36,110 bases of DNA from a virus. Taxonomy: Duplodnaviria > Caudoviricetes. The notes beneath the pieces were generated by a model, which did no database searches, was not told the DNA's origin, and saw only the letters and a program-made list of their open reading frames with translations. Where the stretch lies: the IMG/VR virus record IMGVR_UViG_3300031260_000061, positions 1-36,110 of that record, one strand, 5' to 3'. Below are positions 1-36,110 of the stretch, piece by piece; the stretch's first letter is position 1; every line of letters begins with the position of its first letter. The position numbers and the translations under genes are program-made.

Positions 1-141
1 ATAGGATTTTCAAATGGGAAGGGCATTTCATCGACATGCTCGGCTACCGTACCCACAGGAACGGCAAGCAGGACCTGAGGAGAAACAACTATCTCATGAC
101 ACGTAGGCTTTGCGATAAGATAGACAATGGCCATATCACTC
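1..141. repeat. Terminal direct repeat, left copy (identical to 35970-36110); circular-assembly overlap
   Basis: ataggattttcaaatggg...ggccatatcactc read identically at both ends. The RT reading frame continues through the join. Confidence 0.97.
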
Positions 142-269
142 CAAAGAAAGCAAGGTCGCTCCTGTCGAGAAAAGGATTCTTCGAACACTCGGATTGCAGA
201 CGAATGTTCTCAAGGATACAGAACACCATATACGAAAACAACCTCAAGGAGGTAGCAAAATGCGGATGA
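1..269 (+). CDS. C-terminal part of DGR reverse transcriptase (continuation of ORF starting at 35198)
   Basis: The ORF-track frame 36..269 is in frame with the 35198 ATG after removing the 141-bp overlap. It contains the FIDMLGY motif typical of the RT C-terminal region. Confidence 0.93.
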   Translation, partial: RIFKWEGHFIDMLGYRTHRNGKQDLRRNNYLMTRRLCDKIDNGHITPKKARSLLSRKGFFEHSDCRRMFSRIQNTIYENNLKEVAKCG

Positions 270-595
270 CCGTGGACACGATGCAAACAGAATTTGTATT
301 CGGAAACGTAAGAGAGCTTCGAGGTAACTTCGAACCGGTAACCAGGGAAACCGACAATGGTCCTGTCACTGAGTATGAATGTGATTACTTCAGGACAACA
401 GGAAATGAAACTTTTGAGCTACTCTATGCAAGGCAAAGGATACCGGAGCTCAAGGATTTCCTTTATTCAACCGACTGGATCCATCTGAAATGTGCAGAAG
501 AAGGGCTGGATGTAAATACCAAATATCCAGAAATCGTTCAGCAAAGAATCGATACCAGGAATGAGATCAATGCACTTGAGGTAATTCTAGCGTAA
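260..595 (+). CDS. Small protein overlapping the RT stop; probable tail-fibre chaperone/assembly-type protein
   Basis: RBS aaggagg at 246-252 before ATG 260. The C-terminus ELKDFLYSTDWIHLKCAE...RNEINALE resembles proteins commonly found after tail fibres. Confidence 0.55.
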   Translation: MRMTVDTMQTEFVFGNVRELRGNFEPVTRETDNGPVTEYECDYFRTTGNETFELLYARQRIPELKDFLYSTDWIHLKCAEEGLDVNTKYPEIVQQRIDTRNEINALEVILA

Positions 596-690
596 TGAAT
601 GGAATGGGAAGAAATAGTGAGAGGCGACCTAGAAGCACGAGTGCTTGCGTTGGAGAGTGTATGAGAGTGAAACACTAGGAGGTGTTTAGG

Positions 691-954
691 ATGGAAAATT
701 TGATTTATTTGATTGCGATTTGTTTAGGATTCTTGATGAGGATCTACAAAAAGGGCCGAAAAGGAAAAGCTACTAAGGTTGAGATCATCTCTGTTGCCTT
801 AGCTCTATCTCTATTGCTGGCAGTAGGAAATCAAACCTTTGTAATGGGGTGGTCGGGGTGGTACTCCGTCGGACAAATGGGGTGGTCCTGGTTGATCATC
901 TTCATCTCTCAGGCAGGGGCTGACTTCCTCGCTCGACCGAAGAAGGAGTCATGA
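691..954 (+). CDS. Putative holin (small multi-TM membrane protein)
   Basis: RBS aggaggt before ATG 691; three hydrophobic stretches, a basic loop and a charged C-terminus; located at the end of the late operon. Confidence 0.55.
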   Translation: MENLIYLIAICLGFLMRIYKKGRKGKATKVEIISVALALSLLLAVGNQTFVMGWSGWYSVGQMGWSWLIIFISQAGADFLARPKKES

Positions 955-1478
955 TGTGCAGAAAATCACACTTTGGATCAAAGGCCATTGGTTTTATCTT
1001 GTTGCTGGTGCTCTTGTGCTCGGCTCCATTGCATTCGGAGGCAAGCGGCTCCTCGCTTCCCTCGCAGAATGGGCTCGAAAGCGTGCCGACAGAAGAATTG
1101 TGGGGGATGCTGTTTCAAGCCTTACAGCAGCAGGATCCTCAGTATCAGATGCTCAAGGAACAGCTGGAAACATCGCTGACGCAGTTGACGCTGGGTCAAC
1201 AGGGGTCGAAGACGCTCTTGGAACAGCTGCAAGCCTCGCAGACGGGCATCACACAATCACTGACATCGTTAGGGAGCTTGCCCGAAGATATGGCGTGGAT
1301 GCGCCAGCGGATTTCTGACCAGGATAAGACCATAGAAGTCCAAGCGTATATGCTCTATGGTTTAGTCGGAGCAGTAGCTGGAGGTGTTACCGGGTACTTG
1401 ATAGCTGGGCCGAAGGGAGCTGCATACGGGGTGATTCTCGGCGCTGGTGGTGGGATAGTAGTTAAAATATCATTATGA
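951..1478 (+). CDS. Spanin-like exported protein (signal peptide, Gln/Leu coiled coil, C-terminal glycine-zipper TM)
   Basis: RBS aaggag at 943-948; N-terminal hydrophobic segment; heptad-like middle region; C-terminal GLVGAVAGGVTG...GVILGAGGG. Confidence 0.5.
   Translation: MMCRKSHFGSKAIGFILLLVLLCSAPLHSEASGSSLPSQNGLESVPTEELWGMLFQALQQQDPQYQMLKEQLETSLTQLTLGQQGSKTLLEQLQASQTGITQSLTSLGSLPEDMAWMRQRISDQDKTIEVQAYMLYGLVGAVAGGVTGYLIAGPKGAAYGVILGAGGGIVVKISL
956..1318 (+). CDS. Nested out-of-frame membrane protein (N-terminal TM, Ala/Asp-rich tail), spanin-partner-like
   Basis: GTG 956 is well spaced from the same RBS; 120 open codons; clear TM segment FYLVAGALVLGSIAFGG flanked by basic residues. Confidence 0.45.
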   Translation: MQKITLWIKGHWFYLVAGALVLGSIAFGGKRLLASLAEWARKRADRRIVGDAVSSLTAAGSSVSDAQGTAGNIADAVDAGSTGVEDALGTAASLADGHHTITDIVRELARRYGVDAPADF

Positions 1479-1482
1479 TAAA

Positions 1483-1508
1483 AGCCCTCGGTGATAAAGC
1501 CGGGGGCT
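1483..1508. terminator. Probable bidirectional intrinsic terminator between late operon and integrase
   Basis: Stem agccctcgg/ccgggggct, with an A-tract on the left and gacttt on the right, between convergent genes. Confidence 0.65.
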
Positions 1509-1572
1509 GACTTTACAGAAGCAGCAGTTTCTTGTAAAAACTAAACGCAGTCAAGATTAGATGGTGTAAAAT

Positions 1573-2703
1573 TTATCCAACCACCTTAACCAGCTCATTC
1601 TGGACTCTGGCAACTATCTCCATATCGCTAGCCTTTAGATGAAGGTACCGCTCAGTCATATCCTCGCTTTCATGGCCTACGATCGCCCTGGTGATTTCTC
1701 CCTGTACTCCAGATGCAATAAGACGCGTGTTAAAAAAGTGACGCCAGGAGTGGAAACATAGATTGCGCTTCTCGTGATCGATCCCTAAGCTCTCCAGTCT
1801 CGCGTATAACCCATCAAGCAAGCTATCCGGTGACACCGGAGAAACCCCGTTATCAATAGAGAAAATGAAGCCTTCCTCCGGTGCCCAGTGAAGCAGCTCA
1901 TCCCTCAACTTGCCGGGGATTGGTATCTGTCTCTCTTTGTCCGCCTTGGTGGTCTTGGTCCCCACTGTGCGATCATACGAATGTGTGACTACTAGATGGT
2001 CATCTTTTACATCATCTTTTACCAGGGCGCGAATTTCACCTTGCCTCATACCTGTCACGGCGGAGAGATAAGATGCCAACCACGCAAGTTGATTGTCCCA
2101 GGCGTCCCTGTTCTCTAGGATACGCTTCGCTTCTTCAACAGTAAAGGTTCCCCGCTTCCTGTAATTGTCTGCCAACTTGTGCACCTTGAGAACGGGGTTA
2201 CTGGGAATCAATTCACGCTTCACAGCAACATCTAGCATGTCTTTAAGCATCCGTAACATCTTATTCGCCGTGCTGTTTGCTAAGGGAGGGTAGCGTTTAC
2301 CGTCAACAGTTCTTGGCTTGATAAGACCAAGGAGCCACCTGTTTACCATGTCCGGCGTGATGTCAGTAAGAAGGCAATCTCCGAAAGTCGGTAGGATATT
2401 TTTTCTCATGCTATGGCGATTATTGCGGCAAAGGGTCTGAGAAAATTTATAACCCCTCAGTATCTTATCAGTTACGATAGGGCATTTGCCCCAGATCCAG
2501 AATGGCTCAGCGAATTCCCGGAAAGTCATCTTGTCTTGTCGACCTGGTATGAGTGCATCCTCTTTAAGCAGTGCCATACAATACGCATTGGCAGCACTCT
2601 TATTTGTCTGCCCAGTGGAATACCTACGCCGCTTGCCTTGTTTGTCGTATGCGAGATAGTACCAGACGTCTCCTACCTTGGTTAATGTGTACGGTTGTCT
2701 CAT
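1573..2703 (-). CDS. int: Tyrosine recombinase (phage integrase)
   Basis: Catalytic set: TGMRQGEI (R), FHSWRH (HxxR), VGH, TERY (Y). N-terminal arm-binding-like domain; adjacent to attP. Confidence 0.96.
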   Translation of the reverse strand: MRQPYTLTKVGDVWYYLAYDKQGKRRRYSTGQTNKSAANAYCMALLKEDALIPGRQDKMTFREFAEPFWIWGKCPIVTDKILRGYKFSQTLCRNNRHSMRKNILPTFGDCLLTDITPDMVNRWLLGLIKPRTVDGKRYPPLANSTANKMLRMLKDMLDVAVKRELIPSNPVLKVHKLADNYRKRGTFTVEEAKRILENRDAWDNQLAWLASYLSAVTGMRQGEIRALVKDDVKDDHLVVTHSYDRTVGTKTTKADKERQIPIPGKLRDELLHWAPEEGFIFSIDNGVSPVSPDSLLDGLYARLESLGIDHEKRNLCFHSWRHFFNTRLIASGVQGEITRAIVGHESEDMTERYLHLKASDMEIVARVQNELVKVVG

Positions 2704-2715
2704 GTTTCCTCCCTT

Positions 2716-2735
2716 GTGCCGACTATAGTGCCGAC
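2716..2735 (+). promoter_or_regulatory. Putative integrase arm-type sites (2x GTGCCGAC, 12-bp spacing)
   Basis: gtgccgac at 2716 and 2728; the same GTGCCGA motif recurs on the other side of the att core. Confidence 0.6.
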
Positions 2736-2816
2736 CTTCTGCAATTACAAGGGATGGTTCTTTATAAAAAAGGAACCCTTCCCTGTTATTTCTATATACA
2801 GAAAAGGATTCCGACT

Positions 2817-2870
2817 TGCGGTAGACTGGACTTGAACCAGCACAAGATTTCTCCCACTAGCACCTCAAGC
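2817..2870 (-). other. attP core: 3' half of tRNA-Leu(GAG)
   Basis: The minus strand reads GC-TTGAGGT-GCTAG (anticodon loop, GAG), a long variable arm, GCTGG-TTCAAGT-CCAGT (T arm) and CTACCGC-A (acceptor 3' strand). No 5' half is present; it lies next to int. Confidence 0.88.
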
Positions 2871-2882
2871 CGATGTCCATCT

Positions 2883-2980
2883 GTATATCAGTGTATCTGT
2901 AAGTATCACACAGTATCATAAGTGGGTATGTTGAAAGGTTTTACTGTATCATACTGTATCTTTGTGTATCTAAAAGTATC
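2883..2980 (+). repeat. Two arrays of GTATC phased at exactly 10 bp (probable Xis/RDF binding sites)
   Basis: GTATC at 2893, 2903, 2913 (GTATA at 2883) and at 2946, 2956, 2966, 2976; located between the att core and the distal arm sites. Confidence 0.75.
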
Positions 2981-3548
2981 ATTGCAATTGTGCCGAGTTT
3001 TGTGCCGAGTTAGAGAAGGTGGATTCATACAATTCTTTGAACCCTGAGGTGTCTACAGTGAAGGAGTATGCCCTTTTATATGTGAGATTAATAGCAAATG
3101 AAGTCTCACCTACGACAGAGAGACTTTCAATCAGATCATTCCAGGCATTGCCAAATAGGTCATATCTGTTTGGGACCATTGGAGTAATCGTATTAGTATA
3201 AATATTTGCCATTCCGTCTTTAATTCGTAATTCATTTTCTCGGTACGGCCACTCGATGATCTTTCCTTCCTCGTACATTTCAATTGCAGCAATGCCTTTG
3301 CTGATTATTAGGTGTACCTCAACCGGCTTCCTCTTTGTGCTCAGCGACGATTCGGTAAGATTACCCTGAATCGGCTTCATTGTTGTTATATACCTCTCTT
3401 CTGTATCTTGTCCAAATTCATCAACAAAAGTCTTAACAGTCCATACAGGCTGATTTGATTGATCTATCTTCATATTCTCGGACAGCCCAGTTCCGAAAAC
3501 TAGGCAGGCAGAAGCTAGGACAAACACCACCATCACAAATTTTTTCAT
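2979..3548 (-). CDS. Exported/membrane-anchored protein in the lysogeny operon (possible superinfection exclusion or lysogenic conversion)
   Basis: MKKFVMVVFVLASACLVFG signal peptide; RBS aaggag upstream on the minus strand; sits between repressor and integrase. Confidence 0.6.
   Translation of the reverse strand: MKKFVMVVFVLASACLVFGTGLSENMKIDQSNQPVWTVKTFVDEFGQDTEERYITTMKPIQGNLTESSLSTKRKPVEVHLIISKGIAAIEMYEEGKIIEWPYRENELRIKDGMANIYTNTITPMVPNRYDLFGNAWNDLIESLSVVGETSFAINLTYKRAYSFTVDTSGFKELYESTFSNSAQNSAQLQ
2988..3011 (+). repeat. Perfect 12-bp tandem repeat TTGTGCCGAGTT x2; putative integrase arm-type sites
   Basis: Shares the GTGCCGA core and 12-bp spacing with 2716-2735; lies inside the 3' end of the upstream CDS. 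Confidence 0.7.
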
Positions 3549-3622
3549 TGTTAATCTCCTTTTAAGTTTCACACTTGTACATATAGTGATATCTTAACTA
3601 TGGGTTATTGGAAATGTCATCA

Positions 3623-4033
3623 CTATACCGGCAGTTTAATTTGTTTTCCTGTACTATCATAGGCAGGGATATTCCAAGATGTAAGCATACTTTTAAGTAA
3701 TCTAAGTTGAGAAGCATCGCATTGAACAACCCTCCATATAAGCCCTTTTAAATCAGCATCCGTTGAAAGGAGCTTGTACAACGGATCTGTATCTTCAAAA
3801 GTGCTTGCAATACTACCATATAACAGGTAGTCAAGTGAGACGTTCAAGGCGATTGCAATCTTTCCGGCGTTCTCCAGGCTGGGGAGCTCTGTTCTTGTGC
3901 GATTCGACATTATTGTCTTGTACGAGATACTCCATTCCTGACAAATGCTTTTAAACTTCATAGCATTCTGCTTTGCAACAACATTTACGCGATCCCAGAA
4001 CCTTTCGGGTGCCATATCGACTTTTGTTTTCAT
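3623..4033 (-). CDS. CI-like XRE-family HTH repressor
   Basis: ELPSLENAGKIAIALNVSLDYLLYG is a typical XRE HTH end; divergent from the early lytic operon; no S24 peptidase domain. Confidence 0.8.
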   Translation of the reverse strand: MKTKVDMAPERFWDRVNVVAKQNAMKFKSICQEWSISYKTIMSNRTRTELPSLENAGKIAIALNVSLDYLLYGSIASTFEDTDPLYKLLSTDADLKGLIWRVVQCDASQLRLLKSMLTSWNIPAYDSTGKQIKLPV

Positions 4034-4085
4034 AACATAAGTTTAACGCAATAACAAAACTTGTAAAGACGAGGCACGCTAAAAA

Positions 4086-4168
4086 ATACCGGAAAAATGG
4101 AACTTTTTTGTTGACAATACCGGAATTCCGGTCTAAAGTCGAAACATGAACAAAAATAACCGGAATAA
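4086..4168 (+). promoter_or_regulatory. Early lytic promoter (TTGACA 4111-4116, 17 bp, TAAAGT 4134-4139) with operator repeats
   Basis: Perfect palindrome ACCGGAATTCCGGT (4119-4132) in the spacer; additional ACCGGAA half-sites near 4088 and 4159. Confidence 0.8.
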
Positions 4169-4322
4169 CCAAACTTCACACATCGTCATACAAAGATTCT
4201 CCGAACAAGAGAAAGAGACCATAAAGAAGGCTATCAATAAAACATCGGTGCGCAGACCCATGTTCTACCACGATGCAATTATTGCATTTGCGACCTTCCT
4301 ACTGAGTGAGGATGCCCAATGA
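4146..4322 (+). CDS. 58-aa Cro-position regulator, possibly ribbon-helix-helix (not in ORF track)
   Basis: MNKNNRNNQTSHIVIQRFSEQEKETIKKAINKTSVRRPMFYHDAIIAFATFLLSEDAQ. The ATG sits at the predicted transcription start; its stop overlaps the next start (ATGA). Confidence 0.65.
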   Translation: MNKNNRNNQTSHIVIQRFSEQEKETIKKAINKTSVRRPMFYHDAIIAFATFLLSEDAQ

Positions 4323-4585
4323 CTCTACTTTCCCCCGTACAAGTAGCTGATTACCTCCAGCTCTCAGAGACGCAAGTAAGAAGGCTCCTGGCATCAAATG
4401 AAATCCCTCACTTTAAGATTGGGAGAGTGAATCGCGTCGACAAGGATGAACTCGACGCATGGCTTATGAATCGAAAACGGCGTAAGAACTCCATTAGGTC
4501 TTTGACATACAGAAAAGGTACTACCACTACCAAGGCTCCAGCCGGAGAGTCTTCCGGCCTATTAGACAATGAGGACCAAGCATGA
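4319..4585 (+). CDS. xis: Excisionase / MerR-like HTH_17 DNA-binding protein
   Basis: LLSPVQVADYLQLSETQVRRL...IPHFKIGRVNRVDKDELDAWL is a classic Xis-type winged HTH. Confidence 0.85.
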   Translation: MTLLSPVQVADYLQLSETQVRRLLASNEIPHFKIGRVNRVDKDELDAWLMNRKRRKNSIRSLTYRKGTTTTKAPAGESSGLLDNEDQA

Positions 4586-4728
4586 ATAGATTGCCAATCG
4601 TTCTGTTTCTGCTCTGGAACCGTAAGGACTACGGCTACAACTTCTACTGCGTATGCGGCCCCAGGAGAGACAGATTCACCCCTACCAATACAACGATGAA
4701 GCTGCTCAAGTGGCTACACCCCGCTTAG
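4582..4728 (+). CDS. 48-aa hypothetical protein (not in ORF track)
   Basis: ATGA overlap with the xis stop and upstream gagga; MNRLPIVLFLLWNRKDYGYNFYCVCG... Confidence 0.45.
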   Translation: MNRLPIVLFLLWNRKDYGYNFYCVCGPRRDRFTPTNTTMKLLKWLHPA

Positions 4729-4825
4729 CATCCACGCTGCCTGAAACAGGCTTCTTTGAGTCAAACAAAACTACATAGACATATCGGCAGTCCGGTTGCG
4801 GACACATATTTACTGGGCTGCCAAC

Positions 4826-4891
4826 GGGGCTATGGAAGGGAGTTGCTCCATCTCCCAAGGCCAAAGAGAGGTTCGAATCCTCTAAGCTCCA
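4826..4891 (+). ncRNA. D-armless tRNA-like element with Ala-type acceptor stem
   Basis: GGGGCT/AGCTCC-A acceptor with G3:U70 and discriminator A; perfect T arm AGAGG-TTCGAAT-CCTCT; a single hairpin GGGAG/CTCCC replaces the D and anticodon arms. Confidence 0.6.
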
Positions 4892-5006
4892 TACCCCGTA
4901 TGGGGGAATATCCAAAGACAGCCGGAAAGACGGCAGAAAATTAATTCACAATTCGTTTCTGGAAAACATTCTCGGTTACTTAGCCTGTGCGGTAGCCGGG
5001 GAACCT

Positions 5007-5141
5007 AGGGAAGTGGCGGAATTGGTAGACGCTACCAGTGTATGACTGAGGGAAAACCGTATAACGGACAACCCAACATTATACAGAATGTGTTGAATAA
5101 GAAGGTTCAGCAAAATGCAGGTTCGAATCCTGCCTTCCCTA
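5007..5141 (+). ncRNA. Expanded tRNA-like element (Leu-type D arm, ~66-nt extra region, degenerate anticodon arm)
   Basis: AGGGAAG/CTTCCCT-A acceptor; TG-GCG-GAATTGGTAGA-CGC D arm; GCAGG-TTCGAAT-CCTGC T arm; middle part non-canonical. Confidence 0.7.
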
Positions 5142-5301
5142 AAACCACTACTGCTTAGCCTGAGCGACAGTAAGGTTTCTCAAAAAGGGACAGGGTCCGA
5201 CTTTGACCCCATTGACTGGTTGGCCACCAGAAGAACCCGCAACGGCCATCAATTACAGTACAGCGACCTGTCACCGAGACAAACCGCTGAAAGGAGCAAC
5301 A

Positions 5302-5985
5302 ATGGCAATTAATCTAAAGAGCACGAGGGATGTGTCGTCTTCCGGCGTAAAGATCCTTGTGCATGGCATCAGTGGAGCAGGAAAGACCTCACTGATAAAG
5401 ACGCTTCCCCGTCCCCTGGTACTGAGTGCTGAGGCGGGACTACTGAGCTTACGCGGAGCAGATATCCCTTATATAGAGATACACAGCCTCGCAGAGCTGG
5501 GAGAAGCGTATGAGTATTTGTTTACCGAGGATGCGCGTAAGCAGTTCGAGAGCGTAGCGCTGGATTCAATCTCTGAGATCGCTGAGGTTGTGCTTAGCTA
5601 CGAAAAGAAGGTAGCAAAAGACCCCAGACAAGCCTATGGCGCCACCCAAGACCAGATGGCTGACCTTATCCGTAGCTTCCGCGATCTGGAAGGCTACAAC
5701 GTCTACTTCTCTGCTAAGACGGAGAAGGATAAGGATGAGACAGGCCGTATGCTCTGGGCCCCAATGATGCCAGGTAACAAGATGGGACAAGCGCTCCCTT
5801 ACTTCTTTGATGAGGTATTCGCTCTCCGTGTCGAGAAGGCTGAAGACGGAAAGACGTACCGCATGATCCAGACCGATACCGACGGTGAATGGTCCGCAAA
5901 GGACCGCAGCGGCAATCTGGAAATGTGGGAAGAGCCAGACCTCGGAGCAATTATCGAGAAAATCAAGGGGGATGTGAATGGCTAA
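5302..5985 (+). CDS. Sak4-like AAA ATPase / single-strand annealing recombinase
   Basis: Walker A GISGAGKT, VALDSISE, PYFFDEV, AKDRSG; RBS aaggag before ATG 5302; followed by an SSB-like gene. Confidence 0.8.
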   Translation: MAINLKSTRDVSSSGVKILVHGISGAGKTSLIKTLPRPLVLSAEAGLLSLRGADIPYIEIHSLAELGEAYEYLFTEDARKQFESVALDSISEIAEVVLSYEKKVAKDPRQAYGATQDQMADLIRSFRDLEGYNVYFSAKTEKDKDETGRMLWAPMMPGNKMGQALPYFFDEVFALRVEKAEDGKTYRMIQTDTDGEWSAKDRSGNLEMWEEPDLGAIIEKIKGDVNG

Positions 5986-6406
5986 AAAAGACGCTCTTAT
6001 GGTTAGTAACCCAGAAGCACTCAAAGAAGGAATGGCTGCATGGCTTGAAGCAAAAGAAGCTGAACAGGCTGCAATCAATCACCGCCGAGAGATTGAGGAT
6101 TATCTCACTCAGGTTATATTCTCTCTTCCTGAGGACTTTGAAGGGTCTCAGAGCCTTGGTTTGGATGAATACAAACTCACCGTTACTGGCCGTATGAATC
6201 GTAAGGTTGATGCTGACAGAGTGCAGAAGATCGCCCAGGAACATGGCCTTACTGCTGCCCTCGATGAGCTGTTCAACTGGAAGGCTGATATCCGTATCAC
6301 CGAATGGAAGAGAGCTGACCCTGTAATCACAGGAGCATTCAGCGAAGCTATCACCACAACGCCGGGAAGACCCAGCTACAAAATCGTAATCAAGGAGACC
6401 AAATAA
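5978..6406 (+). CDS. Hypothetical protein of the Sak4 recombination module
   Basis: Clean ORF coupled to both neighbours; N-terminal coiled coil. Confidence 0.7.
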   Translation: MAKKDALMVSNPEALKEGMAAWLEAKEAEQAAINHRREIEDYLTQVIFSLPEDFEGSQSLGLDEYKLTVTGRMNRKVDADRVQKIAQEHGLTAALDELFNWKADIRITEWKRADPVITGAFSEAITTTPGRPSYKIVIKETK

Positions 6407-6407
6407 T

Positions 6408-6899
6408 ATGTCAAGATTAGGACAAATTTATCAGGCAGCAGAGCTGCCGGAGAACGACCGGAATTTTGACCCCATTCCTGCTGGATGGTACACCGTACAA
6501 GTAAAGGAATCGGAGCTCAAGGACAGCAAGAGTGGAGAGGGTCAATACATCAATATCCAATGGGAAGTCCAAGGGCCATCCTATGAAGGAAGAATCGTAT
6601 TTGACCGTATCAATATCCGCAACAACGGACCAAACAGAGAGACGGTAGAACGTATTGGTCTTTCCCAACTCAGGGAAATCATGACCGCTTGTGGTCTTCC
6701 GAAAGTTGAAGACACTGACGAGCTAATCGGATGCCGGTGTGAAATCAAGGTAGACATCGACAAGAAGCCGAGCCCTGGTTACGACCCCGGTAATATCGTC
6801 AAGAACTACCGAGCGCTCAAGGGTAGTCCTGCTCCTCAGGTGGTGTCAACGAAAGCTCCAGCCCCAGCGGCAGCTTCCACTCCTCCTTGGAAGCGTTGA
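6408..6899 (+). CDS. DUF669-like single-stranded DNA-binding protein
   Basis: FDPIPAGWY...GQYINIQWEV...YEGRIVFD, Pro/Ala tail ending PPWKR; next to Sak4. Confidence 0.75.
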   Translation: MSRLGQIYQAAELPENDRNFDPIPAGWYTVQVKESELKDSKSGEGQYINIQWEVQGPSYEGRIVFDRINIRNNGPNRETVERIGLSQLREIMTACGLPKVEDTDELIGCRCEIKVDIDKKPSPGYDPGNIVKNYRALKGSPAPQVVSTKAPAPAAASTPPWKR

Positions 6900-6979
6900 G
6901 CCGAAACCCCCTCTCCACTGAGGGGGTCCACCGGAGCTGCCCCACCGGTGCTGATGATGGCAGGGCAAGGAGCTATGAA

Positions 6980-7342
6980 ATGGAAAAACATGCAAGAATT
7001 GTTGTCTACTTCCCCGACGGTACCGCCCGTCAAGTGTTAGGATTGTCTGCTGCGGCAGAGAAAGCAGGACTCAGTGTTTCACGAGTGGGCACCCTTATCA
7101 GGACTGGCGGACATTCAAAGGCTGGATTCAGCTTTGCTTACGCTGATGATTATGAGCCAGAAATTAAGAAGAAGAAAACGTTCAAGCTAACCAATCGCAT
7201 TACCGGTGAAACAAGAACCATACACGGATATACAAAAGCAGCAGACAGCATCGGGTGTTCGCGTATGGCCCTTGTGTATGCAGTACGCCATGGACGCAAC
7301 ATAGGCAAATGGGAAGTGAGAGCAATAGGAGAGTTGAAGTAA
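6980..7342 (+). CDS. Small DNA-binding protein with two NUMOD1-like HTH repeats
   Basis: Two segments GLSAAAEKAGLSVSRVGTLIRTG and GYTKAADSIGCSRMALVYAVRHG; no nuclease domain. Confidence 0.55.
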   Translation: MEKHARIVVYFPDGTARQVLGLSAAAEKAGLSVSRVGTLIRTGGHSKAGFSFAYADDYEPEIKKKKTFKLTNRITGETRTIHGYTKAADSIGCSRMALVYAVRHGRNIGKWEVRAIGELK

Positions 7343-8370
7343 TGGCTACCATTCCAAAGAATCCTAATTTCGATATAGAGATGCTCGTAGACGCTTATCA
7401 TGAATCTCTCCAGGAGCGTCCACGCCCTTACATGGGAGTATCCATGCTAGGACACCACTGCGAGCGCTACATGTGGCTCATGTTCCACTGGGCAGTTATA
7501 GAGAAGTTCCCTGGGCGTATCCTCCGCCTATTTAGGCGAGGGCAAATGGAAGAGGAAACCATTGTAGCAGACCTCAGGGCAATTGGTTGCACGGTGGAAG
7601 AGTGTCTCGAAGATCAGAAGCTTCTCGATTTTGGCTGCCATGTTAAAGGACACCCAGACGGTATTGTTAAGGGTCTTCCTGAGGCTCCCAAGACATGGCA
7701 CATCCTGGAGGCAAAGACACACAATGCGCGCTCATTCGCCGAGCTCCAGGCAAAAGGAGTTATGAATGCAAAGCTGATGCACTATGTACAAATGCAGGTG
7801 TATATGAGTGGGCACCAGCTTGACAGGGCTTTGTATTACGCCGTTTGCAAGGACGATGATCATATTGAAGCAAAGCGTATAGAACTGGATAGAGAGTTGG
7901 CTCATTACTACATAGCGCGCGGGAAGCGGGTTGCTCTAGAATCCAGAATTCCTGCCCCTATTTCAACTGACCCTACCTGGTATCAGTGCCGATTCTGCCC
8001 TATGCATGATTTCTGTCATGTAAACCATAAGGTCAAAGAGATCAATTGCCGCACCTGTGCTCATTCTACTGCAAAGGAAGATGGTACATGGTTCTGCGAG
8101 CGATGGGGAGACACCATACCATTGGAGAATCAATACCAGGGCTGTGAGAGCCACGTGTTACACCCGGACCTTGTTCCTTATGAATTGGATATGAAGAGTG
8201 ACTTAGGAGGAGAGCATAGCGCTGTATACATCATTGACGGAAAGCCGGTGGTGAATGGCGAAGATGGATATTCAAGTAAGGAGATCATCGCAGGAGGACC
8301 CTTCGGTGATGCGATTATAGACATGGCCCGTAGGGTCTTCAATGGGAGAATCATCAATGAGAGTAATTAG
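7342..8370 (+). CDS. Cas4-like PD-(D/E)XK exonuclease
   Basis: GHPDG, LEAKT, QMQVYM motifs; one N-terminal Cys plus CRFCPMHDFC (Fe-S-type arrangement). Confidence 0.8.
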   Translation: MATIPKNPNFDIEMLVDAYHESLQERPRPYMGVSMLGHHCERYMWLMFHWAVIEKFPGRILRLFRRGQMEEETIVADLRAIGCTVEECLEDQKLLDFGCHVKGHPDGIVKGLPEAPKTWHILEAKTHNARSFAELQAKGVMNAKLMHYVQMQVYMSGHQLDRALYYAVCKDDDHIEAKRIELDRELAHYYIARGKRVALESRIPAPISTDPTWYQCRFCPMHDFCHVNHKVKEINCRTCAHSTAKEDGTWFCERWGDTIPLENQYQGCESHVLHPDLVPYELDMKSDLGGEHSAVYIIDGKPVVNGEDGYSSKEIIAGGPFGDAIIDMARRVFNGRIINESN

Positions 8371-8671
8371 AGGCGAATACAGGAAAGAGAGTATCCAGAT
8401 CATGGTAACAGAAATCAATGACGGATGGGCATGGACCGCAACAATTGTAGGCAAATACAACACCTACTCAACCAAGTTCTACGGTGGATTCAAGAGTGAG
8501 AAAGAAGCTGCCATGAACTTCAAGAAATTCATGAGTCAATTAATGGTTGGCTGTTACACCAGAGAAGGCTCTTCCGGGGTTAAGGAGCGTATGCAGACCT
8601 TGTTGGAAGAGTTGTACGCGGAGCCGAAAACGAAGGAGAAGACCACCGCCAAGGAGCAGGATGGTGAGTAA
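8357..8671 (+). CDS. Hypothetical protein
   Basis: ORF overlapping both neighbours in the operon. Confidence 0.6.
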   Translation: MRVIRGEYRKESIQIMVTEINDGWAWTATIVGKYNTYSTKFYGGFKSEKEAAMNFKKFMSQLMVGCYTREGSSGVKERMQTLLEELYAEPKTKEKTTAKEQDGE

Positions 8672-10343
8672 ACTTCGCTCTTACCAGAGGAAGAGTATCG
8701 ACCAGCTCTACCTATGGTTTCAGTACCATAAGGAAGGCAATCCCTGTATCGTTCTGCCTACAGGCTCAGGCAAGAGTCATGTCATCGCAGAACTATGCAG
8801 GGAAGCCGTACAGAGCTGGCCGGAGACTCGTATCCTATTACTTACCCACCAGAAGGAATTGATTGAGCAGGACGCCGAGAAACTGCTCATGCATTGGCCT
8901 TTTGCTCCGCTTGGTATCTACTCTGCTGGTATCGGGGTGAAGGAATTAGACAGGATCACCTTTGCCTCGATACAGAGCATCCATAGAAAAACCGAGAAGG
9001 TGGGACACATAGACCTGATTATCATTGACGAAGCACACCTGGTATCACACAAGGACCAGGGCATGTATCGCAAGTTCTTGAGCGCTTTATCTGAGATTAA
9101 TCCTGATCTACGTATTATTGGTCTCACTGCAACTCCGTACAGGATGGGGCATGGAATGATTACTGATGAGCCTGCCCTCTTTGACGATATCATAGAAGTA
9201 ACGAGTATTGCCCAGCTCCAAAGACAGGGCTATTTAGCAATCCTCAGAAGTAAATCTACCGTCAAGAAACTCAGCACAGAAGGTGTACACCTTCGGGGTG
9301 GAGAATATATCGAGAGCGAGCTACAGAAGGCTGTAGACAAGCAAGAGGACAGTGAGCTGGTAGTTGATGAGGTTATTGCCAGAGCAGGGGACAGGAAGGC
9401 TTGGCTGTTCTTCTGCACCGGTGTAGAACATGCTCAGCATATGCGAGATATCCTCATCGAGAGAGGCATTCCTGCCGCATGTGTGACCGGTGATACTCCT
9501 AAAGCTGAGCGCGAAGAGATCCTTGAGGATTTCAAGGCTGGAAGGATTAAGGCCCTTACCAATGCAAACGTGCTGACCACCGGATTTGATTATCCAGACA
9601 TTGACCTTATTGCAATGGTAAGACCTACCATGAGCCCCGGTCTCTATATACAGATGGCAGGCCGCGGGCTTCGCCTCAAGAGTCATGGCGGAGACTGTCT
9701 GGTGCTCGATTTTGCCGGTGTGATTGCACAGCACGGTCCTATTACACAGGTAAGACCCCCCAGGAAGAAGGGGCAGCGTGAAGGCGTAGCACCGAGCAAA
9801 GTATGTCCTGAGTGCGAAGAGATCATCGGAACGAGTGCAAAGACCTGTCCATGCTGTGGGTACGAATTCCCCAAAGAAGAGCATGGACCCGGCTACTACC
9901 TCCGTGACGACGATATATCCGGTCTTGAGAACATCATTATGAAAGTAAGCAGTTGGACGTGGGATGTGCATACCGGCAAGTCCAGCGGGAAGCAAAGCCT
10001 CAAGGTCTCTTATTATGGCGCACTCAGTGACCCGGTTGTCCAGGAATATCTCGTGGTATTTCATCCCGGTTACCCCGGTGAGTGGGCCATGGGGCAGCTC
10101 AGGGAGATCGCTGAGCAAGCAGGGGTGGATATCATGCAGCAAAACACCCCGGTTGACCTTTGCATGTCAATGCAAAAAGGGCGGCCACCAACGGAAATCG
10201 AATACAGAAAGAACGGTAAGTTTTACCGCGTCAAGCAAAGGATTTGGAAGGAGTTAGAAGATGATGGAATTAACAAGAGCGAACGTAACTATGGTACGGA
10301 TGAAATCCTCGATGGAATTAGTGCTGGCCCATTCTTCTTATGA
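8661..10343 (+). CDS. SF2 DEAH helicase with C-terminal zinc ribbon (RadD/YejH-like)
   Basis: LPTGSGKS, IIDEAH, GLTATP, QMAGRGLR, CPEC..CPCC; RBS aaggag before ATG 8661. Confidence 0.92.
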   Translation: MVSKLRSYQRKSIDQLYLWFQYHKEGNPCIVLPTGSGKSHVIAELCREAVQSWPETRILLLTHQKELIEQDAEKLLMHWPFAPLGIYSAGIGVKELDRITFASIQSIHRKTEKVGHIDLIIIDEAHLVSHKDQGMYRKFLSALSEINPDLRIIGLTATPYRMGHGMITDEPALFDDIIEVTSIAQLQRQGYLAILRSKSTVKKLSTEGVHLRGGEYIESELQKAVDKQEDSELVVDEVIARAGDRKAWLFFCTGVEHAQHMRDILIERGIPAACVTGDTPKAEREEILEDFKAGRIKALTNANVLTTGFDYPDIDLIAMVRPTMSPGLYIQMAGRGLRLKSHGGDCLVLDFAGVIAQHGPITQVRPPRKKGQREGVAPSKVCPECEEIIGTSAKTCPCCGYEFPKEEHGPGYYLRDDDISGLENIIMKVSSWTWDVHTGKSSGKQSLKVSYYGALSDPVVQEYLVVFHPGYPGEWAMGQLREIAEQAGVDIMQQNTPVDLCMSMQKGRPPTEIEYRKNGKFYRVKQRIWKELEDDGINKSERNYGTDEILDGISAGPFFL

Positions 10344-10896
10344 TGGAGATATGACGGTATCTGTTGGACTCTCCAGCAAAGAGTCAACAGAGATGCTTAA
10401 CGCATTCAGTACTCTTGTACCGCTATTCAGGAGAGCTACAGGATTCGAGGGTATAGATAACGTGCTCCTGGTATGTAATGGCATAGAGGTAAGAATGGGG
10501 AATGACGGTACCTGGAGAAGACTTTCCGGTGAGATTAGTGGATGGAAAAAAGGGTCCACCTATTCTCAGATCACTCACAAAATCAAAGGTGACAAGATGA
10601 TGCTTGTGGATAGCAAGATGGTAAAGGTCTTGCATAGCGACGATATCACCGAGGATGAGATAGCGCTGATCTCCAAGCTCATAGATCGATCAGTGGCAAT
10701 CGTAAAGAAGGCTATGAACACCGGCAAACAGCAAGAGTTATTTGATGCTGCTGTAGGCATTGCGGATGGTCTTAAGGAAATGTGTGATAAGAACAATGGC
10801 GAGATGTATATCGATGGTAAGAAGGTGTATAGCGGCACTGATCAGGGTGAGATCATAAATCTCTACGAGGATAGCAAGGATGAAGAGGGTGATTAA
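10261..10896 (+). CDS. Hypothetical protein
   Basis: 211-aa ORF with upstream ggag; overlaps the helicase end by ~80 nt. Confidence 0.65.
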   Translation: MMELTRANVTMVRMKSSMELVLAHSSYDGDMTVSVGLSSKESTEMLNAFSTLVPLFRRATGFEGIDNVLLVCNGIEVRMGNDGTWRRLSGEISGWKKGSTYSQITHKIKGDKMMLVDSKMVKVLHSDDITEDEIALISKLIDRSVAIVKKAMNTGKQQELFDAAVGIADGLKEMCDKNNGEMYIDGKKVYSGTDQGEIINLYEDSKDEEGD

Positions 10897-11008
10897 ATCA
10901 ATACTATTTGTATCCAGCATGGCATTGAGCGCTTGGCTGGGAATTGTTGCTGTAGTAGTGCTCAGCATCGTATGGGGAGTATGGGAGATGAGTCATGGAA
11001 CGAAGTAA
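10889..11008 (+). CDS. 39-aa single-TM membrane peptide (not in ORF track)
   Basis: GTG start: MIKSILFVSSMALSAWLGIVAVVVLSIVWGVWEMSHGTK; fills the gap and overlaps both neighbours. Confidence 0.5.
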   Translation: MIKSILFVSSMALSAWLGIVAVVVLSIVWGVWEMSHGTK

Positions 11009-11264
11009 AGAAAGGATAGAGGCTGATGTGGCAATATTTGCCGATGCTATGAAACAGAAGCTTGGTGAAAATGAGCACAAGGGTTACTGGGACAAATTAA
11101 CCCTGCTGGAGCTATTGTACCTGCTATCCAATGAGGTTGAGGAGTTGACTGACGCAATCCTTGTTAAGGACGAAACGGAGGTCATGAGAGAGGCAGCAGA
11201 CGTCGGCAATTTTGCCATGATGATCTGCACGAACGCAAGCAGACAAAAGGAGTTAGAGAGATGA
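10995..11264 (+). CDS. MazG-like all-alpha nucleotide pyrophosphohydrolase-fold protein
   Basis: NEVEEL...REAADVGNFAMMI matches the ExxE...ExxD metal-binding pattern. Confidence 0.55.
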   Translation: MERSKERIEADVAIFADAMKQKLGENEHKGYWDKLTLLELLYLLSNEVEELTDAILVKDETEVMREAADVGNFAMMICTNASRQKELER

Positions 11265-11920
11265 GTGATATTGCAAAAGCACTGGAAGGGATGATTGGAG
11301 ACTTGAATGAATTAAAGAAGGCCACATGGTATACAAACGGATATCTCATGCATGGAAGTACATGCGATTCAAGCAGCAGAGCAGGAAGCCGCATGTATTG
11401 GGTTAAGGTTGCCCTAGATACCCAGGAAGTAAAGAAAGCGGTGCTAGCTAAAGCGGTAGAGCTTTGTGAAGCAGCCGTATCTCAAGAGATCACCGAGATT
11501 CAGGAAGTATTCAAGAAGGGCGGGATTGTAAAACCTCCTGAGAGCGGAGTAATTGTAGCTAATGAACCGGCGCAGACTCCAAAGAAAAAGCGCGGCAGAC
11601 CACCTAAGGTAAAGACAGAAGGGACTCCCAAGAAGAAGGCTGGCAGACCCAAGAAAGTAGTGGAAATAAGCCCACTTACTGTGGGAGAGGAGAAAGAGGC
11701 CTCCGCCCCAAAATCGGCTAAAATCGCAGGTGCAATCGTTCAATCAAAGGAAGAGGCTCCGCCGGTAACAGTAGAGGCTCTCACCTATCATGAGCCCTGT
11801 AAGACGTGCAGGAAGAGCCGCAAGAACGCAGAGGGAGAATATCCAGTATGTGATACTCCGGCGTTCGATACAGGCCCCTCAGGGATAGAGACGTGCTTAC
11901 TCTGGTGGGAAAGGAGGTAG
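11261..11920 (+). CDS. Hypothetical protein with two AT-hook-like motifs and a C-terminal 4-Cys cluster
   Basis: KKKRGRPPK and KKAGRPKK; CKTC...C...C. Confidence 0.65.
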   Translation: MSDIAKALEGMIGDLNELKKATWYTNGYLMHGSTCDSSSRAGSRMYWVKVALDTQEVKKAVLAKAVELCEAAVSQEITEIQEVFKKGGIVKPPESGVIVANEPAQTPKKKRGRPPKVKTEGTPKKKAGRPKKVVEISPLTVGEEKEASAPKSAKIAGAIVQSKEEAPPVTVEALTYHEPCKTCRKSRKNAEGEYPVCDTPAFDTGPSGIETCLLWWERR

Positions 11921-11922
11921 TG

Positions 11923-12444
11923 ATGCTTACAATTGATAGAACACCAATGATGCTTAAATTTGAAAGAGAGACAGGTGGATCAGCTACGTATTTTGATTAC
12001 GACGATTTGCTCCAGATGGAAGTCGAGAATAAAACTCAAGCATACATTAATTGGCTTGAGAAGATAGCGAAATCAACAGAACTTAAAGAATGTCCCAGTT
12101 GCGGAGCTGAGGTGATACCGAATCCCTACTGCCATGATCTAGAACAGCGGATTGAGTTGTTGGAGATGCAGCTAGAAGAGGTACAAGCCAAAGCCACCGC
12201 CTATGACAGGCTGATGAGTGGTGGGAAGAAAACTCCGAAGGAAGTGGCAAATTTTCTTGGTCTTATTGTAGCACAAGACCAGAACAAAAGTTGGTGTGCG
12301 TACATCAAAAATCCAGTGCTTGCTGAAGAAGCAGGATACTGGATGCCAACTGAGGGTAGTTTTGGGATTCTCCCTATCGAATCAGACTACTCCGGCGATT
12401 GGAAAGACTCACTCACCCTGCCAGACGGATGGGAGGCAGACTGA
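11923..12444 (+). CDS. Hypothetical protein
   Basis: RBS aaggagg before ATG 11923; LKECPSCG motif followed by a coiled coil. Confidence 0.65.
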   Translation: MLTIDRTPMMLKFERETGGSATYFDYDDLLQMEVENKTQAYINWLEKIAKSTELKECPSCGAEVIPNPYCHDLEQRIELLEMQLEEVQAKATAYDRLMSGGKKTPKEVANFLGLIVAQDQNKSWCAYIKNPVLAEEAGYWMPTEGSFGILPIESDYSGDWKDSLTLPDGWEAD

Positions 12445-12782
12445 TGCCACCAGATAATATCCTGATAGAAGCAAAGACATTCCATGATGATGCACATAGG
12501 GCAGAGATAATGATCATACAGGTTGACGGTGGTTATACCATCCATCATCACTATAGAAACGGTCATTATGAGTATTTTTGCATCTTCAAGGAATGGTACG
12601 ACTATTACATCTTCAAGACCAAAGAAGAAGCACTACAGAAAGTTATAGAAGAGATAGCTTATCATACTAAGAATTGCCTGGATAAAAGCACATCTATAAG
12701 TAATACCTGCAAATACACCCAGCAAATGTATGGCGAGCTCATGGAACAACTAACAGGCCCAAAACAACTCTCTCTGTTTTGA
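12444..12782 (+). CDS. Hypothetical protein ending in QLSLF (beta-clamp-binding-like motif)
   Basis: TGATG coupling, RBS ggagg; C-terminus KQLSLF. Confidence 0.6.
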   Translation: MPPDNILIEAKTFHDDAHRAEIMIIQVDGGYTIHHHYRNGHYEYFCIFKEWYDYYIFKTKEEALQKVIEEIAYHTKNCLDKSTSISNTCKYTQQMYGELMEQLTGPKQLSLF

Positions 12783-12810
12783 TATCATACCGAAAAAGGA
12801 GCAATAAACT

Positions 12811-12966
12811 ATGCAAGAACCACGCTGTTGCGAAACCTGCATACATCACAAGGACAATTACTGTGATCAATTTGATACGGTTATTCCGTCAGATTTTTAC
12901 AGCTTGCCAGACGCTTGTGATTCATATGAACATGAGCTCATCCCATTCACCGAACCGGAGGAGTAA
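12811..12966 (+). CDS. 51-aa Cys-rich zinc-binding protein (not in ORF track)
   Basis: RBS aaggag; MQEPRCCETCIHHKDNYCDQFDTVIPSDFYSLPDACDSYEHELIPFTEPEE; ends 3 nt before the primase start. Confidence 0.6.
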   Translation: MQEPRCCETCIHHKDNYCDQFDTVIPSDFYSLPDACDSYEHELIPFTEPEE

Positions 12967-12969
12967 CTA

Positions 12970-14973
12970 ATGGGCAACTTATCTCATCTATGGATGAATT
13001 ATCCAGAGACGCCACCATCCCCTGAGGACCAACTGATCAAGGCTATGAGCGAGGCGGGAATCACCCCGCCTCCTTCCATCCTCTTCGACGGAGAGCTGCA
13101 CCGCTTCCCTACCAGCGATAGGCCAGACGATGATGCCGGTTGGTACGTTGCTTACGGTGACGGGGTGCCAGCGGGCCAATTCGGGGACTGGAGAGCTGGT
13201 ATCACACAAACATTCAGGGCTGATATTGGCCGGCCATTATCCATGATCGAAAACGCAGCAATCATGGCAAGACTTGAAGAGGCGAAGAAGCAGCGTGAAG
13301 CCGAACGTAAAGCACGGGCAGAGCGGGCAAAAGACTCCATAGAATACATCTGGGAACATACAGAGACCGCTCCATTCAACCATCCTTACCTGGAGAGTAA
13401 AGGAGTACAACCGCATGACATCCATGTAACCGGAGATGGACGCCTGATGGTCCCTATTTTCTCCAGAGAAGCAGAGCTGGTAAATCTCCAGTACATCACA
13501 CCGGAAGGCAAGAAGCGCTTCCATAAGGACGCCGACATCAAGGGTTGTTTTGGTATGCTCGGAGACCCAGGGGAAGTGTTGTACGTTGCTGAAGGCTTCG
13601 CCACCGCGGCGACCATCTATGAGGCTACACAGACATCCACAGTGATTGCATTCAGTGCAGGAAACCTTGAACCGGTACTCTCCTCCATTCGCTCTTTTCT
13701 TCCCCATGCACGAATCACTATCGTAGCGGATAACGACAAACCTCACCCGAAGACCGGAGAGAATACCGGCCTTGTGGCAGCTAAGAAGGCAGCAGAAAAG
13801 CATGGTGCAACCGTTGTTTATCCACCGGATGAAGGAACCGATGTAAATGATTACCATCAAGGAGGTGGGGATCTCTTAGCGTTACTTAAGCCGAACACCA
13901 CAAGCTGGTTGGAATCAGGAACAGACCTGATAGCAAAACCGGCACCACTCTCCTGGTTGGTGAAGCATTGGCTCCAGGCAAAAGCTACAGTCATGCTCTT
14001 CGGTCCCAGTGGATGCGGCAAGACCTTTGTCGCACTTGACTGGTTACTCCGTATCGCCACTGGCACTGATGAATGGATGAACCATAATGTACGGGGTGGT
14101 GATGTGGTATATCTATGTGGAGAAGGCCACCACGGGCTACGTGCTCGCATGGCTGCATGGTCACAGGCAAACCACAAGAAGGATCTCTCTCACTTCCTGG
14201 TATCGCGGTCCGCTGCTGACATAGACAAGCCAGAGGGTTTACGTCTGGTTATACAGAGCATCAGGGAAGCCGGGGTGATACCATCAGTCATTGCAGTTGA
14301 CACCCTCAACCGCTTCCTCTCAGGAGATGAGAACTCCGCCCAGGATACAAAAGTATTCCTAGACTCGTGTGCAGCACTCCAGGAAGAATTTGACTGTACC
14401 GTCCTCATCATCCATCACACCGGTGTAGCACAGGAAGCTCAAGGACGTGCTAGGGGAAGCTCTGCATGGAAAGGGGCGCTCGACGCTGAGATACAGGTCG
14501 AGAAGGGTAATAATGGCATCGCACTCAAGCAGACCAAGATGAAGGATTCTGAGGTTGCTGAGCCGGTCTATGTGCGTCTCTCAGGCGTTACGCTGGACGG
14601 ATGGTTGGATGAGGACGGGGACGCTGTCACGAGCGCTGTAGTGGTCGAAGGAGAGGCACCTGAACCGGACCTTGGGAAGGATGAGCAATGCCTCATGGAC
14701 GCATGGCTTGAGGGTGGCATTGTCAATGCAGAAGGGGACTGTTTTATAGGTTGGACCGCTTGGAGGGATTACCTGGTTGGTAAGGGAATGAGTAATGATG
14801 CAGCCAAGAAAGCATTGCAAAATGGTACCAACAGAATGGTCGGAAGACTCCTTGAAGGCGGCACAATCAAGGCAGTTGACGGTGGTTATATTGTGCTAGT
14901 TGGTCCGATTGTCAGTAAGCTGAAAATGCTCAGAAAGCACGAAAAATCACAAGAGGGGACACAGGGGACATAG
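12970..14973 (+). CDS. Toprim primase fused to RepA/AAA_25-type helicase
   Basis: Toprim YVAEGFATA, VADND, DVND; Walker A GPSGCGKT, IAVDTL, IIHHTG, ARGSSA. Confidence 0.88.
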   Translation: MGNLSHLWMNYPETPPSPEDQLIKAMSEAGITPPPSILFDGELHRFPTSDRPDDDAGWYVAYGDGVPAGQFGDWRAGITQTFRADIGRPLSMIENAAIMARLEEAKKQREAERKARAERAKDSIEYIWEHTETAPFNHPYLESKGVQPHDIHVTGDGRLMVPIFSREAELVNLQYITPEGKKRFHKDADIKGCFGMLGDPGEVLYVAEGFATAATIYEATQTSTVIAFSAGNLEPVLSSIRSFLPHARITIVADNDKPHPKTGENTGLVAAKKAAEKHGATVVYPPDEGTDVNDYHQGGGDLLALLKPNTTSWLESGTDLIAKPAPLSWLVKHWLQAKATVMLFGPSGCGKTFVALDWLLRIATGTDEWMNHNVRGGDVVYLCGEGHHGLRARMAAWSQANHKKDLSHFLVSRSAADIDKPEGLRLVIQSIREAGVIPSVIAVDTLNRFLSGDENSAQDTKVFLDSCAALQEEFDCTVLIIHHTGVAQEAQGRARGSSAWKGALDAEIQVEKGNNGIALKQTKMKDSEVAEPVYVRLSGVTLDGWLDEDGDAVTSAVVVEGEAPEPDLGKDEQCLMDAWLEGGIVNAEGDCFIGWTAWRDYLVGKGMSNDAAKKALQNGTNRMVGRLLEGGTIKAVDGGYIVLVGPIVSKLKMLRKHEKSQEGTQGT

Positions 14974-15067
14974 AGGGGACATTATTGTGTCCCCTCACTG
15001 GGCAAGGCAGTCAGGATAGGGGACACACGGGAGGGTTATAGTATATACTATACCCTCCGTGTCCCCT
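14954..15067. repeat. Putative replication origin: AGGGGACA iterons plus long inverted repeat
   Basis: AGGGGACA at 14954, 14963, 14974, 15018; inverted copies at 14988 and 15060; central palindrome TATAGTATATACTATA (15037-15052); AT-rich tract downstream. Confidence 0.7.
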
Positions 15068-15130
15068 CTGAGCTGCGGGGGTAATTTTTAAGAATTTGAA
15101 GATAGCTAAAAAAGCAAAACGGAGGACATA

Positions 15131-15454
15131 ATGATTAATGAAAAATTAGTGTCGGTAACGGTGAAGAAATATGACATGATAAAATTGTACAGAGAAATAT
15201 GTGCTATTGAAGCAAGGTATGAAAAAACAGGTTTGATTGTTTGTTGGAGAGTATATGTGTGTGATGCTATCAATGGTTGGATGAGTATAAAACTGCACAC
15301 AAACAACCAAAGATTACGCAAGCGAAACTTTTATCTTGGATACAGCCTAGATCAGAAACGATTTTCCAAAAGCAGTGAGACAGATAAACTTTCTCTTTAC
15401 CCGGACCTTTTACAAAAACTTACCGAAGTGATTGAGGAGTACATTCATGCCTAA
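15131..15454 (+). CDS. AT-rich hypothetical protein
   Basis: RBS ggagg; visibly lower GC than its flanks. Confidence 0.6.
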   Translation: MINEKLVSVTVKKYDMIKLYREICAIEARYEKTGLIVCWRVYVCDAINGWMSIKLHTNNQRLRKRNFYLGYSLDQKRFSKSSETDKLSLYPDLLQKLTEVIEEYIHA

Positions 15455-15866
15455 AAAGACAAACCCTCTTGAAGACAAGATACAGGCTGACATCGTAGCA
15501 TATCTCCAGAGCCTTCACATCTTCCGTCACTCGGTGCCGAACGAGGCGGCGGGCAATAATGCCGTCAAGACGATGCAGCTTATCTCAACAGGACTTTGGG
15601 CAGGGGTAGGTGATCTGATCGTCTGGTGGCCGAAGGATTCCAGCTACCTGGAAGCGGAACCGGTGGATATCAATTCCATTCTTCCAACCTACCCGGTGGA
15701 GCTGGGATACGTTGAGGTCAAAAGACCGGTTGTAGGTAAGCAGTCAAAGAGGCAGGAATCATTTGAGCGACGGTGTAAGCGCAACGGCGTTCCTTACCTG
15801 CTTGCTTACGGGGTTGATGATATCAAGGCTGAGTTGATAAGACGAAAGCTAATTACTGTATCATAG
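15447..15866 (+). CDS. VRR-NUC domain nuclease (Holliday junction resolvase-like)
   Basis: EDKIQADI, GLWAGVGDL, YVEVKRP..GKQSKRQ motifs. Confidence 0.8.
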   Translation: MPKKTNPLEDKIQADIVAYLQSLHIFRHSVPNEAAGNNAVKTMQLISTGLWAGVGDLIVWWPKDSSYLEAEPVDINSILPTYPVELGYVEVKRPVVGKQSKRQESFERRCKRNGVPYLLAYGVDDIKAELIRRKLITVS

Positions 15867-15912
15867 AGTATCAGTTAGTGACTTGGCGTATCAGTTAGTA
15901 TCTGGATGTATC
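15858..15912 (+). repeat. GTATC array phased at 10 bp upstream of the late promoter
   Basis: GTATC at 15858, 15868, 15888, 15898, 15908 (GTGAC at 15878). Confidence 0.8.
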
Positions 15913-15936
15913 TATTTATATAATATAGCTTTATAA

Positions 15937-15965
15937 TTGCTTAAAACCTGTTTTCGTGGTATAAT
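15937..15965 (+). promoter_or_regulatory. Late/packaging operon sigma70-type promoter
   Basis: TTGCTT (15937-42), 17 bp, TATAAT (15960-65) with extended -10 TG; ATG of HNH is 9 nt downstream with no RBS. Confidence 0.7.
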
Positions 15966-15974
15966 ACGCACGAT

Positions 15975-16499
15975 ATGGGATTATTCAAGAAACGATGCAA
16001 AACATACCGATGTTCGAATCTGCATATGAACGCTAGCGGGTACTGTGATGAGTGCCAGGCTAAGCGTTCTGCTTTGTATATGCACGAACCGGTGAAGCAG
16101 GGTGAGGATATCTCACCTAGGCCGAGTGCACCTGAGCGTGGCTATGACCATAGCTGGCACAAGTTTGCAAATGACTTTCTCAAGGGGAATCCCACCTGTG
16201 CAATATGCGGGAAGCCAGCCCAATGCGTGGATCATAAGAGCATCCCCGCTGAGATCATGATGGACCTGTACGGGAAATTTGACTTAGACCCTGCTTTATA
16301 CCAACCGCTTTGCTATAGCTGTAACAGACGCAAGCAGTTGGAGGATAGGGAGAAGATTACTGCCTACTTTGCAGACAAGGCCCGCCTATCCTCAGCCACC
16401 CCGGGGGAGGGGTCCAAAACTTCCCCCCTACACATAACCCCAGCGCGGTCAGGCAGTCGTGATATATACGAAAATTTTTCTGAGGTGAACCGTGGCTAG
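15975..16499 (+). CDS. Terminase-associated HNH endonuclease (HK97 gp74-like)
   Basis: RGYDHSW, CAICG...VDH, YQPLCYSCN; immediately upstream of terS. Confidence 0.85.
   Translation: MGLFKKRCKTYRCSNLHMNASGYCDECQAKRSALYMHEPVKQGEDISPRPSAPERGYDHSWHKFANDFLKGNPTCAICGKPAQCVDHKSIPAEIMMDLYGKFDLDPALYQPLCYSCNRRKQLEDREKITAYFADKARLSSATPGEGSKTSPLHITPARSGSRDIYENFSEVNRG
16399..16480. other. Candidate cos (packaging initiation) region
   Basis: CCCCGGGGGAGGGGTCCAAAA...CCAGCGCGGTC...AAAATTTTTT at the HNH/terS boundary, the usual location in HNH-terminase cos phages. The exact cut site cannot be determined. Confidence 0.35.
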
Positions 16500-16830
16500 A
16501 AAAAAACAAATTCTTTCCACAAGGCCCACTGCTCCCGACCATCTGGGAGAAATTGCAAAGAGTCACTGGGCTGATCTCTTTGGTTCTTTGATTGCGATGG
16601 GCCTTGCAACTGAATTGGACAAGCCGGTGATTGAAATGGCTTGCACCCAGTACGAACAATTCCGTACAGCAAAAAATGATAAAGACAAACAGGCTGCGAT
16701 TGCATCCTATCTCAGGATCATGAGCAAATATGGCGCTACACCCAAGGACCGTAAGGCTATGAAGTACACCCCGCAACCCACAAGGAAGCGGGTCAATGAC
16801 AAAGACATTGAATCGGACTTTGGCCTATGA
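16492..16830 (+). CDS. terS: Terminase small subunit (P27-like)
   Basis: APDHLGEIAKSHW...YGATPKDR pattern; directly upstream of terL. Confidence 0.85.
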   Translation: MARKKQILSTRPTAPDHLGEIAKSHWADLFGSLIAMGLATELDKPVIEMACTQYEQFRTAKNDKDKQAAIASYLRIMSKYGATPKDRKAMKYTPQPTRKRVNDKDIESDFGL

Positions 16831-18551
16831 TCGGACGTACCTTATCCCCAACAACCAAAACCAAGCTGAGTGAACTCTTTATCCAGCAGTACCAGGAGTA
16901 CTGCGATGCTGTGTTGAGTGGTAAGCGCTTGGTTAGTGGAGTTGAGCGGGCGAAGGTAAGACGACATCAGGCAAGGCTTAAGCAGACCGGTGGACGCTGG
17001 GTGTTCGATATGGAGAAGGCTTTAAAACCGCTTCTTTGGATAGCCGCCAATTACAAGTTTCCCCTAGGCGAAAAACGGGGTAAGGCATTCAAGGCTGAGT
17101 CTTGGGAAATCTTTGATATCATGGATCTCTTCGGTTTTGTCGATAGAGAGACCGGTAGAAGATGCTATGTGAGAGCCTATTGGCAAATACCCAGGAAGAA
17201 CGGCAAGAGTACCTTAGCCGGTGCGATTGCTGATTACATGGCATTCGGCGACAACTACCCCAGCGCAGTAAGTGTTATTGCAGCAAACAGCCTGGAACAA
17301 GCAGATGACTGTTTCAGTCGTGCTGATGAAGGGTTGAAATTAGCAAAGCACAAGGGCTACGAGTCATATAACTCAAAGACCTATAAGATTATCAAATGGG
17401 GTGAGTGCCAGGTAAAGGCTCTTACCGCCGCTCCTAAAGACGGCAAGCTGATTCATTGTGCCATCCTGGACGAATATCATGAGGCAAAGGATACCGGGAT
17501 GCTTGACTCCTTTCTTTCAGGTAACGTGAGCGATCCTGAGAGCATGGCCTTGATTATCACTACGGCGGGAACTAATATCCATGGTCCTTGTCATCAAGAG
17601 TACGAGAAATGCAAGAAGATTGCTTATGGCGATATTGAGAATGACCGGTATTGGGTGGGTATCTACGAAGCTGAAAAGAACGATAAGCCGAGTGAAAGGA
17701 ATACCTGGATAAAGGCTAATCCAAACTGGGGTATCTCAATATATCCTGATATGATTGAGGGTCGCTATAAGGACTCCAAGGATAGCGCATCTGACCTTGC
17801 TACCTTCAAAACAAAGAATCTAAACATGTGGGTTTACAGCCTGGTTAAATGGGCAAACATGGAGAAGTGGAACGATTTCTGCTGTGCCCCCGTGAATATT
17901 GTCGAAGGTGCTCCTTGTTACGGAGGGATAGACCTCTCGAGCAATAGTGACTTTACAGCCTTTGTTGCTGACTTCCCTCCAATCGATGGGTCAAGTCAAC
18001 ATCAACAGCTATACATGTTCTGGGTACCAGAAGAGAACGTAATTAAGATACAGAGACAGTGCTCCATTCCTTTAGAGCAATGGATACAGGATGGCTATGT
18101 TATAGCTACTCCTGGACCGGTGGTTGATTATGTGATGGTAGGTCAATGGTTGACCGAGTTTAGGGAGAAATACGAGGTTAACCTTATTGCCGGTGACCGT
18201 CACAGGCTCATTGATCTTGCGCGGGTAACGCCCTCCTGGTTCGAAGAGATTACCTTCGAGTTTAGTCAGGGCAAGATGACTATGAGCCCAAGCACACAGT
18301 TTTTCGAGAGACAATATCTCTTGGGGAATATCCAGTCAGGCAATAATCCTGTCATGAAATGGATGATGAGTAGTGCTGATTCATTGACTGATTCAAATGG
18401 AAATGTAAAGCTAATCAAGCCAAAGGTAGACAGAAGCGCAGCGCGCATCGACGGAGTAATCGCAGCCATCATGGCGCACGATACCGCAATAAACAACGCT
18501 AAAACAGGATTGACTCTTGATGATCTTGCTAGTGCTGCGGTCTTCTTCTAG
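16827..18551 (+). CDS. terL: Terminase large subunit
   Basis: IPRKNGKS (Walker A), AILDEYHE (Walker B), ITTAG, KANPNWG, GIDLSSNSDFTA, RIDGVIA. Confidence 0.96.
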   Translation: MIGRTLSPTTKTKLSELFIQQYQEYCDAVLSGKRLVSGVERAKVRRHQARLKQTGGRWVFDMEKALKPLLWIAANYKFPLGEKRGKAFKAESWEIFDIMDLFGFVDRETGRRCYVRAYWQIPRKNGKSTLAGAIADYMAFGDNYPSAVSVIAANSLEQADDCFSRADEGLKLAKHKGYESYNSKTYKIIKWGECQVKALTAAPKDGKLIHCAILDEYHEAKDTGMLDSFLSGNVSDPESMALIITTAGTNIHGPCHQEYEKCKKIAYGDIENDRYWVGIYEAEKNDKPSERNTWIKANPNWGISIYPDMIEGRYKDSKDSASDLATFKTKNLNMWVYSLVKWANMEKWNDFCCAPVNIVEGAPCYGGIDLSSNSDFTAFVADFPPIDGSSQHQQLYMFWVPEENVIKIQRQCSIPLEQWIQDGYVIATPGPVVDYVMVGQWLTEFREKYEVNLIAGDRHRLIDLARVTPSWFEEITFEFSQGKMTMSPSTQFFERQYLLGNIQSGNNPVMKWMMSSADSLTDSNGNVKLIKPKVDRSAARIDGVIAAIMAHDTAINNAKTGLTLDDLASAAVFF

Positions 18552-18561
18552 GAGGCAGGGT

Positions 18562-20517
18562 GTGGGAATTTTTAGACGAAAACAGACTGAGCAGATTGAC
18601 TTAGCAAGGGTTGTAGGAACCGGGCTAGGCGGATTGGCTATGGGGGGAAAAGCAAAAGCCTTAGAGAACTCTTCCTTCTGGATCTGCTTAACCAATTTGA
18701 TGCGTACCTTCGCTACTTTGCCTTTACATATGTATACTATAAACGGACGTAATCGAAATATCGACCAGGTAAGTGAGGCAGCTATGTTGCTGCGTACACC
18801 GTGCCCATATTTGAATAGTCAGAAATGGCGCTCAATCATGGCATTTAATTTTGAGTTATACGGTGTAGCCTATGCAATCCTTGACCGGGGAAGAACGGGA
18901 AATGTGATTGCTATGTACCCGGTTGCTCCGTCACTTATGAGATCCTCTTGGAAGAACGGGAAACTAATCTACGAATACGGTCCATCTGGTGAGAAGATAG
19001 ACAGCGATGATGTCCTTGAAATATCGAATCTTAAGATTGGATATACATCTATCCTTTCCCCTCTCGACTATGCGCAGAAAGACATCTCAGTAGCGGAGTC
19101 CAGCAAGGCTCTACAAATTGGCTATTACAAGCGCGGAACTACTCTTGGTGGAATTATTACTGTTCCCAAAAATACCAGCAAGGAAGTCAAAGATCAGCTC
19201 AAGATAATGTTTAATAATGAGTTCGCCGGAGAAGGCAATGCTTATAAAACCGGCATCATTGAGGACTCGATGAAATACGAGCCCATCAGGCTTACCGAGA
19301 ATGACAGCGCCAAGATGAACGATGCACAGAGCTGGACCCTCCAGGAAGTGTGCCGGCGTTTCGGGGTGCCTCCCTTCTTTGCCGGCGATCTTACCAAGGC
19401 AACCTTCGCAAATAGTGAGCAGCAGAACCTTAACCTGATTCAGTTCTCCCTCCAGCCTCGTGCTGTGTTCTGGGAGAGCGCTCTTGATGAAAAAATTTGC
19501 AAGAACGGTCAGTACATAAAATTCTCAATGGCCGGATTCCTCCGAGGCGATCACAGCGCTCGTGCAGCCTTCTACCAGAGTGCTATACAAAATGGATGGA
19601 TGACTGTAAATGAGGTCAGAGCTCTTGAGGACCTGAACCCTGTAAAAGAAGGGGATACTCTCATGTTCCCCATGAATTACCTTTCCCTTAAAAAGGCCAT
19701 CACCGCTGAACCAGCTAATAATTATGGGATACCGGAAAGCGTTACTTTGGAATCAATTTCCGAGCCTGTGCCTTTTGAGGAGAAGCGCAAAGCGGCTGAC
19801 TTGTCGTTCATCTCAGAGGCACAGGCCGTTACTCGTACATCTCGCTCCAAGGTGGAAGCACTAATCAGGGCACAGCTTAAGGCTGAGATTGCCGAGCTCA
19901 AGCGCCTGGCGACCGCTGGCCTCGATGCAGAGGGGATTGCTGTTGAGTTTAAGAAATTCGCAGATAACCTTGCTAGTGAATATGGACAGAAGTACGTTCC
20001 TATTTTCAAGGCAATCATAGACCGGCTCTTTCCTGTGGTGCAGAAGCAGGTCAAGACCGGCGCTGATGTTCCTGAGGACCAGAGGCTTGCTTATGCAGCC
20101 AAATATGCTACAAGCATGGCTAATCGTCACGGGAATGCCAGGGTAAAAGATGTTGCCAAGGCGGTCACCAATCTTACTCCCGATGAAATCACTACCCGCG
20201 TGGATGAGATATCACAGGACTGGATAACGTCGCTCCCTAAGAATGAGAGCCAGGAAGAAACCAATAGAGCCGGAAACGCATTTAATCTCTTCCTGTTCGG
20301 TCAACTGGGAGTTACCTATATGCATGTGGTAGCTAACGCTGATGCTTGTGAGTTTTGCAAGAAGCTTGACGGAAAGGTTGTTGAAGTTAATGGCGCTGTG
20401 CTTGATAAGGGTGAGAATGTAGATGATGGAGTAGGGAATGTTCGAATTATACAGAAGACCTATAAACATCCTCCGTTTCATACACATTGTGAGTGCGGGA
20501 TCGCACCAGGGAGATGA
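18562..20517 (+). CDS. HK97-family portal protein fused to a MuF/SPP1 gp7-like head morphogenesis domain
   Basis: GTG 18562 after ggagg; EVCRRFGVPP, GWMTVNEVRALEDLNP portal motifs; C-terminal CEFCKKLDGK...HPPFHTHCEC. Confidence 0.88.
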   Translation: MGIFRRKQTEQIDLARVVGTGLGGLAMGGKAKALENSSFWICLTNLMRTFATLPLHMYTINGRNRNIDQVSEAAMLLRTPCPYLNSQKWRSIMAFNFELYGVAYAILDRGRTGNVIAMYPVAPSLMRSSWKNGKLIYEYGPSGEKIDSDDVLEISNLKIGYTSILSPLDYAQKDISVAESSKALQIGYYKRGTTLGGIITVPKNTSKEVKDQLKIMFNNEFAGEGNAYKTGIIEDSMKYEPIRLTENDSAKMNDAQSWTLQEVCRRFGVPPFFAGDLTKATFANSEQQNLNLIQFSLQPRAVFWESALDEKICKNGQYIKFSMAGFLRGDHSARAAFYQSAIQNGWMTVNEVRALEDLNPVKEGDTLMFPMNYLSLKKAITAEPANNYGIPESVTLESISEPVPFEEKRKAADLSFISEAQAVTRTSRSKVEALIRAQLKAEIAELKRLATAGLDAEGIAVEFKKFADNLASEYGQKYVPIFKAIIDRLFPVVQKQVKTGADVPEDQRLAYAAKYATSMANRHGNARVKDVAKAVTNLTPDEITTRVDEISQDWITSLPKNESQEETNRAGNAFNLFLFGQLGVTYMHVVANADACEFCKKLDGKVVEVNGAVLDKGENVDDGVGNVRIIQKTYKHPPFHTHCECGIAPGR

Positions 20518-21161
20518 ACATAATGAAGAAGAAATTGTTTGAAGACAGTCCTAGTGGTGAAATCAAATTTACCAGATTACCGGAAGAGCGTCTTACTGAG
20601 GCAAAAGGTTCCGTGAGTGCGTGGGAAGCCCAGGTGTGGAAAATTGGGGTAGTCAACCTCAATGGTCGCGTATATGGTGAACCCCTTGCCAAGCGGATTG
20701 TAGCAGAGAATAAAAGCACTGTTGCTTATGATGGCCATAACGGAGATCGCTACGGTGACTATGGTCCGGTTAAGGCGGTGTGTAAGAATCCTCAGGTGAA
20801 GGACGGATATCTCTGTGTAGACGTCTTTGTCCTGGATGAAGAGTATTCCAGGAAGATTGAATCCATCGCTGAGCATGGACTGCCTATTGGAGTATCGAGC
20901 GTGGGCTATGGGGAGACGGACCAGAATGGAGTAGTGAATGCTGCTACTTACGAGTTGGTGCGGTACCTTGATTTTGTCACCACTCCAGCCGGTGGAAACG
21001 GGGCTGTTAAAAAAGAAAGTGACCGTGATGAAGAGACAGAAGAAGAGGGTGGAGTGCCTCCCTTGGAAACCGAGGAAACGTTCCCGGATGTCGAAGCTAA
21101 GCGGAATCTATATCAATCAATTCAGGACATGATCCTGGAAGGAGAACACGATGAAGAATAA
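20514..21161 (+). CDS. Prohead maturation protease (T4 gp21-like motif pattern)
   Basis: NLNGRVY, DGH, IGVSSVGYG, DFVTTPA; located between portal and capsid. Confidence 0.75.
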   Translation: MNIMKKKLFEDSPSGEIKFTRLPEERLTEAKGSVSAWEAQVWKIGVVNLNGRVYGEPLAKRIVAENKSTVAYDGHNGDRYGDYGPVKAVCKNPQVKDGYLCVDVFVLDEEYSRKIESIAEHGLPIGVSSVGYGETDQNGVVNAATYELVRYLDFVTTPAGGNGAVKKESDRDEETEEEGGVPPLETEETFPDVEAKRNLYQSIQDMILEGEHDEE

Positions 21162-22269
21162 GAAGAAATTGAGCGAAGAGCAGAAGACTCAGCTCGAGGC
21201 ACTCAGAAAGAAGCAGAAGGAAGCCTTCGATGCAATGATGGCTGATGAAATGACGGAGGCGAAAGTCTCTGCGTGGAAGCTGGCCACCAAAACTTTGCAT
21301 GACTACGAGGACAACCTCGACAAGGAAGACAAGGAAGAGATTGAGACTCCTCTGGAAATCGTTGAGGCAGAAGAGCATGAATCGCTCAATGAGGATGCAA
21401 AGACATTCCTTGAGAAGATTCGCGAGGCTGTGTCTGTAGGCTCGACCTATACCGGTCTGGTTCCCTCCTCTATCGCAAGTGAGATTGTGAAGAAGCGCGA
21501 GACCTACGGTAAATTCCGCTCCTACTGCCGCAAGATGACCGTTGCTGGTGATTACACCATTGCAGTTGATGGTGATCAGGCAACTGTTGATTACGTCAGC
21601 GAAGGTGGGGCTGCTGGAGAAGTTACTCCGTCACTGACCATGGTATCTTTCTCTGCTTACAAGCTTGGCGCCTTGATTAAGGTGTCCAACGAATTCCTGA
21701 ACGACGTTGCTGTTGATGCCATGAACTGGCTTACCGACAATATCGCTCGGGCATTTGCCAAAAAGGAAGATGCTGAGATCATCAATGGCACCGGCTCTAC
21801 TGCTTCGCATATCACTGGCATTCTTGCCAGTGTGACTGCAAATGCAAAGACCGCCGCTGCTGTGGACGCTGTGACCCTCGAGGAAGTAAAGGGTCTTATC
21901 GATGAACTGGGTGATTATAAGGACGGAGCTGTCCTGATCATGCACCCCACCACAAAGACCAAGATCAAGCTGTTGAAGGATGATTACGGTCAGTATTACT
22001 TCCCGATTCAGCAGGATCTCAAGGAAATTGAGGGGCTCCCGATTATCACCACGACAAATGTTGATGCTATGGCCGCTGATAAGCGTGCAATTATCGCCGC
22101 GAACTTGAGCTACTATCAGTTGGTTGACCGCCAGGGGATGGATATCAAGATTCTGAGCGAGCTGTACGCAGTGAACGACCAGAAGGGAATCCTTGGTTTC
22201 GAGCGTCTCGATGGCAAACCTTTGCTTGCTGATGCATTCAAGGTACTTGTCATGGATGACGGCGTTTAA
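21151..22269 (+). CDS. HK97-fold major capsid protein with N-terminal coiled-coil delta domain
   Basis: YKLGALIKVSNEFLND, EDAEIINGTG, LKDDYGQY, ERLDGK motifs. Confidence 0.93.
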   Translation: MKNKKKLSEEQKTQLEALRKKQKEAFDAMMADEMTEAKVSAWKLATKTLHDYEDNLDKEDKEEIETPLEIVEAEEHESLNEDAKTFLEKIREAVSVGSTYTGLVPSSIASEIVKKRETYGKFRSYCRKMTVAGDYTIAVDGDQATVDYVSEGGAAGEVTPSLTMVSFSAYKLGALIKVSNEFLNDVAVDAMNWLTDNIARAFAKKEDAEIINGTGSTASHITGILASVTANAKTAAAVDAVTLEEVKGLIDELGDYKDGAVLIMHPTTKTKIKLLKDDYGQYYFPIQQDLKEIEGLPIITTTNVDAMAADKRAIIAANLSYYQLVDRQGMDIKILSELYAVNDQKGILGFERLDGKPLLADAFKVLVMDDGV

Positions 22270-22284
22270 GAAGGACGGTGAATA

Positions 22285-22836
22285 ATGGCTACTCCGATAC
22301 TGACAGTAAGTGATCTGAATGGAAAATATGGCTTCAAGATTGACCCACCTGAGGAAGATAAGTACACAAACCTTATCGCCGCAGCTACGTCTGCCTGTGG
22401 TCTGTATCTCCAGCGCGATCTTGGAGTGGCTACATTCACCGAGTTCTTCGATGGGATGAGCCAAGCGATAGTGTTGTCACATTCTCCGGTTGCTTCGGTG
22501 ACCGGGGTGTATGTGGACAGTACGCGCAGTTTTGAGGCTGGTACGGACAACTACCGTATCGACCTTGAAACAGGCATTCTGGTCTTCTATGACGTCGTTC
22601 CAGATGGGCGTGACGTAATCAAGGTGGTGTATGAAGCCGGATGGGAAGATGTACCTGAAGCAATCTTGTACGCAGTAGCAATGACCGTACAGCATATGGC
22701 AGTGATGCAACAGTCTGATATGGCAGGTGTTTCAAGTCGTACTACCGACAGTGGGACCGTGTCAGTCGACCAGAGTATTCCTCCTTTGGCTGTACAGAAG
22801 TTGCTTTCTGAGTACCGACGGAATTTGGCGAGGTAG
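22285..22836 (+). CDS. Head-tail connector/adaptor protein
   Basis: LIAAATSA...YEAGWEDVPEAILYAV...LLSEYRR; follows the capsid gene. Confidence 0.75.
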   Translation: MATPILTVSDLNGKYGFKIDPPEEDKYTNLIAAATSACGLYLQRDLGVATFTEFFDGMSQAIVLSHSPVASVTGVYVDSTRSFEAGTDNYRIDLETGILVFYDVVPDGRDVIKVVYEAGWEDVPEAILYAVAMTVQHMAVMQQSDMAGVSSRTTDSGTVSVDQSIPPLAVQKLLSEYRRNLAR

Positions 22837-22838
22837 GT

Positions 22839-23210
22839 ATGTTGGATATTGAAATTGGTGGTGACGCTATAGGTAGAGTGAGGACCGTTCGCAAGCATCT
22901 TGCAGGATGGATTACTACTGCTACCGGTGACATCGCAAAAGAAGCCGGAGATTTTATCAAGAGCTATTACCTTAACGGGCAGGCTCTTGAGAGAAGAACC
23001 GGATTGACATATCGATCAGTGAAGCAGTTTTACGTCAAGAGGGAGAATGCCTGGTACCTCCGCCCTGGTGTAGGGGTTCCTGGAAGCCAGAACTACCTTG
23101 CCCGGTGGATTGGGACTGAAAAGGAATTCATGCAACCCGGCTTTGAGCGGTATGTGGCGAGTAGAGATGTTCCGATGAGAATCGTAAGAAAGGTGGAGGC
23201 AAAGCTATGA
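22839..23210 (+). CDS. Neck/tail completion protein (HK97 gp10-like position)
   Basis: RRTGLTYRS and FMQPG motifs; synteny. Confidence 0.55.
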   Translation: MLDIEIGGDAIGRVRTVRKHLAGWITTATGDIAKEAGDFIKSYYLNGQALERRTGLTYRSVKQFYVKRENAWYLRPGVGVPGSQNYLARWIGTEKEFMQPGFERYVASRDVPMRIVRKVEAKL

Positions 23211-23656
23211 GTCAACCTAAAACCAAGCAATTGTTTGAACGGCTTGAGGCATATCTGAAACCTGCTCTTGATTCTGCGGTTGCCCAGTGGAATATTGATG
23301 ATCCTACGCTGTATCTGGAACCTGTTGCTGAATGGGATAAGGGGTATAAGGACGTGCTTGCCGGCTTGTCTGAGTATCCTGCTATTCTCTTCATGGAGCA
23401 GTCAAGGACGCATAATGAATCCTTTACCACTACGTACACGATTGAGATTAGTCTTGCGCTTAAAGGCGGGGATACTATCGCTGATAAGGGAGAGGCTTAT
23501 GCCGATATCCTTGAGCGTGCACTCCTTGCTGATCACCACCTGGGGTCTACTTGCCTTGATTCCAATGATCTCATCATAGAGACAGGAATGGTTGGAAGAG
23601 TTTTCTTGGTGGTAGCAACGATTGATCTTGATATCGACAGAGGAGGCTTTGTATGA
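23207..23656 (+). CDS. Tail terminator-like protein
   Basis: Acidic ~150-aa protein with YPAI motif, upstream of the tail tube. Confidence 0.55.
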   Translation: MSQPKTKQLFERLEAYLKPALDSAVAQWNIDDPTLYLEPVAEWDKGYKDVLAGLSEYPAILFMEQSRTHNESFTTTYTIEISLALKGGDTIADKGEAYADILERALLADHHLGSTCLDSNDLIIETGMVGRVFLVVATIDLDIDRGGFV

Positions 23657-23808
23657 CTTGGTATTGTCCTGAATGCGGACGTGAAGAATGCGGACCCTTA
23701 GCGGATAAGCATCTTTGCCCCGTATGTAAACATGAGATGGTCCTTGTGACTGAGGTCACCGAGGAAGGGAAAAAGAAAAAGGTAGTCCTTGAGAAACTAG
23801 AGGATTAA
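23653..23808 (+). CDS. 51-aa zinc-ribbon protein (not in ORF track)
   Basis: RBS aggagg; MTWYCPECGREECGPLADKHLCPVCKHEM...; ATGA overlap. Confidence 0.65.
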   Translation: MTWYCPECGREECGPLADKHLCPVCKHEMVLVTEVTEEGKKKKVVLEKLED

Positions 23809-23819
23809 GGGAGTAATAC

Positions 23820-24218
23820 ATGGGAGCTTTAGCAGGAAAAGATGGAAGCATCAGTGTTGGAGCAGCGGCAGTAGGATACATAGATAACTGGAACCTTACG
23901 ATCAACAGTGGAACTCAGGAGGCAAATCAGCTCGGCCAAGACTGGAAAGAATTCTTGGCTACTGTCAAAGATTGGTCTGGTTCCATGAGCGGAAGCCTTG
24001 ACACGTCTGATATACAGCAGAAAGCTATGATCACCTCTATGACCAGTGGAGATGTTGCTGATGTCGCTTTGGAGTTAGCGGTGGATACTACCAACAAATT
24101 CAGCGGAAACGCTTTGCTTACCAGTATCCAGATTGGAGTTGAATTCGCAGGAAAGGTTTCCTTCTCTGCCAACTTCCAGGGTACAGGAGCGTTAGCAGAA
24201 GCGTTGCCTGTCGCATAA
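23820..24218 (+). CDS. Major tail tube protein
   Basis: AGKDG...WKEFLATVKDWSGSMSG...FSANFQGTGAL, a siphovirus tail tube pattern. Confidence 0.85.
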   Translation: MGALAGKDGSISVGAAAVGYIDNWNLTINSGTQEANQLGQDWKEFLATVKDWSGSMSGSLDTSDIQQKAMITSMTSGDVADVALELAVDTTNKFSGNALLTSIQIGVEFAGKVSFSANFQGTGALAEALPVA

Positions 24219-24222
24219 TGAC

Positions 24223-24242
24223 CCGGGGGAATGTTCCCCCGG
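24223..24242 (+). terminator. GC-rich hairpin after the tail tube gene (attenuator or mRNA stabiliser)
   Basis: ccgggggaa-tg-ttcccccgg; weak U tract. Confidence 0.5.
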
Positions 24243-24264
24243 ACTATTCCTCTAAGGAGAGTCT

Positions 24265-24576
24265 ATGATTCTTTCAATCAGCAAAACACGCACGATCACC
24301 CCGAAATCTTTCGGTAACGATAAAGAGACAGTACCTTCAACAATTACCTACCGCGTTCCCACAGCGGAGGAGATCGAGAAGCATCTTGCCGAGAAAACTA
24401 GCAATGCAAAAATGTTTGTCTTGTATACCGAGTCGAGTACCTTCACCGACGATAAGGGTAATGAAATCAAAACTGCGGATATTCCTAAAATGTCTGGGAC
24501 ATACGCCCTGGTAAATGAGGTTGCTACTGCAATTGTCAAATCAGGCATGCTGGGGACTGATATAAAAAACGGTTAA
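24265..24576 (+). CDS. Tail assembly chaperone (gpG-like)
   Basis: Between tail tube and tape measure; ends at slippery heptamer A-AAA-AAC (24564-24570). Confidence 0.8.
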   Translation: MILSISKTRTITPKSFGNDKETVPSTITYRVPTAEEIEKHLAEKTSNAKMFVLYTESSTFTDDKGNEIKTADIPKMSGTYALVNEVATAIVKSGMLGTDIKNG

Positions 24577-24860
24577 GGGCGCTGTATGCGGCGACGTGCG
24601 AAGGGTACACCGCCAATTATCGGCGCCTCTACGGAAAACCGGACAGGACTACAATTTTCAAGATTGGCCTTGAAGTCCGTCTGGATGATATACCGGAGAT
24701 GTTCAGTGATACATACCTACTATCCTGCATCCGGTTTTATGAACGTTGGAAAATAATGGGATATCCATTTGGCCCATGGGGATTGAACCCTGGAGTGCTG
24801 GTAGACGTGGTGGACACACTAGCACCTCTTGATAAGTACTACCACCCGAGGATGATATAA
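24564..24860 (+). CDS. -1 frameshift extension of the tail assembly chaperone (gpGT-like)
   Basis: The -1 frame is open from 24570 (RLRALYAATCEG...) to TAA 24858-24860, which overlaps the tape measure ATG. Confidence 0.78.
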   Translation, partial: KKRLRALYAATCEGYTANYRRLYGKPDRTTIFKIGLEVRLDDIPEMFSDTYLLSCIRFYERWKIMGYPFGPWGLNPGVLVDVVDTLAPLDKYYHPRMI

Positions 24861-27574
24861 TGGGAAAAGCAGCAAATCTAAAAGTTAATGTAACGAGCAA
24901 TTCTCAAGAAGCGCAAAACGCGCTGAATAAAATATCATCCCAACTTACCGGTATCAGTAAGCTCCCGTCATCCACTGGTTTTGTAGCAGGACTTGGGGTC
25001 TGGACTAATGCCATTGAGACAGTGTCGCGTGCTATTGGTAAAGTGTACAACAGCACTAAAGAACTGGTGGATCTCTATACGGTCCAAGCGCAAGCTGAGC
25101 TTCGCCTACAAGGTACTCTCAGGGCCACCGGCAACCAGATAGGTATGAATGCCACTGAGCTTGGCAACATGGCATCTGGCTTCCAGGCAGTAACCCGTTT
25201 TGGCGATGAGATGATTCTGCCGATGCAGCAGATATTCATTGCCACTCAGAAGCTTACCAAGGAACAGCTCCCAGAGGTTATTGAACTCTCCCTTGATATG
25301 GCTGAGGCAATGGGTACCGATGGAGCGAGCGCTGCAAAAATCATGGCGCGCGCGATGGCTGACCCCATATCCGGCCTTGAATCACTAAAAGAAAAGAACG
25401 TATTTTTTACCCAGTCTGAAAAGGATAAAATTAAGGAGCTGGTAAACAGTAACCGACTCATGGATGCCCAGCGCATCATCCTGGATAAAGTAGCCTCTGC
25501 TTATGGAGGTATTGCTCGTGAGGTAGCTGCAACTGATATCGGTAAAATGCAGCAGATTAATAACCTTATGGGTGACATCAAGGAAGGTTTGGGTGAAATG
25601 ATTGTCGGTTCCATTGAACCGGCGTTTGGCTTTATCCAGACTGAGCTTGAGCGGATATATGCATGGATTGATACAGCGAATAAGTCTCGAGAAGAGAATA
25701 GCCTTTATAGGGAGGATTTCTGGGAGAAGGATTTTGCAGAAATTCCAACTGATTACATTCTTAGAAGTATCAATGAACTTGAAGAAGAGATTGCAAGAAA
25801 GAATGGGGATCGTAGCTTATCTTTTTGGAGCTCAACATTTGATGTTTTAGATGCAGCAAAGGCAGAGCTTGATCGCCGTGAGTTATTACCAAAGCCAGCT
25901 ACAGGTACTGGAGTCACTAAGGAGACTCCCACTGATGATACCGGCGGAGCTGGAGGAGAAGATAAACTCTCACTTTACGAACAGATCCTTTCAGCTACTA
26001 GCGCTACCGAGGCAGCACAGAAAAAAGTACTCCAGGATAGGATAACAGATAACAAGCATCTGAGAGATCATCTTGATTTACAGGTGTCCTCAAAGAAGAT
26101 GACCCAGGAAGAAGCTGATCTTGCCAAGGAGATGCTTGAACAGCAAATCAAACTGGACAGAGAGAAGCTCAACAGCTTCGGCGAGACGGCCACTCCTCCC
26201 ACTGCCACCGATTATATCAGCGAGAACTCCATGTATTCGCTCAGCGCGCAGGAGGCGGCTATTGACGCTGAGATAGCACTTGCCAAAGCACACCTTGAGA
26301 CTGTTTCTTCAACGAGTCAGGAAGCAATCGAGCTCAGGGAGATTATCGATTCACTGACAGAGCAAAAGGCGCTCCTTACTGAACAAGAAGATATCTTCGA
26401 GAGCATCATGTCTTCCACAGGCTCAACTGAGGCAGCTCAGAAGCGAGTTCTCCAAGACCGTATCTTAGAGAACATTGCTCTCCGTGATAGCTTAGCCTTA
26501 AAGGTAAAATCCGGGGAGCTCACCAGGGAAGAAGCGGAGGTTGCCTCGCAGGCTCTCTCTCAGCAGATTGCTCTTGATCAGGAGAAGATTAAATCCTTTG
26601 GCAAGGCTCCTGAGGCAGAGACGGCTAGTGACTTTATTGGACAGAATAGGACGCTGAGCCAGACTGCACAACTCTCCGCGATCGACTCTAATATCACTCT
26701 TGCTGAGAGTTACCTTGAAGCAGCAGAGGCAGGAAGCGAGGAAGAGAAAGCTATCAGGGAGATAATTGCAGCTCTTAAGGAGCAGCGTAATGCAATCACC
26801 GAAGTAGAGGATCGATCAGGTGAATTTTTGAATGCCTTTGCTAACGGGTACAAGGATCTCTTTAATTCCCTTTCGTCCTTGACTAACCAGCTTTACCAGA
26901 ACCAGATAAACCAGCTCCAGGAGACTCTCGATAAACAGCAGGACGCCTGGGACTCTTATTACTCTGACATTCAGGATAAGTATAAGGCTGACCGCGATTC
27001 TTTGGACGCTCAGTACCAATGGGGACGGATAAGCGCAGAAGAATACTATGCTTCACTGACAGCCCTTAGTGATGCAAAGACAACCGCAGAGGAAGAGAAC
27101 GCCGACTCAGAAGAAGAACTGATGAAGCAGATGGATGAGCTTAAGCGTAAGCAATTTGCCGCTGATAAAGCCAACTCTATCATGCAAGCAACCATATCAG
27201 GAGCTCAGGCTGTTGCAAGCATCTGGAGTGCTTGGGCGGCTAATCCTGTATACGCCGGTATCCTTACCGGTCTCTCTGTCGCCACGGTGGGGGCACAGAT
27301 CGCTACTATCGCATCTCAGCAATATACCCCGCTCGCTGAAGGCGGAGTTGTAACCGGTCCTACTACTGCTCTTATCGGTGAAGGAGGAGAGCCTGAGATG
27401 GTCCTCCCGCTCTCCAAGGCCGATGATATGGGTTTCAATAATGGCGGGGTAATCAATCTGAATATCAGCACAGGGAATGTATATAGCATGGATGATTTAG
27501 TGAGAGCGATATTTGAGGCTATTGAGCGGGCACAGAGAACAGGGGCATTGCCTCGCTGGAGGTATGCAGCATGA
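24860..27574 (+). CDS. Tail tape measure protein
   Basis: Long helical Ala/Glu/Gln-rich ORF after the chaperones; C-terminal LAEGGVVTGPTTALIGEGGEPEMVLPL motif; internal 140-aa duplication. Confidence 0.9.
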   Translation: MGKAANLKVNVTSNSQEAQNALNKISSQLTGISKLPSSTGFVAGLGVWTNAIETVSRAIGKVYNSTKELVDLYTVQAQAELRLQGTLRATGNQIGMNATELGNMASGFQAVTRFGDEMILPMQQIFIATQKLTKEQLPEVIELSLDMAEAMGTDGASAAKIMARAMADPISGLESLKEKNVFFTQSEKDKIKELVNSNRLMDAQRIILDKVASAYGGIAREVAATDIGKMQQINNLMGDIKEGLGEMIVGSIEPAFGFIQTELERIYAWIDTANKSREENSLYREDFWEKDFAEIPTDYILRSINELEEEIARKNGDRSLSFWSSTFDVLDAAKAELDRRELLPKPATGTGVTKETPTDDTGGAGGEDKLSLYEQILSATSATEAAQKKVLQDRITDNKHLRDHLDLQVSSKKMTQEEADLAKEMLEQQIKLDREKLNSFGETATPPTATDYISENSMYSLSAQEAAIDAEIALAKAHLETVSSTSQEAIELREIIDSLTEQKALLTEQEDIFESIMSSTGSTEAAQKRVLQDRILENIALRDSLALKVKSGELTREEAEVASQALSQQIALDQEKIKSFGKAPEAETASDFIGQNRTLSQTAQLSAIDSNITLAESYLEAAEAGSEEEKAIREIIAALKEQRNAITEVEDRSGEFLNAFANGYKDLFNSLSSLTNQLYQNQINQLQETLDKQQDAWDSYYSDIQDKYKADRDSLDAQYQWGRISAEEYYASLTALSDAKTTAEEENADSEEELMKQMDELKRKQFAADKANSIMQATISGAQAVASIWSAWAANPVYAGILTGLSVATVGAQIATIASQQYTPLAEGGVVTGPTTALIGEGGEPEMVLPLSKADDMGFNNGGVINLNISTGNVYSMDDLVRAIFEAIERAQRTGALPRWRYAA

Positions 27575-30500
27575 AGCTATTTTTAAATTTCTCTGAGTAT
27601 GCCAAAACCGGAGGCGGTACCTGGGAAGACTTTTCTGAGGGGCTACTGAACGAGAGTTTCTCACGTAAGAGCTGTTTTGGTCCTAAGGGTAAGGCAGAGA
27701 TGCAAACCGTCTCTATGCGCCTAAAGCCGGTTGTTGGCCTTGAGCCTCTTGCTGTGCGAATCCTCACTGCTACCAACAATATCCGGGCACGCCTTACCCT
27801 TGACGACGACACACCGTATTTTGTGGGGACCATCAGACCACTGATCTCTAGTGATGTGAGGGAGGTTATAAAGCCTATTGATGTAGAGATCCTCGATGAT
27901 ACCTATTATCTTGAAGCATACATATTCAGCGCTGACGCAACACTCTCCAGTAATCTTAAGGTTATCAGCGACACACCTTCTGATAGCCTCATCCATTGGC
28001 TCGTGAGTCATGCCACAGTCAAGGATTCACTGGGAGCTTACGTACCGGCCTTTGCTGAGGCTGATATTATCATAGACTCCGGCATAGACAAGACCATTGA
28101 TGCAGACGGTCTTACCGTTGAAACCGGCGATTATGTCAACGCTATCTTAGATACCGTCTGCTATGAATACAACCTCCAGTACCGGTGTAGCGAGGATGGC
28201 AAGTTGCATTTTGCTCCTAGCGTTCCCAGCACCACCCCGAGCGGAGTACGTACTCTCACCAATGCGGATATCAAGAACTATATTACTCCCAAGCGCGGAG
28301 ATGATGCACGAAAGGGCGCGGTGATTACGTATTACCCGGTAGTCAAAGGCCCTTGTACTGTTGGTAGGCACTATGCGTTGGATGATAATTATGCTGACGA
28401 TAAGACATGGGGGCGTGGGTACGAATGGCTGAACCCTGATGAGGGACAGTGGCCACCTCTAGCTTACCAGAATGTAACCCTTGCCACTAATGACATTGAG
28501 GAATCAAAGCGTAAGATACTTCGCTACGATTACGGAACGCTCAGAACCAAGATTGAATTTCATGATGGTTCAAAAGATACGAATCAAGGCATAGGCCATA
28601 TCTCTGATAACGGTGATGGATCTGCGCGTATGTATATCCAGGTAGCGAAGCGCAAGACCTTGGTAGAGCGCATGGATGCTATTTGTGACTGCTGGTACAC
28701 CGATGAAGAGGACGAACAAACTACCCAAGTACACCAGGGGCAGAATCCTGAGAAGTATGAGGCAAGATATCTACACTCCGGGGTTACTGCAAACGCGCTG
28801 CTCAGAGCAATTGTGCTCCGGTCCACTACCGGAAATCTTACTCACAGTTTTCAGGCATTGCCCTCTTTGGGGTTGTATCCTGGAGAGATTGTAAAGCTCG
28901 ACCCGGCAGCTCTAGGGTTTTCTGGTTACGTAAGGATCATTTCTGTCATAGACTCCGGTGGGGATAAGACCAGGCAACTGGTAAATGTGATTGCAGAGAG
29001 CGTGACAGCCCTGAGTGATATTACCGTTGATACTGATGAACAGGTTATATCCATCCTCCGTAGAGCCGGGGTGGATATGCTCTCGATCCATACAGAGGCA
29101 ACGCTGCTGAAGTATGATGATTTATCTCATATCGATTTAGTAGCAAACGGTGACCTGCTCTCTGTGTACGGTGGTTCAGTGCTCTGGTATCTGAATGATG
29201 TCTACAAAGGCACAGGTGAGACAATAAGCTTGTATCATAGTGAGATGCTTGTCGGGGTGAATGCAATAAGAGCAGAGGGAACCATCCCTGGTATCAATTT
29301 CCAAGACAAGCCTCTTGAGGCGGAGATAGCTGTTACCCTTGTCTCTGACGGCGCCGCCGGAACCCGCATGGTGGTACAGTATGCCTTGGGCACAGATGAT
29401 GCTCCTTATACATCTAGTAACATATTGGTAGGCACCGAGGATATTCTCGTTGGTACGGCTGGAGCTTTACTTGGTACTGATAATGGGGAAGTTTGGAAAT
29501 ACGAGGTCCCAGTTGCCGGGGTAGGTGAGCGTGTATGGAAACGTGAGGGTTTGTACACACCACCTGAGGTATGGCCGAACACATGGAACATTGCCCCGTT
29601 CACCGGTGCTGCTGGCGCAGATGCTAGAATCATTACCCTTACGGCCTCACAGACCGTAATCAATATGTCTTCCCGTGGTGAACTCAAGACACAGGAAATT
29701 GAGATTACTTGTGTTCCATCAAATTTACCCATAGAGAGCGCTGTCTGGACTGCCACGGATGCAGGGAGCTTATCAGAGATAGAAATTGCAGAAGGGGTGT
29801 ATGACCCCTACAAACGTCTTTTAAATTGCTCACTCGTGTCTGGGGATTCTACACTCATAACTGTTTCTATTACCTATGGCGGTGAGACGTATACAGGAGT
29901 TGTAGGCATCACTAAGGTTGCTGATGGTACCCCGACCCCTATGTACCTAGACGCACGAAACGAAGTCCCTGAGCTGACCCCTGAGGGGCCTCTGGTAGTA
30001 GGTGATTTCTTCTTGTATGTAGGTCCTTACTCTGGCCCGAATAGTGACCCCGGAGACCAAGGGTTAAATCCCTCTGTGGCTGAAACAAATGAATTTATCT
30101 ATGGAAGGATATATGAGTATAAAGGGAAGGACTCTGGAGGTGTTGACCAATGGGACGAATCCAGAAAGAGTGAACACTTTGCAGCTGCACAAAAGGACGC
30201 TCTTGAGATAGCAAAGAACTCAGGGGAATATGTATATGTTGCTGTGGTCGTGGCTCAGCTCGGCCTATTCATGGATCTGATAATTGCAGGGATTCTAAAA
30301 AGTACCAATTATGCCGAAAGCTCTTCTGGGATACCTACGGCTGGATTCAAACTGGATGGTCTCAATGGCCTGATCAAAGCACTTGGCCTTGAAGCCTATT
30401 CAGCAATGATCTACGGCAATCTGGAAGCTAGCGGTTTCCGTACCCTCCAGGAGGAGGGCGGTACTACTATAGGGGTTTCTACAATTTCTCCCACTCTTTG

Positions 30501-31950
30501 GAAACACTCCGAAATGGAAGCCTTGATTGCCAGTCAAGATACACTGGCAACATTGTCTGGTACGATTGAAGGATTCAGTTTCACTAAGGCAACCAGGAGA
30601 AGTAACCAGAGGGTGTTGCTGGCAAGTCATGGGTATGAGAGTGAAGAAATAAGTGCAGGGGAGGTCCATTATTTTACCAGACTATACCCAAGTAAAGTTT
30701 TTTCTAATAGTACATTTTATTGTGAGTATAAAGGATATTATGATGGTTATGCTTCCGAGAGACTCTATTGTGGATATATAAGAGATGATGAACAGCAGAT
30801 TGGTGAGCATCTTGGTGTTAGTTATACTGTAGCAAAAACATACAGTTTTGCCATTCCTAGAGATGGGCATCCTGTATATCCATCTTTTAGGATACTGCAT
30901 AAATCTGGTGCCCTCTGGGGTAATCGTGGCTCTCATGTTGATTATCATAAAGTCTGGACAAACCAAGTTTTCACCGGACTTGTATTAGTGAATGGAGAAA
31001 CATCATACGAAGTAATAGCTCCAGAGCCAAGTGCTTACTATCCCAATTCAAAGACTTGGACAATTGGCTCATACAACCAGAACAGCATTGACAACTATTG
31101 TTCTGGAACAGACTTTTACAACCTCTTCACAAGCCTTGCAGTAGGAGCAGATGGATTCTGTGACGGTGGTCAGATTCGGGTAAACGGGACGCTGTACACA
31201 GTAACCCGTCTCACCAAGAACGCCAACTCGATTACCTTCTATACCTCCGGTGGCGTGGTCACCGTAAATAAGTTTCAGGAAGGCTCCTCGGTCGGTGTAT
31301 ACACCTCCCTTGCTATTACCCAAGCAATCAATTTCCAAGCGGTTGCTGGTGGAATTGAGACTAAACACATATTCCCATGGGGGACACAGGCGGGGACTCC
31401 CGGTAGTTATGATATCGGGACAGCTCAGGAACGCTTTAACACAGCTTGGCTGAACATCCTTGATGTACTCAATAGTGCCCGAGTAAGGGGCAATCTAACC
31501 GTTGATGGTAATATTTCCGGTGGTGCCATTTCCGGCTCTAGTATCAATACAGGCTATGGAGCTTTTGAAATTGGGCAGAATTTACGGACTACTGACTCAG
31601 TTACATTTGCTGGATTGACCATATCAGGGTGGAGCGCAAAACGTCTCACCAATAAGGTTTATGGTGTCCCCCCTACAACAAATACGATTATTGACACAAT
31701 GGAAACTGGAGAAATTCGTTCGTGTGTATTCCCATACCCTGAGAACAACATAACGTTACCTTCGGGTGGAACCTATTATGTGGCCGGGCAATATACAGTA
31801 GGTGGAACTACCTTCGGTGCGGGTATGAGGTCTGCCAATAACCCAACAGGAGTATTCAGAGTTTTCTCGGGAGGGGCAAGAATCGCTGACGATGTCCCTT
31901 ATGGTGACGAGATTTATAACGCAAAATTTATAATCGTGAGGATAGCATAA
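27571..31950 (+). CDS. Large tail tip / central fibre protein
   Basis: 1459 aa, beta-rich, directly after the tape measure; LKSTNYA...GFKLDG and fibre-like C-terminus; followed by a fibre assembly gene. Confidence 0.75.
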   Translation: MKLFLNFSEYAKTGGGTWEDFSEGLLNESFSRKSCFGPKGKAEMQTVSMRLKPVVGLEPLAVRILTATNNIRARLTLDDDTPYFVGTIRPLISSDVREVIKPIDVEILDDTYYLEAYIFSADATLSSNLKVISDTPSDSLIHWLVSHATVKDSLGAYVPAFAEADIIIDSGIDKTIDADGLTVETGDYVNAILDTVCYEYNLQYRCSEDGKLHFAPSVPSTTPSGVRTLTNADIKNYITPKRGDDARKGAVITYYPVVKGPCTVGRHYALDDNYADDKTWGRGYEWLNPDEGQWPPLAYQNVTLATNDIEESKRKILRYDYGTLRTKIEFHDGSKDTNQGIGHISDNGDGSARMYIQVAKRKTLVERMDAICDCWYTDEEDEQTTQVHQGQNPEKYEARYLHSGVTANALLRAIVLRSTTGNLTHSFQALPSLGLYPGEIVKLDPAALGFSGYVRIISVIDSGGDKTRQLVNVIAESVTALSDITVDTDEQVISILRRAGVDMLSIHTEATLLKYDDLSHIDLVANGDLLSVYGGSVLWYLNDVYKGTGETISLYHSEMLVGVNAIRAEGTIPGINFQDKPLEAEIAVTLVSDGAAGTRMVVQYALGTDDAPYTSSNILVGTEDILVGTAGALLGTDNGEVWKYEVPVAGVGERVWKREGLYTPPEVWPNTWNIAPFTGAAGADARIITLTASQTVINMSSRGELKTQEIEITCVPSNLPIESAVWTATDAGSLSEIEIAEGVYDPYKRLLNCSLVSGDSTLITVSITYGGETYTGVVGITKVADGTPTPMYLDARNEVPELTPEGPLVVGDFFLYVGPYSGPNSDPGDQGLNPSVAETNEFIYGRIYEYKGKDSGGVDQWDESRKSEHFAAAQKDALEIAKNSGEYVYVAVVVAQLGLFMDLIIAGILKSTNYAESSSGIPTAGFKLDGLNGLIKALGLEAYSAMIYGNLEASGFRTLQEEGGTTIGVSTISPTLWKHSEMEALIASQDTLATLSGTIEGFSFTKATRRSNQRVLLASHGYESEEISAGEVHYFTRLYPSKVFSNSTFYCEYKGYYDGYASERLYCGYIRDDEQQIGEHLGVSYTVAKTYSFAIPRDGHPVYPSFRILHKSGALWGNRGSHVDYHKVWTNQVFTGLVLVNGETSYEVIAPEPSAYYPNSKTWTIGSYNQNSIDNYCSGTDFYNLFTSLAVGADGFCDGGQIRVNGTLYTVTRLTKNANSITFYTSGGVVTVNKFQEGSSVGVYTSLAITQAINFQAVAGGIETKHIFPWGTQAGTPGSYDIGTAQERFNTAWLNILDVLNSARVRGNLTVDGNISGGAISGSSINTGYGAFEIGQNLRTTDSVTFAGLTISGWSAKRLTNKVYGVPPTTNTIIDTMETGEIRSCVFPYPENNITLPSGGTYYVAGQYTVGGTTFGAGMRSANNPTGVFRVFSGGARIADDVPYGDEIYNAKFIIVRIA

Positions 31951-32336
31951 TGCAAGGCTACGTACTCAAGCGCTCAGAAACAGATTATGTTGTGGATTGT
32001 GACTCCAACGGGCAGGGCGGCTACAATGTAGTACCAGCAGAAATTTGTCCAGACTTGGCCTATACCCTTGAGGACGTGCGCAACTACCTACTGGACAATC
32101 CAGACATGCTCCTTGACTCAGCTCAGATAGAGACAGATAGGCTCACCAGAGAAGCCAGAAAAAAGCGCGACAACCTGCTCAAGGAAGTTGTTGACACAGT
32201 CAATCCTATGCGCTGGGAAACCCTTACAGCCCCAGAGAAGGACGCTTGGAGAGCCTACCGCCAAGCTCTCTTAGACGTTCCCCAGCAAGAAGGTTTCCCT
32301 AACAATATCGTTTGGCCGGAGGTTCCTCATGAATGA
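31950..32336 (+). CDS. Tail fibre assembly protein / chaperone
   Basis: ARKKRDNLL...AWRAYRQALLDVPQQEGFPNNIVWPEVP, a well-known phage tail assembly chaperone signature. Confidence 0.82.
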   Translation: MQGYVLKRSETDYVVDCDSNGQGGYNVVPAEICPDLAYTLEDVRNYLLDNPDMLLDSAQIETDRLTREARKKRDNLLKEVVDTVNPMRWETLTAPEKDAWRAYRQALLDVPQQEGFPNNIVWPEVPHE

Positions 32337-32565
32337 TAAAGCAAAGCACTTCCTAGCCTGTTTTCTGATTGCTCTCCTTGGCTTCTGGCAGAGCCTTTTT
32401 GCAGGGTTTTACGGGGCTACTTTATGTGCCTTTCTCAGGGAGTATGACAGATGGGCTTATACAGGCCATCAGGACATAAGAGACATGATTCTTGACTTAT
32501 TAGCAGATGCGGCCGGTATTGCTCTGGCTTTGATCATAAAACCAATTATCGGGGGTGTGTTGTGA
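32329..32565 (+). CDS. Small membrane protein (DKxxH...E...DLLAD pattern, VanZ-like)
   Basis: DKAKHFLAC, REYD, DLLADAAG with hydrophobic helices. Confidence 0.55.
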   Translation: MNDKAKHFLACFLIALLGFWQSLFAGFYGATLCAFLREYDRWAYTGHQDIRDMILDLLADAAGIALALIIKPIIGGVL

Positions 32566-32831
32566 GTGATGTGGTAATCAGCGCAATGGTAACCGGAGCT
32601 GTAGCTATTCTGGTTACAGTTATCAACAAATGGGGCGACAAAAAAGATATCAAATGTGCGATCAACCGAATTGCCGAAGGCTTGCATATCGGTTTAGAGA
32701 ATGACCGAGTGATTTTCAAGGCTTTCAGGGAGAATCACATCAACGGCGAATCAGAGGCACAAGAACAAAAGATGGACCAATACTTCCGTAAGTGTGCAAC
32801 CGATGGATACAGAGTAAAGAGGAGTTCATAA
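32562..32831 (+). CDS. Single-TM protein, holin/antiholin-like
   Basis: N-terminal TM followed by a helical charged region with INGE motif. Confidence 0.45.
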   Translation: MSDVVISAMVTGAVAILVTVINKWGDKKDIKCAINRIAEGLHIGLENDRVIFKAFRENHINGESEAQEQKMDQYFRKCATDGYRVKRSS

Positions 32832-34897
32832 TGAGCGAAGCAGCAGTACAGAGCATAAACCAGCATACACCAAAAGCAACCCTTGATTGGTTGTACAACA
32901 TCCTTGTCCAGCCGGCGTCAGGAACCGGTTCGGGTGTGTCTCCTGATATTCATATCCAGTACCAGCTCTCCCTCGACCTCCTGCGCCAAGCCTTGGTGGA
33001 GGTCACGAACGTCGTCAATAATCTGACAACCGAAGTTCCTGGCAAGGTCCTAGATGCTCGGCAGGGGAAAGCTTTGGCCGATGCTATCGCCGCCGAGATT
33101 GCCAAGTATGCACAGCCCAACGGCATTGCCACTCTCGGTTCTGACGGCAAGATTCCCTCTGCCCAGATTCCCTCCCTTGCCCTTGTGGACGTGTTCCCTG
33201 TGTCCTCGGAGGCCGCCATGCTTGCCAGTGGTGCAGAGCAGGGTGACATGGCCATCAGGACTGATACCAGTCAAGTGTTCATCCTCTCGGCCTCGCCAGC
33301 TACCACGTTGGAAAACTGGATCGAACTGAGTGCATTGAAAGCCCTTGTGGACGCCGCTATTGCCGACCTTGCTGGTGCTGGACGGACAACCGAGACGGTC
33401 AAGGGTAATGCTGATGCCATCACTACATTGAATTCTGACGACACCACCGAAGGCTCAGTAGCCAAGAGTGTCAAGGATGCTGTGGACCCGATTGATACAA
33501 GGGTGTCACGTTTAGAAACCCAATCACTGCAAATATTTGGTTTGGAATGGGACAATGACACTGATACATACACACGTACTGACATGGCTGTAGGACTGAA
33601 TTTCGGGACTCCTGATGGAGTGAACGCAATTGCATCAGACTTTGACAACTACTATCCGTGGAAAGGTATCAAGCAGGTAAAGGTGGATAGCAATAAGAAC
33701 ATTTTGGCAGAACTTGGAGATAGTAATTACTCTTCCGTAGACGGTGAGTATATGACACTCATTCCGCAATTTTGGTTCCAAGATTATATCGATGTTGACA
33801 ACGTCCGTCATATTCGTATAGCCACACAGCCTGTAGTTGGATTTTACCCAGCATGGTTGGATAAGGATGGCAATCCTGTTGAGTACCGTCTTGTTGGTCG
33901 TGTTCCCGCTGGATACGATACAGAGTTGCGCTCAAAGCCTGATATGGGTGTCGAAGTAAACCGTACCTACACCTCTTTCATTACCACTGCATACGCGAAG
34001 GGTGATGGAGGATGGTGGCTGGATGATTCTGCGACCCGTCACAAGCTGGGGTTGCTGATGGCAGTGGAAGCTGCAGACTGGGACCAGAAAGCGAAATTCG
34101 GGCAGGGAATCAACTCCGGCATGCCATACGGTAGCGGTAGTGAATTTGTCTGCTCAGTGAGCCAGACCGGCGCAACCAGCATTATCATCCCGAATGCAGG
34201 GGCTACCAACATGTACGTTGGCATGGTCATGCAGATTGGAACTGCATATTCAAACAACAGCGTTGCAGCAAACCGAAAAATCACAGCGATTGCCGATTAT
34301 GACGCATCGAACAAGAGAATCACCGTTGATGGAGTGGCTTTCAATTCTACAGCCGGAACAACCTCAATTGTAAGTTGGGGACAACCTGTTCCCTCTTCCC
34401 AGATTGACGCTCTGGGAGGAGGCTCAGGTTATATCCTGCAATTCGGCAGTGAAGCACGATCCCACGTATCCTATCGTGGAATCTGGGACCTCTGGGGCAA
34501 TGTATGGTCCTTCACCTACGGCTTTGCCCGATACAACGGTGCCTACTATGTTTGCTTCGACCAGAGCAAATACAACGTCACCGACCCACGCTCTGATGCA
34601 GGATGGAGTTACACAGGAGATGGAGGATACATCAGTGATGGATACCAATACACTCGTAAGGCTTACATCACAGACCAAGGTTCTATTGATTATGTAATTA
34701 TTTCTGGCAGCGGAGCAGGCTCTGGAACGTTTTATGCAGCATATGTTGCTGCTTTCCATGCCACCTATGACGGTGTACGCATTTTGCTCTCCGGTGGCAG
34801 CTGGAGCAATGGTGGCATTGTTTCCCTCTTCTTCTGCATTGGTTACTATCCTCCGGGGGGCTCCAACCTCTACTTCGGGTCCCGCCTTATCGGCTAG
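32831..34897 (+). CDS. DGR target: tail fibre / receptor-binding protein with C-terminal C-type-lectin-like variable domain (688 aa)
   Basis: Fibre motifs (NNLTTEVPGKVLDARQGKAL, NGIATLGSDGKIP); YRGIWDLWGNVW; C-terminal SGGSW...FGSRL encoded by VR. Confidence 0.92.
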   Translation: MSEAAVQSINQHTPKATLDWLYNILVQPASGTGSGVSPDIHIQYQLSLDLLRQALVEVTNVVNNLTTEVPGKVLDARQGKALADAIAAEIAKYAQPNGIATLGSDGKIPSAQIPSLALVDVFPVSSEAAMLASGAEQGDMAIRTDTSQVFILSASPATTLENWIELSALKALVDAAIADLAGAGRTTETVKGNADAITTLNSDDTTEGSVAKSVKDAVDPIDTRVSRLETQSLQIFGLEWDNDTDTYTRTDMAVGLNFGTPDGVNAIASDFDNYYPWKGIKQVKVDSNKNILAELGDSNYSSVDGEYMTLIPQFWFQDYIDVDNVRHIRIATQPVVGFYPAWLDKDGNPVEYRLVGRVPAGYDTELRSKPDMGVEVNRTYTSFITTAYAKGDGGWWLDDSATRHKLGLLMAVEAADWDQKAKFGQGINSGMPYGSGSEFVCSVSQTGATSIIIPNAGATNMYVGMVMQIGTAYSNNSVAANRKITAIADYDASNKRITVDGVAFNSTAGTTSIVSWGQPVPSSQIDALGGGSGYILQFGSEARSHVSYRGIWDLWGNVWSFTYGFARYNGAYYVCFDQSKYNVTDPRSDAGWSYTGDGGYISDGYQYTRKAYITDQGSIDYVIISGSGAGSGTFYAAYVAAFHATYDGVRILLSGGSWSNGGIVSLFFCIGYYPPGGSNLYFGSRLIG
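34781..34891 (+). repeat. DGR variable repeat (VR)
   Basis: 111-bp ungapped match to 34975-35085 with 14 mismatches, all opposite TR adenines. Confidence 0.97.
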
Positions 34898-34906
34898 TTC
34901 GGGGGT

Positions 34907-34927
34907 GCAGGGGTGCGCAACCCCTGC
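34907..34927 (+). promoter_or_regulatory. DGR target-recognition hairpin downstream of VR/IMH
   Basis: GCAGGGGT-GCGCA-ACCCCTGC (8-bp stem), 15 nt after the VR; absent after the TR. Confidence 0.8.
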
Positions 34928-34974
34928 CCTGTCGTTTTTTGAAAATTTTTTTTCAGGGTGTTTGCTTGCAAGCG

Positions 34975-35085
34975 ATTTTGCACTCCGGTGGCAACTGGAA
35001 CAATGGTGGCAATGTTTCCCTCTTCTACTGCAATGGTAACAATACTCCGGGGAACTCCAACCACAACATCGGGTCCCGCCTTATC
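34975..35085 (+). repeat. DGR template repeat (TR)
   Basis: AAC/AAT-codon-rich copy of VR (27 adenines); lies between target and RT. Confidence 0.97.
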
Positions 35086-35197
35086 CTTATCAAAGACTTA
35101 CTGAAGCAAGCAATCGTCCTCCTTTTGGAAAATACATTAACAAAAATCTGCCGGTAGCTGAAACAATGCGAAAGCTGATGAATGTAAGGATAAACGA

Positions 35198-36110
35198 ATG
35201 ATTACATGGAAGGAGATAACCTTCAGTGAGTTTGCAACAATGGAGAACCTGAAGATAGCTTATATGCTGGCAAGCGAAAACAAGCGCTCCAGGGTGTCTG
35301 TCATCAACATGGGTGAAGAGAAAGCCCAGAAGCAATTGCTGGGTGAATTGATTGACGGAACCTATTACCCGAGACCACAGAAAAAGATGGTCAAGTACGA
35401 CAAGAACGCAAAGAAGAAAAGGGAGATATCCTGTCCTGCCTTCCGTGACCAGGTTGTGCATTGGATGATTGTTGAATTCCTTCGGGAGAGATACATGCAG
35501 CACTTCATCAAGCATTCAGTAGCAAACATACGTGGCCGGGGAATCGAATACGGCAAGAACCTGCTCAAGCACTGGTCACAGCAACGAGGAACAAAGTGGG
35601 TCCTTCAGCTGGATATAAAGAAATACTACAACAATATTGATGTGGATAAACTGATAGAGAAATATGCAGAGCGAATCAGGGATAAGAAGTTGATGAACCT
35701 CATCAGAACAATACTGATCCACGATACGAATGAGAAGCACAAGGGAATAACTCTTGGTTCATATTTCAACCAGTGGTGTGCTCTTTTCTATCTTTCTGAT
35801 TTCGACCATTTCGTAAAGGAACAGCTACAGGTCAAGTTCTATCTGAGGTATGTGGATGATATGCTCCTGTTATTCAATTCAAGAAGAAAAGCAGAAAAGG
35901 CTTTTAGATACATCGATATTGAGCTACTGAATCTTGGGCTTTCCCCAAAAAAGGATGGTCACGGGAAGTATAGGATTTTCAAATGGGAAGGGCATTTCAT
36001 CGACATGCTCGGCTACCGTACCCACAGGAACGGCAAGCAGGACCTGAGGAGAAACAACTATCTCATGACACGTAGGCTTTGCGATAAGATAGACAATGGC
36101 CATATCACTC
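35198..36110 (+). CDS. DGR reverse transcriptase (346 aa; continues through the circular join to position 269)
   Basis: ATG 35198 after aagga; KKREISCPAFRDQVVH, LQLDIKKYY, GITLGSYFNQW, YLRYVDDM (YVDD at 35849-35860), IDMLGY; no stop before the window end. Confidence 0.96.
   Translation, partial: MITWKEITFSEFATMENLKIAYMLASENKRSRVSVINMGEEKAQKQLLGELIDGTYYPRPQKKMVKYDKNAKKKREISCPAFRDQVVHWMIVEFLRERYMQHFIKHSVANIRGRGIEYGKNLLKHWSQQRGTKWVLQLDIKKYYNNIDVDKLIEKYAERIRDKKLMNLIRTILIHDTNEKHKGITLGSYFNQWCALFYLSDFDHFVKEQLQVKFYLRYVDDMLLLFNSRRKAEKAFRYIDIELLNLGLSPKKDGHGKYRIFKWEGHFIDMLGYRTHRNGKQDLRRNNYLMTRRLCDKIDNGHIT
35970..36110. repeat. Terminal direct repeat, right copy
   Basis: Identical to 1-141. Confidence 0.97.

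Follow-up and report, generated by a model that had tools for sequence, protein, structure and literature searches.

A conserved, alanine-marked tRNA top-half mimic within an early-region array of tRNA-like scaffolds in a temperate phage

Overview

Between the excisionase gene (xis) and the sak4 replication gene of a temperate phage lies element 1, a 66-nt tRNA-like sequence that is a real, conserved fold without a proper codon-reading arm. It belongs to a small array of tRNA scaffolds whose middles are exchangeable. The reading that we favor, with a probability of roughly 0.4, is that the cluster consists of host tRNA-processing sites, which would cut the early transcript and release stable, non-decoding RNAs. 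Throughout, "the window" is the whole 36,110-base stretch analyzed, a complete phage record with direct terminal repeats.

Genome organization and setting of the RNA cluster

PHROG matches over the 41 ORFs scanned give a temperate gene layout (Table 1). Past sak4, the rightward genes are ssb, a Cas4-like exonuclease, helicase, primase and virion genes, and the site of element 1 is the gap between xis and sak4, among the early rightward genes. Close relatives are the IMG/VR contigs L004, L005 and L006, each with Sak4 99% identical; these and the window are referred to below as the four genomes. No taxa other than Sphaerochaetaceae and Spirochaetae are named among the 88 integrase homologues, so the phage, a virus of anaerobic bacteria, probably infects a free-living spirochaete of the Sphaerochaetaceae. 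One member of the 84% Sak4 cluster carries the label Clostridia.

Table 1. Coordinates of features in the window and at related loci (L numbers denote loci outside the window).
Feature	Location	Strand	Basis or remarks
Integrase	1573-2703	-	PHROG match
Repressor	3623-4033	-	PHROG match
Sigma-70-like promoter facing xis, RNA cluster and sak4	4111-4139	+	consensus match only, 10/12
Excisionase/HTH gene (xis), upstream neighbor of element 1	4319-4585	+	phrog_66, E 1.8e-10
48-aa ORF	4582-4728	+	open in 3/3 close relatives; no Pfam match
Putative terminator (hairpin plus U-rich tail) upstream of RNA cluster	4739-4760	+	consensus match only; 3 found vs 1.5 expected
11-pair hairpin ending 3 nt before element 1	4786-4822	+	fold
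Element 1, 66-nt tRNA top-half mimic	4826-4891	+	sequence, fold, comparison of relatives
Internal hairpin of element 1, 5 pairs, 9-nt loop	4838-4856	+	fold
Hairpin directly past element 1	4894-4906	+	fold; both arms substituted in L005 and in contigs of runs X9 and X10
Hairpin with conserved 12-nt loop (4980-4991), copy 1	4970-5002	+	
Element 2, tRNA-like scaffold	5007-5141	+	Rfam tRNA 38.9 bits; comparison of strains
Hairpin with same 12-nt loop (5155-5166), copy 2	5149-5172	+	
Sak4-like ssDNA annealing protein, first gene past RNA cluster	5302-5985	+	phrog_124, E 6.5e-56
Type II hammerhead ribozyme, same gene run, right after ssb-like gene	6899-6969	+	43.6-51.4 bits, cut-off 37
Element 2 counterparts	L004:2089-2215; L005:3097-3166; L232:1389-1513		tRNA-Leu-like scaffolds
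L232-C scaffold	L232:1389-1513		Leu-type D arm, non-canonical T loop
L232-A scaffold	L232:1658-1740		G3·U70, A73, 3-pair D arm, long middle arm
L232-B scaffold	L232:1811-1876		66 nt, D-armless, A3-U70
TLD-only tmRNA-like genes	L107:623-689; L100:1501-1567; L087:1501-1559; L096; L098; L092; L228; L148	- (L087)	
Short-D class examples	L091, L094, L099, L113, L116, L120-L125, L127, L129, L130, L132, L134, L137, L139, L143, L147, others		alignment of 45

ARAGORN found no canonical tRNA gene in the phage. The 3' part of a tRNA-Leu(GAG)-like sequence lies at 2817-2870 (minus strand), between the integrase and a variable membrane-type gene; it occurs in L004 and L006 too, has no CCA at its end and is the probable attP of the phage. 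Element 1 sits away from this att-like site. The gene between att and the repressor (2979-3572 of the window, minus strand) and the repressor/promoter region differ between the window and L004, and we read these differences as swappable immunity and accessory modules.

Several other RNA features surround the cluster. The 12-nt hairpin loop of Table 1 recurs, identical or nearly so, on five different stems upstream of sak4 (two in the window, L007:71 and 181, and L232:1779) and is confined to this phage group among 325 loci, making it a candidate protein-binding or antitermination site. The hammerhead ribozyme is common to L004, L005 and L007, with stem changes in L007; a 151-aa ORF (6887-7342) is called over it, and the true start of that ORF may be later.

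Sequence and fold of element 1

The acceptor of element 1 has its 5' strand at 4826-4832 and its 3' strand at 4884-4890, followed by A73 at 4891. The original prediction gave the acceptor as GGGGCT/AGCTCC-A with a G3:U70 wobble and an A discriminator, all of which are present along with G1-C72 and G2-C71, and needs one correction: positions 7 and 66 form an A·A mismatch, so the stem has six pairs. It also described a perfect T arm, no D stem, a single internal hairpin and no encoded CCA, and sequence and fold agree on each point. The T stem (4867-4871/4879-4883) has five pairs and closes a canonical 7-nt loop, the acceptor branch has a 7/5 layout, and A73 is followed by TAC. From a canonical tRNA-Ala, element 1 lacks the D arm, a 5-pair anticodon stem with a Y32-U33 loop, and a UGC, GGC or CGC anticodon. 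As had been anticipated for tRNA gene finders, ARAGORN makes no call here, and Rfam returns just a 16-bit cyano_tmRNA match to the T-arm part (cut-off 70).

By minimum free energy alone, element 1 does not stand out (z -1.39, with 22 of 200 shuffles folding equally well). Its acceptor plus T-arm arrangement is not chance: the window holds two such top halves, one of them with G3·U70 and A73, and the corresponding averages over 200 dinucleotide-shuffled genomes are 0.02 and 0.0. The original prediction does not include the second look-alike, which lies 115 nt downstream of element 1. The 731-nt region around element 1 is strongly structured (z -4.72, 20 shuffles).

With a 3-nt trailer, the acceptor stem forms at 0.99-1.0 in all four genomes. 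With 45-nt flanks on both sides, its probability is 0.0 in the window (where it is out-competed by 3.0 kcal/mol), 0.07 in L004, 0.71 in L006 and 0.98 in L005. A downstream G-run beats the acceptor by 1-3 kcal/mol in long-context folding of the window and L004, and the 3' arm of the hairpin directly past element 1 can compete with the acceptor stem in the window.

Conservation in close relatives

Across the four genomes, 1 of 66 sites varies within element 1 versus 39 of 355 in the flanks (Fisher p 0.007), or 20 of 212 in the non-coding flanks alone (p 0.02). The sole change is at T-loop position 59; the 34-nt middle is invariant and the A7·A66 mismatch is present in all four. A 56-nt stretch upstream (4757-4812) is likewise invariant, so low variation is not unique to element 1. 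Contigs from four sequencing runs of four studies carry many differences outside element 1 and none inside it among the differences listed; three of the runs span the element fully, and run X8 covers it from 4842 onward. One of the 24 listed runs is recorded as RNA, and it contains 0.09 of the words. A coding cause of the conservation was considered and rejected, because a 1-nt insertion at 4824 frameshifts both overlapping ORFs (4756-4944, plus strand; 4706-4915, minus strand) in all three relatives.

These counts bear on the idea that element 1 is a functionless tRNA-Ala gene that has decayed or recently suffered a deletion. Its first ten bases do resemble the start of a canonical tRNA-Ala, and decay would be in keeping with the A7·A66 mismatch, the misses by ARAGORN and Rfam, the loss of element 2 in some strains and the equally invariant stretch at 4757-4812. 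Against decay stand the low number of variable sites, with the single change in the T loop, the lack of any listed difference within the element in the run contigs and the compensatory changes relative to L232-A described below. The original prediction had named a full tRNA-Ala at this position in close relatives as a finding that would count against it, and none was seen in the three close genomes, the contigs of the four runs or one distant ortholog. By these comparisons the decay explanation appears largely refuted, and we regard it as improbable.

L007, whose Sak4 is 83% identical, has neither element 1 nor element 2 in the 326 nt upstream of sak4, and none of the other, more distant Sak4 loci outside L232 (see below) has such an element near sak4, so element 1 is dispensable in the wider group. 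Compared by blastn with 50,697 annotated phages, the 731-nt region had no match, and the 66 nt gave short matches in 112 records, none covering 80%; the one match inspected, a KVP40 pseudo-tRNA, has only a T-arm stretch in common with element 1. A scan for the conserved sak4 leader recovered just the four known IMG/VR relatives. The integrase scan returned four loci, with one new record (G001, 62% complete) that has neither sak4 nor a T-arm motif.

A distant relative and the scaffold array

Among 80 metagenome Sak4 loci, L232 (73%) alone has T-arm motifs just upstream of sak4. It is syntenic with the window, the order repressor, cro, xis, small ORF, cluster and sak4 being represented in L232 by Arc-like, RHH, HTH_17, small ORF, cluster and sak4. 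Its cluster contains three scaffolds (Table 1), and one of these, L232-A, we take as the ortholog of element 1. Nine of the 12 stem pairs are identical between the two, pair 4:69 and one T-stem pair are changed on both sides, and 7:66 is paired in L232-A; G1-C72, G2-C71, G3·U70 and A73 are kept. Since L232-A has a 3-pair D arm, the absence of a D arm is not conserved, and "D-armless" describes element 1 accurately without extending to its ortholog. A scan for the GGGACU acceptor returned four loci, none resembling L232-A.

Element 2 has a 7-pair, non-alanine acceptor (G3-C70), a tRNA-Leu-type D arm and a T arm, all kept among strains. Its middle measures 103 nt in the window, 95 nt in L004 and 38 nt in L005, the anticodon/variable region being replaced by unrelated inserts despite 99% identical Sak4. 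A contig of run X8 carries yet another form, whose arms are 116 letters apart, and element 2 is absent from L006 and from one contig of run X11.

The two scaffolds of the window and the three of L232 give five distinct examples in which 59 of 60 acceptor and T-stem cells pair. Each comparison contains 2-8 compensatory pairs, a level reached by 0 of 5000 shuffles in a control that ignores relatedness and in which the scaffolds had been chosen because they pair; the compensatory changes come from one distant relative, L232. For the T stem alone, 40 of 40 cells are paired over eight rows. A73 is found in all five scaffolds, G3·U70 in two, exactly one per divergent phage, and an encoded CCA in none. 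The middles are 34, 51, 34, 103 and 93 nt long.

A proposed role in processing of the early transcript

Under the processing reading, the cluster would be transcribed from the rightward early promoter. RNase P would cut before G1, and trimming from the 3' side would proceed to A73. Cutting would split the message into an xis portion and a portion with the sak4 replication genes, each with new ends. The host would add CCA to the released element 1 RNA, which, as the sole G3·U70 carrier in each phage, could then be alanylated. The main job would be processing and release, as in a phage t-element and like the biogenesis of P4 CI and P1 C4.

Directly seen are the fold and its conservation, compensatory pair changes, and arrays of two or three scaffolds with unrelated middles. 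The processing reading is preferred because the constant part of the scaffolds is what RNase P and the 3'-end enzymes read, and the variable part is what the ribosome reads. It also draws on what RNase P is described as accepting: the E. coli enzyme cleaves model substrates made of an acceptor and T stem (PMC4919922), and RNase P matures P4 CI and P1/P7 C4 RNA (PMC5499578). The acceptor and T stems covary inside a polycistronic unit with no decoding arm, as expected of an RNase P-processed phage RNA or t-element. The hammerhead 2 kb downstream on the same strand fits an early message cut into pieces, the role proposed for prophage hammerheads (PMC3088659). An RNase P/Z processing signal was the last option listed in the original prediction, and with acceptor and T stems kept by covariation and middles left free, it is now the best-supported role.

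Several observations count against the processing reading. Pure punctuation needs neither an invariant 34-nt middle nor a G3·U70 that is kept in L232 while the next pair changes. The acceptor is out-competed in long-context folds of the window and L004, though not of L005, and the T loop of L232-C is non-canonical. Loss of the D stem raises RNase P miscleavage in a model substrate (PMC4919922). The first two of these points, the invariant middle and the kept G3·U70, keep two other roles alive, one as an alanyl-charged decoy and one in antisense pairing.

Element 1 is probably alanylatable by AlaRS, to judge from its bases: G3·U70 is the main determinant of alanylation by this enzyme (PMC9976931), and G3·U70, A73 and G2-C71 are present in element 1 and kept in L232-A, with CCA not encoded. 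The released RNA might therefore act in trans, taking CCA and alanine and then binding EF-Tu or AlaRS, or soaking up a tRNA-directed defense enzyme early in infection, processing being its biogenesis only. The retention of G1-C72, G2-C71, G3·U70 and A73 relative to L232-A, while 4:69 and a T-stem pair change on both sides, argues for such a decoy, as does the single G3·U70 scaffold in each of two divergent phages. The att-like tRNA-Leu fragment, which ends without CCA, suggests that the host adds CCA itself. Against these, three of the five scaffolds are non-alanine, A7·A66 breaks the acceptor/T stack in all four close genomes, and the comparison covers two lineages. Element 1 and L232-A also share no anticodon-like loop, so there is no common target for decoying an anticodon nuclease. 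We consider the decoy unlikely, if still a serious option.

The scaffold might instead display a C-rich loop that is antisense to the ribosome-binding site of sak4, or to further Shine-Dalgarno sequences, and dampen the early replication genes along the lines of P4 CI and P1 C4. The P4 CI and P1/P7 C4 RNAs act antisense. In element 1, positions 4842-4849 are an exact 8-nt complement of 5293-5300 in the sak4 Shine-Dalgarno region. Of 29 annotated starts, that of sak4 pairs best with the loop (-15.5 kcal/mol, compared with -14.1 and -13.5 for the two that follow). L232-B, 66 nt and D-armless, has an unpaired anti-Shine-Dalgarno run with an 8-nt match to the Shine-Dalgarno of a short upstream ORF. 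The element 1 match is, however, short and was found post hoc, being one of nine listed plus-strand complements of at least 8 nt; loop and target do not covary, since L232-B lacks a match to the sak4 site of its own phage and L007 has a comparable sak4 site but no element in the 326 nt upstream. No self-target stands out for the middle in a duplex search within the phage: the best duplexes genome-wide (-33 to -35) are no better than those of eight shuffled middles (-28.5 to -40.9). Extended antisense pairing within the phage was likewise rejected, the longest exact complement of the middle being 10 nt and the duplex energies falling within the shuffles. An antisense role is accordingly doubtful.

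A bolder proposal, which we rate as a long shot, treats the xis-sak4 gap as a cassette of tRNA top-half carriers whose middles would be the working part, cut out and stabilized by host tRNA enzymes. Element 1 would then couple alanine charging to an anti-Shine-Dalgarno loop gating the first replication gene, as an amino-acid-sensitive lysis-lysogeny switch. If the middles are working cargo, the array would be a natural version of the tRNA-scaffold trick from RNA engineering.

Other short alanine-acceptor sequences

A pattern for short alanine-acceptor top halves matched 26 viral loci and at least 122 genome loci, with at least 133 distinct sequences. The matches are mixed, comprising tmRNA 3' ends, att fragments, true mini-TLDs (e.g., L107 and L100) and a 67-69-nt short-D class. 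By rough regex classes, 17 of the 133 listed sequences were set aside as apparent 3' ends of whole tmRNA genes (all four checked were confirmed by ARAGORN, plus L141) and 23 as apparent att-site tRNA-Ala fragments. In actinobacterial genomes (L126, L133, L146, L159, L193, L197 and others), a short stretch preceding the tRNA-Ala 3' fragment re-pairs the acceptor, giving 46-63-nt minihelix-like forms at probable att sites.

The short-D class consists of tRNA-like genes in many phyla and some phages. In its members a mini D hairpin begins at base 8, the anticodon arm is extended and carries a YU-NNN loop, and 0-1 nt lead on to the T arm; their G3·U70 alanine acceptor was fixed by the search pattern and is not an independent finding. 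The anticodons include CUA, UAA, CCA, UUC, ACC, GAU, GAA and UAG, and if active, such genes would insert alanine at stop codons or at codons for other amino acids. In 12 of 38 loci checked, the nearest ORFs include an IS1595 or IS1 transposase. One phage, L094, carries two in tandem beside a Mom-family gene (1501-1569 and 1582-1648, minus strand), with UAA and CUA (amber) loops. We found no description of this class in the open-licence literature.

The existence of such a class, with its many anticodons, lends something to the idea that element 1 is a D-armless decoding tRNA placing alanine at Glu (GAG) codons, and a U·U closure of its hairpin would give a 7-nt loop with a central CUC. In that loop base 33 would be G and base 37 C, the arm would be separated from the acceptor by 5 nt and from the T arm by 10 nt, and L232-A has a different loop. 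Element 1 does not show the class's combination of traits. On a model built from 45 hand-picked members it scores 33.9 bits, at the level of non-members sharing only the ends (32.1-42.0), compared with 50.2-66.3 for held-out members (L206, L196, L182, L105 and L089, the first three being close kin of training rows). Decoding is hardly credible for element 1.

Comparison with known systems

Genes for TLD-only tmRNAs are known, and that of phage DS6A inhibits host tmRNA in E. coli; CDS-less plastid tmRNA genes of about 65 nt are also described (PMC4131195, PMC11915505). SmpB contacts are described at the TLD elbow and D-loop (PMC3968760). We compared element 1 with E. coli ssrA and five other tmRNAs, DS6A and six short TLD-like sequences. 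A stemless D-loop GG..GAC ending at nt 18-22 is found in five of the six tmRNAs (including E. coli ssrA), DS6A and five of the six short sequences, and is absent from element 1 and L232-A. A 3-nt GAC/CAC linker joins helix 2 to the T stem in all six tmRNAs and in DS6A; the linker is AAG in element 1 and AGC in L232-A. Of the TLD features, element 1 has the acceptor (G3·U70 and A73, with six pairs and A·A) and the canonical T stem-loop.

These comparisons argue against element 1 being a tag-less mini-tmRNA that titrates SmpB and blocks trans-translation as DS6A's does, a role the original prediction had raised. Such a role would suit the acceptor type, the missing D stem and a size near that of the CDS-less tmRNAs (PMC11915505), and GG at 9-10 might extend to the T loop. 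On RF00023 (cut-off 47), scored for L232-A and the window, L232-A reaches 26.2 bits and the window gives no match. Single-stranded sequence after the acceptor amounts to 0-5 nt rather than 11-14, and the T arm is reached through a linker that is 10 nt long or contains a stem. With both the GG..GAC D-loop and the GAC/CAC linker missing, we do not file element 1 as a TLD, and SmpB titration is very improbable. Lacking the TLD motifs and scoring at non-member level on the class model, element 1 belongs in neither the TLD group nor the short-D class.

DS6A's gene (JN698994, L312:579-658; PMC4131195, PMC11915505) nevertheless resembles element 1 in being phage-borne and short. Both have a G3·U70 and A73 alanine acceptor, a canonical T arm, no D stem, no tag frame and no encoded CCA. 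The D-loop of DS6A, 13 nt with GAC at its end, its H2-like helix and its CAC linker are all lacking in element 1, whereas the A7·A66 mismatch and the array with non-alanine siblings are particular to element 1. Further DS6A-like cases of 59-68 nt, with the D-loop motif and GAC/CAC linker and several with encoded CCA, occur in viral contigs and MAGs (Table 1); some of these loci may be att fragments.

Non-decoding tRNA-like RNAs of phages are thus already known (DS6A; T4 RNA C and D, PMC3014915), and in the open-licence literature we found no description of a scaffold array with one alanine-marked member per phage. Phage tRNA mimics of this kind are invisible to ARAGORN and Rfam. The locus offers a natural comparison, with constant stems, freely changing middles, one syntenic site and one alanine-marked scaffold per phage, and it separates the alanine-mimic idea from the SmpB-decoy idea.

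The proposed processing role has its nearest counterparts elsewhere. P4 CI and P1/P7 C4, like element 1, are small structured RNAs of a temperate phage early operon, and their described release by host tRNA processing (PMC5499578) is what we propose for element 1. Plant mitochondrial t-elements are also non-decoding tRNA-like folds and mark transcript ends (PMC4919922, PMC5499578). They are described as organellar and cut by protein-only RNase P (PMC4919922), whereas element 1 belongs to a bacterial phage, keeps alanine identity and has siblings with exchangeable middles. Allo-tRNAs share with element 1 an identity element uncoupled from the anticodon arm; some have G3·U70, and irregular forms occur in polycistrons and mobile DNA (PMC7609411). 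They are described with 8/4 or 9/3 acceptor branches and long variable arms (PMC7609411), unlike the 7/5 layout and 66 nt of element 1.

Phage T4 provides a last parallel, likened here by description only. Its RNA C and RNA D have tRNA-like ends. They are made from the tRNA region, their role being given as unknown (PMC3014915), and are non-decoding small phage RNAs linked to tRNA processing, as is proposed for element 1. The T4 RNAs sit in a true tRNA cluster of a lytic phage, and the phage of element 1 carries no canonical tRNA gene.
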